64,000 nucleotides of DNA from a bacterium (GCA_963663405.2 CAXXSM010000042.1:8008-72007); one strand, 5' to 3'; shown: positions 1-64,000, numbered from the stretch's first letter. Notes: generated by a model not told the origin, from the sequence alone. Numbers and translations are program-made.

Positions 1-570
1 ACCACCGGAGAGCAAACCGTTCGAGGAATCGTATGGAAGCCAAAACCAGTCGTATGGTTGATTACCGTCGGCGAAGCCCTGAGGCAGATCCAACCAGCGG
101 TTTGGTCCATGCGAAGCGATCATCCAATTCCCTAAGACACGGCGGGCGTTGGTATGGCCCGGGCTGTCCCGGCCAGGAAGATCGCTCCGGGTCGCGACGG
201 TAAATACTTTAAAACGGTAGCGGGAAACCAGCTTGGGCAGGTCTTCTAATGGCCGGCCCAAGGGATCGTATAATTTCTCGTTGCTCAAATACGAAACGGG
301 TTGAACCAGTCTATTGGGCAAATAGTAGGGCCACGTTGTGATATTTCCATCATCATCTGACGCCAGTTCTGGGGATGGATATTCGTTGTTATCGACGCGG
401 TAGGATTCGATGGCGGTTCCAACGGCTTGATGGTCGCCGATAATCCGCGTGATCGTCGCCCGCATCTGCGCGTTCAAAAAATTAGGGACGGCGATCGCGG
501 CCAATATTCCAATAATCGCCACAACAATTAATAATTCGATTAGAGTAAAAGAATTCGTATGGTTTTTCAT
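1..570 (-). CDS. Prepilin-type N-terminal cleavage/methylation domain protein (GspG/type IV pilin-like), 3' end outside window
   Basis: Manual translation from ATG at 570: MKNHTNSFTLIELLIVVAIIGILAAIAVPNFLNAQMRA..., then WMIASHGP and YDSSNGLLSGG near the window edge. Not in the ORF track because no stop lies in the window. Confidence 0.9.
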   Translation of the reverse strand, partial: MKNHTNSFTLIELLIVVAIIGILAAIAVPNFLNAQMRATITRIIGDHQAVGTAIESYRVDNNEYPSPELASDDDGNITTWPYYLPNRLVQPVSYLSNEKLYDPLGRPLEDLPKLVSRYRFKVFTVATRSDLPGRDSPGHTNARRVLGNWMIASHGPNRWLDLPQGFADGNQPYDWFWLPYDSSNGLLSGG

Positions 571-627
571 TGGTTTTAAGTATCTTCCTATTCAAATACT
601 GTCTATTCGATCAATGGTCTCTGAATA

Positions 628-1411
628 CTAGGTCTGCCATAGTAGATGATTCCGCAACCATTGTACTGTAATCCGGGTCATTTCGGAATCGTAAGCGTGA
701 CCGATCCCAAGAAGCATAGCGTAGGTGAGGCGCCCAGCCGCGTCTTCCCGCTCGTATTCTGGCAGCAGTTTTTTCATAGAGTTGAGACGCGTAGCGGGGA
801 TGTGCCCGCCTGTCTTTTTCTGTCGTAATCATCAATAACGGTTTTGGAGCCAGTTCGCGCAACGCATGGAGAGGCTCGAATCGTTCGACCAGAGGATGTC
901 CTTCTAATTCTTGGAATTCCACCATTCCCGTGATTTTACAAATGGGCATAAGCGCCGCGGCGCATTGGATTCTTGGTTCTTTTTGAAGCGCGTAAAGAGC
1001 GTGCATACCCCCCCAAGAGAGGCCGGCTGTAGCGATGGCTCCGACGGACGCGATTTTTTTATCCAACAGAAAATCGACAATAGCGGGAATATCGGCCAAG
1101 GCTCCATCCAATGGATTGTGATCGTTGGATGTTATCGTATTGACGATATTTTCAATAGCGGATAGGTTTTTATTGACACGCCGGGAACCATGACCGCGTA
1201 ATTCCACTGAGAGTATATTCCAGCCATTCTCTTGGATCGCTTCCGCCAATTCGGCGTACCGTCCTTGGAAAATTTGTTTCCGGCTTCCATTCAGACCATG
1301 AAAGTAGATCAACGTAGGAGCGGTCCGGGTTTTTGGTGTGGGACGGGCTAATAGACATTGTATGGGAGGCGTAACACCACGAATCGTTGCTGGATATATA
1401 TGAAGCGCCAT
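628..1411 (-). CDS. Alpha/beta hydrolase (esterase/peptidase S9-like), one frameshift in a homopolymer near 769-774
   Basis: FHG motif and GLSWGG nucleophile elbow. Removing one base from the T6 run (769-774) restores a C-terminus ...YEKLLPEYEREDAAGRLTYAMLLGIGHAYDSEM...WQT* containing the likely catalytic His. Confidence 0.8.
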
Positions 1412-1573
1412 AGGTCTCAACCAAATCGAATGATATATACAAGATTCAATCCACCATCATATCATGAAAAGTAGTCTTATGGAAAGCATCTTCTTATGAT
1501 TAAGCCCCTTGTTGAAGAAGCGAAGCGAATTAGTATTTCTATAAGGGAAATATAAAAAAAAAGGACACTCTCC

Positions 1574-2708
1574 ATGTACGAAGAAATTCAGAGTCAAGTT
1601 GAAGAATGCCTACAGCGCCTCGAAGAGCTGGGAGGGTATCTTTGACATCGATGTGAAACAGTCCGAGATTGCCCGCTTGGAAGAGGAAATGAATGCGCCG
1701 AATTTCTGGAACAATCCCCAAATCGCCCAGGAACACGGGAAAAAGATCAAAAAAAACAAAGATATCATTGAAACCTATCAACAGATTCATTCCCGCTTTG
1801 AGGATCTCGTTCTTCTGATTGAAATGGCGGAAGAAGAAAAAGACACCGGGCAGGAAGAAGAGTTATTGGCGGAATATAATAATCTGTCCCATGAGTTGGA
1901 TGATTTTGAGATCCGCAGCACACTCAGTGGGGATAATGACCAAGGGAATTGCTTCTTGAATATCCATCCCGGCGCCGGGGGAACCGAATCTTGTGATTGG
2001 GCCTCTATGCTGGTGCGGATGTATATGCGTTATATTGAAAATTGCGGCTGGAAGGCGGATGTTATAGATTTCCAAGAAGGGGATGAAGCGGGGATTAAAA
2101 ACGTCACGCTTCATGTAAAGGGAGAATACGCGTATGGGTATCTACGCACGGAAACCGGCATCCACCGTCTCGTGCGTATATCGCCTTTCGACGCCAACAG
2201 CCGCCGCCATACCTCGTTCGCCGCGATTCACGCCATGCCTGAGATTGACGACAGCATCGATGTGAATATTGATGAGAAAGATTTGCGTATCGACACATTC
2301 CGCTCATCCGGCAAAGGCGGACAGCACGTTAATACAACCGACTCGGCGATCCGGATCACCCACCTTCCCACAGGTGTTGTGGTTTCCTGTCAAAACGAGC
2401 GTTCCCAGCGTCAGAATAAAATGACGGCGATGAAGATCCTTACCTCCCGCTTGTACCAATTGATGGAAGAAGAACATGCGGAAAAAGTCGAAGAACTCTC
2501 CGGCGAAAAACGGGATATCGCATGGGGGAATCAGATTCGTTCGTATGTCTTTCATCCTTACAATATGATTAAAGATCACCGCACAGGAGTCGAGCGGGGA
2601 GATGTACAAAATGTAATGGACGGGGATCTCGACGACTATATCGCCGCCGCTCTCCGGGGAAAAACCACAGGCGCGGCGCCGGAAACGGTGGATACAGCGC
2701 AATCGTAA
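1574..2708 (+). CDS. prfB: Peptide chain release factor 2, programmed +1 frameshift
   Basis: ATG 1574 gives MYEEIQSQVEECLQRLEELGGYL-TGA. The +1 frame carries the SPF tripeptide and the GGQ motif. Confidence 0.98.
1631..1646 (+). promoter_or_regulatory. prfB autoregulatory frameshift site
   Basis: GGAGGG-TAT-CTT-TGA-C: internal SD followed by the canonical CTT TGA C slippery stop. Confidence 0.96.
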
Positions 2709-2729
2709 AGATACTCAATCCAAAAGAGA

Positions 2730-4604
2730 TTGGAGATTGATTCCTCAATCAACCGGCGAGGTGTATCTTTGTCCACAACTGAGCGAAATGTACTCCAATC
2801 CAATCTCTCCCTTCTCAAACAATTCTCTCCAGGCCTCATTGAGCGGATTCAAGATTGTGAATCAGTTCCCTGTTCCAATACTACCGATCAAACGCTTCCT
2901 GATGAACATTATTTAAAAGAGAAGCAAACATTCTCCGATACCATTCCAGATCGATACACATTTGTTTTTGGAATAGGGGCTGGAGAGTGGCTTTTCAACT
3001 GGCTGCAGAATAGATCCAAACCGCCGCAACGGTTGATCGTTTTTGAACCTTCTCCCCAAACCTTTCTCAATCTAATACGGAGCCAGGATCTACACGGTTT
3101 TATCGATTTTTCATATGTCCGGCTATTTGTTGGTGATGAACTTGAACGATTGGAAGCGTTGTTGCGAGATGATCTGATACAGATTGGAACGTGGGGATTG
3201 ACGATTTATACAAACAAAGAAGCGCGGGATCAACACACTGGAATCTATGATCGATCGAGCCAATTGCTTTTCTATTTGGAACGATTGGCGTATGAAAACA
3301 TCCGCGTTCAGAATGCCCGTGGTTTCTTTATTCAAGCGAATCTTCTCCGTAATCTACCTTTTATGATTCGTTCGCAATCTTTGGATGTCTTTGAAAACGC
3401 GCTTATCGGTGTTCCCGCGATTGTCGTAGGAGCCGGACCTTCCTTGAACAAGAATATCGATCGCTTGAAGAATGTTCCCACGGGTGTTTTGTTGGTTGCG
3501 GTGGATACAGCGCTGCGCCCCCTTCGGCAGCGTGGGATTCAACCGGACATCATCGTGACCTGCGATCCGATGAAAATCAATCTCCGGCATTTCGAAGGGA
3601 TTCCCAGCTTAGGGGATTCGATCCTTGCGTATTTACCGGAGAGTCATCCAGAAATTCTAGAGCGGTTCGGCGGCGCGCATCTTCTCTGTCTCCACGATTT
3701 TGAGTCGAAAACGCTCGAATATCTAGCTGACTCGTTTCACACCCGGTCCCGCTTCCGGCGGGGGATGAATGTAGGATATTGCGCGTTTTCACTGGCGCGG
3801 CAGATGGGATGTTCTCCGATTATCTTAGCGGGATTAGATTTGGCGATTGGAGACGGGAGCCGGTCTCATGCGGAAGGAACTGGGAATGTATCCGATGTGG
3901 TTCTGAGTGATGACGGTGAAACAGCTCGTCTGAAGGGGAATATTGAATCAGGCGATATACCCATGATTCAAGTCGAGGGATATGATGGGGGATGGGTTAG
4001 AACGTTTCCATATTTTTATACGTATCTCCTTCTATTTGAACGTGATATAACTGATATGGAGATCCCTGTCATTGACGCGTCGGAAGGGGGGGCCAGAAAA
4101 CGGGGAGCCGTACAAAAATCCCTTGACGCGGCGCTTGAGGACTGTATCCCTTTCCCTTCGTTTACCAACCGGATTGATGAATTGCGTAAAGCGAAAATAC
4201 TTTCATGTTCGCAAACGGCTTTGGAAAAGCTCACTAAGATGCGCAGTAAGATTGAGGAAGCGGCGCGGGAATTGGATGCGGGATTGAAGCGTCTTGAACA
4301 ATGGATTAAGACCATGATGGAGGGCGCTCCTGAACCGGATGAGATCAAGAGGATCGTAGAGATGTTCCAGCGCCGGTGGGATGAAATGTTATATTCACAG
4401 GGATTAAGCCGCGCGATCGATCTAGGATTGGCGCGATTTCGATATGAAACCCGGCGCGCGGATGGACCGGAAAATGTGATAGTCAAGGAATGGGCGGTGT
4501 GGCGTCTCCATCAATATTCGAAGTGGTTCAAGGCGTTGCGGAAAGATTTAGTGTTCTTCCTTCAGATTTACACATATCTTCAGAAGTCGATGAATTCGTC
4601 TTGA
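2730..4604 (+). CDS. Motility-associated factor (Maf/DUF115, MptE-like domain) putative glycosyltransferase
   Basis: FVFGIGAG N-terminal motif, AIVVGAGPSLNKNI, AVDTALRPL...PDIIVTCDP, MGCSPIILAGLDLA and IDASEGGA are typical of Maf/DUF115. Confidence 0.8.
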   Translation: MEIDSSINRRGVSLSTTERNVLQSNLSLLKQFSPGLIERIQDCESVPCSNTTDQTLPDEHYLKEKQTFSDTIPDRYTFVFGIGAGEWLFNWLQNRSKPPQRLIVFEPSPQTFLNLIRSQDLHGFIDFSYVRLFVGDELERLEALLRDDLIQIGTWGLTIYTNKEARDQHTGIYDRSSQLLFYLERLAYENIRVQNARGFFIQANLLRNLPFMIRSQSLDVFENALIGVPAIVVGAGPSLNKNIDRLKNVPTGVLLVAVDTALRPLRQRGIQPDIIVTCDPMKINLRHFEGIPSLGDSILAYLPESHPEILERFGGAHLLCLHDFESKTLEYLADSFHTRSRFRRGMNVGYCAFSLARQMGCSPIILAGLDLAIGDGSRSHAEGTGNVSDVVLSDDGETARLKGNIESGDIPMIQVEGYDGGWVRTFPYFYTYLLLFERDITDMEIPVIDASEGGARKRGAVQKSLDAALEDCIPFPSFTNRIDELRKAKILSCSQTALEKLTKMRSKIEEAARELDAGLKRLEQWIKTMMEGAPEPDEIKRIVEMFQRRWDEMLYSQGLSRAIDLGLARFRYETRRADGPENVIVKEWAVWRLHQYSKWFKALRKDLVFFLQIYTYLQKSMNSS

Positions 4605-4640
4605 CTTCTTTCCTGGTTTTGAGATAATAGTAAAAGGTTA

Positions 4641-4714
4641 GGGCGATTAGCTCAGTTGGTTAGAGCGCCAGTATCACAAACTGGAGGCCACTGGTTCAAA
4701 TCCAGTATCGCCCA
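4641..4714 (+). tRNA. tRNA-Val(CAC), CCA not encoded
   Basis: Cloverleaf GGGCGAT/ATCGCCC, D arm GCTC-AGTTGGTTA-GAGC, anticodon arm CCAGT-ATCACAA-ACTGG, T loop TTCAAAT. Confidence 0.93.
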
Positions 4715-4878
4715 TTTCTTTTTTTTATATGAAAATGAATTTCCGACACTTACTCGTCCAAGATGACTCCCGTAATTCATTTTCATTTGCAGTTGTGATC
4801 TCAATCATGATGATTTATTTGTTATCCTCGAAAAGTGAAGGCCACATTCTTATGTGCGAGCTCGTGTGAGTTCTGTTT

Positions 4879-6243
4879 ATGGCCCAATCGAATTCGTTTG
4901 CCACTCACTATCAAAAAGGGTTGGAATTCTATCAGGGCGGTCATTACGAAGAAGCCCTCTCCTGTCTCAAAAAAGCCATCATCCTACAAGTTGACTTTTT
5001 CGACGCATATTATCTCATCGCTCGTATCTACGAAGAGTTGGATCAGTATGACGACGCGCTGTCCATGTACAAAAAAGTGTTGGATTTGATTCCTAATGAC
5101 TTGGAGGTTCTTTGTAATTACGGAAAAATACTTCTTAAGGCGGGAGCCGCTGGAAAAGGAATCCGTGTTCTAAAAAAGGTCATTCGAAGGAATAAGAAAG
5201 AGACCAACGCCCGTTTGGCTTTGGCCCGTTTTTATTTCCGGAAAGGGAAATTTAGCAAGGCGTTATCTTTGATGGATACGGGCATCAAAGCCGCGCCCGA
5301 ATGCGCGGAATTCTATTCCTTGGCGGGAGATATCCTAAGGCGTCAGAAAAAAAACGCGAGGGCCCAACAGTATTACGAGAACTGCCTTGAAGTGGATCCA
5401 AACTTCGAACCGGCCAAACGAGGAATCAGCGCCGTTTACCGGGCGATGGAGAACAACAACGGTTACGACAGCCACACATATAAGAAAGAGGCAAAGGCGG
5501 AACTGATCGATGTAGCGGAATTATATTCTGCAGGTGAATACGACCGGGCGATTATCCGTTTATTGGATTTGAAAGATCAACCCGGCGTCGAGCGGGAAGC
5601 GTCCATGTTATTGGGGATGACCTTTGTGCGCAAAGGATTGTTCAAACGCGCCCGTGACGTTCTATTGTCATTTGCGCGGGAACATTCCCCTGATCTTTTA
5701 GTTTTATACAACTTGGGATTGGCTTCTAACCGCATGGGGCGATATGAAGAAGCGGTCCACTATCTCAGCGGCGCGTTGGAGCAGGATGAAGAATATCCCG
5801 AAGCGTTGATCGAAATGGGAATGGCCTGCCAGATGACCGGTGACAGGGCTTCAGCGAAATACTGTCTCGTCCAGGCGTTGAAGATTGACCGCGCCGATCC
5901 CCGTCCATTCGCGTATCTCGCCCGGTTGGCGTACGACCTCGGTGATCAGACCAAAGCGATGGAATTTCTCCGCCATGCCATTAAAATGGACTCGTCTTTG
6001 CCTGAAGTGACGCTCATCATCGGATATATCGCTATCCATGAAGGTAATTTCGAAAAAGCTGTTAAAAACCTAAAACGATGCTTAAATCAATCCCCCGATC
6101 ATTTTGAAGCGCATAAGCTGATGGGTCAGGCGCTGATGGAACTTGGGGATTTATCCGCGGCGGCGGACGCGTATCGCTTCGCCGCCGCGCTCAACCCAGC
6201 CGATCCGGAATGCGCTCAATTTCTAGTCGAGTACGCCGAGTAA
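4879..6243 (+). CDS. Tetratricopeptide repeat protein
   Basis: Many 34-aa TPR-like units (e.g. AYYLIARIYEELDQYDDALSMYKKVLDLIP, VLYNLGLASNRMGRYEEAVHYL). Confidence 0.9.
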   Translation: MAQSNSFATHYQKGLEFYQGGHYEEALSCLKKAIILQVDFFDAYYLIARIYEELDQYDDALSMYKKVLDLIPNDLEVLCNYGKILLKAGAAGKGIRVLKKVIRRNKKETNARLALARFYFRKGKFSKALSLMDTGIKAAPECAEFYSLAGDILRRQKKNARAQQYYENCLEVDPNFEPAKRGISAVYRAMENNNGYDSHTYKKEAKAELIDVAELYSAGEYDRAIIRLLDLKDQPGVEREASMLLGMTFVRKGLFKRARDVLLSFAREHSPDLLVLYNLGLASNRMGRYEEAVHYLSGALEQDEEYPEALIEMGMACQMTGDRASAKYCLVQALKIDRADPRPFAYLARLAYDLGDQTKAMEFLRHAIKMDSSLPEVTLIIGYIAIHEGNFEKAVKNLKRCLNQSPDHFEAHKLMGQALMELGDLSAAADAYRFAAALNPADPECAQFLVEYAE

Positions 6244-6251
6244 ACAACCAT

Positions 6252-6893
6252 ATGAATATTGAAGGTATAAACATCGAAATCAATCCACAATTATTTATCC
6301 GTTTAGCGATGGGATTGGGACTGCTTGCGTTTGGATGGACGCTTTTCCGGTTTGGCGTCAACGCGGTCGGTTTTTGTGTCGGGTATATGTTTGGTTCGAC
6401 CGCGTATCCAATGGTATTGCAGTTAGTCGCGCAGTTGGAGCCGGATTGGTTGCGGTTTTTCCCGCAACATGAGCTGGCCCCTTACGTCGCGGGGGCGATT
6501 TTTGGAGTGATGGGGATCTTTTTCGCCCGAAGTGTATATCGTTTGACGATTTTTGTCGGTGTCTTATCCGGCTCTCTCTATTTAATGTATGCGACTCCGC
6601 AGAGAGATTACGTCAATCAAATTTTCGAGTGGTTTGGAGTATTAGAGAAGTTGAATGAAACGATGGGGGACGCCTGGCCCGCCGCGCTCTGTTTGATCGT
6701 GTCCGCGCTGGTTCTTTTATCGCAGAAAGTGATAATTATAGTGCTGACCTCATGTATGGGGGCCTTTGTGTTGGCGGAATCAATCAACGTGCCCGTTCTC
6801 TTCCTGCCGTTGTGTATCATTGGATTTTTCTTGCAGAAAACGCAAAAGAGAACGCCGAAGAAAGTCAAGAAAGCAGAAGAGGATGAGGAATAA
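6252..6893 (+). CDS. Multi-pass membrane protein (DUF4203/TM7S3-like)
   Basis: Several Gly-rich hydrophobic helices, LLAFGWTLFR..GFCVG, charged C-terminal tail. Confidence 0.65.
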   Translation: MNIEGINIEINPQLFIRLAMGLGLLAFGWTLFRFGVNAVGFCVGYMFGSTAYPMVLQLVAQLEPDWLRFFPQHELAPYVAGAIFGVMGIFFARSVYRLTIFVGVLSGSLYLMYATPQRDYVNQIFEWFGVLEKLNETMGDAWPAALCLIVSALVLLSQKVIIIVLTSCMGAFVLAESINVPVLFLPLCIIGFFLQKTQKRTPKKVKKAEEDEE

Positions 6894-6915
6894 AATTCCT
6901 CATCCTAATTCCCTC

Positions 6916-7536
6916 TTAGTCTGAATAATCGCTCGCTCGTAAAATATCCCCCGAGCTCAGTAGACCGTTTGAAGAGCTATATCTCATATAACGGAACGTA
7001 ATCGAGTATCCATCCACCGAAAAACCTCCAGGCAAATCCCATTTCACTTTGTTTGCCCCTGGATATTCAAAAACGGGGTTGGAATCGTCAGAAAAACTAG
7101 GGCCGGCGCTGGCGACAAGCCATCGTGTCGCTTGACCATTCGCATTACCGCCCCGGTCCCATTCCGGTCCCCAATCCGGTTCGGTTCCGAAAGTGTAATG
7201 ACTCTGTGTGCTCCCCCAGTCATCCGCCACAGCCATGGGATTCGTGTAAAATGGATCTCGTGGCAACGATCCGATGTAGGCGGTGGGGTGCGTCAGGCGG
7301 TACAATCCCGCATGCAGGGGCACATCTGAATCGTGGTGATTCTCCGTATACGTGTTCCAATCCAGACGGTACATTTCCTGGGCCTGCCCCATTGCCTGCA
7401 TGTCTGATTTCACTTTCGCGACTTTGGCGCGGGTTTGCGCGTTGAGAAAGTTGGGCACGGCGATTGCGGCAAGAATCCCGATGATAGCGACTACAATCAA
7501 CAATTCGATAAGCGTAAAACCTTTCGATCTCATCAT
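6916..7536 (-). CDS. Prepilin-type N-terminal cleavage/methylation domain protein (GspG-like)
   Basis: KGFTLIELLIVVAIIGILAAIAVPNF class III signal, LPRDPF, WLVASAGP, YSSSNGLLSSGDI; SD GGAG upstream. Confidence 0.92.
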   Translation of the reverse strand: MMRSKGFTLIELLIVVAIIGILAAIAVPNFLNAQTRAKVAKVKSDMQAMGQAQEMYRLDWNTYTENHHDSDVPLHAGLYRLTHPTAYIGSLPRDPFYTNPMAVADDWGSTQSHYTFGTEPDWGPEWDRGGNANGQATRWLVASAGPSFSDDSNPVFEYPGANKVKWDLPGGFSVDGYSITFRYMRYSSSNGLLSSGDILRASDYSD

Positions 7537-7614
7537 TGTTTCTCCTAAATCTTTTGATCGTGTATAACCGAACCTTTAATACACAATACAGTATTCATTA
7601 ATTTTTTGCAAGAA

Positions 7615-7640
7615 AGAAGCGGCGAATTTTCGCCGCTTCT
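7615..7640. terminator. Intrinsic terminator-like hairpin downstream of the 925-aa gene
   Basis: AGAAGCGGCGAA-TT-TTCGCCGCTTCT perfect inverted repeat, T-rich tail on the minus strand. Confidence 0.7.
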
Positions 7641-7724
7641 TGAAGATAAATTCTTTGTTTTCAGTGTTATATAACAGTTGGATCTTCCGCTTAACCGCTA
7701 TGCTGACTGAAATCGGAACCCAGA

Positions 7725-10502
7725 TTATTCCTGCGCGGGGACTTGGATGAGAATATTCTCTTGTCCGGGCAGAATACCTGCCATCTCGACAACGGGTTGA
7801 GATTTATTCTGAAACATCCCCGTCCCTTTGGCGTAGACTTTGATTGTATGTTCGACACCAGGCCGCAGCCCAACGAACCAGAACTGTCCGTCTTGATTAC
7901 TGTGATCAAGTCCGGAGGATTTATCGGCTGCGCTGGCGGTCGCCCAGACTTCCAAGCCGGAGAGCGGCTTGCCTTCCTTATCGATGACGCGGCCTTTCAA
8001 AAAACTGGCTCTTGTCAGTTCAATATCAAAATTCAGAATTTTCTGATCTTCAGGCATCTCTAACTCATAAAACTCAGCGCAGTAATCCTGTCCTTTTGTC
8101 GTATCTGACGAATACATCCCAGGCGAGACCTGCAGTTGGATTTTTCCTGGTTTAAGCCATTCAATCTTGTATGTACCATCTTCATTGACGGTACCGCTTG
8201 TTGAATTTTGATCCTGTTGAACGAATAGCGAGAGCATCGCAGGGAGATTCCCGTCATCGGTAGTGATTTTACCGGTTAATGTATGGCCGGTGTCCGCGCT
8301 TTTTAATTGAATGTGGATATCTTGTACGTTCTCACCAGGGCTGTATCGCACCGTTGTGTTCCCCTTCGCGGCAATGTCTTTCCCAAATAAGGATGGGCCT
8401 TTTAGGCCTCCACTCATTGTTGTTCCACCTGCCATTCCCATGCCGTAGGAGCCCATTCCGCCGGGTAGCGGCTTCTTAGGGCGCAAAACAATCGCTGTTA
8501 ACAGTTCTTCAACCGGTTCTTCTTGGGCGGCGGTGATAATGGAGAAGCCGAACTGTCCGTTTTCATCCGTGATATTGGATTCTACATAGCCATAATGACC
8601 TTCGCCGAGAATTACTTCCGCTCCTGCCGCTGGGAAGCCATCCGAATTGATAACAGTACCGGAAAAGAATGTGCTAACGCCCGGTACAACGGGGAATTCG
8701 ATATGATTCAGATCCTGATCCGTGACTTTTATCTCAACACATCGGCCATATTTGAACGTGTCATTCACCACTTTCCCTTTGGGATGGACGAAACCGGTGT
8801 ACGTATCAAGTGTCAATATCGGATCGATCGAGTATTCGCCTGGGATTACCTTTTCAAATTGAAAACTGCCATCGACGGCGGATTGAACGGTCCCGTAATC
8901 TCCATATTCCCCAAAGGAACGACTATTACGGAATAAGTTGAGATGAAATCCTGGAACCGGCTCTCTTGTATCGGTTCTGATTACACGGCCGGAGATTGTA
9001 TACGCTTCGTCGACATCATATTCGACATCAATCAAGTGTTTCTGGTCTTCCAATGTAAATGTGAGTGTTTTTGTGGGGAAACCACTTTCCGCTGGTGGAG
9101 TGACCTGTAATTTATATTGCCCAAACGGTGTATTCTTGAAAGAGGCTCTTCCTTCTTCATCAGTTTCGCCCATAAATAGGGCGTTTTTTCCATCGGTGGA
9201 TTTCAATGTCAGATCGACGTTTGGAATCGCGGCGAGCTGACGTATATTGATGCCGGATTTTTTTACGGTGACATGGACAACGCCATTTTCAAAAAGAAGC
9301 AGATTCGCGCCGCCACACGCAGGATGAATGACGGTGACAGGACTTTGAAGATTGCCCACCCTTGCTTGTATGTAATATGTTCCGGCTGGAAGGTTCTCGA
9401 AACGGCAAAGACCAGCCGCGTCCGTTGTTTTCGTGGCGATGATCTCACCTCGAGAAGAGTAATTGGATTTTCGTAACATATAGTAGAAGCGTTTCCCATT
9501 CCTATCGAATTCAATCCTGGATTCGTATAGATTGGATGGCGCTTCCAGCTTCTCCCGCGCGGTCAATTCATCCCAGATACGAAGCCGGCGCGAGTTTTGC
9601 ACATTTTCAGGCGCGCGGCTGCTATTATTTTCCGCGAGTGGTTGATCGTTAGGCTTAATCATGCAATCCCACAGACCCGCGACATGATCGCCCGTTTTCG
9701 GTGGACCATAGGTGGAATCATTTGGTAGAATTGATTGCGTGAATTCTGATTGGCTGACGAGTATGTCATTCTCTTCAGGTTGGAACGTTACTTTTTTCTT
9801 TCCTTCGAGAATTCCATCCAATTGGAGCGTCACGCTATTGGAAACAGGCCGTTTGACGGATGGGCCTTTCCAGAGGATAAATTCTATCACTTCCCCACCA
9901 GGATTTTTTTCTTCCCACTTAGAACCGGGCGCTTGTACCTTACATTCAAATGTACAGAGATATTCCATCGTGATTTCGATGGCTCCATCAGCGGGGATCG
10001 TGACGGTTTGTTCCACTTCGTCATAACCGTCCGCCTTCGCTTTGAGGGTATAATCCCCAGCAGACAGACCGGATATATTCGCTTCTCCATTGGAGAATTC
10101 AATACTTTTCTCTCCAATCGTAAGGTTTCCCTCTGAGATGGGATCTCCCAGCGCGTCGACGATGGAAAACGCGCAGGAATAACTCTCCTGATTGGCCATA
10201 GCGATCGGCGCGGTTGTTGGCTGCGCCGGAACGGGTGTGTTGTCTGCCTCCGGAGCGTTGGATTGTGTCTGTTTGGCAGTTTTCATAGCGATATTGGATT
10301 CGTTAACCGACGCTTGATCCCCAGCCGTAATCAATTCACTGCGTGAACCGTCTGCGGATGTAACACGGACAGATCCCTCATCCACATTCACAATTAATTC
10401 TTCCGGAACGCCGGGAGGCGCGCCGTCGTTTCCTAAATACATCGACGCCAAGACGGAAATAGCCGTCAGGCAGAGAATGGTGACAACAATTTTTATACGC
10501 AT
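7725..10502 (-). CDS. Large exported/membrane-anchored protein: N-terminal FecR-like strands plus multiple carboxypeptidase-regulatory-like (prealbumin/CnaB-type) domains
   Basis: N-terminal hydrophobic segment; IVNVDEGSVRV...LITAGDQ; repeated TD..G...F..L..G.Y and G.V....G.P motifs; own SD (AAGGA). Confidence 0.8.
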   Translation of the reverse strand: MRIKIVVTILCLTAISVLASMYLGNDGAPPGVPEELIVNVDEGSVRVTSADGSRSELITAGDQASVNESNIAMKTAKQTQSNAPEADNTPVPAQPTTAPIAMANQESYSCAFSIVDALGDPISEGNLTIGEKSIEFSNGEANISGLSAGDYTLKAKADGYDEVEQTVTIPADGAIEITMEYLCTFECKVQAPGSKWEEKNPGGEVIEFILWKGPSVKRPVSNSVTLQLDGILEGKKKVTFQPEENDILVSQSEFTQSILPNDSTYGPPKTGDHVAGLWDCMIKPNDQPLAENNSSRAPENVQNSRRLRIWDELTAREKLEAPSNLYESRIEFDRNGKRFYYMLRKSNYSSRGEIIATKTTDAAGLCRFENLPAGTYYIQARVGNLQSPVTVIHPACGGANLLLFENGVVHVTVKKSGINIRQLAAIPNVDLTLKSTDGKNALFMGETDEEGRASFKNTPFGQYKLQVTPPAESGFPTKTLTFTLEDQKHLIDVEYDVDEAYTISGRVIRTDTREPVPGFHLNLFRNSRSFGEYGDYGTVQSAVDGSFQFEKVIPGEYSIDPILTLDTYTGFVHPKGKVVNDTFKYGRCVEIKVTDQDLNHIEFPVVPGVSTFFSGTVINSDGFPAAGAEVILGEGHYGYVESNITDENGQFGFSIITAAQEEPVEELLTAIVLRPKKPLPGGMGSYGMGMAGGTTMSGGLKGPSLFGKDIAAKGNTTVRYSPGENVQDIHIQLKSADTGHTLTGKITTDDGNLPAMLSLFVQQDQNSTSGTVNEDGTYKIEWLKPGKIQLQVSPGMYSSDTTKGQDYCAEFYELEMPEDQKILNFDIELTRASFLKGRVIDKEGKPLSGLEVWATASAADKSSGLDHSNQDGQFWFVGLRPGVEHTIKVYAKGTGMFQNKSQPVVEMAGILPGQENILIQVPAQE

Positions 10503-10533
10503 GATTATTTCCTTTTCTTTTTAATAGAACTGA

Positions 10534-11211
10534 CTATGGATTCGATCGCCGGACGGTCACATGAAAGACCGTTCCGGTGACGTCGATTTGTCCCAGCGGC
10601 GTTTTGACTGATAGGGTGGAGTCCTGGATGGACGCCGCCTGGACGGCGATAGATCCGGATCGGAGATCAATACAACGATCTTGCCCAAACCGAACCGAGA
10701 GTTGGGTCTCCGGAGAACAACTTATAATCGAGCCGTCAGAAAGACACATGTCCGCCGATACCTCGTCAGGCACGGTTACGAAACGGCCTCGCTGAAGGCG
10801 GTATTCCCATAACATGGCGGGAGAGATTTCTTTCCCCGATTCATTCGCTTGGAACGATAAGCGTTCAATGGGTGGAACTTCGGGAAAGAGTGTGTTCGTA
10901 TAGGTCTGGTAAATCCCCATCCCGCCGGCGTATAAGAGAAGAAAACAGATCGCGCCGAATACAGGCGCCGGCAGCCAATCCATCGCGTAATTGATGGTGT
11001 AAAACCAGTTCTTGCGTGGATTCAATTGCGCGTTGAATCGCTCTTTTATCCGCCGCATGTTGACTGGAGGCACACGGAGCGATTGCAGCCCGCGCTGGAT
11101 GTGACGGCACTCTTCGAACGCGCTTTCTTCCCCGCCGCTACCAGGTGTGGCGCCTTGGCCGAATTTCCTGGCCCCGTTCCGCTTTTCTCGATCTGAAAAC
11201 GTATCGTTCAT
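10534..11211 (-). CDS. FecR-type anti-sigma factor, FecR domain C-terminally short
   Basis: Cytoplasmic N-terminus, one TM helix, then LSDGSII...RCIDLRSG...VKTPLGQIDVTGTVFHV; ATGA overlap with the sigma gene. Confidence 0.85.
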   Translation of the reverse strand: MNDTFSDREKRNGARKFGQGATPGSGGEESAFEECRHIQRGLQSLRVPPVNMRRIKERFNAQLNPRKNWFYTINYAMDWLPAPVFGAICFLLLYAGGMGIYQTYTNTLFPEVPPIERLSFQANESGKEISPAMLWEYRLQRGRFVTVPDEVSADMCLSDGSIISCSPETQLSVRFGQDRCIDLRSGSIAVQAASIQDSTLSVKTPLGQIDVTGTVFHVTVRRSNP

Positions 11212-11777
11212 GATTGATCCAATAAATAAGGTACGAGTAGTATTCGCATTTTTTTCCGCGCCCGGTATAAGTGCGTTTTGACGCAGTCTGTCGATAGATT
11301 GAGCGCGGCGGCGATCACCTGATGGGATTCACCGTTCAATTCACTTAACACGAGAATCGTTCGCTGCGCGTCTGATAATTTGGCTAATGATTCTTCGAAG
11401 GCGGTTTGGAATCGGTCTTCATCAAGCGCGCGATCCGGGGAATGGAAGGTCCTCATGTGGCTGTGGCGCTGGATTTCAGTGTCATCGATCGAACGGAAAT
11501 CGACTCGTTTACGCAATTGATCGATACATAAATTACGAGCTGTCTGCATAAGAAATCCCTTGATGGAGCCGTTCGATTTCCGGAACCGTCCTTTTTTAAC
11601 GGTTTGAATCAGCCTTAATAGAACTTCCTGAAATGTATCCTCAGCCTCCTGCCGGTCCCACAAGAGCCCGTAACACAACCGCAGCACGTCGTCCGCATAC
11701 CAAGCGGTTATGTCGTCGAAACAAGCTGGATCGCCCTGGAGCATCCGTTTGATTAAACCGGTGGGACCGTCTTTCAT
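11208..11777 (-). CDS. ECF sigma-70 family RNA polymerase sigma factor
   Basis: EAEDTFQEV and ARNLCIDQLRK (region 2); LSDAQR...IAAALNLSTDCVKTHLYRAR (region 4). ATG 11777 has the better SD spacing; GTG 11786 is an alternative start. Confidence 0.95.
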   Translation of the reverse strand: MKDGPTGLIKRMLQGDPACFDDITAWYADDVLRLCYGLLWDRQEAEDTFQEVLLRLIQTVKKGRFRKSNGSIKGFLMQTARNLCIDQLRKRVDFRSIDDTEIQRHSHMRTFHSPDRALDEDRFQTAFEESLAKLSDAQRTILVLSELNGESHQVIAAALNLSTDCVKTHLYRARKKMRILLVPYLLDQS

Positions 11778-11801
11778 CGAGTTCACCTTTCGTTATTTCT
11801 A

Positions 11802-11827
11802 TACGTGATTTCAACGTTGAGGTGACA
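11802..11827 (-). promoter_or_regulatory. Putative ECF-type (autoregulatory) promoter
   Basis: Minus strand TGTCAC-N16-CGTA about 25 nt upstream of the sigma start, resembling ECF -35/-10 layouts. Confidence 0.45.
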
Positions 11828-12084
11828 GGTGGGTGGAGTTTTTTTATTATAAAAGGGTGAGAGATAAGACGAGTAGATCAATGCACAATACTATTCAGTC
11901 ATACCTTATTTAGTTATTCATGAGTAAGATATTTATATTATTGAAAAGGAGGAACCTTGTAATTTGCAAGTTTAACTTTCAAATTGCAAGGTAGAAGCGG
12001 CTTCAAAAAGATGCGTTTTCAACCTTTTACCTCAAACCATTTAGAATTCTTGATCTCGCAATCACTTTTCACAGGCGCACAAAG

Positions 12085-12116
12085 AAAAAAGCCGTTTCCA
12101 TAGGAAACGGCCTTTT
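12085..12116 (-). terminator. Intrinsic terminator
   Basis: GCCGTTTCC-TAT-GGAAACGGC followed by T6 on the minus strand. Confidence 0.85.
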
Positions 12117-12274
12117 ACGGCGTCTTTACCTCCCCAACTACTGTTTCGCGGTTCCCACAATACCGTCCTGCTCTAGTTTAGCTTTTCGCAGCCTCTCTCC
12201 TTCTGAACAAGAAGTGAATCCTAGATAAATCCGATTCGACGCCGTTGACAAAGAACTCATTGAATAATAACACA
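12085..12274 (-). ncRNA. Candidate structured ncRNA / leader (about 190 nt), family unrecognised
   Basis: Bounded by a sigma70 promoter and a terminator; 8-bp closing helix ACGGCGTC/GACGCCGT encloses several hairpins. Confidence 0.5.
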
Positions 12275-12279
12275 AATGC

Positions 12280-12308
12280 ACTATAACCATATTTTCTCGA
12301 TCTTTCAA
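12280..12308 (-). promoter_or_regulatory. Sigma70-type promoter
   Basis: TTGAAA-N17-TATAGT on the minus strand. Confidence 0.7.
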
Positions 12309-12451
12309 GGGAATCCTTTCTAAATTTTAAAGGTACTTTACAGGTAGACGGGCAAAAGGTCGAAGATCGAAAAAATATTCTATACGCTTCAGCCGAATCA
12401 AAAGTCCTGGACACAGTGAAAAAAAAACAGTATTACGATTCAGGAGGAGGG

Positions 12452-12641
12452 ATTTTGAATCACAGATGACATGGATATGGCACGGAGGTCACGGAGTTTT
12501 TTCTGTGAAATCCGTAGTCTTCCGTGCGCTCCGTGGTTCAAACAAATGAAGCGCAGAATCAATGATAACACGTATATAGTATGGGGATCACAGAGTTCTT
12601 TTCCGTGAAATCTGTGGATCTCCGTGCGCTCCGTGATTCAA
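12452..12641. repeat. Two copies of a REP-like palindromic element with roughly 9-nt CACGGA/TCCGTG periodicity
   Basis: TTTGAATCACAGA...TCCGTGCGCTCCGTGGTTCAAA (12452-12542) and a partial copy ending TCCGTGCGCTCCGTGATTCAAA (12587-12641). Confidence 0.7.
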
Positions 12642-12899
12642 ACGAGAGGGACATATAGTGATTGTTTTCGCTGATCCCACCATACTGAATCGGTTTTCAA
12701 GTCAACATTATTTTTTATCAGGAGATAGGCGGAAACCTTGCTCGTTTGGGAAAATTTTTATAGGATGGTAAGGATCGAAGGATTGGAATTGTTTGTTAAT
12801 TGTATATTTTTTGTGTCAAACAATGATTGACCTAGCGAAATGGAATAAGACTCCATAGAGAAAAAAGAGTGTAACAACAAACAGATAGGAGGTTGTAGA

Positions 12900-14180
12900 A
12901 TGGTGTCATTAAAAGACAAAATGGCTGAATTGATTCCTGGATTGCGGGATGAAATGAAAGGGATGATCACTGAACATGGGGACAAAGTTCTATCTGAGGT
13001 GACAGTACGTCAAGTATATGGAGGGATGCGAGGCGTACGGGGACTGCTTTGTGACACATCGGCGGTCGAACCAGACAAAGGATTGGTGATTCGAGGGATT
13101 CCTGTCATTGAATTGACTGAAAAACTGCCGGAAGAGATATTTTATCTCCTGCTGACGGGAGAGATGCCGGACGCGGCCGCGCTTGACGATCTGAAGAATG
13201 AATTGACAAAACGCGGCCAAGTGCCCCAATATGTTTGGAACGTTTTGGAAGCCATGCCCGCTGATTCCCATCCGATGGCGATGTTTAATACCGCCATTTT
13301 GGTGATGCAGAAAGAATCGGCCTTCGCACAGGGGTATGCGGAAGGCATGACCAAAATGCAATACTGGGAACCTTCCTTGGAAGACGCTCTGAATATCATC
13401 GCCAAACTGCCGGCGATCGCGGCGGGCGTCTATCGGCTCCGCTTTAATAAAGGAGCCCGGATTGAAGCCGATCCCAGTCTCGATTGGGGCGCCAATTACG
13501 CCCGGATGCTGGGCTGTGACGATCCTAATGGGGAATTTACGAAACTGATCCAGTTGTATCTCGTTCTCCATTCCGATCATGAAAGCGGCAACGTCAGCGC
13601 CTTCAGCGCGCATACGGTAGCGTCGGCTCTATCCGATCTTTATTACGCGCTGTCCGCCGGGCTGAATGGATTGGCCGGTCCTCTGCATGGGCTCGCGAAT
13701 CAGGAATGTCTGCGGTGGGTCTTAATGGTCAAAGATAAATTTGGCGGTGTGCCAACGGACGACCAGTTGCGGGATTTCGCATGGGAAACGCTGAATAGCG
13801 GTCAGGTGGTTCCAGGTTATGGCCATGCGGTACTGCGCGTGACCGATCCACGTTTCGACGCTTTCCTCGCTTTTGGAAAGAAATACTGCATGGACGATGT
13901 TGTATTCCAGATCGTCGCGAAGGTATTCGATGTTGTACCGGGCGTCTTGAAGCAAGTCAAGAAGATCAATGATCCATGGCCCAATGTTGACGCAGGTTCC
14001 GGCTCGTTGCTATACAAATACGGCTTGACCGAATTCCCCTATTACACAGTTCTGTTCAGCGTCTCGCGCGCGTTGGGGATTTGTTCACAGAACATTCTTT
14101 CCCGCGCGTTGGGTCTCGCCATTGTCCGGCCGAAATCCAGCACGACTCAATGGCTCAAGGACAAAGTCGCGACGCTTTAA
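12900..14180 (+). CDS. gltA: Citrate (Si)-synthase, eukaryote/Geobacter-like type
   Basis: YGGMRG, HSDHESGNVSA, GLAGPLHGLANQE, GYGHAVLRVTDPR, PWPNVDA; SD AGGAGG. Confidence 0.96.
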   Translation: MVSLKDKMAELIPGLRDEMKGMITEHGDKVLSEVTVRQVYGGMRGVRGLLCDTSAVEPDKGLVIRGIPVIELTEKLPEEIFYLLLTGEMPDAAALDDLKNELTKRGQVPQYVWNVLEAMPADSHPMAMFNTAILVMQKESAFAQGYAEGMTKMQYWEPSLEDALNIIAKLPAIAAGVYRLRFNKGARIEADPSLDWGANYARMLGCDDPNGEFTKLIQLYLVLHSDHESGNVSAFSAHTVASALSDLYYALSAGLNGLAGPLHGLANQECLRWVLMVKDKFGGVPTDDQLRDFAWETLNSGQVVPGYGHAVLRVTDPRFDAFLAFGKKYCMDDVVFQIVAKVFDVVPGVLKQVKKINDPWPNVDAGSGSLLYKYGLTEFPYYTVLFSVSRALGICSQNILSRALGLAIVRPKSSTTQWLKDKVATL

Positions 14181-14218
14181 ACGAGTACAAATCCTCAGTC
14201 GTTTTATCCCTAAAATCA

Positions 14219-14246
14219 AGGGGCGGTCAGTCAGCCGCCCCATTTC
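14219..14246. terminator. Hairpin between convergent gltA and xth
   Basis: GGGGCGG-TCAGTCAG-CCGCCCC followed by ATTTCTTT. Confidence 0.65.
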
Positions 14247-14271
14247 TTTATCTGTTCATTTGATTGATGAA

Positions 14272-15048
14272 TTAAGATATCGTCATCGTTATCGGGCAAT
14301 GGTCGGAGCCCATAACATCAGGCAGGATCGTGGCGGCTTTAAGTCGGGGGCGGAGAGCGGGGGAAATACAGAAATAATCAATACGCCAGCCGACGTTCTT
14401 TTCTCTCGCCTTTCCAAAGTAACTCCACCAGGTGTAATGCCCCCCCTCCTGTGTGAATTCCCGGAATGTGTCGATAAATCCGCTTTGGATGACGGCGTCA
14501 AACCGCTCGCGCTCTTCGATGGTGAAACCCGCGTTTCGTTCATTCGCTTTTGGATTGGCGATGTCGATTTCTTTATGGGCCACATTAAGATCGCCGCAGA
14601 AAATGACCGGTTTCTTTTTTTCCAATTGTTTGAGGTAATCTAGAAACACCGGATCCCATTCTTTCGTGCGGTAATCAAGTCGGGTCAGTCCTCTCTGGGA
14701 GTTGGGGGTGTAGACGTTGACGAGATGGAATTCTTTAAATTCCAACGTGATGACTCGGCCTTCGTTATCGTGTTTGGGTTGTTCCATACCATACGAAACT
14801 GAGAGTGGTTCGATTTTCGAAAACACTGCCGTTCCTGAATAGCCTTTCTTTTCCGCTGCATTCCAATAGACGTGATAGCCGGGAAGCGAAAGGTCCACTT
14901 GCTCCGGCAAGGCCCGCATTTCCTGAAGACAGAGAATATCGGGATTGGTTTCTTGGGCGAAGGTCATAAAACCTTTTTTTAACACGGCCCTGATACCGTT
15001 TACATTCCACGAGATCATTGTCAATTCATTGTTTTTCTTTGCGCTCAT
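14272..15048 (-). CDS. xth: Exodeoxyribonuclease III / AP endonuclease
   Basis: [39 protein letters not shown]; SD AGGAGG. Confidence 0.97.
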
Positions 15049-15111
15049 TCGCGCCCTCCTATCGATACCATTCAAATGTGGGATGCAATCAACAAATTCC
15101 CATCTGCGTGA

Positions 15112-15170
15112 AAAAAAAAAGCGAAATCAGCAGAGGGATTGAAAGCCAACCGGGAAGTCCCGCTGAATTC
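15112..15170 (-). terminator. Long hairpin with T10 tail upstream of xth
   Basis: GAATTCAGCGGGA...TCCCTCTGCTGATTTC then a poly-T run on the minus strand. Confidence 0.55.
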
Positions 15171-15944
15171 ACATCATACCATTCTAAAGAGAGGAAAGCA
15201 GCCCATCCAGTTCGACGCGCGATGAATACGCTCACTTGACATGTCGATGAAACGGGGCGTCTTATCAATGCAGTGGATTTCTTTATCGCATAACACAGGA
15301 TGATGATTCGCACAGGTTTTCCTCCCTCCTTTCCCTTCAATCCACTAAACAGATACGATTTTTTCCACATTGATAGCTGAATTGATCCAAAAAGCTCTAA
15401 TCGAATGATTAATGTAAACTTATGTATGATAAATAAAGAATAATTTCGTTCTATTTTGAAAAATATTGATTCTAATAAAATTATGTTGTTCAAATATATT
15501 TATAATGCTTAATATATCATTTCTATCTGTTTGATATTGATTAAAATTCCATATTTTTTCATTTTTATTATTGACAGATATCCAATATTGTGCTATTAAT
15601 GGTTGCAGGATTAATTGGAGTCTTTTTTTTGTGTTACTCATCATGTAACATGGAATGAAAACAATTGATCGACTTCACGCTTGAATCTCCTTCTTGGATT
15701 TCTCCATCCATACGGTAAAGCCGATTTTTATAGTAATCCTCTCAGTTCGGTTCTTTGAGCAATCTATAAGGCGTATTTATACAAGAAAAATTTACTAAGT
15801 ATCTAGTATTTATTGACTTATCATGGATCGGATCTGGCGGGATCGCGATGATCTGCAATACGCCGCTCCAATTAGGCGCGGTGGAAAATGGATCGCAATC
15901 GAGCCCTTAAATTGGCCGCGCGTCCCAAATTTCATCGTTGTAAA

Positions 15945-18110
15945 GTGGCGAAATATCTTCTCACTATATTTGCTTTTTTCGCTTTCACCATTCCTGCTTT
16001 GGGATAGGAAAAACTCATTGTAGAAATTGCTGACTTTATCACAAATCGTGATACTGTGGAATGGGTTAACTTGGAGGAAAACACGATTGCTTTGGAAGGA
16101 TTGGATACCGACCGCGAAACCGTCAATCTGCGAGAAACGTGGATCAATTCCGGCAACTCCGATGTGGGGGAAATTAACGTGGAAGCCTTAACCCTGCGCG
16201 CCAAACCGACCACCGCCGATCGCGAATACGGTATCCTGGGCCGCAAGATCATGAATCTTCCCGCCAAGCGCTACATTCAATTTCAAGGCGGTCTGCAGGC
16301 GCTCGCTGGACGAGCTAAAGGGGCGAACCTGTCGCTGGACGTAGAAACCCGCGACAAGGACGGACAATGGGTGGAAGCCCGCTCGTTTCTCGCCAAGCGC
16401 ATATTGGTCGACGGCGAGGACCAGGGATCGCGTTGCCTCGTACTCAACCTAAGCGAATGGGCGGGGCAGGAAGTGCGCCTTTCGCTCGCCTTGCGCGTCA
16501 AGCCCTCCTACTCCAACATCGGTGGACGCGAGGAATGGACTCCCTCCGAAATCTCCGCCCAATGGTTCATGGCGCGGATTGTCAGCAGTCCGTTTCGCGT
16601 GATCGTGGGTGAACCGGAAAAAATATCGTTATCGGATTCCACACCCGCGCGCGGGAATTCACTGCAATCAATCTCTCCCGCCAACCCACTGCCGAATTCC
16701 TTAATTAAAGCGTCCACCATCGTCTCGACAACGAGTAGTAAAGAGGCCGTGTTATTCGGCGGCGCCACGCAAGAGGGCTATGTAATGAATCCCTCCGATA
16801 CCGAGATTGCTACTACCTTTATCCCAGAAGCGGGTGGCTATCCTGGTCGTGCCGTGTGCTATTTCACTAGCAGTGTAGCCGCCACATACCAACCTCATGG
16901 CGCTTCACATGGCGTACATTCACCAGAAAGTGAATTTGGCGCCAGTTCACGATTGATCGACTTTGCCAGCAACACATCGAAAAACATGTACAACGCCACC
17001 GTTTCCGAGATTCGCAATGCAATGATTAAATATGCCACCGGTGCGTCGTGGGTGGCTTTACAACCCAGTGGGATTGCCTCGCGCGATTTTGACGACCATT
17101 ATGTGGGCATCACATCGATTATTTCCTCCACACTTGACGAGCCCATTGATAAACCAGTTATTCATGCCTTTTTTTATGCGGAAGATCACTTTAAGAACGA
17201 TCAGGGGACTAGTGACGATCATAATTATATAACTATCGGTGATGATGACTTTTCATCAACCTACGGTCGTATCGCTTACGCACGTTCCATAGTCGACACT
17301 CATGATTATGGCCGTCAATTTTCAAAAATATACCATGATAATAGCGTGTATCCCATCATTACCGATGCCGCCGCCGCGGATGAAAGTATCATCTCGGTTT
17401 CCATGAATACAGGATCCAATGGTGTTGGCGGCGCATCAGTATACCCAATTGGCGACTATTACTACATGATCTATCACACACAAGTCCTCACACGAAATGC
17501 TGCAGGTGAATTTCTTGTCGATGAGAATGGTTTATATAAAAAAGTACCAATTTTATGCGCGGCTCGCGCGTCAAAAAGTGCTGTCAATAATCCCTATTAC
17601 GCGACTCAGCCCAATCCCTGGAAAAAGTTTAAGGAAGTTGTATCTCCTGCAACTGCTGCTGCCAATTTTATACAAGATGGAGTGGGTGGCGAATATAGTG
17701 GATTGTGGAACGTTTATAAAGATGATAATAATCATCGTACCGCTAAACGACTCCATGCGCGCAACTGGCGTACCTATCCCAAAGTTAGTTACAACGAATA
17801 CATAAACAGTGTCTACCCCGACCATCAAGGGATACTTATATGTAATGGTGGATTTTCTAAGGACTTTGCTGGTGTCTGGATTCACACCAGTTCAGACCTT
17901 TTCGATTGGGATGGTGGGCTCTTAGTTTTTTTTGATGATGATGAATTAGTAGTAGAAAAAGAAGAATGGGTCTACCCCACTCTTGTGGGTAGTACTGGTT
18001 ACGATGGGGTATACAACACAAACGAATAAGTTGTATCTGTTTCACAATCGTGGGGGAGGTAACGGCGATCTCTATCGCTTCACGTTGACGTTCTTCGGAC
18101 TAAAACGACG
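15945..18110 (+). pseudogene. Secreted protein (N-terminal beta-sandwich, C-terminal glycoside-hydrolase-like beta-propeller), interrupted by an in-frame TAG (16005) and a frameshift near 18008
   Basis: GTG 15945 gives signal peptide MAKYLLTIFAFFAFTIPALG*EKLIVE, in frame with ORF 16056-18029; LNLSEWAGQEVRLSL; TSSDLFDW...WVYPTLVG; the C-terminus continues in another frame (TNKLYLFHNRGG...LYRFTL). The end coordinate is approximate. Confidence 0.6.
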
Positions 18111-18116
18111 GCGCAA

Positions 18117-18149
18117 TCAACCCAGGGCGCGAATATGCGCCCTGGGTTG
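18117..18149. repeat. GC-rich hairpin preceding paralog 1; related copy at 20288-20310, degenerate copies near 19217-19233 and 21376
   Basis: CAACCCAGGGCGC-GAATAT-GCGCCCTGGGTTG compared with CAGGGCGT-AAATAT-GCGCCCTG. Confidence 0.65.
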
Positions 18150-18169
18150 TTTTAGGAAAGGAAAAATAG

Positions 18170-19192
18170 ATGTTTAAATCCATAAGCATTGCCTCAATCT
18201 TCTTTGCATTTCTTTCTATTGATATCCATGCGCAAATTGTTAAACAACCGGTCATGGTTCAATCCCTTCCCTCCATTGCAATTTCCCAAAATGCCTGGAT
18301 ATGCTGACGACCAAGTTGATTATGCCATATATTTCCTCGTTCCAAAACCAGATCACAATTTACAGATAATTTATTATAACGTAGCAAATGAACCATGTTA
18401 TCCATACCCGACATACTATACGATTCTTCATACAAATATAATGACATGGGATGCTATTCATGCGAAGACATTGGATACGGAATTAATAAATGGAAATCAG
18501 TTTCCTGTTAATAATCTTATTCACGACGCGAGTTCTGTTATATCCAATGGAAAGCAAATCATATTACAAGATAGTCATTTCCCTACAAAAGAGACTGGAG
18601 AAGGTGAAGAGGATTTTCTACGGATATTACTTAAAAGAAGTTTTTTTATCCCCCAGTGGCGTACGAATTGGGGGATTTATTAAATACTTTAAATATCGAG
18701 TGGGTGATTTGATCGTGGGTTTGTGGAATGCCGAAGATGGACAAATTATCTTTCGTGAATTTTCCCCAGAGGAACAAGGAATTTTCCAAAGTGAACCATA
18801 CCAAAGTCCAAATGTAGAACCAAAACCAATCGAAATGTGGTTTTCCAAAAGACGACCGTTTCTTTCTCGCACGAGATTTTAATGATTTCTATCGCGGCCG
18901 AGCTTTGCCTAGAGCGCGTCTCCTCGACATAAAATTTCTTACCCTATGGGAGGCTGATCGTGACGTTGCCTTCAGTTCCGACATGCGCTACCTGGTTACT
19001 GAGCGAGAAGGATTACCTTCGCTGGTGAATATCGAATCCAATACCATCCTCCACCAATACCAAATTGAATACCCCATGACCACCTGCTGCTTCTCCACTG
19101 ACGACAACCAGGTCTATATCGCCACTATGAACACACTCTACATCTTCGATAGCGGCCTGCAATCAACAGCGCCGTGCTGGGAGGTGTATTGA
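18170..19192 (+). pseudogene. Secreted WD40-like/beta-propeller protein, paralog 1 of 3 (several frameshifts)
   Basis: ATG 18170 MFKSISIASIFFAFLSIDIHAQIVKQP; fragments 18189-18683, 18490-18882 and 18905-19192 align with paralogs 2 and 3; ends SGLQSTAPCWEVY. Confidence 0.8.
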
Positions 19193-19255
19193 ATGAATGC
19201 ACTATTCATACAGATCACAGAATAGCGCCCTTGGTGGATTGTAAAGGACTGCATT

Positions 19256-20269
19256 ATGTTAAAAAACATAGACTATACCATCTACTTATTGCTAATGCTC
19301 TCAATTGATACTCATGCGCAAACCATTAAGCAACCAACATTGGTTCAAACTCTTCCCGTACCGGAATACCTAGAATTTGATTCTATTAACCAACACTATG
19401 GTATTTACTTTCTTAAAGTTCAGGATGAGAATAGTATAGAATTAACAAGTATTATTTCTGAAATCCTATTATATATTCCATTGACATTTTATTATTTTAG
19501 TTTTATAGCTTATATTGAGGAAACTTGGGATATGAATCAACAAGAATATGCAGAAATATTATATCGTGGCGGACGTATACCTGTAAGCAGCATCGTTCAC
19601 GACGCAAGTTCTGTTACACTCAACGGAAAGCAAATAATATTAGAAGACAGTTATTTACCATTTATCGTTGTCAATGAAGGAGGGTATGGATTCTCTCTCC
19701 AATCCGTCGAATTATCTCCTTCACAAAAATATGTCGGAGGGATAATTATGTATTGTGATGATTATTTGTATGGTACAATATTGTCATTATGGGATGCAAA
19801 TACAGGTGATACAATCTATAGAGAATATCCAACGGAACCGTTTCTTTACCGGAGTGATTTCAATTGGATTTATAATTTTAATTTCTTACCTGAAGTAATC
19901 GATTTACACTTCACTCCAGATGAAAAATATTTGATAACACGAGAATTTTGGGAGTTTCACCGTGGCGGTAATACGCCAGTAGCAAGAGCAAGAATGCTTG
20001 ATTTAAAGAAATGGGAGTTTATAACTGTTGACCGGGTCGTCGCCTTCAGTTCCGACATGCGTTACATGGTAACTGAACGCGATGGATTGCCTTCGCTGGT
20101 GGAACTCGAATCCGATACAATCATTCACCAATACCAAGTTGAATACGCCATGACCGCCTGCTGCCTCTCCCCTGATGATAGCCAAGTCTATATCACCACT
20201 ATCATAAACGAACTCCACATCTTCGATAGCGGCCTGCAATCAACAGCGCCGTGCTGGGAGGTGTATTGA
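19256..20269 (+). CDS. Secreted WD40-like/beta-propeller protein, paralog 2 of 3
   Basis: Signal peptide (THA-Q), LSPS..YV, LWDANTG, FTPDEKYL, AFSSDMRY; ends SGLQSTAPCWEVY. Confidence 0.8.
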   Translation: MLKNIDYTIYLLLMLSIDTHAQTIKQPTLVQTLPVPEYLEFDSINQHYGIYFLKVQDENSIELTSIISEILLYIPLTFYYFSFIAYIEETWDMNQQEYAEILYRGGRIPVSSIVHDASSVTLNGKQIILEDSYLPFIVVNEGGYGFSLQSVELSPSQKYVGGIIMYCDDYLYGTILSLWDANTGDTIYREYPTEPFLYRSDFNWIYNFNFLPEVIDLHFTPDEKYLITREFWEFHRGGNTPVARARMLDLKKWEFITVDRVVAFSSDMRYMVTERDGLPSLVELESDTIIHQYQVEYAMTACCLSPDDSQVYITTIINELHIFDSGLQSTAPCWEVY

Positions 20270-20334
20270 ACGAACATACAATCCATTCAGGGCGTAAATA
20301 TGCGCCCTGGATTGTTGTCAGCAAGGAAAAAATT

Positions 20335-21357
20335 ATGTTTAAATCCATAAGTATTGCATCTATATTATTGGTATTTCTTTCTATTGCTATCCATGCGCAA
20401 ATTGTTAAGCAACCGAGTATGATTCAAACTCTGCCAACTCCGGAATTCCCCGATCCCGATCCATTCAACGATCTGATTTCAGCATTTTTCATCCAATCCA
20501 CCAACAACAATTTGATCCAACTTCATTATTTTCGAATGTGGGTGGAGCCCGATATACCAGGTATACCATTTGGAACTATCGATCTGCTTCATTACAGAGT
20601 AGCTACATGGAATATGGAAACAGAAGAAGTAATTGATTTTAGCGAAGGCGATAGAGATAAATTTTTTGAAGAGAATAGCATCGAACATAATGGTAATTCC
20701 GTTGTCATTGATGAGCGTCAGCTCGTTTTGGAAGACTCGCAGACAACATATTTTTACAACACTGACGAGTATTTGGAATATCATTTAGACAAGGCATATC
20801 TATCTCCAAATGAGCAGCGGATCGGTGGATTAGTTCTTTATTCAATTGCTTCTCCAGAAGATCTTGAAAATGAATGGTTCATAATGGCTCTTTGGGATTC
20901 AATTACGGGAAAAACGTTATATCGTGAAATTCCTTCTTCTCCCGGCTACGTCCCCAGTGATGGTCCGAGATTAAGTATTCATCCTCTCTCACTGGAATTA
21001 AATTTTTCTCCTGACGGTCGATTTTATTTTTTCCGTCAAGGCTTTTTCGAAAATCCTTGGGGTATCCTTCCTAGTTTAAAACTCCTCGACACGAAAACCC
21101 TGACCCTATGGGAGGCTGACCGCGACGTCGCCTTCAGTTCCGACATGCGCTACCTAGTAACCGAGCGAGAAGGATTACCTTCGCTGGTGGATATCGAATC
21201 CAATACCATCATTCACCAATATCAAGTCGAATCCCCCATGTCCGCCTGCTGCTTCTCCCAAGACGACAGTCAGGTCTACATCGCCACTGCTTTAAACAAA
21301 CTCTACATCTTCGAAAGCGGCCTGCAATCATCAGCGCCGTGCTGGGAGGTGTATTGA
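20335..21357 (+). CDS. Secreted WD40-like/beta-propeller protein, paralog 3 of 3
   Basis: ATG 20335 after AAGGA; MFKSISIASILLVFLSIAIHAQ; LWDSITGK, FSPDGRF; ends SGLQSSAPCWEVY. Confidence 0.8.
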   Translation: MFKSISIASILLVFLSIAIHAQIVKQPSMIQTLPTPEFPDPDPFNDLISAFFIQSTNNNLIQLHYFRMWVEPDIPGIPFGTIDLLHYRVATWNMETEEVIDFSEGDRDKFFEENSIEHNGNSVVIDERQLVLEDSQTTYFYNTDEYLEYHLDKAYLSPNEQRIGGLVLYSIASPEDLENEWFIMALWDSITGKTLYREIPSSPGYVPSDGPRLSIHPLSLELNFSPDGRFYFFRQGFFENPWGILPSLKLLDTKTLTLWEADRDVAFSSDMRYLVTEREGLPSLVDIESNTIIHQYQVESPMSACCFSQDDSQVYIATALNKLYIFESGLQSSAPCWEVY

Positions 21358-21388
21358 ACGAATGCGCAATCCATTCAGGGTAGTATTT

Positions 21389-21548
21389 TTCATTGTCTGA
21401 ACCATGATTTACTTGATTCGCTTGATTTTCAAGATTAAAATTAAGGTAATCGTATAATCCTTTTAAGACAGCGCCAGTAACGACAACACTGCGCGGTGGC
21501 GGCTTTTAGCTGGCTTTTTAATTATGGTTCAAACGATTAAGCCATCCT
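21389..21548. repeat. Palindromic intergenic element (MITE/REP-like), copy 1, with a nested insert
   Basis: GTCTGAACCATGATTTACTTGATTCGC...TATGGTTCAAAC, matching 38643-38748. Confidence 0.7.
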
Positions 21549-21762
21549 TAACAAAGACCGCAATTTACCACAATGATTTTTTTGTACTCAATTATCAGAT
21601 TAACCTAATTTTCCAGCATTCAATCTATCCTGAAATAGTTGGGTTTCTTGACATACTGGTTCTCATTTTATACAGTGGTATTCAGTTAAATAAAAAGAGA
21701 ATCAATCCCTTATTTTATATCGACGCTTCATTCATCGATCGCCATGGAAAGGATGAGTACTA

Positions 21763-22992
21763 ATGAATAAAACAAACGAAGTCAATCGAAGACGATTCCT
21801 GGAACGATCCGCGCTGGGCGTGGCTACGGTGGCGCCGGCGGTGTTATCCAGAAAGGTGTTGGGGGCGAACGATCGAATCACGATGGGATTGATCGGCGCG
21901 GGGGGACGCGGACGCAACGTTATGCGCGATCTACTTAAACAGGGTGCGGAATTCATCGCCATCAGTGAGATCTTTCAACCCGCAGCAGAACGGACATTGG
22001 ATATTTTGGATGATGGCGTCAAGAACCATCACAATTACCGCGCGCTGCTGGAACGGAAGGATATCGACGCGGTTCTCATCGCGACGCCGGAACATCAGCA
22101 CTGCTCCCAATTGATCGACGCCGTGCAGGCGGGGAAAGATGTCTACTGTGAAAAGCCGATGTCCAACACGATTGAAGAAGGCTATCGGACGGTACAGAAA
22201 GTACGGGAGACGGACCGCATTGTTCAGATCGGTATGCAGCGCCGGAGTTCCCCCACCGTGATGAAGACGAAAAAACTGATCGAAGATGGAACCATCGGAC
22301 AGATTTACATGGTCAAAGCGTGGTGGAACTGGAGCCTATCCCATCCGCTGGACAACTCGCCGTTGGACCACGATCTCGATTGGGAAGCGTTCTGTTTCCC
22401 CAAACGGAATGTGCGATTCGAACCGATGAAATACCGGGAATGGCGTTATTTCTGGCCCTTCTCCGGCGGTAATTGCACAGATCAGGGAACGCATTTGATG
22501 GATGTCGTTCAATGGTTCATGAACAGCGATCCCCCCAAATCCGCTGAATGTTTTGGAAACGTGTTTGAAATGACCGGCGCTGAAACGCCCGATTTATTCA
22601 CAGCCGTCTATGATTATGGATCGTTCATGGCGTCCTGGGCGCTCAATTACACCAACAAATATCAGAGCGGATGGATGATTCAGTTCCAAGGCCGTAAAGG
22701 AACGATCATGATCAGCGATTCCGGAACGAAGGTCTATTTGGATCCCTGGGATGAAGGTATGCCTTTGGATTATTCGATGACTTACGAAACGGAACCATCA
22801 ATGGTCATCGAAGGTGGAATCCCCACCGATCCACATACCCAGAATTTCCTGGATTGCGTCAAATCCCGCAAAGAACCGAACGCCACGGTTGAAGTCGGCC
22901 ACTCGGCGGTGTGTGGACCGCATTTGGCGAATGTGGCGTGGCATAAAAAGGAACGGGCTTATATGCGGAGCGATTTGTCCGGATCGTATTGA
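21763..22992 (+). CDS. Gfo/Idh/MocA family oxidoreductase, Tat-exported
   Basis: NRRRFL Tat motif, GLIGAGGRG, IATPEHQH, YCEKP, DQGTH. Confidence 0.93.
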   Translation: MNKTNEVNRRRFLERSALGVATVAPAVLSRKVLGANDRITMGLIGAGGRGRNVMRDLLKQGAEFIAISEIFQPAAERTLDILDDGVKNHHNYRALLERKDIDAVLIATPEHQHCSQLIDAVQAGKDVYCEKPMSNTIEEGYRTVQKVRETDRIVQIGMQRRSSPTVMKTKKLIEDGTIGQIYMVKAWWNWSLSHPLDNSPLDHDLDWEAFCFPKRNVRFEPMKYREWRYFWPFSGGNCTDQGTHLMDVVQWFMNSDPPKSAECFGNVFEMTGAETPDLFTAVYDYGSFMASWALNYTNKYQSGWMIQFQGRKGTIMISDSGTKVYLDPWDEGMPLDYSMTYETEPSMVIEGGIPTDPHTQNFLDCVKSRKEPNATVEVGHSAVCGPHLANVAWHKKERAYMRSDLSGSY

Positions 22993-22997
22993 TATTT

Positions 22998-23091
22998 CAT
23001 GGGCGGGAATGCGAGCGCGAGTGTTTATTTTTTTCACGGGCGGGGACGCCCGCGTTCCATTGATTCACGGGTGGGGACACCCGCGCTCCAT
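22998..23091. repeat. Cluster of 2-3 REP-like GC-rich hairpins; remnant at 24229-24249
   Basis: CACGGGCGGGGACGCCCGCGTTCCAT, CACGGGTGGGGACACCCGCGCTCCAT and a degenerate first copy. Confidence 0.7.
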
Positions 23092-23098
23092 TAGCTTT

Positions 23099-23833
23099 TT
23101 ACTGAAACGCTTCATATATTGTTTCTTCGACGTTGGAGAAGGGATTGAGGAGAGGTTCGAAGACCGCGAAGAAGGCGTCGGCTAAGATTTGGCTACCTTC
23201 ACGACCGGGGTGCAGACCGTCGATGAGAATCTCCGGCCCGGCCGCCTTCATGGGGGTGTAGCAGTCAATAATCATTAAGCCCCGTTCTTCAGCGATTTGT
23301 TCCAGCGCGGGATTCAGTTCGGTTGGGATGCGGTCGCGATGGATGTACGCGTCTGCGAATTGAGACACCATCGGTTCTCCCTCCTGGGGGGAGTTGTGCG
23401 GAGGGATGAGGGAGAGAAGAACCTGTGGCGTTGTGCCATCTTGATTGGTGTGATTGACGAAGACGTCGATGAGTGAGTTCATGCGTTCGACGTAAACATT
23501 TGTCGGTGTTTCGTCGCCGACCCGTGTGTCGTTTGTTCCGAGCATGATGGTGACGTAATGAACGTCCATGAGATCGAGTATCCGCTGGCCGCTGGCGTTG
23601 CTCCATGCGTCCAACCGATCGCCGACTGTGTCGCCTGAGACACCTTTGTTGTAAAACCGGACATTCTCAACGCCTATTGCTTCAAACATTCTGTTTAAGA
23701 GTGCTGGATAATTGTGCGACGCTAGTAAGGTAATACTATCGCCGATACAATAGATCACTGTGTCCTGCCCAAAAACCAATCCCCCAAACAACAACACAAA
23801 AAGACAGGTATACACAAACGTCATTTTCATCAT
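23099..23833 (-). CDS. Secreted SGNH/GDSL hydrolase, copy 1
   Basis: Signal peptide; GDSIT, GVSG, GTND and DGLHP blocks; SD GGAGG. Confidence 0.92.
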   Translation of the reverse strand: MMKMTFVYTCLFVLLFGGLVFGQDTVIYCIGDSITLLASHNYPALLNRMFEAIGVENVRFYNKGVSGDTVGDRLDAWSNASGQRILDLMDVHYVTIMLGTNDTRVGDETPTNVYVERMNSLIDVFVNHTNQDGTTPQVLLSLIPPHNSPQEGEPMVSQFADAYIHRDRIPTELNPALEQIAEERGLMIIDCYTPMKAAGPEILIDGLHPGREGSQILADAFFAVFEPLLNPFSNVEETIYEAFQ

Positions 23834-24055
23834 GAAAATCCTCCATTGATAGATAGAAAGATTTGAGAAGATTCGCATCCACTTTACATTAAATTCGTCA
23901 ACCTGCAAGAGTATTAGAGAGGGTGTTTGACAGACAAGCATTGTTTCAACGAAATGGGAGGGAAACCACTGTTCTCTTGCATGGTGTCTCTATGATATGA
24001 TGATTTGTTTGTAATCGCGAATTATGGAACATGAATAATAGGAGATATATACATA

Positions 24056-24196
24056 TGTCATCGTTATCGAAAATAAAACGATGGAATGGTCGCTTTATGG
24101 ATACGCCACCGCGTCTAAAACAGCGGGGAAGCGTCCAACCCGCGCCAGTTTAATGACCGGCCTCTACTCCCATCAGACCGGTGTCGGTCATATGAT
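24056..24196 (+). pseudogene. Internally deleted remnant of the sulfatase 5' end
   Basis: ATGTCATCGTTATCGAAAATAAAACG...GCGTCTAAAACAGCGGGG...CGCGCCAGTTT...CATCAGACCGGTGTCGGTCATATGAT matches 25222-25546 with deletions. Confidence 0.8.
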
Positions 24197-24253
24197 TTGT
24201 CTGGTTCATATTGATGTTATTATTTTAAACGGGATCGCCCGCGCTCCATTCTT

Positions 24254-25000
24254 TTACTGATACAATTCATAAATTGTCTCTTCGACGTTGGAGTAGGGAT
24301 TGAGGAGAGGTTCGAAGACCGCGAAGAAGGCGTCGGCTAGGATTTGGTTGCCTTCCTCGGCCGGATGAAGACCGTCGGGGAGAATGTCTGGACCGGCCGC
24401 CAGCATGGGAGTGTAACAGTCAATGGTCATTAGGCCCCGTTCTTCGGCAATTCGCTCGAGTTCAGGATTCAGTTCGTTCGGGATGCGATCGCGGTGAATG
24501 AACCGGTCGGCGAATTGGGACGCCATCTGTTCTCCCTCTTGGGGGGAGTTGTGCGGGGGGATGAGAGAGAGGAGAACTTGCGGGGTTGAGCCGTCTTGAT
24601 TGGTGTGATTGACGAAGACGTCGATAAGGGCGTTCATGCGTTCGACGTAGACATCTGTCGGTGTTTCGTCACCGACTCGCGTGTCGTTGGTTCCGAGCAT
24701 GATCGTGACATAATGGACGTCCATTCGATCGAGGATCCGTTGGCCACTGGCGCCGCTCCATGAATCCAACCGGTCACCGACTGTATCACCCGATACACCT
24801 TTGTTATAAAACCGGACATTCTCCACGCCGATTTCTTCAAACATCTGGTTGAGGAGCGTTGAGTAATCGTGTCCCGATCCAAACGCCTGTCCCCAGGTGA
24901 TACTATCACCGATACAATAGATCACTGTCTCTTGCCCAAAAACCGATGCCCCAAACAACAACACAAACAAGCAAGTATACACAAACGTCATTTTCATCAT
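24254..25000 (-). CDS. Secreted SGNH/GDSL hydrolase, copy 2
   Basis: Same motifs as copy 1, closely similar sequence. Confidence 0.92.
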   Translation of the reverse strand: MMKMTFVYTCLFVLLFGASVFGQETVIYCIGDSITWGQAFGSGHDYSTLLNQMFEEIGVENVRFYNKGVSGDTVGDRLDSWSGASGQRILDRMDVHYVTIMLGTNDTRVGDETPTDVYVERMNALIDVFVNHTNQDGSTPQVLLSLIPPHNSPQEGEQMASQFADRFIHRDRIPNELNPELERIAEERGLMTIDCYTPMLAAGPDILPDGLHPAEEGNQILADAFFAVFEPLLNPYSNVEETIYELYQ

Positions 25001-25221
25001 GAAAATCCTCCATCGATAGATTGAAAGATAAGCGCCGATTCGTATCCACTTTACATTAAATTCGTCAACCTGCAAGAGAATTGGAAGAATTGATTGGTAT
25101 GCGAATATTTTTTCAAAGAAATGACTTAGAGTCCACTGTTCACTTGCATGGTGGCTCTGTGATATGATGTTTTGTTTGTAATTATGAATTATGGAACATG
25201 AATAATAGGAGATTTATACAT

Positions 25222-26893
25222 ATGTCATCGTTATCAAAAATAAAACGGCGGGATTTTATCAACGCTTTGGGATGGGGAACGGCGGGATGGGCGCTTCATG
25301 GATGCGCCACTGCGTCTAAAACAGCGGGGACGCCGGATCGGCCGAATATTGTGCTGATTATGGCCGATGATATGGGATACTCGGATATCGGTTGCTATGG
25401 GGGAGAAATCCATACGCCGAATGTAGACGGCCTCGCCGCGAACGGCGTTCGTTTTACCCAATTCTACAACACCGCGCGATGCTGTCCGACTCGCGCCAGT
25501 TTGGTGACTGGACTATACCCCCATCAAGCGGGTATCGGTCATATGATGAATGATAGGAACCATCCAGGATATACAGGGGATCTAAATGAGCATTGCGTGA
25601 CGATCGCACAAGTTCTCAAACAAGGCCGGTTACTCGACCTATATGAGTGGAAAATGGCATGTGACCAAACAGGTCGGCTATTGGAGCGGAGATGAACGAT
25701 TGACCTCCAAGCATAATTGGCCGCGTCAACGTGGATTCGATCAATTCTACGGCACACTCCATGGCGCGGGCAGTTACTTTGATCCGAAATCGTTGACACG
25801 CGGCAATACACCGATCGAACCGGAAACCGATCCGTTCTATTATACCGACGCAATCAGCGGTAACGCCGCTCGTTTTATCAGCGATCATGCCAAACAAGAT
25901 GGCTCTAATCCTTTCTTTTGTTATGTCACGTATACCTCCCCTCACTGGCCCCTGCACGCGCTGCCGGAAGATATCGAGCGATACAAGGGGCGTTATGATA
26001 TTGGCTGGGACGCGCTGCGCGAAGAACGCCGCGAGCGGATGATTAAATTGGGATTGATTGATCCTCAGTGGAAATTATCCGAACGCGATCCCCGCGTGAA
26101 ACCGTGGGACAAGGAGGAGGATAAAGCCTGGCAGGCCCGGCGTATGGAAGTGTACGCCGCTCAGATCGACCGGATGGATCAAGGCATCGGACGAATTGTC
26201 GATACGTTGCGTACGAACGGTCAACTCGAAAACACGCTCATTTTCTTCTTGGCTGATAATGGGGGATGCGCGGAGGAAATCGTGAAAACTTGGCAAGGAT
26301 TGCATATTCCCGCATCCACTCACGATGGGCGGCCCGTCGCCGTGGGCAATGAAGATCACTCAGTTATGCCCGGTCCGGAAGAGACGTATCAAAGTTATGG
26401 AATTCCGTGGGCCAACGTCAGCAATACGCCTTTCCGGCGGTATAAACATTTCGTGCATGAAGGGGGAATCTCTACGCTTTTGATCGTTCACTGGCCGGCG
26501 AACATTCACGCGGCCGGCGATCTCTGCGATCAGCCCGGTCATTTAATCGATATCATGAGCACATGCGTGGATGTCTCCAGCGCGGAGTATCCCAAAGTCT
26601 ACAACAATCATCGAATCCATCCGATGGAAGGCCGGAGCCTTGTTCCCGCTTTCTCGAATCAACCGATTCAACGAGACGCGATCTATTTTGAGCATGAAGG
26701 AAATCGCGCGATCCGACAGGGGAAATGGAAACTTGTGGCGAAAGGTAAAAACGGTCCGTGGGAGCTGTATGATATGGAAGCCGACCGCACAGAGACAATC
26801 GATCTATCAAGCCGCGAACCGGAACGTGTCCGGCTGATGGCGGCGAAATGGGAAGCGTGGGCGCTGCGGGCCAATGTGCTTCCGTGGCCCTGA
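25222..26893 (+). CDS. Arylsulfatase (formylglycine type, Tat signal), one frameshift near 25624
   Basis: KRRDFI, PNIVLIMADDMG, CCPTRASL, GKWH, DNGG, GKWKLV, ELYDM; one extra G in CAAGGCC splits ORFs 25198-25695 and 25643-26893. Confidence 0.9.
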
Positions 26894-26951
26894 TTGGTTT
26901 TACATGATAAGTGAGAAACGCAGATTATGATCGCACTAAGTCAATGTCAAT

Positions 26952-27048
26952 CAGCGGGGTAGCAAGGGGAAGGCTTTTTTCTCCCCTTGCATAATTCCCA
27001 GAACGTAGCGCCAGGGCAGATAAAAAACCTTGCCCTGGGCACCCGCCG
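26952..27048. repeat. Composite double-hairpin (REP/BIME-like) between convergent genes
   Basis: GCAAGGGGA..TCCCCTTGC and CCAGGGCA..TGCCCTGG enclosed by GCGGG..CCCGC. Confidence 0.55.
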
Positions 27049-27075
27049 AATATTTATATAATTGAGTACATGATC

Positions 27076-30000
27076 TTATTGTCCCATGAGAACCGCGTGC
27101 GCGTGACGGGCGTAGTGGCCCCGGAGATCTTGTTCGTACTGTTTTAAAATCTTCTCTCCGAGTCCCTCATAATCGCCGCAGCGGTACAACGCGCGGGCCA
27201 GGATCAATTCCCTTAATGAATACTCGCGGGATAAATTATCAGTCGGAGCGCCGGCGGGTGTCATTTTGCGGGCTTTATCGATGCTCGTGTACGCGTAACC
27301 GGACATTCCTGGTTTTTGCAAGAGCTCCGCTAAAGGCTGGGCCGCTGATGGATCGCCCAGTGTTTCCAACGCGATCGCGACCGCGCGGTGGTGAGAGAGC
27401 GCGTCCTTCGGGACTGAGCGTCTTTGTTTTTTCCAAAATCGGCTTTAAGGCGCGTTTATCCTTCGTTCGGCTTAGAGCGATGATTAGGCTGTCGACCGGG
27501 CTGATACTCGGGCCGAATTGCCCATTCCTCTGAATCTCCATCCATCATCCCACTCTCTGGATTGTGTCTCTTTCAAGAGAATATCGCTTCCTATGGGATC
27601 ACCCATCATCCCCAGGATATGCGCATAGATTAATTTGTCGTCTTCCGATTCGGCGGATTCAAACGCCTCGATCAATAAGGGCTGCATTGTTTCCGGCTGA
27701 GTCAGCGCGACGCCGATCGGTTCCAGCTCAGGCGGCGGCATTTTCTCACCGTCTAAATTCGTTTGAGGTGAATCGAGAATCCATCTAAATTGTTTGGGGA
27801 TTTCTTGAACGGCTTCCGCAATCTGTTCTTTTGGAAGTGGAAACGAATCTGTATCAGTCAGAACGCTTTCAGGAAGGTTGCCTTTCGCCACAAGAATCTT
27901 CTGCAATTCTTTAATATCAATATTGCGAATGCTCTTGCCGGATGCGGCGGCCATTGACGCCGCTGTCCCCATCGCGAATCCTTGATTCTGAATGCAGGGC
28001 TGCATACGCAGAATCGGCATGGCGTCCCGATGCGCGCTGATTCCCAGTCCGGTAACGACGATGCCATCCAAACCTTTCGGCGTCAGGCTGCGGAACGGCG
28101 TATAGGCGGAAATCGATTCACTGTCTGGAGGTTTAATAAGAAAGCGTTGATGAGTTGTATACCCATGCGTATCGAAATTACTGCGTGAGAGTACCACGCT
28201 ATCGGGATAGGTGCGATGATTGAAGATATCGAGTGGGGATATTTCGAAGTCCCCTACGATCCGCCGCCGTTCGCGTGTATCGACGAGCTGCCCTAAGTCG
28301 TAGGCGTCTTTGAATTTCTCTTTCGAGGTAACAAAAGTGCGCCAGAGATCGACAGGATCGGATTCATCAGTGAAGGTGTAATCGGTATTCGTGTAATTGG
28401 CGCCGAGAGCGCGGGGGGGCAAGCCTGTTCCCTGCAGCGCCGCGTCTTCGGCGGTGGTGAAGGTATAATCCGCTCCGGCGGCGATCGCTACATCGGAGTT
28501 CCCCGTTGAATCGATCGTTACTTTGGCGAGAACGACACCGCGCCCGTTAGGGGTGCTTACGATAGCGCCTTTGACAACGCCGTCTTCCACAAACGCGCCA
28601 CAACCCAGCGCGCCGAACCAGATATCCGCGCCTGCTTTCCGCAATTCGCTGCGGTACCATTCCATCTTTAATTCAACGTTCCAGCCTCCCTGTTGGGTTT
28701 TCGCCCATCGCCGCTAGTCCTTGATCCAATTCGGCGGTGAAACCATCGCGGTACCCGTGATAATATTTTGAGATCAGTCCCAGCGTGCCAACGCCTCCCA
28801 GGCCGTGCAGATATTCAACAACGAGGGTCTTGGCGCCGCGTCTCGCTGCGCCGATTCCCGCCGGGGCGCCGCCTGTGCCGCCACCAATGATAACAACATC
28901 ATAGATCCCGATTACAGGAACGGATCGTTCAGCTGAAGGAACCGACGGTGAGTCTTCTTGGGTTGGCCGAAGACCGATTAGAAGTTCGCTCGTATCGCCT
29001 TTCGCGATCGCTTTTTCTTTCTCCCCCGGCACGTGAACACCGGCTGGTTTCGGCGCGCGTTTGGCGTCATTCGCCGCCGCCCGGCCGATCCGGGTTCCCA
29101 CTTTGATGAAGTTGAATGGACGTAATAGCCGGGCCGCCGCCTCGCGTGAGATATCCGCGCAGCCATTCAGCGCGTAGAGCCGATCTTGTCCCTTCGCGCG
29201 AAACGCGTCTAGATTAATCTGGTCCGCGCCGGGCCAGGGGCCGGTAAGGGATTTTTTACCAATCATTGGATCAGGAGGAATTTGGAACAGCGTTTCAGAA
29301 GAATCCGCCTGTCCTTTCTGCCAGGTTCTATCCCGCGCAATTTGTTCGGCATTGGCGAAGGAGGCGAAGGACGCGTCCTTCATCGGAATGGTCAGCGTGT
29401 ATTCTGTCGCGGTGGAGTGATTCAGTCTCCCGCCACGATCGATCGGCGCGGGGGAAGGCAGGTTTTGGCTGCGCAAACCTTCGCCCGTGCGGATTTCTCC
29501 ACCGATGACCGTACGTTTAAACGTTTGGGGGCCGAATGGATAGGGGCGGAATTCCGCGCCTGCGATTCGCGCCGCGTCCGACCGCATCATCGCGTCGATG
29601 ACGACTTTACCGATGACGGCCTGCCGCCCGGATCGGTTCACCATGATGATACCCGCGATGTTTCCGTTCGCGTCACGTAATACATCTGTCGCGGCGCAGC
29701 TGTAAAGAAACTGAACGCCCGCGTCGAGTAACGCTTTATCGAGGGCGATTTTAACCTGCATCGGTTTGGGGGGAAATCGTGGAGTGGGTTCTTTCTTCAC
29801 TTCCGCTTCATTCGCTTCGATCACGACTTCGCCGATTAAAACGCGTTCCGCGTCCGGTCCCATTTTGACGGAGAATTTTACGTATCGGGCTTTTTCTTTG
29901 ACGTTCGCGGATAGATCGATCGCGGACGACTCGAAATTCTCACCGTCCAGTTTTTCATTCTCAATCACGGCGATCTGTTTCCATTGACTCTTGTCGTTGC

Positions 30001-30576
30001 TGACAGAGACGATCACGTTTTTTACAGAGAATTCACCGTTTCGCTGATACGCCATAACATGGACTTTTTCAAATGACTGTTCTCTCGTCAAATCCGCGAT
30101 GATATCGACATCCCCATTGTATTGAACGCTTTGGCTGCTGGCGCTGGTCCATTTCCCATCCGTCAGCAGGGGAGGATTTCCGAGATCTTTGTGCATTGCC
30201 GCGGAGATGCGGCTGGTTTCATATTGGAAAGGGATTCCCAATCCAACCGAGGGCGCGATGTAAGGTTCTGCGAACATCGCTTCGGTCATTTCATCGAAGG
30301 GCTCTTCCCCCGGTTCCAACCATAGACGATACGTGGCGCAAAGGTCCTCCCCCAAGTAGGGTCTGGGAGCGGCGAGAAAAACGCTCGCTCCATTCCGCGC
30401 TGCTTCCACCGCCGCGGCGACGCCGGCGGACGTTCCCCAACGACGACGACATCTACGTCGTAAGCGATAGGAATCATCCGGGCGGATTCATGAACCGACC
30501 CCAAATCTTCCCCAAATAAGGTCAGCGGATACGCCAAAATCAGTAACACGAGTAATCCCGTAATTCGTCTCATCAT
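27076..30576 (-). CDS. Large secreted FAD-dependent oxidoreductase (two FAD_oxidored-type modules, discoidin-like insert, HEAT-like tail); about 4 frameshifts
   Basis: Signal peptide MMRRITGLLVLL; YDVDVVVVG; LTDGKW...ARYVKF (F5/8-like); YDVVIIGGGTGG; IDSTG; RERRRIVG; LRMQP; fragments are contiguous on the minus strand. Confidence 0.8.
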
Positions 30577-30744
30577 TATCTCCATTCCTGATTCATTGTT
30601 GTGTATTGGAACTGGAATAAAGCCCCATTTAATCGTAGTCATCAAAGCTACAATCAATCAAGGCTCGCAGGTTCAAAGCATTCGATCTCATAAAGATATA
30701 GAAGCGGTTGTTTTATCCCTTTCCCAGCATCTTATCCCCTACAC

Positions 30745-31098
30745 TTAAAAATTGAAGGTGATATAGGTATCTGTAAAGCGGCATGGAAAACAGCGGATGA
30801 TGTTGGATGGATTGTTGTATGGAGATATATACGTCTGACTTCTGAAGATGGTACACTAAACCAAACATTTGTTATTAATAATCAGGTAGATTACGAATTA
30901 GAAAGTCCTTCTGATATTATTTTTAATTCGCAAACAGCGGAAATATATCGTTTTGATTATGACATTAATCAGGGTACATCTAATCCAGAATATTCACTCA
31001 CAGAATTTGTGAAGAAGGGTGATATAGCGAGAAATCTAGATGGAGATTTTGATATTCAGATAAACGAAGAACCGATTTTTATACGATTTAAACGATAA
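30745..31098 (+). pseudogene. Start-less open frame, probable orphan 3' gene fragment (ORF A, copy 1)
   Basis: Open frame KIEGDIGICKAAWKTADD...PIFIRFKR*, homologous to 32648-33001, with no ATG or SD. Confidence 0.55.
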
Positions 31099-31110
31099 AG
31101 GAGAAAAGAG

Positions 31111-32115
31111 ATGTATTTACTAATCGTTATTATTGTATTATTTACTTCGTCAAACATGATGTTAACAAATGGTTATTGTGAAGAAGGCATGAATATTAAA
31201 ACATTTACTTCACAATCATCCGAGTATAATTATGGTATAATAGGATATAAGATATATAGTGATAAAAATAGGATTGTCACATATGGTAATACTCCTATAT
31301 GTATATGGGATTTTAATACTCAAGAATTGATTGAGTCGATATCGCCTAATGGATCGATTTCGTTCTTGGACATTACAGACAATGAGGAAATTATTGCTTA
31401 TGTCACACCGGGAGGCTATATATATTTTGTAGATATTGAACAAAAAATTACTCAACATTTTGCAAGTGTAGCAATCAGTCTAAGTTCAGGACCTAGATTA
31501 ATACAATTTATTGACAATGATTCTAAACTGATAATTGTATCTTGTAATAGAATATATATATTTGATGTTATGACGAAAGATTTGATAAAGGAACATATAT
31601 TAGAAAACGATGAAATACGAGCAACTGTATTCAATAATGGAAAATATATCTATCTTCATAATCAACGGGCAATATTAAAAATAGAAGATTTTAGTGTTGT
31701 GTATAAATTAGATGAAAATGAAAATCGAATGCCTTCATTGTATAACGATAGATTATACTCGCCAGAAGTTGTGCATGAAAAGAGCGAAAACAAAATAAAG
31801 TATACTTGTAAAGTATATAGAGATAAATTAGAAGAAAAAAAATATAATGAATTAAGCATAAAAAATAAACCTAAAATGACGAATACGTTCCATATATCTG
31901 ATGATTTTATTTATCATTTGTCTGGAAAAGTATCGAGAACAAAAGGCAAAGTACTGAATTTTGAGAAATATGATGCTAAAACAGGAGCATTATTATGCGA
32001 AGCTACTTATAAGAGAAATAGTGGCAGGCAATGTCAAAAATTCATTTATGATTATGAGATAGATTCGTTTGCCTTGTTCTACTACGACACACTCAAATTT
32101 ATTAAAATCGAATAG
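31111..32115 (+). CDS. Secreted WD40-like beta-propeller protein (ORF B, copy 1), AT-rich
   Basis: SD AAGGAG, hydrophobic N-terminus, ICIWDFNT, IYIFDV, YDAKTG blade-like motifs. Confidence 0.75.
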   Translation: MYLLIVIIVLFTSSNMMLTNGYCEEGMNIKTFTSQSSEYNYGIIGYKIYSDKNRIVTYGNTPICIWDFNTQELIESISPNGSISFLDITDNEEIIAYVTPGGYIYFVDIEQKITQHFASVAISLSSGPRLIQFIDNDSKLIIVSCNRIYIFDVMTKDLIKEHILENDEIRATVFNNGKYIYLHNQRAILKIEDFSVVYKLDENENRMPSLYNDRLYSPEVVHEKSENKIKYTCKVYRDKLEEKKYNELSIKNKPKMTNTFHISDDFIYHLSGKVSRTKGKVLNFEKYDAKTGALLCEATYKRNSGRQCQKFIYDYEIDSFALFYYDTLKFIKIE

Positions 32116-32135
32116 GATTTGTCAAGGAGACTATT

Positions 32136-32417
32136 ATGAATAGATTGATAAGCATCTTTATAATCACCATAACAATGCACGGCGTTTGCCATGCGCAAAG
32201 TCTGAAGGCTGAACTATACGATAACATCAAACAGCAAGTGCAATCGGGTGTATTTAACAGGCTTACGGATGAGGAACTAACCAATGTGAAGTGTGAAGCC
32301 ATGATTATTGGCGCGACAGTTGGAGATATACAAAAGATATCTCCTGCCCTGATCCAATGGACAACAACGGAAAGTCAATGGGTCGCTGATGAAGTTCTCA
32401 AGATACTAGAGAGTGAT
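32136..32417 (+). pseudogene. 5' fragment of secreted ORF C, truncated at the duplication junction
   Basis: Matches 34032-34313 up to ILESD, then reads into the antisense of the duplicated oxidoreductase 5' end. Confidence 0.85.
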
Positions 32418-32647
32418 AATAGGGTCATCGGATACGCCAAAATCAGTAACACGAGCATTCCCGTAATTCGTCTCATCATTATCTCCATTCCTGATTCATT
32501 GTTGTGTATTGGAACTGGAATAAAGCCCCATTTAATCGTAGTCATCAAAGCTACAATCAATCAAGGCTCGCAGTTTCAAAGCATTCGATCTCAAAAAGAT
32601 ATAGAAGCGGTTGTTTTATCTGTTTCCCAGCATCTTATCCCCTACAC

Positions 32648-33001
32648 ATGAAAATTGAAGGTGATATAAGTATCTTTGAAGCGGCATGGAAAACGGCGGA
32701 TGATGTTGGATGGATTGTTGTATGGAGATATATACGTCTGACTTCTGAAGATGGTACACCAAACCAAACATTTGTTATTAATAATCAGGTAAATTACGAA
32801 TTAGAAAGTCCTTCTGATATTATTTTTAATTCGCAAACAGCGGAAATATATCGTTTTGATTATGACATTAATCAGGGTACATCTAATCCAGAATATTCAC
32901 TCACAGAATTTATGAAGAAGTGTGATATAGCGAGAAATCTAGATGGAGATTTTGATATTCAGATAAACGAAGAACCGATTTTTATACGATTTAAACGATA
33001 A
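32648..33001 (+). CDS. Hypothetical protein / orphan fragment (ORF A, copy 2)
   Basis: ATG 32648 MKIEGDISIFEAAWK...IRFKR; no evident SD. Confidence 0.5.
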   Translation: MKIEGDISIFEAAWKTADDVGWIVVWRYIRLTSEDGTPNQTFVINNQVNYELESPSDIIFNSQTAEIYRFDYDINQGTSNPEYSLTEFMKKCDIARNLDGDFDIQINEEPIFIRFKR

Positions 33002-33013
33002 AGGAGAAAAGAG

Positions 33014-34021
33014 ATGTATTTACTAATCGTTATTATTGTATTATTTACTTCGTCAAACATGATGTTAACAAATGGTTATTGTGAAGAAGGCATGAATATT
33101 AAAACATTTACTTCACAATGTACAGATAATAATTTTGGTATTGCAGGCTACAAGATAAACAGCAAAAAAGACAAAATTGTCACATATGGTGTTACGCCAA
33201 TATGCATATGGGATTTTAACACACAGGAATTGATTGAGTCGATAGCGTCTAAAGGAGCAATAGGGCCCTTAGACGTCTCAGACGATGAAGAAAAGATCGC
33301 ATATTGTTCAAGTGGAGACATTTGGATAGTTGACATAAAACAAAAAACCACAAATTATTTTGCATGGGTTGGAGTCAGTCCAGGCTCAGGTATCAGATTA
33401 ATACAATTTATAGATGATGATTCTAAATTAATAATTGTTTCTTTGAATAGAATATATATATATGATGTTTCGACAAAAGAGTTGGTGAAAGAACATATAT
33501 TAGACGAGAGTGCAATACGAGCAACTGTATTTAATAATGGAAAATATATCTATCTTCATAATCAACGGGCGGTATTGAAAATAGAAGATTTTAGTGTTGT
33601 GTATAAATTGGAAGAGAATGATAATCGAATGCCTTCATTATATAACGATGGATTATACTCGCCGGAAGTTGTGCATGAAAAGAGCGAAAACAAAATAAAG
33701 TATACATGCAAAGTATATGGAGATAAATTAACAGAAATTAAAAATGAGATATCATTAAAGAATAAATAGGAAAACATAAGATCGGTATACGCAACAGAAC
33801 AGTATATTTATACCACTTCAAATTTAAAGAACAATGAAAAAGTATTTAAGAAATATGATAACGAAACAGGAAAATTGTTAGGCGAATATATATGTACAAA
33901 TTATGTACCAAAGAATTGTAGAAGTAGTCAAGTAAGGCTGAGTTATGATTATGATATAGATTCATTTGTCATAATATGCTACGACACAATAAAGTTCATT
34001 AAAATCGAACATGGTTCTTAA
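33014..34021 (+). pseudogene. ORF B copy 2 with an in-frame TAG at 33767-33769
   Basis: Past the TAG the same frame stays open to ...YDYDIDSFVIICYDTIKFIKIEHGS*, homologous to copy 1's YDYEIDSFALFYYDTLKFIKIE*. Confidence 0.8.
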
Positions 34022-34031
34022 GGAGACTATT

Positions 34032-35159
34032 ATGAATAGATTGATAAGCATCTTTATAATCACCATAACACTACATGGCGTTTGCCATGCGCAAAGTCTG
34101 AAGGCTGAACTATACGATAACATCAAACAGCAAGTGCAATCGGGTGTATTTAACAGGCTTACGGATGAGGAACTAACCAATGTGAAGTGTGAAGCCATGA
34201 TTATTGGCGCGACAATTGGAGATATACAAAAGATATCTCCTGCCTTGATTCAATGGACAACAACAGAAAGTCAATGGGTCTCAGATGAAGTTCTCAAGAT
34301 ACTTGAGAGTGATGAAACTGATATAAGCGAAGCAAAGTCAGATATAATACTCCCCCATGTCAAGCACCTCACAGCATACAAAACGGGTTTATGGTCCTCA
34401 CATAAACCCAGTGAAGAATTAGCAAAAATCATTGCGATGGAAGTGGTCAGCGCAATCCAGTATGCGAATCGTTCGGATATTGATTATCCTGATACGCAAG
34501 TAAGAGAACAGGCGAAAGAACAGATCACAGAATTCGCCTCCTATCTGAAATCTGGATTGTTGAATCAAACAGAAGATAGTATCCTGCAGGAAATTGTTGA
34601 TTATGAAATCGATCAGATGATTTCTGATATCCATTGGCGAGTCGACTCTCCATTTTTTCCATTTGGGAAGCGATTGTATGATCAGCAAGAATTGGATAAA
34701 ATGGTTGCGGAAGGTCTCGATATTGTATCAGGGATGCTGCACCCAGATGTTGTTGAACTGTATATTTTCGACAAAACACCTTCAATCGTTTTAGATCGGC
34801 ATTTCAAACGAATGCATGCGAAAGTCGTCATACACAAAGGATTCTCACCAATAATAAAGGCGTATAAACGCGGCAGAGAATATCACTACGGCCAGAACGA
34901 ATACGAAGAAATCAAGGGATTATTAAAAATAGTACAGAATCAAGAAAGAAGAGAAATGGGAATGCAGGAATTACCATATCTACTCTATTCAAGAATCAAA
35001 AATGTATCGGAGGAAAACCATGAAAAAAATCACCCGTCGCAGCGTTATGACAGCGGCGGGAGCCGGCGCCGCCGCGAGTGTTTTTCCCGTTCAGGCGCAG
35101 GATTCCCAATCCGATCTCTCAAAAGCGATTCAGTCTCTGCCGAATGTCTCCGGGCATGA
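34032..35159 (+). CDS. Secreted alpha-helical hypothetical protein (ORF C); 3' end overlaps the next gene, possibly truncated
   Basis: SD AAGGAG, signal peptide ending CHA-Q; the last ~45 codons lie inside the amidohydrolase gene in another frame. Confidence 0.6.
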   Translation: MNRLISIFIITITLHGVCHAQSLKAELYDNIKQQVQSGVFNRLTDEELTNVKCEAMIIGATIGDIQKISPALIQWTTTESQWVSDEVLKILESDETDISEAKSDIILPHVKHLTAYKTGLWSSHKPSEELAKIIAMEVVSAIQYANRSDIDYPDTQVREQAKEQITEFASYLKSGLLNQTEDSILQEIVDYEIDQMISDIHWRVDSPFFPFGKRLYDQQELDKMVAEGLDIVSGMLHPDVVELYIFDKTPSIVLDRHFKRMHAKVVIHKGFSPIIKAYKRGREYHYGQNEYEEIKGLLKIVQNQERREMGMQELPYLLYSRIKNVSEENHEKNHPSQRYDSGGSRRRRECFSRSGAGFPIRSLKSDSVSAECLRA

Positions 35160-36429
35160 ACATTGGGGGTCGATTGACGCGGTTGGGTGGAGCCAGTCTG
35201 GATACATCGCTGATTTAAAGACGGGTGTAGAGCCGGATAACGCTTCTTTGTTTGATATTTTATTCGATCCTTATTCAGGGATGGCGATTGGATCGGCTGG
35301 AATGGACCGGAACGCGGAGCCACGGCGGCGCGGCTATACAAACCATAAGGAATGGTTTCAAAAAGAGCCCAAACAAGCGTGGGATTCAGCTCGGCCGATT
35401 CTGCGCGATGTCCACTCGACGGGCTGGTTTTCTTGTTTAGCGGAAGGTTTTCGCGTTCTCTATAATGTGGATCTTATGCGGATCGTGGATAGTGATTCAC
35501 AGAACGTGGAGCCTATTCTCCAACTTGATGGCGCCGTCCAGCGACGTTACCGCAAACTGACGCAATGGTATAAAGAAGCCTATGAACTCACAGGCATTGA
35601 ATATATCCTGCGCCCCACGCAACTGGAATTCGGATTCCAGATCGAGAATCCCAAAGAACGGGAATTAATGGCGCCGTTGCTGCGTATCGATCAATTCTGC
35701 GAGTTTTATATTAACCGAACCGGCGCGATGGAATATTGCGTTGAGAAAACCGGTGTTGATCCAACCAACGCGGATGAGTTCCGCGAGTTTCTTGCGAAGG
35801 TGTTTCAAGCAGCGGATGAAGCCGGTTTTGTTGGCACAAAACAGTTACAAGCGTACCGGCGCCCACTCGATTTTATTCGCCCCAAAGATTCCGAAGTCTG
35901 TTTTGAACCTGCGAAAGACAGGGGAAAACGGCTTACCTTCGGGAATTTTGTCATGTATGAATGCGCGCAGCTGGCGGCGGAGCGGGATTGGCCGCATCAG
36001 ATTCACACCGGCACGCATAATCTTCCCGATTCCAATCCTCTTCCGCTCCGGCCTTTGATTAAAGCCTTTCCACGGGTGAAATTCGTGTTAATTCACTGCT
36101 GGCCATTTCAGAAAGAATCGGCGTTTCTCGCGAAATCGTACGCGAATGTCTTTATCGACACGTGTTGGACGCCAGTGTTGAATCTAGCGTATTTCAAAGA
36201 ATCACTGGAAACATATATCGGTTATCTTCCGGATACAAAAATGACGATCGGGCATGATTCAACATCGGTTGAAATGGCCGCCGGTTCACTCAGTCATTGC
36301 CGTGCGATTGCAGCGCGTGTACTTCAGGAAAGGATTGATGATCGGCAGCTGACCTATGAAGGGGCGCTGTCTTTGGCGAAGTGTTACTTTGCCGATTCAG
36401 CGCGGGCTTTGTATAAGATTTCTATTTGA
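35020..36429 (+). CDS. Amidohydrolase-2 / uronate isomerase-like metalloenzyme, Tat signal
   Basis: ITRRSV Tat motif, GHEH, QIHTG, FVLIHCWP, IDTCW; SD GGAGG. Confidence 0.8.
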   Translation: MKKITRRSVMTAAGAGAAASVFPVQAQDSQSDLSKAIQSLPNVSGHEHWGSIDAVGWSQSGYIADLKTGVEPDNASLFDILFDPYSGMAIGSAGMDRNAEPRRRGYTNHKEWFQKEPKQAWDSARPILRDVHSTGWFSCLAEGFRVLYNVDLMRIVDSDSQNVEPILQLDGAVQRRYRKLTQWYKEAYELTGIEYILRPTQLEFGFQIENPKERELMAPLLRIDQFCEFYINRTGAMEYCVEKTGVDPTNADEFREFLAKVFQAADEAGFVGTKQLQAYRRPLDFIRPKDSEVCFEPAKDRGKRLTFGNFVMYECAQLAAERDWPHQIHTGTHNLPDSNPLPLRPLIKAFPRVKFVLIHCWPFQKESAFLAKSYANVFIDTCWTPVLNLAYFKESLETYIGYLPDTKMTIGHDSTSVEMAAGSLSHCRAIAARVLQERIDDRQLTYEGALSLAKCYFADSARALYKISI

Positions 36430-36527
36430 ATTTGTGAGTGAACGCTTTTGGATAATTCATTTTAATTCATTCAGTCTTAGGACGTTTCCGTTAAACAATC
36501 CTTTCACTTTTTATGGACAATATTAAA

Positions 36528-38613
36528 CACCGATTTTCGCGAGAACCTCAACCGTCATAATTGAACTATAGTTTTTTCGCGGATTTTACTGCTTTTTCAA
36601 AGCGCAATGCGTATAAATCTTGGTACTTATATGACGGATATGTTTTCCACGATCTGAACATACTTTCTCCCATTTTTCCCGATTTCTCTTCTTCTCAGGT
36701 CAAAAATCTATGAATTTTCGTACTTTTCTACGTTTTTTTTCTTACCCCCCTTGCATTTACATCCTATTTCGCGGTATTATAACCTTCATAATTATACTAG
36801 GTATAATATCATGCGTGATGACCTGAAATCCTTCTTCCTGGCTCCGAAATCCCCCAAACACCGGCAGTACGAAGCCCTGCGCGCCTACATCCTTGACGAA
36901 ACGCCGGCCGCCGACGTGGCCCAACGCTTCGGATTCACCGAAAATTCGCTCTATGCCTTGGCTCACGATCTCCGCGCCGGAACGCTGGAATTTTTCCCCC
37001 AACGCTCTCCCGGACCAAAAGACCGCCGCGTGACTCCCTACATTCGCGAGCGGATTGTGGGATGGAGAAAAAATCAGTTGGCCGTGGCGGATATTACCGA
37101 ACGGCTCCGTGAGGAGAATATTGATATCAGCCCCAGCACAGTCGAACGAATCTTGAAAGACGCCGGCTTCGGCAAACTGCCCCGCCGGACAGCCGCTCAG
37201 CGAGGCCGGACGAAAAAAAATACACTTCTGGCGCAATCCGCTCAGAATCTGGAGTTCGAGGATCTCGAACCCTTTCATGAAGATTGCCAAATTGCGGGAC
37301 TTTTCGTGTTCCTCCCTTACATTATTGAATCGGGCCTTATGGATACGCTCGATTCGCTTCCCATCCCCGAATCCAAAGTCATTGGTAAAAAACAAGCGTT
37401 TTTAAGTTTTCTCGCCCTGAAATTGATGGGGGGCGAACGCTTCTGTCACGTGCGGCAATACGATCATGACGCGGGACTCGGTGTATTCGCCGGTCTCAAC
37501 CGGTTGCCCAAACCGACGTACATGGGAACGTACTCCTGCCTCGTTTCCGCCGGCCTGTGCCGTCAACTCCAGCAAGAAATGGTGACCCGCATGACGGCGT
37601 GGGATCCATCGTTTTTTTCGGCGGAAACGATCAATCTGGACTTTCATTCCATTCCTCATTTCGGCGAGAAATCCGAGATGGAGAAGGTCTGGTGTGGGGC
37701 GCGCAACAAGGCGCTGAAAGGCGCGAACACGTTTTTCGCTCAAGACGCGGAAACCAATGCTCTTTTGTATGCGAACGCGGATGTACTACGGAAAAACGGC
37801 TCGGAAGAAATTCTGAATTTTGTGGAGTATTTGAAAGATATTCGAGGCGTGGTCCGCGAGACCCTGGTGTTCGATTCCCGCTTAACCACATACAACATTT
37901 TAGGCCAATTGGACCAGGCCAATATCAAATTTATTACGCTGCGATCCCGCTGTCAAAGCTTGATCCAACAGACGGAAGCCTTGCCGGATTCGAGTTGGAT
38001 GAAAGTTAAACTCCCCATCCCCAAGCGGAAACACCATACTTTCCTGGCTCACGAAAGTGAGGTCACGTTGAAACCCTGCCCGAAGCCGTTCCGGCAGATC
38101 ATTATGAAAGATCATGGGCGGGATCAACCCACTTATGTCATCACCAACAACCGGGATTTGGATCTGGTTGAGGTACTCGCCATCTACGCGCGCCGGTGGC
38201 GGATTGAGAATAAACTGGCCGAATTAGTCGATTTTTTTCACATCAACGCGCTCTCTTCACCGATCATGATCCGGATCTATTTCGATCTCTTGTTGAGTGT
38301 GGTGGCCAGTTTTTTCTACCGGCGATTGGCGCAGGATTTGCCCCGGTTTGAGAACCATTTGGCGCCGGATATTTTCCGAAATTTTATCGATATGCCAGGA
38401 AAGGTCCGTTTCGACGGGCAAAATTTTGAGGTGCGCATCCGCAAGCGGGCTCATACGCCCATCTTGCTTGGAATCAAGAAACTGCAGAAACCATTTGAAA
38501 TTCCCTGGCTGGAAGGAAGGCGCATGCGGATACGATATACGCCTTGATCCCGCCTTATACCCGCCCAAATCTTGGTCTAATTATGACGGTTCCGCACCCC
38601 GCGAAAATCGGTG
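36528..38613 (+). mobile_element. Complete insertion sequence, 2086 bp, DDE type (IS4 superfamily; IS1634/IS1380-like)
   Basis: Imperfect ~35-bp TIRs CACCGATTTTCGCG..AACCGTCATAATT at both ends; 5-bp TSD TTAAA (36523-27 and 38614-18). Confidence 0.92.
36811..38547 (+). CDS. DDE transposase with N-terminal HTH domains
   Basis: ADVAQRFGF and ISPSTVERILK HTH segments; INLDFH, LVFDS and YARRWRIEN catalytic motifs. Confidence 0.9.
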   Translation: MRDDLKSFFLAPKSPKHRQYEALRAYILDETPAADVAQRFGFTENSLYALAHDLRAGTLEFFPQRSPGPKDRRVTPYIRERIVGWRKNQLAVADITERLREENIDISPSTVERILKDAGFGKLPRRTAAQRGRTKKNTLLAQSAQNLEFEDLEPFHEDCQIAGLFVFLPYIIESGLMDTLDSLPIPESKVIGKKQAFLSFLALKLMGGERFCHVRQYDHDAGLGVFAGLNRLPKPTYMGTYSCLVSAGLCRQLQQEMVTRMTAWDPSFFSAETINLDFHSIPHFGEKSEMEKVWCGARNKALKGANTFFAQDAETNALLYANADVLRKNGSEEILNFVEYLKDIRGVVRETLVFDSRLTTYNILGQLDQANIKFITLRSRCQSLIQQTEALPDSSWMKVKLPIPKRKHHTFLAHESEVTLKPCPKPFRQIIMKDHGRDQPTYVITNNRDLDLVEVLAIYARRWRIENKLAELVDFFHINALSSPIMIRIYFDLLLSVVASFFYRRLAQDLPRFENHLAPDIFRNFIDMPGKVRFDGQNFEVRIRKRAHTPILLGIKKLQKPFEIPWLEGRRMRIRYTP

Positions 38614-38642
38614 TTAAAGCCCAATACTGCTATGCGGGATTC

Positions 38643-38748
38643 TTCATTGTCTGAACCTTGATTTACTTGATTCGCATGATTTTCATGATTTTTAATCATG
38701 GTAATCATATAATCCTTTGAATCAGGGTTCAGACGGTTAAGTCATCCT
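38643..38748. repeat. Palindromic intergenic element, copy 2 (no insert)
   Basis: GTCTGAACCTTGATT...AATCAGGGTTCAGAC with periodic TGATT/AATCA units. Confidence 0.75.
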
Positions 38749-39038
38749 GCAATAAGAGCGGAATTATACGAAAAATTTTTATACTCAATTACCCGGATGA
38801 ACCTTAAATTCTCTTCTTACTTTTTCACTTTCCCTAGTCAAATCCGGTTGGCGGCTCCTATAATGTATCTTAAATATCCTTTTCTAATTTCTTTCCCGGT
38901 TGAGGGTTTGGCTGCGGCCGGATCCGGTTCCATACGAATCGTTATCGTGTAGCGGCAGAATCGTTGAAAGCATATTTATGCTTTTCACGAAGCGTTGTTT
39001 GGATTGTGATTTATCATCTTGTAAGAAAGGTAGTCTTT

Positions 39039-42000
39039 ATGTCTATTCGAACGGTATGTGCGCTCTTCTGTTTCATCGTTGTCAGCGTTCTTTCATCCAC
39101 GGGCTTCGCGGAGGAAAAACCGGCCACGGTTGAGATCAAAAAATCTACGGCGGATGTCAAAGACGTGACAGTGGAAGTGAAGATCATTCAACAGGAAGTG
39201 AAGAAGGAAAGCGAAGGGAAAAAAGAGAAATCAACTCCCGCGCAGAAAAAAGCCTCTCCCGCCCAACAGCAGATCGAAGAACTCACGATCAATAACTACG
39301 GTTTTCAGGCGATTTTCATCAATTCCAACGTCAGGATCAGCGGGAATACAATTGAAGGGGAAATTAGTAAAGGCGCAGGAGAGGAAGCGGAGGAAGCGGA
39401 AGAAACACCTTCCGGCGCCCGTGCTCCTTCCCAGCCTAGAGAGCGGCCGAAAAAACCTGGCAAATTTGAAGAAACCATCAAAGACGCGACCAAGGCGGAA
39501 GGCCTGATCACAATCTACACTGATGAAAAGAACAAGAAAGTGTTCTGGGAAATCGCGCCCACGCAATTGGAGAAAGAACTGCTGATCACCGGTGTTATGG
39601 AATCCGGCGCCGGCGCGGGATGGGCGAAACCCGGCGCCTATTTATGGGGATACTCTGGAAAGATATTTGTGCTGGAAGAAATACAGAACACGATCCGTCT
39701 CGTTCAACGCAATACCCGCTTCACCGCGCCCAGCGATTCAACCGAAAAAGCCGCCGTTGAAAAGAATTACAGTGACTCTATTGTCGCCGCGTTTCCAGTG
39801 GCGGCCACCAATCCGGAAGATGGGGGCTATCTGGTCGATGTGACGAATTTCCTTCTCTCTGATTTCTTCCAAATCGGGGATGAACTGCGCGATTCTCTTG
39901 GCAGTGGCTATGGCCTGGATCGGCAGAACTGCTACGTCATCGAATGCAAAGCGTTCCCGAAAAACATTATCACCCGGATCAAGTATGCGTTTCGTTCCGG
40001 GCTCTCCTCCGGGAATATCGCTCTGCCCGATGGGCGCAGTGTGCAGATTGGGGCGTTGATTGATATCCGTCTCCTTTCAGAAAATCCTGATTTTGAAACA
40101 CGAGTCGCAGATCGGCGGATCGGGCATTTCATAGAAGCGCAAATCGATTTTGGTGAGAGAGCGGAACGGCCTACGCGGTTCGTGCGCAATATCGCCCGGT
40201 GGGATATCCGGAAAGCGAGTCCGGAGTTGGAATTGTCGCCACCCAATAAAGAGATCGTTTTCTGGATAGAAAACACTGTGCCGGAGAAATATCGTGATCC
40301 CATCCGGCGGGGAGTGATGGAGTGGAACAAAGCGTTCCGGAAAATCGGGATCAAAGATCCGATTGTTGTGAAAGATCAACCGGATGACGCGCAATGGGAT
40401 ATCTACGACGCCCGGTATAACACGATTCATTGGAACACTTCTCACAGTCTCGCGTACAGCGCCGTGGCGCAATATATCACCAATCCACGCACCGGTGAGA
40501 TTATGAACGGCTGCTTCCTATTAGAGGCGGAGAACCTTCGCAGTCTTCACCTGCTTAGAAAATTGAATGAACCCAACCGGATGGAACTTTTGCGGGAACG
40601 TCTATCCGGCAAACCACCAAAGGGATTCAATCAACATACTTGTGATTATTCCGATGGATTGACAGATCACGCGATTTTTGTTCTCACCGCGCTGGCGGCT
40701 GAGAAAGGTGTGGATTGCGCTTCGGGGGAATTTATCGACAAATTCGTGGATGATTGCCTGTTTGCTCTTGCTGTGCATGAATTCGGTCATGTGCTCGGAT
40801 TCCGGCACAATTTTGAAGCGAGCACGCTTCTCCCCCTCGATCAGCTTCACAACAAACAAATCACGTCGGAGAAGAGCATCACATCCAGCGTGATGGAATA
40901 TCTGCCGGTTAATTTCGCGCCGGAAGGTGTCGAACAGGGGTATTATTTCGAACCCACAATAGGGCCATACGATTATCTTGTAGTTGAATACGCCTACGCC
41001 ACGATTCAACCCGCGACCGGTGAGACGGAACGTGATGTTCTCAATGCAATCGGGGAAAAAGGTGAACAGCGGGAATACGCCTACAGCACGGATGAAGACC
41101 TTTATGGCTATGGCGCTCCGGGAATCGATCCTCTCGCCAACCGGTACGATCTCGGAAACGATCCACTCCTATGGGGGAAACAGCAAGCGCAAAAGGCGCT
41201 CGATACGATTCCCAAACTGCCAAACCTGATAAAAGAAGGCGATAGTTACGATAAAGTACGGATCGGCTTCAACTATATGCTGTCGAATTATTTCAACTCA
41301 GCGGAATTTGCGCTGAAATTTCTTGGCGGGCAGTATGTCAATCCTGTCATCAAAGGCGGTCCGCAGGATCCGCCGCCCCTAAAACCAGTCTCGGCGGTAA
41401 AACAGCGGGAAGCGTTGAATTTCCTGGTTGAAGAATTGATGTCTGACAAGGTCTTCCAATTCGATCCGGAATTATTGCAGATGCTGGCTGGAGAACGGTG
41501 GATGCATTGGGGAGCGAGTATTCCCGGCCCCGCGCATGAATATACGTTAACGGACATCGCCGCTGATTTTTACGATCAGCTGCTCTACATCATCTTCTCA
41601 CCAGTTATCACACAGCGGATCATTGAAGCGGAAAATCTGCGTCCACCGGAGGAAGTGAAATTCAGTGTTCCCGAAGTATTCAAAACGGTCGCAGATGAAG
41701 TCTGGCGGGAGATCGAGCCGTTAACAAAAGAGAAATTAGAGACTCCAATCGAAGGCGCTCCCTTCTCGAATAAGAAACCGCTCATCTCCACCTACCGGCG
41801 GATGCTTCAGCGGCAGCATGTCAAGCGGATGACCGCCATCATGCTCCAACCTTCATACAACATGCCGGCCGACGCTTGTACCCAAGCCTGGCGCACGTTG
41901 CGAAACTTGGAGAAAGACCTGAAAGCGATCGTCCCATTCATTGAAGAAGCCGATTGGATCGACGCCAATTCCCGCGATCATTTAGCGGAAACGCTTGTTA

Positions 42001-42050
42001 AAATTCGCAAGGCGCTCGATTCGCATATGAACGCGAGTATTGATTCCTGA
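39039..42050 (+). CDS. Secreted zinc-dependent metalloprotease (EcxA-like, DUF5117/DUF4953 met-zincin)
   Basis: Signal peptide; R.AD.RIGHF, IVFWIENTVP, NPRTGEI, HEFGHVLGFRHNF, SVMEY Met-turn, IGPYD. Confidence 0.92.
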   Translation: MSIRTVCALFCFIVVSVLSSTGFAEEKPATVEIKKSTADVKDVTVEVKIIQQEVKKESEGKKEKSTPAQKKASPAQQQIEELTINNYGFQAIFINSNVRISGNTIEGEISKGAGEEAEEAEETPSGARAPSQPRERPKKPGKFEETIKDATKAEGLITIYTDEKNKKVFWEIAPTQLEKELLITGVMESGAGAGWAKPGAYLWGYSGKIFVLEEIQNTIRLVQRNTRFTAPSDSTEKAAVEKNYSDSIVAAFPVAATNPEDGGYLVDVTNFLLSDFFQIGDELRDSLGSGYGLDRQNCYVIECKAFPKNIITRIKYAFRSGLSSGNIALPDGRSVQIGALIDIRLLSENPDFETRVADRRIGHFIEAQIDFGERAERPTRFVRNIARWDIRKASPELELSPPNKEIVFWIENTVPEKYRDPIRRGVMEWNKAFRKIGIKDPIVVKDQPDDAQWDIYDARYNTIHWNTSHSLAYSAVAQYITNPRTGEIMNGCFLLEAENLRSLHLLRKLNEPNRMELLRERLSGKPPKGFNQHTCDYSDGLTDHAIFVLTALAAEKGVDCASGEFIDKFVDDCLFALAVHEFGHVLGFRHNFEASTLLPLDQLHNKQITSEKSITSSVMEYLPVNFAPEGVEQGYYFEPTIGPYDYLVVEYAYATIQPATGETERDVLNAIGEKGEQREYAYSTDEDLYGYGAPGIDPLANRYDLGNDPLLWGKQQAQKALDTIPKLPNLIKEGDSYDKVRIGFNYMLSNYFNSAEFALKFLGGQYVNPVIKGGPQDPPPLKPVSAVKQREALNFLVEELMSDKVFQFDPELLQMLAGERWMHWGASIPGPAHEYTLTDIAADFYDQLLYIIFSPVITQRIIEAENLRPPEEVKFSVPEVFKTVADEVWREIEPLTKEKLETPIEGAPFSNKKPLISTYRRMLQRQHVKRMTAIMLQPSYNMPADACTQAWRTLRNLEKDLKAIVPFIEEADWIDANSRDHLAETLVKIRKALDSHMNASIDS

Positions 42051-42088
42051 TCGGAACGATAGTCATACAGTTCTTTTAGTTCACTTAC

Positions 42089-42121
42089 AAACGGGGCACG
42101 GTAATCCATGCCCCGTTTTTT
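42089..42121 (+). terminator. Intrinsic terminator
   Basis: AAACGGGGCA-CGGTAATCCA-TGCCCCGTTTTTT. Confidence 0.85.
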
Positions 42122-42168
42122 CAAACTGAAATTTAAAACAATATCAATAGAATCGGAAAGGAAGAGGG

Positions 42169-42636
42169 ATGAAATCATCTAAACATGACGCGGAAGTCAC
42201 CATATTTACGGATGGGGCCTGTAGCGGGAATCCCGGTCCGGGTGGTTGGGCGTATGTGATCCGGCATAATCCAACGGGAAAAGAGGATGAAGGTTCTGGC
42301 GGTGATCCGCATACAACCAATAACAAAATGGAAATGCAGGCGGTGATTGAAGGATTGAAGCGATTGAAAAAGGATGGCGTGCGCGTTCATGTTGTGACGG
42401 ACAGTTCCTATGTGCAGCAAGGCATCACCAGTTGGATCATTAACTGGAAGAAAAACAATTGGCATTTAAAAAGCAGCAAAGGCAAACCGGTGAAAAACGT
42501 TGAATTATGGAAAGAGATGGACGCGCTGGTCCAAAAACATATTGTCACATTTGAACTCGTAAAAGGTCATTCGGGCCATCCGGAAAATGAACGGTGCGAT
42601 GAACTGGCGGTCGCGGCGTATCAACAGTATTTATAA
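42169..42636 (+). CDS. rnhA: Ribonuclease HI
   Basis: FTDGACSGNPGPGG, TTNNKME, TDSSYV, VKNVELW, KGHSGHPENERCD. Confidence 0.98.
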   Translation: MKSSKHDAEVTIFTDGACSGNPGPGGWAYVIRHNPTGKEDEGSGGDPHTTNNKMEMQAVIEGLKRLKKDGVRVHVVTDSSYVQQGITSWIINWKKNNWHLKSSKGKPVKNVELWKEMDALVQKHIVTFELVKGHSGHPENERCDELAVAAYQQYL

Positions 42637-42731
42637 GCGTTTCATTTAATAACACAGCGATCCTAAGTTTTCTGCGTGAAAGAAAGTAGAATAGATTTAA
42701 AGCATTGTTCAAAACAGAAAGGCGGATGAGA

Positions 42732-44048
42732 ATGAAAGGGGCGTTGATCCTTGCGGTTAGTTTGCTGATGTGTTGTTACTCATCCACATCATCCGCCTGC
42801 CGGTATTCGGTGCGGGACGTAGGTTTTGTCGACCTTGGCTCGTCTCCCTATCGCCTGTATGGATATATAAATAACGAAACACCCGAATCGCAGGCGGAGG
42901 CATTTAAACAGATCGCCTATGCGGTTTTACTTGACAGCAATGTCGAAGTGGAAATCCTGAATGTAGACCAGGATAAAAACCATCCCGCTTTGGAATATTA
43001 TCACTGGCTGCAACTCGGTTCGTTCCCATCCGCCGCGTTGGTCTCCCCGGAAGGAGACGCCATCGAGATTCCACTGACGAAACCGGGCAAGTCATTTAAA
43101 GAATCCCTATGGACCGCGTTGGAAAGCGTTGTAGTTTCGCCTGTCCGCGATACGGTGATTAAAGACTTGATTGAATCGTATTGTGTGATTCTTTATGTCC
43201 AATGCAAAAACGCGGCGCAAAATCTCCGAATCCGAGAGGGTCTTCAAGAGATCATCACCCGTGTGGAAAACTCGATGAGTCTATTGCCGAAACTAATCGA
43301 GAATCCTCCCCGCCTAGTGGAAATCGAACCTAGCGCTTTCGAGCAGGAAACTGTGTTTATTCGAAGCCTGGGGGTGAAACGGCTTGATGGAGCGGAGCCT
43401 TACGCGATGGTTCTTTATGGGCGGGGCCGAAAAATCGGAAGTTTGCTGCGGGGAGAGGAGATTCTCTCCAATGCGCTATTCAATACGATCTACCTTGTTG
43501 GACAATCCTGTGAATGCGGCCTTGATCGCGAGCAGATGATGGGGGTTATGTTTCCACTGCGGTGGGATGGCGCCACGCAAAAACTCGCTGCGAAGAAATT
43601 GGGATTCGACGCGGAAAGCCCAATGGTCAAGATGGAGATTGGACAGATTCTCTCGATCAATTCATCCGGCGTTGGTACAGGCGGCTCGGTTGAAGACGCG
43701 CTGCTTGGCTATACGGAAATGACAATTGATGTGGAACCGGATACAGGGCAATTGATAGTACAGGACACCCGTTCTCTTGGATCGTATACAGAATTACCAG
43801 TGGAAGGCGCGATGGAGGACAATTCATCCACCGCTGGTCTTCAATCAGCGGCGCCTGGCGCCATGGATATGAATCTGAATCAAGATAAGGCGGCGCTTTC
43901 GTCTTCTCAATCCTCGAACGTTCAAAATCTAGAAACGCAAATTCGAATTCGTTATACGACATCTCTCATTATTATTTGCGGGATCGTTGTTTTAATGCTC
44001 ACGGCGGGTATTGTCATCCTTCTGCGCGCAAGGACGCGGATCCAATGA
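42732..44048 (+). CDS. Exported protein with C-terminal TM anchor, first gene of an ABC operon
   Basis: Signal peptide ending ..SA-CRYSVRDVGF, SCECGLDR, C-terminal hydrophobic helix followed by RAR. Confidence 0.65.
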   Translation: MKGALILAVSLLMCCYSSTSSACRYSVRDVGFVDLGSSPYRLYGYINNETPESQAEAFKQIAYAVLLDSNVEVEILNVDQDKNHPALEYYHWLQLGSFPSAALVSPEGDAIEIPLTKPGKSFKESLWTALESVVVSPVRDTVIKDLIESYCVILYVQCKNAAQNLRIREGLQEIITRVENSMSLLPKLIENPPRLVEIEPSAFEQETVFIRSLGVKRLDGAEPYAMVLYGRGRKIGSLLRGEEILSNALFNTIYLVGQSCECGLDREQMMGVMFPLRWDGATQKLAAKKLGFDAESPMVKMEIGQILSINSSGVGTGGSVEDALLGYTEMTIDVEPDTGQLIVQDTRSLGSYTELPVEGAMEDNSSTAGLQSAAPGAMDMNLNQDKAALSSSQSSNVQNLETQIRIRYTTSLIIICGIVVLMLTAGIVILLRARTRIQ

Positions 44049-45187
44049 TTTTACATATAATCTTTAAAGAGATTATTCACCGGAAATTGAATTTTCTATT
44101 AAGTCTCGCGGCGATTGGGACGGCGGTGGCGTTGTATGTGGGTTTCTTTACCACCGCGGAGGCATCGAAAAAGGAGACGGCCCGGTTGATGCGGGATTTG
44201 GGATACAGTCTGCGCATCATCGCCAATGACACCGACATGACCGAGTTTTATAACCGGGGTTATTCAGAAAAAACGCTCCCGGAAGAGTCGGTCGCTCAAT
44301 TCGCCTCGCAGAGGGGGCTATCGTACGCGCATCTTCTTGGCACGATTTATCAACGAATCAATTGGCGCGGCCGTGAAGTCATTCTCACGGGCATCTCCAA
44401 TGAATTATCCCCCCCCGACCGGAATAAACCTTCCATGATTTTCACAATCGAGCAAGGGACGGTCTACCTTGGATACGAACTCGGACAGAGCCTGGGATTG
44501 AAAAAGGGAGACGAAATCGAGATTCAAGGCGAAACTTTCAAGATCGTCAATTGTCTGAATGAGAAAGGTAACATGGACGATATCCGCATCTATGGAAACC
44601 TGAAAGATTTTCAGAAGTTGCTGAATATGGAAGGGAAAATCAACGAAATCCAAGCGCTTGATTGCGCTTGTCTCGATCCGGGCGTCGATGTTTTGGCGAA
44701 GCTTCGCGCCGAACTCAATCAATACATCCCTGGAGCAAAAGTGGTCCGGGCGCGGACGATGGCGGAAACACGCGAGAAACAGCGGTATATGCTGGAGCAA
44801 TACCTGGCGATGATCTTACCCTTTGCGGCGGTGGTTTGCGCGATCTGGATCGGAGCGCTGGCGATGTTGAACGCCCGTGAACGACGGTATGAAATCGGTG
44901 TGCTGCGAGCGCTGGGCTATAGATCGGGAAAAATCGCGGCGCTCTTTCTGGGAAAAGCGATCGTGATCGGTGTTGTGGGCGCGGGGATCGGATTTGCGGT
45001 GGGCACATGGCTGGCGCTGACGTTCGGCCCCCAAATTTTTGAAGTGACGGCGAAGGGGATACGTCCGCTCTATTCTCTATTGACCTGGTCTCTGCTGGCC
45101 GCGCCGGCTTTCGCGGCGGTATCGTCTTTTATCCCAACAACAATCGCCGTCACGCAGGATCCGGCGGAGACGCTCCGGGACGAGTGA
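44045..45187 (+). CDS. ABC transporter permease, FtsX/MacB family
   Basis: KEIIHRK TM1, large periplasmic loop, ERRYEIGVLRALG, QDPAETLR. Confidence 0.9.
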   Translation: MILHIIFKEIIHRKLNFLLSLAAIGTAVALYVGFFTTAEASKKETARLMRDLGYSLRIIANDTDMTEFYNRGYSEKTLPEESVAQFASQRGLSYAHLLGTIYQRINWRGREVILTGISNELSPPDRNKPSMIFTIEQGTVYLGYELGQSLGLKKGDEIEIQGETFKIVNCLNEKGNMDDIRIYGNLKDFQKLLNMEGKINEIQALDCACLDPGVDVLAKLRAELNQYIPGAKVVRARTMAETREKQRYMLEQYLAMILPFAAVVCAIWIGALAMLNARERRYEIGVLRALGYRSGKIAALFLGKAIVIGVVGAGIGFAVGTWLALTFGPQIFEVTAKGIRPLYSLLTWSLLAAPAFAAVSSFIPTTIAVTQDPAETLRDE

Positions 45188-45252
45188 CGCATCTTAAATT
45201 CATCCACACTGAAAAACTTCTTCTCACGGTGACAAGATAGGATAAAAGCGGC

Positions 45253-45918
45253 ATGATCCAGTTAGAAAATGTAAGTAAAATCTACCGAACCCGAAACGGT
45301 GAACTGAAGGCGTTGGACGATGTAAGCCTGGAGGTTAAAAAGAGAGAATTCGTTGTGATTCGTGGCCCTAGTGGCAGCGGGGAAAACCTCGCTGCTGCTC
45401 GCATGCGGGGGGATGCAGCGCCCGACGATGGGGCATATCCGCGTCGATGATTCAGATCTTTATCAGATCAGCGAACGCGAACGGGCGGCGTTTCGCTCAC
45501 AGAATATCGGATTTATCTTTCAGATGTTTCATTTGGTTCCCTACCTGACAGTATTAGATAACGTGCTGCTTGCCTCACAAGGGAGAAGCAAAAAAAAGAA
45601 GCCAAAGAATTGTTGGACCGGCTGGGCCTTGCCGATCGCGCTGATCATCGTCCCGCTGAACTGAGCGCGGGAGAACGGCAGCGGGCCGCAATCGCCCGCG
45701 CCTCTCTCAATCAACCCAAAATCCTTCTCGCCGATGAACCGACAGGCAATCTTGATCCGGAAAACGCTAACGAAGTAATTAGTCAATTAAGCGTTTTTCA
45801 TAAAAATGGTGGTACTGTGCTGGTCGTCACACACGGCTCCATCGCCGATCAATACGCCACCCGTATTATACACTTACGCAACGGCCGTCTTGCCGATTCA
45901 ATCGAAAGCAGCCACTAA
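45253..45918 (+). CDS. ABC ATP-binding protein (LolD/MacB-type), two homopolymer frameshifts
   Basis: GPSGSG(KT), [28 protein letters not shown] and VVTH spread across ORFs 45253, 45362 and 45610. Confidence 0.88.
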
Positions 45919-46174
45919 TTCCAAACCGGCTTTAAACCGCCCATCCGGACATAATTCCTAATAGAAAAAAAACAAAAAAATCTATTGATATCAATTAATA
46001 TTTTTGGTTTAATTAAACTCAATCGATTATGTAATAGAACATAAGACTAATAATCGATTGAAATGTGATTTATGTATTGAGCAAATGCGCATAATGAAAC
46101 CGCGTTGCATCGTTTTTTACAAATATGAATGGGATTCGGACTATCATCAAAACAGTGTTTAGGGAGAGAAAAAA

Positions 46175-49100
46175 ATGAAATCGTACGGGAATGAAGTCAA
46201 CGTGAATCGGTTTAAGTGGATTTCTCGCTCGATTATTGTGGCAGTGTTTTTAACGGCGCTTTTTCTGACCGTGATTCTACCGGTCCAAAACGCGTCGGCT
46301 ATCCAGGTGACTTCAGGTGTCTCATTCGCCCAGATTGAGATTGATTTTACGAATATAAAAATTCCCTATTCCAATTTCTTTTACTTTTTTACGGATATCT
46401 ATTTTTTAGCGGAAACGAGTCAGCAGACCAGCGGATTTTTGAATGTGTATGCGATCGAGTGGGGCTGGGTCGTGCAGAACCTTCCAGTGGATGTCAATTG
46501 GGGATTGGAAGGTCTCAGTGTCATGTTCAGTATGGATATGGGGAATTATGAAGTAGATATGATCCAAGCGATTGTTGAATATACGCCCGATCCAATGGAA
46601 AGTTTTTCTCCCGATCCAATTGAGTATACTCCGGATGATTTTTATTTATGGAAACCGCCGGTTGTCTTCAATGCGGAAGGCCGGAACGCGGAACGATCCG
46701 GGGCCACAGGGATTGCGGGAATCGATCTCTCCGCTCTCTCGTTTCTCGGAAACACTGCGATCACGATGCAAACCGGCCATCAAAATATTGAACAAGATAA
46801 AAATCAATGCGGCCCCGCGTCGGTCGCTAACAGTCTGCAATGGCTTGAAGACCAGGGAGACATCAATGTGATGGATGTACATAGACCGGGAGTTGGAGAT
46901 GAAATCAGTGATGTCACGACACCCGCGATCGTCGAAAAATTGGATAAAGCGATGAATCGCGGGAAAGGAGAAACTGTCTCTGACACCAATTTCATCAATG
47001 GGAAACTCAAATACCTCTCCGAAAATGGTTTGGGTGATAAGTTAAACATTAAGCACAAGTGGCCGGGCAACTTTGGAGGGCCGATGAAAACCGGCGACGC
47101 CACCTATACACCTCCAGGTGGAGGCGCACCAGTCACGTCCAAACGGGATACAAGCGACAAAACTCTGGCGGAATGGATCGAGCAAGAATTGAAAGATGGG
47201 GAAGACGTCGAACTAGCCATCGGCTGGGACGATGGCGGCGGTCACTGGGTGCGCGTTATTGGAGGAGGAACGATTCTTGGTGAACCTTTCATTATTTTCA
47301 TGCACGACGCCAAGCAAAAAGAAGAGGGTGGAATCTGTTGGGGGACCGGTGGTTTTGGCTTCTCTTGGCTGAAAGACAATAAATTCAAGAATCTTGTCGG
47401 TGGCGAAACCGCTCCCGGTGGAACCGCCGATGGCGCTGTCTCTGAATCGAAAAAAGAAGAACCCGAACCGACTACGGCGCCAACAGAAGCGCCCACCAAG
47501 GAGCCGACTGAAGTGCCTACTAAGGTACCTACAGAGATTCCAACCGAAGTACCGACTGAAGTTCCAACTGAAATACCAACGGAAATACCAACGGAAATAC
47601 CAACGGAAATACCAACGGAAATTCCGACCGAGGAACCTACAAGGGAACCACCGACAGTCATTCCCCCAACGATTACGCCAACCGATAGGGTAACGATACC
47701 CCCAACAATTACCCCCACGGACCGGCCAACAATTCCACCAACGATCACACCTACGGACCGGCCAGCGATTCCACCAACGATCACACCCACGGACCGGCCG
47801 ACGATTCCATGGCCAACGATTACCCCGACAGGCCGGCCAACGATCCCAGCGACGATCACACCGACTGATCGTCCGACGATTCCATGGCCAACGATTACCC
47901 CGACAGATCGGCCGACGATTCCTCCGACGAAGCCACCCACAAGGCCGCCGACGAATACACCAACTCCGACGCCGACGAGTAAGGATCCATCGGAAATCCC
48001 ATGCCCGATTTATTTCAGTATCGAGGAACCATTCACGCTGCCATTCGGCGGGAATCATGGAGATATTCTGGTTCACAATCCATACACGGTCCCATATGTC
48101 CTTCCAGGTGGCGCGCATCATAATCTGATTAAAGAATTCCTAACCGTTACGGACCGGAATCATGGACTCGATGGATTTGATATTATTGAATTGGATCAGT
48201 CTAATGTCATTGATGAAAACCAGTTGAATCATAAGATCATCTTCACGATCGAGGATCGATTCGTCGTCAATAATAACCGGCATCCTCTTTTTGGATCGAT
48301 TGTGACGGATGGTGATTTGCTCCTGACTAACGGCGGAATTATTCGTAACCAGGCGTTGATCGGTCCATTGGATCTGCTCAACGAAAACGATCAAGAGATC
48401 CCCACGATTGGGATCGACGCGCTGGAAGTCGAAGGGCTTTTGGAAGGATTCGACGTGCTGGATCATCAGGTCATAACTGATTTGACGCAGATCCCCCGGC
48501 TTACGGGATTGAATCAGATCCATATTTTCTTCTCGTTCGAGGAGATCAATGATGAATTGATCGCGGGCGCAGGGAGTCTCCTCCCACCGGGGACACTCGT
48601 CAGCGCTGACGATATCATCATGATGATTATCACCCCCGGTGGCCTCTCCGCCCGAATCAGCCGTTCGGGCGCCGATGGCGTTCCTGATCCGGCCTTGAAT
48701 ATCATCATTCCATTTGAAGTGGAAGGGAATATGGGACTTGATGCGGCGGCGACATGTTTGGATGAAGCGCTTCTCTCGATTCCCAATATTATTGAATTGT
48801 ACTTTTCCACCTCACTCGATGACAATACGATCCCGGTTGAATTCGAACATGGAGACGTGCTGCTGAATAATATCAGCATCCCCGAAAGTAAAGTATTTTT
48901 AAAGAACTACGCTCTAACGAAAGATGACAGTGAGGATTGGGGTTTGGATGGGCTCGATCTCTATCCAGAAGAAATCACACCACCGCCGCCAACGCCTGTT
49001 TTCACGGACACGCCAGCGCCCCCAACGAAGGTTCCAACCCGCGTTCCGACAAAGGTCCCAACGCGGCGGCCTTTAGACATTCCGCTCAATACCGTCGTTG

Positions 49101-50593
49101 TCACGGATTCCATTTCGGATATTGCCGATTTGAGCAATGGATTTGATTACGATACACCGGATAACCGCGAACTGGTGATTCAGTGGAATAACTTGGTCGA
49201 CAACGTTGAGCAGTATCATGTGTATGTTCGTGTTGATGGCGCGAGTAAAATTGAATATTTAGGCCGGGTCAACAATCCAGCCACTCCGTACCTGCGTTGG
49301 TATGAAAATGGAACGGGTATCGCGCCCGATTTCCGTGACGGCCCGCAATTCGGCCATAAATATGATTTTGTTGTGTTTATTCTCGCCGCCAGTGGGGATA
49401 CGCGCATACTCAACCGGTTGACCAACGCCGGTCCGGTTGATTTTCAACCTCTGATCGAACAGAACAAAGTGATTGTCACCGATTCGATGGAGACCTATCA
49501 GGACTTAAGCAATCTGTTTGATATTGATTCATCCAGTAATCGTGAATTGGTGATTCGTTGGAATCTAATGGAACCAGACGCGGCGGACTATCATGTCTAC
49601 GTCCAAACCGATGCGTCTAGAGGCCGTTTCTATCTGGGACGTTCGGGTGATCCATCCAGAGAATATCTGCGTTGGAGCCAAGGCGCGCCCCGGATCGCGT
49701 CCGCGTACGCCGATGGCCCTCAATTTGGTCACTCGTATAAGTTCTTTGTGTATATCATCACGAAAAGCGGGAATCCACGTGTGATCGGTCCCATCGCCAA
49801 TGACGGCCCTGTTGATTTCATTCCATTGATCGTAACCGACCGGATGATTGTCACCGACTCGATTGTAACGAGTGTGGATTTGAGCAACGGTTCTGATTTC
49901 GACGATCCAGATGAACGGGAACTGGCCATTCAATGGAACAAAACGCTCCAGGAGGTGAAGGACTATCACTTCTACGTCAGCGTCGACGGCGGGGCGAGGA
50001 CGTACCTGGGACGCACAGGTAGCGGGGAGAAAACCTATTTCCGCTGGAAAGAAGGCGCGCCGAATATCGCGTCTGGATTTACCGCTGGACCGCAGTTCGG
50101 TCATCGTTACCGGTTCTTCGTCTTCGCGCTTCGCGAGGCGGATTCCAATCTGCCGAGAGTGGCGGGGCCATTTACACACGCTGGGCCCGTTGATTTCTTG
50201 TCATCGATCGTGATTGTTCCCGATAACAAAGTGATTGTGACGGATGATATTACATCCTCCATCGATTTGAGCAACGATATTGATTATGACAATGAAAACG
50301 AACGGGAATTGGCGATCCTTTGGAATCTGCCTTATAGTGATGTGAATTCCTACCATGTATATGTTCAAATCGACGGCCAGCCGGGCCGGAATTATTTAGG
50401 CCGAACGGTGGATGGAAACCAACACTACCTGCGTTGGCGGGCGGACGAACCACGATTAAATTCGGCCTACGCAGACGGCCCGGACTTCCGGCACACATAT
50501 CGATTCTATATCTTCATCCTTCGCAGCTCTGGTTCTCCACTGATCGCTGGACCTGTAACACACGATGGCCCGGTCACCTATTTAGAAGAATAA
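46175..50593 (+). CDS. 1472-aa secreted surface protein: papain-like Cys domain, Pro/Thr stalk, repeat domain, four ~125-aa C-terminal repeats
   Basis: Signal peptide; QDKNQCGPASVAN / GGHWV / FMHD; PTE(I/V) and PTITPTDR repeats; 4x VTD..DLSN..D.D...REL.I.WN...YLGR...GP.F.H.Y.F. Confidence 0.85.
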   Translation: MKSYGNEVNVNRFKWISRSIIVAVFLTALFLTVILPVQNASAIQVTSGVSFAQIEIDFTNIKIPYSNFFYFFTDIYFLAETSQQTSGFLNVYAIEWGWVVQNLPVDVNWGLEGLSVMFSMDMGNYEVDMIQAIVEYTPDPMESFSPDPIEYTPDDFYLWKPPVVFNAEGRNAERSGATGIAGIDLSALSFLGNTAITMQTGHQNIEQDKNQCGPASVANSLQWLEDQGDINVMDVHRPGVGDEISDVTTPAIVEKLDKAMNRGKGETVSDTNFINGKLKYLSENGLGDKLNIKHKWPGNFGGPMKTGDATYTPPGGGAPVTSKRDTSDKTLAEWIEQELKDGEDVELAIGWDDGGGHWVRVIGGGTILGEPFIIFMHDAKQKEEGGICWGTGGFGFSWLKDNKFKNLVGGETAPGGTADGAVSESKKEEPEPTTAPTEAPTKEPTEVPTKVPTEIPTEVPTEVPTEIPTEIPTEIPTEIPTEIPTEEPTREPPTVIPPTITPTDRVTIPPTITPTDRPTIPPTITPTDRPAIPPTITPTDRPTIPWPTITPTGRPTIPATITPTDRPTIPWPTITPTDRPTIPPTKPPTRPPTNTPTPTPTSKDPSEIPCPIYFSIEEPFTLPFGGNHGDILVHNPYTVPYVLPGGAHHNLIKEFLTVTDRNHGLDGFDIIELDQSNVIDENQLNHKIIFTIEDRFVVNNNRHPLFGSIVTDGDLLLTNGGIIRNQALIGPLDLLNENDQEIPTIGIDALEVEGLLEGFDVLDHQVITDLTQIPRLTGLNQIHIFFSFEEINDELIAGAGSLLPPGTLVSADDIIMMIITPGGLSARISRSGADGVPDPALNIIIPFEVEGNMGLDAAATCLDEALLSIPNIIELYFSTSLDDNTIPVEFEHGDVLLNNISIPESKVFLKNYALTKDDSEDWGLDGLDLYPEEITPPPPTPVFTDTPAPPTKVPTRVPTKVPTRRPLDIPLNTVVVTDSISDIADLSNGFDYDTPDNRELVIQWNNLVDNVEQYHVYVRVDGASKIEYLGRVNNPATPYLRWYENGTGIAPDFRDGPQFGHKYDFVVFILAASGDTRILNRLTNAGPVDFQPLIEQNKVIVTDSMETYQDLSNLFDIDSSSNRELVIRWNLMEPDAADYHVYVQTDASRGRFYLGRSGDPSREYLRWSQGAPRIASAYADGPQFGHSYKFFVYIITKSGNPRVIGPIANDGPVDFIPLIVTDRMIVTDSIVTSVDLSNGSDFDDPDERELAIQWNKTLQEVKDYHFYVSVDGGARTYLGRTGSGEKTYFRWKEGAPNIASGFTAGPQFGHRYRFFVFALREADSNLPRVAGPFTHAGPVDFLSSIVIVPDNKVIVTDDITSSIDLSNDIDYDNENERELAILWNLPYSDVNSYHVYVQIDGQPGRNYLGRTVDGNQHYLRWRADEPRLNSAYADGPDFRHTYRFYIFILRSSGSPLIAGPVTHDGPVTYLEE
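47460..47980 (+). repeat. Coding tandem repeats (12-bp PTEI units and 33/36-bp PTITPTDRPTIP units)
   Basis: CCAACGGAAATA repeated in tandem; about 8 copies of PTITPT(D/G)R. Confidence 0.9.
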
Positions 50594-50617
50594 CTCCACA
50601 ACAGGGGAGAGGAGAAT

Positions 50618-50659
50618 AAGAAGAGACGGTCATCCCCGGCCGTCTCTTCTTTGCTTTTG
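50618..50659. terminator. Intrinsic terminator
   Basis: AAGAAGAGACGG-TCATCCCCGG-CCGTCTCTTCTT followed by TGCTTTT. Confidence 0.8.
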
Positions 50660-50761
50660 TGGCTTTTAAATGTGTGTTATAAAAAATACGATTTAGTTCC
50701 AGGCCAATCCTAAAGAACAATCCGCCGGTTGGAGACCAAAGAAACACCTTCAGTCTTCAAC

Positions 50762-51892
50762 CTATACCCCTAAAAAATCAAAGATTTTTTCAACGATTGT
50801 TTCTTGTTCCTCCAATGTCAGCCGGTTATAAAAAGGCAGCCGCACGATGCGGTCCGCGACAGATTCCGTAATGGGGAGGCGGTTTTGTACGCCGATCCGT
50901 TTCGCGTAGGGTGATTGGTGTAGTGGGGTGAAATGAAATACCGCCTGGACACCTTCCTTTCGAAGATGCGTTAATAAATCCGCTCTTGTCTGCGGTTTAT
51001 CAACAAGGAAATAGTAGAGGTGATGATTCACCAAACAACCATCAGGAATCCGCATAGGTTGAATAAGCCCACGGTCCGTTAAGGGTTGAAGAAGCCGATC
51101 ATAATTTTCATGGATCGCTTTCCGTTTTGCGATAATCGTATCCCGCGCCTGAAATTGCCCATACAAAAACGCCCCAATCAGAGCGCTGGGCAGAAAGGAT
51201 GAACCAAGTTCCACCCAGGAATAGCGATCCACTTCCCCCCGGAAAAACGCTGTACGGTTCGTGCCTTTTTCAATCAAAATCTCAACAGCGGGGATATCGT
51301 CTTCGTTGTTCAGAACAATCGCGCCGCCTTCACCCGCAGTGAATGTTTTTGTTTCATGAAAACTGTAACACCCGATATCTCCAATAGCGCCTAAGTATTT
51401 CCCTTTATAGGAGGCTAAAAAACCATGCGCCGCGTCTTCAATGACGCGCAGGGAATGTTGGTTTGCGATTTGATTGATACGTTTCATTTCGCAGGCGACG
51501 CCCGCGTAATGGACGGGCACAATCGCTTTCGTCCTTTCAGTAATGAGCGATTCGATCTGTTTTTCATCCATATTCAACGTGTCAGACCGGATATCTACAA
51601 ATACCGGCTTCGCTCCCCGCAGACAGAACGCCGTGGCTGTTGAAACATAGGTGAACGAAGGCATGATAATTTCATCACCGCTCTGTATACCATACAGAAG
51701 AGCCGCCAGTTCCATCGCGTCTGTGCAGGAAGCGGTTAAAAACACTTTCTTGGCGCCGATTGTCTCCGCGATCTCATCTCCGCAAAGGCGGTTAAAATCT
51801 CCATCCCCCCCAATCTTTCCCGATTGAATCGCCTGCAGGATATATTCAACCTCTTTCCCTTCTACGCTGGGTTTATTAAATGGTATCTCCAT
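50762..51892 (-). CDS. rffA: dTDP-4-amino-4,6-dideoxygalactose transaminase (WecE)
   Basis: IPFNKP, SCTDAMEL, VPVHYAG, IEDAAH, SFHETK, GEGG, EKGTNR; 376 aa. Confidence 0.92.
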   Translation of the reverse strand: MEIPFNKPSVEGKEVEYILQAIQSGKIGGDGDFNRLCGDEIAETIGAKKVFLTASCTDAMELAALLYGIQSGDEIIMPSFTYVSTATAFCLRGAKPVFVDIRSDTLNMDEKQIESLITERTKAIVPVHYAGVACEMKRINQIANQHSLRVIEDAAHGFLASYKGKYLGAIGDIGCYSFHETKTFTAGEGGAIVLNNEDDIPAVEILIEKGTNRTAFFRGEVDRYSWVELGSSFLPSALIGAFLYGQFQARDTIIAKRKAIHENYDRLLQPLTDRGLIQPMRIPDGCLVNHHLYYFLVDKPQTRADLLTHLRKEGVQAVFHFTPLHQSPYAKRIGVQNRLPITESVADRIVRLPFYNRLTLEEQETIVEKIFDFLGV

Positions 51893-52127
51893 CAGTTTTA
51901 TACTTTCTTAAGATTCATCCAATAATTTTATATTTCTTTGGATGGATTCTTTTTTCGATAATTTTGCGCGCTTCGCAATTAAAAAAGAGAACGGACATCT
52001 TCTATTTGAAATATAGAGCGGTCAAAATTCTTTCAAAGGCTTCCAAGTGAGTCCACCTCCCATGCCCAATCCAATAAATTGGAATACAATACATTAAATT
52101 CATTCCAGAGGAGTCGGATAAACTATC

Positions 52128-53405
52128 ATGAAAAAGAATACGATCTCACGCCGCCGCTTTCTGAGCCAGGCCGCGCGATACACTGGCGCGGCGGCGGTTT
52201 TCACAATTGTTCCCCGGAGCGTTCTCGCCGCATCGGGATCTATCGCCCCCAGCGACACGTTAACGAAGGCGGTCGTCGGCGTCGGCGGTATGGGAACCGG
52301 GCATCTTCGATATCAAGGCTCGAAACTGTTGGCTGTTTGTGATGTAGATGAAAATCATTTACAGCGAGCGCTTGATCGCACGGATGACGACGTCAAAGGC
52401 TACAAGGATTTCCGTGAAGTGCTCGAACGGCCGGACATCGATATCATTCACATCCCCACGCCCCCTCATTGGCACGCTCTGATCTCCATCGCCGCCGCTG
52501 AAGCGGGGAAAGATATCTGGTGTGAAAAACCGATGTCCCGCACGATCGGTGAAGGCAAAAAAGTTGTCGAAGCCGTCCAACGAAACGGGCGGATTTTCCG
52601 GATCAATACCTGGTTCCGTTTTAAAGATTCGTTCTATGGTTTCAACACCCCGGTCAAACCGATCCGGAAGCTGGTTGAAAGCGGGATGCTGGGTTGGCCG
52701 TTGAAAGCGACGATTAATGGACATACCGGCTTCGATTGGAAATTTTATTGGAGCGGCCGGATCGATTTAAAACCGGAACCGGTTCCAGAACAGCTTGATT
52801 ACGATTTCTGGCTTGGACCAGCTCCCTATAAACCTTACCATCCACATCGGACACATGGAACTTTCCGGGGTTACTGGGATTATGATGGAGGCGGCCTGGG
52901 CGATATGGGACAGCATTACCTCGATCCAGTCCAGTACATTCTCGGTAAAGATGACACCAGCCCTGTCCAGATCGAAGTGGACGCGCCGCAACAACACCCC
53001 GACGCCGTCAGTTCCTGGCGCCGGATCACTCTTCGATACGCCGACGGTTGTCAGATCATTCTCGATGGGGAGAACAAAGAGAAAAACGCCGCTTTTCTCG
53101 AAGGCCCCGAAGGGAAATTGTATAAAGGCTTTGAATCGGACATACCAAAAATAAAAGAGAAACTGGCTGCGTTCCCCGATCCGGAACCCCAATTGACAGA
53201 TTTCAGCGAAGCCGTAAGAACCCGCCGGAAATTCGCTTTGGACGAAGTGAAAGCGCATCGTTCCTGCACACTTGTCAATCTTGGAAAAATCGCGGTTCGT
53301 CTGGGACGAGACCTGCAATATGATCCGGATCAGCAGCGGTTTATCGGCGATGAAGCCGCCAACCGTCTGATCGATCAACCCATGCGCGCGCCTTGGTATA
53401 TATAA
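52128..53405 (+). CDS. Gfo/Idh/MocA family oxidoreductase, Tat-exported
   Basis: SRRRFL, VGVGGMG, TPPHWH, WCEKP, DMGQH. Confidence 0.93.
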   Translation: MKKNTISRRRFLSQAARYTGAAAVFTIVPRSVLAASGSIAPSDTLTKAVVGVGGMGTGHLRYQGSKLLAVCDVDENHLQRALDRTDDDVKGYKDFREVLERPDIDIIHIPTPPHWHALISIAAAEAGKDIWCEKPMSRTIGEGKKVVEAVQRNGRIFRINTWFRFKDSFYGFNTPVKPIRKLVESGMLGWPLKATINGHTGFDWKFYWSGRIDLKPEPVPEQLDYDFWLGPAPYKPYHPHRTHGTFRGYWDYDGGGLGDMGQHYLDPVQYILGKDDTSPVQIEVDAPQQHPDAVSSWRRITLRYADGCQIILDGENKEKNAAFLEGPEGKLYKGFESDIPKIKEKLAAFPDPEPQLTDFSEAVRTRRKFALDEVKAHRSCTLVNLGKIAVRLGRDLQYDPDQQRFIGDEAANRLIDQPMRAPWYI

Positions 53406-53453
53406 CGTGAATCCCAGCCGAATTCGGCGTACTGAACTTTTGGAGATATAGAA

Positions 53454-56201
53454 ATGAGACATCAATTAATCAAAACCGCGTTGACGGTTTTCGCGATTTT
53501 AATCCTCGTGGCTTCCCTGTTTCCCGCGTTTGCGGAGGATGCCGCGACATTAGATTTATTGAAAAAAATGCCCGCGCAGAACGCCACGGAAAGCAGTCAA
53601 TTATTTTCCGCCTGCATTCAACGCGATCCTGAAACGATTCAGCAACTTTGCGAATTGATCGTCCCCCCCGGTGGGGAAGATGATTCGAAAGCGCGATTCG
53701 CGTTGAGCGGATTGGCGAAATACGCCAGCCGTCCCGGCGCTGAAAACGATCGCCAAACAGTTTCTAAAATCTTTCTCAATGCTCTAGAGAACGCGCAGAA
53801 CGCTGAAGTGAAAGCGTTTTTTATCCGGCAGTTACAAGTCGTTGGCAAAGAGGAAGCCGTTGGCCCGCTTAGCGCGTATCTTGCGGATGAACGGCTTTGC
53901 GATCCGGCGGTTCAAGCCTTGCTGACGATCCATCAACCGCGTGTGACCCAGGCTCTTCGAAACGCCCTTCTATCCGCGGAGGGCTCCAACCTGATCGCCA
54001 TCATCAAGGCTCTCGGAACGCTTCGAAGCGCCGCCGCCGCGCGTGAACTGATTCCCTTCGTGAACAGCGGGGACCGGGAGACACGGCTCGCCGCGTTGTA
54101 CGCCATTGCGAATATCGCCGATCGATCCGCCGCCCGTGTCTTGGCTAAAGCCGCCCAGGTGGAATCTCCATACGAACGAGCCAAAGCCACATCGGCGTAT
54201 CTGCTCTATGCCCAAAGGCTATGTGAAGCGCAGCATGTTAATGAGTGCGCTGCGGTCTGCCGCGAGTTAATAAAAACACGAACCAATCCTTTAGAAGCGA
54301 ATGTTCGATGTTCGGCGTTGAGTCTTCTTGTCTCCGCATTGGAAGATGAATCGCTCCCCTGTTTGATCAAAGCGATGGACAGCCCATGCGCCGAATACCG
54401 CACGGCCGCCTTAAAACTAGCGGATCGCATTGATGGGAGTGACGTGACTCAACAATGGATCACAAAAATGAGCCAAATAGATCCCCCCGCCCAGACGGAA
54501 ATCCTCGCGATGTTAGGCCGGCGCGGTGACTCGCAGGCGCTTCCTGTTGTCTTGCAAGCGCTGCGGGATCGGGACGTGGACGTCCGGTTGACCGCTATGG
54601 ACGCTGCTGTTCGATTGGGCGCAGAAGACGCGCTGCCTTCCTTGCTTTTGGCCATGAGATCTGCTGAAGAGAAGAGTGAGATCCAAGCCCTTCAATCCGC
54701 GTTGCTGCGTTTACCTGGAAAAGAAGCCGCCGCAGGCGCCGCAGACGCGCTTCTTACTGTTTCTCCCGCATGCCGGGTGGCCTTGCTCGAAGTGTTGGGC
54801 GAACGGAGAGCAGTGGCTCAACTTGAATGCGTCTTCAGCCGGACCGGTGATGAAGATCCATCCGTCCGTGTAGCGGCGATTATAGCGCTTAGCCATGTGG
54901 CGGGGGAAACGGATTTACCTAGGTTGATCGATCTCATTTTCAATGCGCCAAGCGCTATTGAACGGCGGGAAGCGCAAGCCACGACTGTATCGATCGCGAA
55001 TGAGATCGAAGAAAGCGCGCGTATGGACGCGATCGCCCAAGCGATTGAAGAAAATACAGGCGAACGGCGGGTTTACCTGCTGCAAATCCTGCCGAAAATC
55101 GCTGGTGAGAAAGCGCTCAACATCGCTTCGGAAAATACACAAAACGAAGAAAAAAACGTCCGCATCGCCGCCCTTCAAGCCTTGGCTAATTGGCCGGATG
55201 TTAACGCCTTGGAGAAATTACTCAACGTTTATAAGTACTCAGACGCCTCCAGTCAGCGGGAAACGGCACGGAATGGCTATACGCGAATCGTGGAAGCCTC
55301 TTCATTGGCGCCGGAAGAAAAAGTGTCGAAATTGGAAAACGCGTTATTCATCATGAAGAATGACGCGGATAAAAAAGCCCTTCTCGCAGCGCTGGCGAAA
55401 ATCCGTCATATTACGGCCCTTAACGTTGTGGAAACGTATTTGGATAACAAGCCTCTTTGCGAAGACGCCGCAGCGGCGATTGTCAAGATTGTCTGTCCTC
55501 CCGAAGCGGGGAAGAAGGGTTTGCATGGGATCGCGGTCTATAACGCGTTGAAGAAAGCGATTGATGTAACCGAAGACGCGCTTCTGCGCAGCGAAGCTCA
55601 GGATTATCTGGATTCTATTCCTCACCCCGATGATGAAGGCTTCATTCCCCTCTTCAATGGGAAAGATTTAACCGGATGGATCGGTGATACCAACGGCTAT
55701 ATTGTCGAAAACGATACTCTTGTCTGTAAACCCGGTGGAAACCTATACACAGATAATGAATACAGCGATTTTATCTTCCATTTCGAATTTAAACTAACAC
55801 CCGGCGCCAACAACGGCCTGGGGATTCGTACCCCTTCACATGGGGACGCGGCTTATGTGGGCATGGAACTCCAAATCATCGACAACACGGCTGCAGTCTA
55901 TAAAAATATTAAGCCTTATCAAAAGCATGGTTCCATCTACGGCGTAGTTCCCGCCAAAACTGGTTTCCTGAAGCCGGTCGGAGAATGGAATTTCGAAGAA
56001 GTGATTGCTAAGGGAAGGCGGATCAAAGTCATTCTCAATGGCGAGACAATCGTGGACGCCGATATCGATGAAGCCAGCGCGCAAGGAACGATCGACGGCC
56101 ATAATCACCCCGGCCTAAAGCGTGACAAAGGACACATTGGTTTTCTCGGTCACGGCTCCCGTGTCGAGTTTCGGAATATTTCAGTTAAGGAATTGGAATA
56201 A
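53454..56201 (+). CDS. Secreted HEAT-repeat protein with C-terminal DUF1080 (3-keto-disaccharide hydrolase-like) domain
   Basis: Many HEAT/PBS-lyase units; LFNGKDLTGW, ANNGLGIR, ELQIIDN, HGSIYG, GEWN, GHIGFLGH, FRNI. Confidence 0.9.
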   Translation: MRHQLIKTALTVFAILILVASLFPAFAEDAATLDLLKKMPAQNATESSQLFSACIQRDPETIQQLCELIVPPGGEDDSKARFALSGLAKYASRPGAENDRQTVSKIFLNALENAQNAEVKAFFIRQLQVVGKEEAVGPLSAYLADERLCDPAVQALLTIHQPRVTQALRNALLSAEGSNLIAIIKALGTLRSAAAARELIPFVNSGDRETRLAALYAIANIADRSAARVLAKAAQVESPYERAKATSAYLLYAQRLCEAQHVNECAAVCRELIKTRTNPLEANVRCSALSLLVSALEDESLPCLIKAMDSPCAEYRTAALKLADRIDGSDVTQQWITKMSQIDPPAQTEILAMLGRRGDSQALPVVLQALRDRDVDVRLTAMDAAVRLGAEDALPSLLLAMRSAEEKSEIQALQSALLRLPGKEAAAGAADALLTVSPACRVALLEVLGERRAVAQLECVFSRTGDEDPSVRVAAIIALSHVAGETDLPRLIDLIFNAPSAIERREAQATTVSIANEIEESARMDAIAQAIEENTGERRVYLLQILPKIAGEKALNIASENTQNEEKNVRIAALQALANWPDVNALEKLLNVYKYSDASSQRETARNGYTRIVEASSLAPEEKVSKLENALFIMKNDADKKALLAALAKIRHITALNVVETYLDNKPLCEDAAAAIVKIVCPPEAGKKGLHGIAVYNALKKAIDVTEDALLRSEAQDYLDSIPHPDDEGFIPLFNGKDLTGWIGDTNGYIVENDTLVCKPGGNLYTDNEYSDFIFHFEFKLTPGANNGLGIRTPSHGDAAYVGMELQIIDNTAAVYKNIKPYQKHGSIYGVVPAKTGFLKPVGEWNFEEVIAKGRRIKVILNGETIVDADIDEASAQGTIDGHNHPGLKRDKGHIGFLGHGSRVEFRNISVKELE

Positions 56202-56232
56202 TTGCTGGATTGTAGTGGAACTAAACATTACT

Positions 56233-56261
56233 GGCCCCAGGTTTGATCCTGGGGCTTTTTT
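56233..56261. terminator. Intrinsic terminator between convergent genes
   Basis: GCCCCAGG-TTTGAT-CCTGGGGC-TTTTTT. Confidence 0.85.
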
Positions 56262-56263
56262 AC

Positions 56264-58780
56264 TTACTTTTTGCCACCTAAATTCTGAAGCGCGTCAAAT
56301 AACGGGCTTAGGGCGGAGGCGATTTTTTGGAGTGTGTCCGGCTCCGGAAGAGGGGCTTTCAAATAGGTCTGGCCCGTTTTCTTGTCTTTGACAATCATAT
56401 CACTAAACGGATCGGATTCTTTTGAACCGGTTTTTTTCGATGGTTTACCTTTCTCTGGGGGGCTTTGCGCAGTCTGTAACGCCTGCCCCAGTTTACTGAA
56501 AAATTCCACGCCTGTTGAGATCAATTCCTCCCAGCCTCCTTCAGCCGGTTTGGGAGTTGTGGGAGGAGGTGTTTCTTCTCCGATGAGTTCCATTGTCTCT
56601 GGGATGGTTTCCTCATCCTTACTATCCGGGGTAGCTGTTTCTTGGTGGGGCATTGATTCGGGGATGCTGCTTGTTACCTTCTCAACTGTTTCCATGAATT
56701 TGTTAAGTTTTGATTCGCCAAGGAAGACCTGATCTTCCCCACCATCCAAGACACCGGCGAACATCGATTTCTTGAATTTTAATACCTCCAACATGCCATG
56801 TTCGATCGTTCCCTGCGCGATATAGTGAACGACGCGCACATTCCGCTTCTGACCGAGACGGTGTACCCGCCCGATCCGCTGTTCGAGCACGGCGGGATTC
56901 CAGGGCTGATCCATCACTACCACTACGGACGCGCATTGGAGATTCAATCCAACGCCTCCAGCGTCGGTCGATAGAAAAATCCGGCAGGTGGGATCGTCTC
57001 GAAACCGTTGGATCAGATCTTTCCGTTTCGGACCGGGAACGCCTCCATGATAGAAGATGTAATCCAGTTTTAACGGATCGAGTCTGTCAATGATAACTTG
57101 GTGTGTTCCGAGCCATTGGCTGAATACTACGATCTTTGTTTCCGGTTCTTCCAGCAGTTCTTGCAGCAACACAAGAAATTCATCCGCTTTGATGCCGTGG
57201 TCTGAATTTTTATCGAGCAGAAATGTGCTGTTGCACGACATGCGCATGTTCTGCAGAGCAATCATCAACCGCCGCTGATCCTTTTCCGTTAAAAAACCTA
57301 ACCGGCGCCATTTATGTACGATCCTCGCGACAATCAGCTGATTCTCCGCATGGTGATTCCATTGTTCGTCCGTCATTGGAACGAAGTGTTGTTGATCCAC
57401 CCGTTCGGGCAGTTCTTGCAGCACTTCATCTTTCGTCCGGCGAATCAAAATCGGTTCCAGTGTCTTGCCAATTTGAGAAAGGTTGTGATATCCCACGACT
57501 TTTCCCACATCATCCACTTTTTGATGGTTGGATAAAAAGCGGAATAGCGGCCCAAGGCGGTAGCGGTCGACAAACTCGACAATGGAGTGCAGTTCTTCCA
57601 ACCGGTTTTCCAGCGGCGTGCCCGTCAGCACGATCGCGTATTCCGATTGCAGGCGTTTGACACATTGCGCACGGCGTGTTTTCCAATTTTTGATCCGTTG
57701 CGCTTCATCGAGAATGATGATATCCGGCGCCCATTCTTCGATCAGATCCAAATCGTTGTGAATGACGTCGTAGTTGATGATTTTGTAGAACGAATCCAAC
57801 TGGTAAGCGGCGCGGCGCTTGGTCCGCAGGCCCTCAACCACATGGATGGAACGGGAGGTGAACCGTTCGATCTCCTGTTGCCATTGATGCTTGAGAGAAG
57901 TTGGTCCGACGACAAGAACGCGTTCGATCCCAGCGGTTTGCGCCAGAATTTCCACAGCGGCGATGGCCTGGATTGTTTTCCCCAAGCCCATGTCGTCCCC
58001 GATCAGACACCGTCCTGCCTTGGCGGCGAAGAGAGCGCCTTTGCGTTGATAAGGATACAATTCCACATTGAGAAGATTCCGGAATTGGGGGCTCGATATC
58101 CCTTTGGGAAAGCGTTTTTCAATCTGTTTACGCCGTTGCTCACCATCCCGCAGCTGCGCGGCGAATTGGAGCGCGTCTTCATAACAGCGCAGTTCATGCC
58201 CGTTCTTGGGCGCGTTGCTGACAAATGTATGGAAGCGGGAGATGGCTTTTGGTTTGAGCGCGCCTTTCTCATCAAAATACCGGGACGCGTATTTCAGCAA
58301 TTCCTCTGGGCACTCGATTCCCGGTTTGAAGCGCAATTCCCTATGGGAGCCGTAGTGGAGATACAATTCCGAATAGGTGGGATGAAATCCCTCTTCAAAC
58401 GCTTTTTTCGCGCCCCGTTTGTGTTCGAGTTTGGCCAAGGTGAATTCGATATGCTTGCAAGTGCCGAGAGTGTTGATTCGGAAGTCCGGACACGAACAAT
58501 AATTTTCCCCTAGATCCTGTCCTCGAATCGCCACACGATACGCGCCGCCTGTTTCCGGATTCTTGACGAGGAACTCGGAAAAAATCGGTTCAGAACCTAA
58601 ATTCTTTAAATCAAAATTCTGTTCCCGTCCATATTCTCTGCGCAGCCGTATCTGCCATTCTTCCAGTGACATCTCGGCTGGTTTCCGGGTACGGGGTGTT
58701 TTTTTCGGTTTCTTCGCAATCTTCTTCCCCGTGCTTTTCAGTTTCGTAATTATTTCTGTTTTTGTTTGGCTCTTTTTCAA
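56264..58780 (-). CDS. SWIM zinc finger + SNF2/DEAD-box helicase
   Basis: CSCPDF..GTCKH, DDMGLGKT, DEAQRIKN, LTGTPLEN, FSQW, WNPAVLEQRIGRVHR. Confidence 0.94.
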   Translation of the reverse strand: MKKSQTKTEIITKLKSTGKKIAKKPKKTPRTRKPAEMSLEEWQIRLRREYGREQNFDLKNLGSEPIFSEFLVKNPETGGAYRVAIRGQDLGENYCSCPDFRINTLGTCKHIEFTLAKLEHKRGAKKAFEEGFHPTYSELYLHYGSHRELRFKPGIECPEELLKYASRYFDEKGALKPKAISRFHTFVSNAPKNGHELRCYEDALQFAAQLRDGEQRRKQIEKRFPKGISSPQFRNLLNVELYPYQRKGALFAAKAGRCLIGDDMGLGKTIQAIAAVEILAQTAGIERVLVVGPTSLKHQWQQEIERFTSRSIHVVEGLRTKRRAAYQLDSFYKIINYDVIHNDLDLIEEWAPDIIILDEAQRIKNWKTRRAQCVKRLQSEYAIVLTGTPLENRLEELHSIVEFVDRYRLGPLFRFLSNHQKVDDVGKVVGYHNLSQIGKTLEPILIRRTKDEVLQELPERVDQQHFVPMTDEQWNHHAENQLIVARIVHKWRRLGFLTEKDQRRLMIALQNMRMSCNSTFLLDKNSDHGIKADEFLVLLQELLEEPETKIVVFSQWLGTHQVIIDRLDPLKLDYIFYHGGVPGPKRKDLIQRFRDDPTCRIFLSTDAGGVGLNLQCASVVVVMDQPWNPAVLEQRIGRVHRLGQKRNVRVVHYIAQGTIEHGMLEVLKFKKSMFAGVLDGGEDQVFLGESKLNKFMETVEKVTSSIPESMPHQETATPDSKDEETIPETMELIGEETPPPTTPKPAEGGWEELISTGVEFFSKLGQALQTAQSPPEKGKPSKKTGSKESDPFSDMIVKDKKTGQTYLKAPLPEPDTLQKIASALSPLFDALQNLGGKK

Positions 58781-58871
58781 CGCGACTCTCTACCTTTCGT
58801 AAAAAAATCGTTTTTAAAAGAACATAAAGATTCTATCAGATCGGACTAATTTTCCACTTTAATAAAATCAG

Positions 58872-58905
58872 ACGAGGCTCCCCTAAATAGAATAAGGAGC
58901 CTCGT
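58872..58905 (-). terminator. Hairpin downstream of the 58931-61309 gene
   Basis: ACGAGGCTCC...GGAGCCTCGT. Confidence 0.6.
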
Positions 58906-58930
58906 ATTTGTGTATAGGGTTGAAAAGCCG

Positions 58931-61309
58931 TTATTCCACTAAAAACTCAGGCGCCTCTGAATAGCCAAAATTCATGACTCCACCGGTATTCTCTTCATCT
59001 TCGGTCTGGCTTAACACATACCAGGAATAGATCGTCTGATTGGATAAGGCGGGTCCCGTGTAGGCCGCTTCGGTTCCCGTCAGATCCGTTTGAGACCAGA
59101 CCATTTCACCGCAGCGATCAATGAGAAACACGTCATACACCATTGAAGGCGTGTCTTCTGGAACGGACCAGACGAACGAAAACGGAGGGGAAATCCGTGG
59201 ATAGTCTACTGGAGATTCCAACGTCACTGGGATCGCGGCTTTCATGATTAGATTGACTTCTTTGTCTTCTCCCGGCGCCAATGTGATTAATTCACCCGCT
59301 CCATTTGTGAATTGGGTTTCTTCACTGAGCGCCGTGCATCGAACCAGATACGTTCCCGCTGGAATCTGATTGAGTTCATAACTCATGGAATAGAGATCTT
59401 CTACTTCGGATAGATCATCTCCGAATGAGATAATCGACTTGATCCATTCCATCTGCTCGCAGCCGGTTTGCGCGTCTTGGCTGTATAACACCACAGTGGC
59501 GAATACAAAATCAACCGGTTCCCCATCTTCCCGCACGAGGGAACCATACACATGCGCGCCATTCTCGCGGGGGCCTAAATCGACATTCACATTGGCTGTA
59601 TCTCGCGGCGCAGTGACGGAAATTCCCGGAACGCACACTGTTTGTAGATAAACCGTATCTCCATCTGACGTCGTGGAGTTACCGAAAAGGTCAGTGAAAT
59701 CGGGTATATCAGGAAAATCGGGTATGTCGGGAATATCAGGAAAATCAGGTATATCAGGGAAGTCGGGAAAATCCGCCGGTTCCATCGGCTTGAATTGAAC
59801 GTCGTATGTTCCTGAAGGCAAGTCCGGTGATGGTATATTCTCCGCTCGTATCCATCAGGAATTGAACATCAAAAACCGGCTCCAAGGTTCCAGCGACATA
59901 TACCGTAGCGTCCACGGTTGTGAAAAGCGGCGCGGTATAGTCTTCGCCGTCCCAGATCTGAATCAAGCCGCTGATACTTCCCGCAGAGATAAATTGAACG
60001 CTCACCGGCGCCGCGTCTGTGAGTCCCGGCGCGGAGGCGCTTACGGTTACTTCTTCCGCCACGGAGTCATAAAGAGTGATTGTTTCACCGGATGGATTAT
60101 CAACTTGCACTTCCGTCGATTGGGCGTCATATTCAAATTGGGCGGAACCGGTCACATTGACCGTCACAGTTCTTTTCGCGGCGCCGCCTTCTGTACCCGG
60201 ATTGACGATCCGCCCATTCGCGTCGATTAGATCTACAATGATATAGACACCTCCGGTGTACATGTAATCATATTCGGATTGACTGACCGGCGATTCTGGA
60301 TCGCAGACGGTTAACCGCAATCCGGCGGCAGTGTCCGATGGCGGAGGTGTCGGTTCGGTTCCCTCCCCAGGTGTGAGAGTAATGGTCAAGAACTGGGAAT
60401 TAACGAAAGGATATTCCTGCTCGAACGGTTCGAATCCCTCTTTTTCCACCCTGTATAGTAAATGTTGATGGTTCGGGGACGCCAACGTTGATATCATGGA
60501 AAAAACTTCCATATCCATCGGTTCGTAACCGTTTGATCGAAGACGGTTACGTCTGCGCCGGCGATCGGCGATCCATCCGCTGCTGAAATGACTGTGCCAT
60601 ATAACATAAACCAGCCATTGATCGTCGTCGTAGGAGTCGGATTGGGAGGAATTGTTGGAGTTGGAGTAATGTTATCTTCATGTTCGACACTGATCGGAAC
60701 GGGATCGATTTCATCGTTGTCGAGAAACTCTCCGTTGTAACACCGGTCTGGATCAATCAGATACACGTCAAAATTATCGACGTAGACTGTGATTGTTCGT
60801 TCAACTTCGGATTATGAATTTGGAACAATGGTTGGAATCCAACGGTCGGTGGGGAATAATGCGCGGTGATGCGTTTGTATTGATGGTCGAATACCGCCCC
60901 GTTGCTTGGGCTGCTCGTGACGGACATAGAGAGCCGGTCCTTGATCGACACGCGGCGACAGTGATCGCCGCTTCCGGACCGTCGTGCGTAGAAATTACAC
61001 CGGATCACACCGCTTCGATCGGTTGGGATCGCAGGCCCAAAAACCATTACACCTTCATTGGGACCCGCGATGATAATCGCGCCGCGTCCATCCGTCGCTC
61101 CATCGAACGCGCCATCCGTTGGTATCGATCCGAACGAAATCTGCCCCTGCGGATACGCGCCAAAGCCCGGTCCCATCACGGTGAGATTGTTTTCCTCCGC
61201 TGTATTCCCGGAGAAATCAATCCGTATGGGATCATCCTGAGCCGGCGCCAAAGCTCGCGGTGATCCCAATTAGTAAAAAAACTCCATAACACCTTATAAA
61301 ACGATTCAT
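58931..61309 (-). CDS. Secreted multi-domain protein with carboxypeptidase-regulatory-like domains and Pro/Thr and PD(F/I) repeats; several frameshifts
   Basis: SD GGAGG plus ATG 61309 and a hydrophobic N-terminus; fragments 60757-61269, 60494-60766, 59754-60518 and 58931-59821 join (GTVISAADGSPIAGADV; GEYTITGL|PSGTYDV). Confidence 0.7.
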
Positions 61310-61430
61310 TACGGTTCCTCCCAAAAGACTCTGCTTTCTAAAAGGTTAATATGAAAACTATGATCAGGATATGATCAAGTAGATATTATATTTATCTTTA
61401 TGAAAAACGGCTATACATAATTTACTGATT

Positions 61431-64000
61431 CTATTGACAGGGGGGGGACCTCCTGGATAGTATCCTCCCATACCAACCGCCGCTGACACCCCCTCCAAGG
61501 GATGATCCAAAATCGGGCATATTGGGCAAGTTGTTGATAACATCATATCCTCCCACAACTTGACCGGTCTTGCCGACAATCTTGCTTGCGATATCAAAAC
61601 GCTTTCGAAAATTTCCCCGGCGCGTTGGCAAATGATAATGCGAAGTCGGCCCGGCTGCCCCCAGTTTTGCCACTTTTTCGAACCTCCGCCTGATGATCCA
61701 TTTGATGAACCGTTCGAGTTCGAATAATCCACGCCGCGATCCACAAGCCATCCCGCGCCTTCGGCGGCGCCACGGGCACATTGATATCTTGCGTATCGGG
61801 GAACAGCAGCTCTTGTCCAATATCAACATCGCCTGAAACCGCGGAGAGAGTTCCACTTGCTATCATATAGCCGCCAATCACCCATCCTGGAGGACCCGCC
61901 CCTAATGCGACGATTCCCGCAAACACAGACATACCGCCACCCGCGACTTTCAGCGCTCCTTTGCCGATCCGGTTCCAATCCCGTCCATTATTTGAATCTG
62001 AAGAATTCGGCGTGGGGCTGCAATCCAATCCCGTGGGATCGATGTAATTCACGGGATCGTTCATGACGTAACTATAAAGGTTTGTCTGCCCGTTTCCAAA
62101 CAACAGAGGATCAGCGCTGATCCAGCGTCCTGTCTCGCTGTCGTAATCGCGGAGACCGAAATGCGTCAAACCGGAGTCCGCGTCATAGAGACCGCCCGCG
62201 AAGCCGAATGGTTGAAGCCGGGATTGGTGTCTTCCAAAATCTGGTCCGAATTCATCGTATTCCAAGCGTTGCGCGATTTCGCCTGTCTCTGCGTCGATCA
62301 CCAACCGGGGCTTCCAAGTTGATCGTGATGATCCGATAGACGCTATCCCCTTTGATCATATAATCGGGTGTCTTGCCCTTTGTGCGTAAACAAACCGCTG
62401 ACAATCTGATTATTGGAATCCAGTTCGGCGGCGGGAGAGAGGATATTCTCATAAATAAAGCCTTGAACCAAAGCGCCGTTGATTTTCTTGCCGATCCGCC
62501 GGCCACGGCCATCCAGCACATACGCGATGACGCTTCATCCGGCAGCGTGATTGTTTCCAATCCTCCCAGCGCGTTGTACTGATATTCGGTTACCTGTCCT
62601 GCTTCCGTTTTGCGGATCAACTCGCCGTTTTCATTATAGTCCATACGATTTCGAACCATATTGAAGCAGCCGGTCACGGTCGTCGTAGACGCCTGTCATC
62701 GTTCCTTCAGCGCCTGCGTATGTCAGCCGGTTTCCGTTGGCGTCGTAAGTATACACGGCGGCTGTGGCGCCCGTTTTCCTTGACTTCCTCTAACCGTCCA
62801 CGCAGATCGTATTGATAGTCAAAGATGTTCGTATCGCCATTGACCGTTTCGGTTTTTGTGACAACGCGGCCGAGTTTATCCCCGCGTATACTGAACTGAA
62901 TATGCTTCTTGTCCATTGGCGAGAGCTGAATAATCGGTAATTTCTCCAAAGTCATTGTACTCAATCGCATCGGACACTTCTCCCAAGGCGGTTTCCGTGA
63001 CCGAGCCATTCGCTGGATCGCGTTTGATTTGAAGGGAACCGGCTTGAACAAGCAATCCGTCCAGATCGTATTCAAAACGATAGCGTCTTCCCCATTGACT
63101 GCGGTAGAAGCGATCCGGAAATCCCGGTCGAATGTCCGGTTCACACTCCCTTGAATGGGACCGGACCATCGGGTTTCCGTGGGCAGGGAGCCATCTTTTT
63201 GATACGAAAGGACAAACGCCATTAGGCGCGGTGATGGTGGAAATATCTCCCGTTGTCCGTCGTAGTATATGTCCATTCTCCATCCGGAGTCGTGAGAGTA
63301 GCCAACTGCCCGTTGGCGTCGTAATCGGCGTTGATGAGTGATCCATCAAGCCGCCGCGCTGCGAATGATGCGGCGGTCGGCGTCGTATATCAATTCCGAT
63401 GAATTTACAACGCCATCCACGGCTGGCGGCGTATAGGAAGCGAACTGATTCCGGGAGGTATAGTTTATCGTATGCGCGGGTCGTCCAGGCGGTGTGATTG
63501 AGGTGAGTGATCCATCTTCGTTATAGGTATAGCCGATCTCCTGTCCGTCAGCGAATGTTTGTTTTTCCAATCCGGTCCGCCGCATCGTATTCGAATTGCG
63601 CCTCTTGTCCCAATGGATTTGTGATAGAAACGAGTTTCCCTGTTTCGTCATATTCCAGTGTGAATGTTCTCTCGCCCGTCTCCTGCGCCTATTGTGTAGG
63701 AGGTTAATTTACCCTTGTCATCATATGTATAGGTTGTGGGGAATCTGTCGCCGAACTGACTTTCAATGGGAAATCCCAGCTCATTAAATGTAATTGCGGA
63801 TTTTCTCTCTTCCGGCGATGTTGCGGATAGGATCTGGTTTTCCGCATCGTATTGGGAGACATACTTGGCGCCGTTGATCTCAAAGACATCGGTTAGATAG
63901 GTGAGTGTTCGAATGTCATTCGGATCGCTGTATTCCGCCGTACGATGGAGTGACGCTTCAGTGGTTAATCCTGACGGCGCGGCAATCGACGCGCTTTTGA
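61431..64000 (-). CDS. RHS/YD-repeat protein, 3' part with RHS-associated core; many frameshifts; 5' end outside window
   Basis: YD repeats (YDLRGRL, YDLDGLL, YNDFGE), PFGFAGGLYD, HFGLRDYDSETGRW, YVMNDPVNYIDPTGL; the stop position is uncertain (61364-61594). Confidence 0.9.

Follow-up and report, generated by a model that had tools for sequence, protein, structure and literature searches.

FecR of E. coli is reported to cleave itself; its C-terminal fragment then remains attached and keeps later cleavage in check until it is pulled away (PMC12036975). The working form is described as one FecR domain in two pieces held together non-covalently (PMC12036975, PMC8144685), of which the N-terminal one has the membrane span and the region that binds sigma, and the C-terminal one shields it from the next cleavage (PMC12036975). 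FoxR of Pseudomonas is reported to cleave at Gly191-Thr192, and the juxtamembrane fold of PupR (6OVK) is described as two seven-stranded sheets forming a twisted, beta-solenoid-like structure (PMC7186176). In other systems, signalling by Clostridium thermocellum RsgI is reported to need autoproteolysis in the periplasmic domain of the anti-sigma (PMC10328401), and E. coli RseB is described as a separately encoded periplasmic protein shielding RseA from site-1 cleavage (PMC12036975). RsgI and RseA-RseB differ in fold and family from the module described here, and RseB binds RseA as a complete protein instead of filling a gap in the domain of RseA itself. A naturally split FecR was not found in the literature searched.

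The locus studied here, part of a 64,000-nucleotide stretch of bacterial DNA (the window), departs from the single-polypeptide form of FecR regulators by dividing the sensor over two genes that have their own stop, start and anchor. An earlier note on this DNA had read an ECF sigma, an anti-sigma and a 925-residue protein as one three-gene layout, and we found the three open reading frames where it had placed them, all on the minus strand (Table 1). It was also right that the large gene lies in another frame with its own Shine-Dalgarno-like stretch, ATG and hydrophobic anchor; the gene starts 31 nt past the anti-sigma stop, at offset 1. Its tail peptide, IVNVDEGSVRVTSADGSRSELITAGDQASV, is indeed part of the large protein (residues 37-66, positions 10305-10394), preceded by the Shine-Dalgarno-like AAGGAAA, the ATG and some 22 hydrophobic residues, but it begins at 10394 and not near 10406, which corresponds to residue 33.

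Table 1. Features of the split FecR locus and its surroundings, in positions of the window.
Feature	Position	Strand	Remarks
Candidate ECF-type promoter	11800..11827	minus	TGTCAC, 16-nt spacer, CGTATA; ends some 14 nt before the sigma gene begins
ECF sigma gene	11208..11786	minus	192 aa; Pfam and NCBIfam
Anti-sigma gene	10534..11211	minus	225 aa; ORF call; start overlaps sigma stop by 4 nt
Putative membrane span, anti-sigma residues 79-101	10909..10977	minus	WLPAPVFGAICFLLLYAGGMGIY; hydrophobic stretch read from the translation
FecR (PF04773) match, anti-sigma residues 150-219	10555..10764	minus	profile positions 8-81 of 97, E 1.7e-8
Gly213-Thr214 codons	10570..10575	minus	GGA ACG; position of the FecR/FoxR self-cleavage motif
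Intergenic spacer	10503..10533	minus	31 nt; AAGGAAA precedes the ATG of the large gene
Large-protein gene	7725..10502	minus	925 aa; anchor, FecR tail, low-complexity linker, CarboxypepD_reg beta-sandwich chain
N-terminal hydrophobic stretch, large-protein residues 3-24	10431..10496	minus	after Met-Arg; signal anchor or signal peptide
FecR tail, large-protein residues 33-77	10272..10406	minus	strands absent from the anti-sigma; hhalign
Extracytoplasmic transthyretin-like/CarboxypepD_reg chain	7725..10190	minus	Pfam PF13620; upper boundary approximate
Prepilin-type (N_methyl) gene	6916..7536	minus	Pfam N_methyl E 2.3e-9; neighbour 188 nt downstream

The 192-residue sigma carries sigma-70 regions 2 and 4 only, as ECF (group 4) factors do (Sigma70_r2 at residues 30-94, E 1.8e-13; Sigma70_r4_2 at residues 129-180, E 4.8e-13; NCBIfam sigma70-ECF TIGR02937, 85 bits against a cut-off of 42.9). 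Its four closest paralogues are the sigmas of the four other split loci of this genome (E 1.5e-59 to 1.7e-36), and the best paralogue outside split loci reaches E 2.6e-14. A motif pair of the form GT[CAT]A[CT]-N16-19-GTAT[AT] occurs in the 90 nt preceding the sigma gene at 11 of the 27 family loci and at 2 of 27 in the roughly 210 nt further upstream. A related promoter pattern was not enriched genome-wide (18 matches vs 36-40 in shuffles), and it is solely on the phylogenetic footprint that we call the upstream element a candidate promoter.

The anti-sigma, one of five paralogues in the genome, consists of a putatively cytoplasmic N-terminal part, one putative membrane span and about the first two thirds of a FecR domain, and ends in ...IDVTGTVFHVTVRRSNP directly before its stop codon. 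No Pfam or NCBIfam model recognises an anti-sigma domain in its first 78 residues, and no twin-arginine pair was seen in the translation directly before the membrane span. The final 16 positions of the PF04773 profile are absent from its match. When a 26-row family alignment was compared by hhalign with 12 conventional FecR proteins, anti-sigma residues 107-225 fell on template columns 114-232 (E 1.2e-20). For the large protein, a 26-row alignment likewise compared with conventional FecR placed residues 33-77 on columns 229-271 (probability 90%, E 1.5e-6). The earlier note had expected hmmscan with PF04773 to give complementary partial matches on both proteins; this failed for the large protein, whose first 100 residues have no match at E <= 10. 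Its FecR tail is visible only by profile-profile comparison and by way of the fused homologue described below.

Beyond the tail, the large protein is dominated by tandem transthyretin-like beta-sandwich domains of the CarboxypepD_reg type (PF13620 in seven stretches, E 3.8e-45, 152.6 bits against a cut-off of 32.3), a chain with further matches to SpaA, CarbopepD_reg_2 and SdrD_B. This CarboxypepD_reg make-up recurs in the four paralogues and in the fused homologue. No C-terminal sorting domain scores above the Pfam cut-off in the large protein, and Pfam matches STN or FecR_C in neither chain. FoxR and PupR share the juxtamembrane fold modelled here, but in PupR an STN subdomain follows, which binds the receptor's signalling domain, whereas the large protein continues into a low-complexity linker and the CarboxypepD_reg repeats.

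Several lines of evidence give good support to the proposal of the earlier note that one FecR fold is made from two chains: the complementary profile-profile matches, the full-length Pfam match in fused relatives, a model that gives these relatives the solved FecR fold, conservation of the split across one order, and a predicted interface that passes its controls. Only the two chains taken together cover a complete FecR (CJM) beta-solenoid. The complex prediction that the note had called for, of the anti-sigma with the N-terminal part of the large protein, gave an ipSAE of 0.62 (runs 0.61-0.63) against 0.00 for the best of three controls. Of 80 solved complexes 58 reach the mark used, as do 2 of 110 mismatched pairs; these counts hold only roughly because we used our own alignments for the complex prediction. 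The runs have at least 96% of contacts in common, with a partner pLDDT of at least 72. They pair anti-sigma strand 215-220 with residues 36-41 of the partner and anti-sigma residues 207-210 with 45-48, and the predicted contacts to the anti-sigma involve large-protein residues 26-50, 58 and 66-68. This pass may be memory, because both halves come from a fold that was solved as one chain. The sequence comparisons strongly support homology of the two pieces to complementary parts of one FecR domain, and the anti-sigma's sensor fold probably obtains its missing third from the large membrane-anchored protein.

Two family members join the halves in nature. P0024 (contig 17 of genome G020) and P0012 are 1361-residue proteins encoded in one open reading frame; like the split loci they have a sigma neighbour, the anti-sigma N-terminus, a FecR domain and the CarboxypepD_reg chain, but they differ in having one membrane span and an uninterrupted FecR domain, which in P0024 matches Pfam FecR at profile positions 5-96 of 97. 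An AlphaFold2 model of the fused domain (pLDDT 80.9, pTM 0.74) has 14 strands, with the break point of the split proteins in loop 102-106 and five strands after it. At E <= 0.001, Foldseek returned only four matches for this model, namely the two chains of 4M0H, 4M0N and PupR 6OVK (TM 0.66-0.67); the alignment to 6OVK_R covers 129 columns at an rmsd of 2.1 (TM 0.66). The best PDB match is BDI_1681, a putative anti-sigma factor of Parabacteroides distasonis (4M0N, 4M0H; profile E 1.5e-16, Foldseek E 3.5e-8), a single chain holding the strands that here sit on the second protein. We take BDI_1681 to be of the Bacteroidota type that pairs with SusC-like transducers. In our tree the fused form is nested in the split clade (support 92/85), but a tree grouping all split forms was not rejected (AU p 0.347), so the fused form could be ancestral or re-fused.

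The split itself is common in this family and recurs far too often to be a coincidence. Five of the 15 FecR loci of this genome stop and restart in the same way, their FecR matches ending at profile position 81-86 before a large gene with the same N-terminus, and the split recurs at 21 loci of 16 other genomes. The search of related genomes that the earlier note had proposed gave 23 split loci out of 30, with one fused and six conventional. A phylum search returned 37 strong matches in 18 of 35 genomes, 36 of them open frames of 191-299 residues and one of 1420. Among 72 representatives drawn from a 1.84-billion-protein library at E <= 1e-30, 70 are 120-241 residues long. The other two are the 1361-residue fused forms; the note had named one fused frame at homologous loci as grounds for giving up its reading, and with this arrangement confined to two of 72 the split stands. 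These two representatives speak for homology of the halves and not against the split. Throughout the family the end of the anti-sigma falls in one and the same loop, at a median of 9 residues past the Gly (range 8-41). The junction around it varies: the stop codons are TAA (11), TAG (8) and TGA (7), the frame offsets between the two genes divide 13/7/6, and the gaps from anti-sigma to large gene range from -71 to +511 nt, with a 4-nt overlap in two loci. An independent public run contains a variant about 98% identical across the junction, in which TT is inserted at 10517, positions 10523 and 10528 are substituted, and the stop and start codons are unchanged; because this insertion adds 2 nt to the spacer, the two genes are not locked in one frame. 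All three stops, all offsets, the spacer indel and the separate start and anchor agree with the earlier statement that this is no simple frameshift. The evidence shows or strongly supports that the split, conserved across one order, is real and old.

Nothing at the locus points to the usual receptor. In agreement with the earlier note, no TonB-dependent receptor was found across the window's contig. A profile search of the whole genome gave three PF00593 matches, on contigs C18, C106 and C53, all of them away from the contigs that carry the five split loci; the sole STN match near a split locus is below the cut-off (C60, 22.3 bits vs 28.4). The input signal does not come through a neighbouring TonB-dependent receptor. 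The receptor-independent cell-surface or mechanical sensing that the note proposed would be a candidate role for the module. The prepilin-type gene downstream is a neighbour of the module and only putatively a member of its operon; an N_methyl gene lies within 3.5 kb at 8 of the 15 FecR loci of this genome, against a density of 128 such ORFs in 8.44 Mb.

We favour, with a probability of about 0.65, a three-gene ECF sigma system in which the FecR-type sensor is divided over two genes and a dissociable large protein protects the anti-sigma. The anti-sigma would bind the sigma through its cytoplasmic part, cross the membrane once and supply strands one to nine or so of a 14-strand FecR beta-solenoid, ending one strand past the conserved Gly-Thr. 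The large protein would insert in the membrane independently and present the remaining five or so strands (residues ~33-77) just outside it, before running on as a long beta-sandwich chain. The two pieces may join in the periplasm, the large protein extending the solenoid by further rungs. Once docked, the large protein would stand in for the C-terminal fragment that E. coli FecR makes by self-cleavage, and would shield the anti-sigma stub from site-1 and RseP-type proteolysis. Once pulled off, unfolded or degraded, it would expose the stub to a cleavage cascade that frees the sigma, which could then re-induce its own operon. The genome has the machinery for such cleavage, with one M50/RseP-type gene and seven S41 protease matches.

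By analogy, the pair would be a gene-encoded equivalent of self-cleaved E. coli FecR, with which it shares the Gly-Thr and a FecR fold complete only when both chains are present. Unlike the E. coli fragments, the two pieces are separate genes, broken one strand after the Gly-Thr instead of at the motif itself; the second chain carries a putative membrane anchor of its own and takes no Tat ride with the first; and there is neither an STN-type C-terminal domain nor a nearby TonB-dependent partner. Self-cleavage of the split chains may persist, and the real picture may be more complex, because the Gly-Thr is still invariant: G213, T214 and F216 are present in 26 of 26 family anti-sigmas.

The same fold could also be a constitutive complex, with the large protein as a permanent co-subunit or the module reporting its partner's own supply or assembly, such that too little partner would turn the sigma on and no outside signal would be sensed by dissociation. 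The docking evidence, both profile matches and complex prediction, fits this equally well. The large gene sits directly behind the anti-sigma in the same operon, and the 4-nt overlap in two loci would suit 1:1 co-production; moreover, Pfam finds only repeated beta-sandwich domains in the C-terminal part of the large protein, and neither a ligand-binding nor a receptor-contact domain was recognised. We nevertheless think it unlikely, as the bound C-terminal fragment of the one studied relative is described as a releasable lock (PMC12036975), and the five modules of this genome, whose large proteins have diverged and range from 857 to 1238 residues, look more like five inputs than a single housekeeping complex.

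It is less probable still, and in our view quite improbable, that there is no assembly at all, the truncated FecR working or idling alone and the motif in the large protein being a functionless leftover of an old fission. The silence of Pfam on FecR in the large protein's N-terminus would suit such a relic, as would the low overall identity of the partners' N-terminal segments to the window's copy (13-29%). Yet despite that identity the motif is kept in all 26 aligned partners, where it always lies at the same distance from an anchor that begins M-R (or M-Q, M-N) and runs for about 22 hydrophobic residues; V40, G43 and G61 never vary, and M1 and V45 hardly do. The constant loop at which the anti-sigma ends and a predicted interface whose controls score 0.00 also argue for assembly, and two thirds of a PupR-type CJM subdomain are unlikely to be stable alone, because the PupR CJM is reported to degrade rapidly when purified by itself (PMC7186176). 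An assembly or sequencing error, frameshift, nonsense mutation or programmed recoding of one fused gene, for which the two fused representatives might speak, is refuted for practical purposes by the conservation of the split (five loci here, 21 loci of 16 other genomes), the varied stops, frames and spacers, the 2-nt spacer indel of the independent run, and a second gene with its own start and Shine-Dalgarno-like stretch, whose anchor would sit in the middle of a read-through product.

A wider reading can be offered tentatively, and we consider it doubtful at present: lineage-specific, "pre-split" FecR modules may serve as TonB-independent envelope fuses, fired by force or damage and built from mutually specific pairs. 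The invariant Gly-Thr would then either mark a further cut inside the chain, so that the lock has three pieces, or, as a relic, point to residues that the fold requires. Anchored in the inner membrane and long enough to reach across the periplasm, a giant protein would plug an unfinished solenoid with its first five strands, and force on, or damage to, its stalk would unplug the solenoid and fire the sigma. Up to five such mutually specific pairs would operate side by side in one cell.

Our analyses indicate that the FecR domain of this signaling module is divided between two adjacent genes. The three ORFs of the module run head to tail on the minus strand, and the earlier note had described the layout correctly, including the large gene's own Shine-Dalgarno-like element, its different reading frame (offset 1 from that of the anti-sigma) and its hydrophobic start. 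Residues 79-101 of the anti-sigma are hydrophobic as read off the translation, and its Pfam FecR match (PF04773, E 1.7e-8) takes residues 150-219 to profile positions 8-81 of 97. The chain ends in TGTVFHVTVRRSNP, 12 residues past the Gly of the Gly-Thr motif. The large protein begins with Met-Arg, about 22 hydrophobic residues and a short linker that leads into ...PEELIVNVDEGSVRVTSADGSRSELITAGDQASV...; the FecR-tail peptide that the note had placed in this gene does lie there, at 10394-10305, its first coordinate having been slightly off. Next come a low-complexity, Pro-, Thr-, Ala- and Gln-rich linker and then the CarboxypepD_reg matches. Pfam searches found no STN or FecR_C domain on either chain and, as the note had held, no TonB-dependent receptor close to the split module.

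Features of the split FecR module in the window
Feature	Position	Strand	Description
ECF sigma, 192 aa	11208-11786	-	ORF; Sigma70_r2 and Sigma70_r4_2 (Pfam); above the TIGR02937 cut-off (NCBIfam)
Anti-sigma, 225 aa	10534-11211	-	ORF; 4-nt overlap of its start with the sigma stop
Large protein, 925 aa	7725-10502	-	ORF; seven CarboxypepD_reg matches (Pfam)
Spacer between anti-sigma and large gene, 31 nt		-	contains AAGGAAA
Candidate promoter	11800-11827		TGTCAC, 16-nt spacer, CGTATA; precedes the sigma gene

The note had expected complementary partial PF04773 hits on the two proteins. The anti-sigma gave its half, but in the large protein's N-terminal 100 residues neither Pfam (E <= 10) nor NCBIfam recognized a FecR match. 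Profile-profile comparison with 12 conventional FecR proteins from the window's and related genomes nevertheless located the missing strands in the next gene. Twenty-six anti-sigmas aligned with template columns 114-232 (E 1.2e-20), and residues 33-77 of their 26 partners, the large proteins encoded directly behind them, aligned with columns 229-271 (probability 90%, E 1.5e-6); these ranges adjoin and share four columns. Fused members of the family (P0024 and P0012, 1361 aa) are continuous across the break (...LGTVFDVDVSSTPPTTAKINVKAGKVLLIKGDESKTLAAGRRAVVD...), lack the second hydrophobic stretch, and carry a Pfam FecR match to profile positions 5-96 of 97. In an AlphaFold2 model of the fused FecR domain (14 strands, pLDDT 80.9, pTM 0.74), Gly-Thr occupies residues 93-94, the break of the split genes maps to the loop at 102-106, and five strands lie beyond it. 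Foldseek with this model returned only BDI_1681 (4M0H chains A and B, 4M0N) and PupR (6OVK) at E <= 0.001, with TM scores of 0.66-0.67 over 127-129 columns. The juxtamembrane subdomain of PupR is reported to form a twisted beta-solenoid-like assembly of two seven-stranded sheets (PMC7186176); together with the five strands past the break, this implies that the large protein holds about a third of the fold, and no marginal tail.

The two chains are also predicted to bind one another, as the note had proposed. With anti-sigma residues 105-225, partner residues 25-80 and a 26-row alignment for each chain, the predicted complex reached an ipSAE of 0.62 (runs 0.61-0.63), against 0.00 for the best of three controls. 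In calibration, 58 of 80 solved complexes attained the ipSAE mark, as did 2 of 110 mismatched pairs; these counts hold only roughly here because our own alignments were used. The runs share at least 96% of contacts, with a partner pLDDT of at least 72. The lowest-error predicted contacts join partner residues 36-41 to anti-sigma residues 215-220, and 45-48 to 207-210; this is what the addition of the next solenoid rung would look like. The two chains are halves of a fold whose structure is known from a single polypeptide, so the high score may reflect the predictor's memorization of that fold, and the model supports binding of the two chains rather than showing it.

E. coli FecR undergoes self-cleavage at Gly-Thr; its C-terminal fragment remains attached to the N-terminal one and blocks further cleavage. 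Upon binding of ferric citrate, TonB and FecA pull this fragment off, and the sigma-activating piece is then set free by a cut at site 1 and the subsequent action of RseP (PMC12036975). The split module would be the gene-encoded counterpart of this self-cleaved state, with the large protein as a releasable lock and the 225-aa anti-sigma as the substrate of the proteolytic cascade. It is possible that the chain of beta-sandwich domains binds something, bears force, or serves as a protease target. Proteases of the needed kinds are encoded in the window's genome (one M50/RseP-type gene and seven S41 matches). In contrast to E. coli FecR, the module is broken one strand past Gly-Thr, it lacks an STN or FecR_C domain as well as a nearby TonB-dependent receptor, and the second chain carries an anchor of its own, which makes joint export with the first chain unnecessary. 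Gly-Thr-x-Phe is still invariant among the split anti-sigma chains. The main alternative is that the two chains form a constitutive complex, or that the module senses the supply of the large protein itself; all of the docking evidence fits this as well, and we regard it as possible at rather long odds.

That the halves are instead leftovers that do not assemble is improbable in view of the conservation. All 26 partner sequences keep V40, G43 and G61 at an overall identity of only 13-29%; this pattern, which is independent of the complex model, would be hard to explain without a role.

The division into two genes is itself conserved. The window's genome (8.44 Mb in 170 contigs, 82% complete) has 15 FecR matches, ten of which reach profile position 96-97 within one ORF; the other five break off at position 81-86, and all five of these short anti-sigmas end soon past G-T-x-F. 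At each of the five loci the next gene encodes a product of 857-1238 aa with a common N-terminal plan, and their sigmas are mutual closest paralogues, as are their anti-sigmas. The same three-gene split, which the note had suggested looking for in related genomes, is indeed present there. A search of 35 genomes of the phylum gave 37 strong matches (E <= 6.5e-26) in 18 genomes, all 18 of the window's order, and none in nine genomes of other families. Thirty-six of the matched open frames are 191-299 aa long and one is 1420 aa. Among 30 fetched loci, 23 are split with a recognizable partner gene, one is fused, and six are ordinary FecR proteins of 283-319 aa with weak matches. Among 1.84 billion representative proteins, a profile search yielded 72 at E <= 1e-30: 70 of 120-241 aa, in which the match extends to the C-terminus, and two of 1361 aa. 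A locus search with the sigma alignment returned mostly unrelated ECF sigmas, its only useful loci being L046 (split; sigma 57% identical) and L047 (38%), and a word-based protein search found one relative only.

An artefactual split is excluded. Over 26 loci the anti-sigma stops with TAA (11), TAG (8) or TGA (7), the partner frame is offset by 1 in 13, by 2 in 7 and by 0 in 6, and gaps lie between -71 and +511 nt (median 30; two partner starts were placed approximately). The median distance from the Gly to the chain end is 9 residues. An independent public run, from a different study, contains a strain variant, about 98% identical, that spans the junction: its spacer has a TT insertion at 10517 and two substitutions, and the stop and start codons are unchanged. 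Two other runs, X4 and X5, yielded no sequence over the junction. The variant carries 13 substitutions over 10126-10946 and 4 further on, 17 in total over 10126-11300. Varied stops, frames and gaps, together with this variant, therefore rule out that the split stems from sequencing error, a pseudogene or recoding; frameshift, read-through and assembly error are rejected as causes of the split, in keeping with the note's view that it is not a simple frameshift.

Some junctions are unusual. At L006 / L127 (contig C144 of the window's genome) the anti-sigma ORF continues for 41 residues beyond the Gly, with a 71-nt overlap into the start of the large gene; the extra tail is unconserved, and the stop codon has apparently drifted. 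Long spacers occur at L007 / L128 (contig C140, 283 nt) and L025 (511 nt). Separately, three near-identical conventional sigma/FecR/prepilin loci of the same genome (L008 on C110, L014 on C86, L010 on C4) have the FecR gene whole in one (251 aa) and as two ORFs elsewhere (108+160 aa; 145+106 aa); the two-ORF genes are recent frameshifts or assembly errors.

In an anti-sigma tree of 40 rows, none dropped and each trimmed about 10 residues past Gly-Thr, the fused form nests among 24 split forms in one clade (support 92/85), and a second split clade (L031-L033) lies outside the clade that holds it. Because a single clade of all split forms is not rejected (AU p 0.347), the fused form may be either ancestral or re-fused.

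At 11 of 27 loci a promoter-like pair similar to that of the window is found no more than 90 nt from the sigma start, against 2 of 27 with one further upstream. Genome-wide the motif is unenriched (18 hits versus 36-40 in shuffles), and no regulon emerged from it.

Prepilin-type (N_methyl) genes adjoin FecR/ECF loci in the window (6916-7536, minus strand) and at L002, L003, L005, L008, L010, L012 and L014. Such a gene lies within 3.5 kb of 8 of the 15 FecR loci of the window's genome, where its 128 N_methyl ORFs in 8.44 Mb would give about 1.6 by chance; FecR/ECF sigma modules may control pseudopilin-like genes. A further observation concerns C-termini: 221 of the genome's 4067 ORFs of at least 250 aa end in W-x-[ILVM] plus 1-3 residues (shuffled-tail control, 45), mostly as ...[VS]x[DN]WxL[YHF] at the extreme C-terminus with a signal-peptide-like start. 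This ending may be a lineage-specific C-terminal sorting tag. Two window genes (19256-20269 and 20251-21357, both plus strand) carry it, each ending ...APCWEVY, and further tagged genes flank conventional FecR loci; the large proteins of the split loci lack it.

Full-text literature searches brought up no account of a FecR-type regulator that is split in nature. The FecR passages of the ECF re-classification paper (PMC7826278) mention none, and its per-group supplements could bear on the matter. The authors of the FecR cascade study contrast self-cleavage with 'encoding them at separate loci', and the active E. coli regulator they describe is a complex of two self-cleavage fragments (PMC12036975); a natural family with one gene per fragment is therefore instructive. 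Read as a gene-encoded counterpart of self-cleaved FecR, the split family shows that the two-piece state is the selected one and that separately exported chains can build up the fold. It provides a setting in which the contributions of Gly-Thr chemistry and of chain separation could be told apart. It also offers ready-made, probably orthogonal docking pairs, five of them in the window's genome. Moreover, it ties FecR-type signaling to large beta-sandwich proteins in the usual place of a TonB-dependent receptor, which widens what this very common class of anti-sigma may sense in little-studied phyla.
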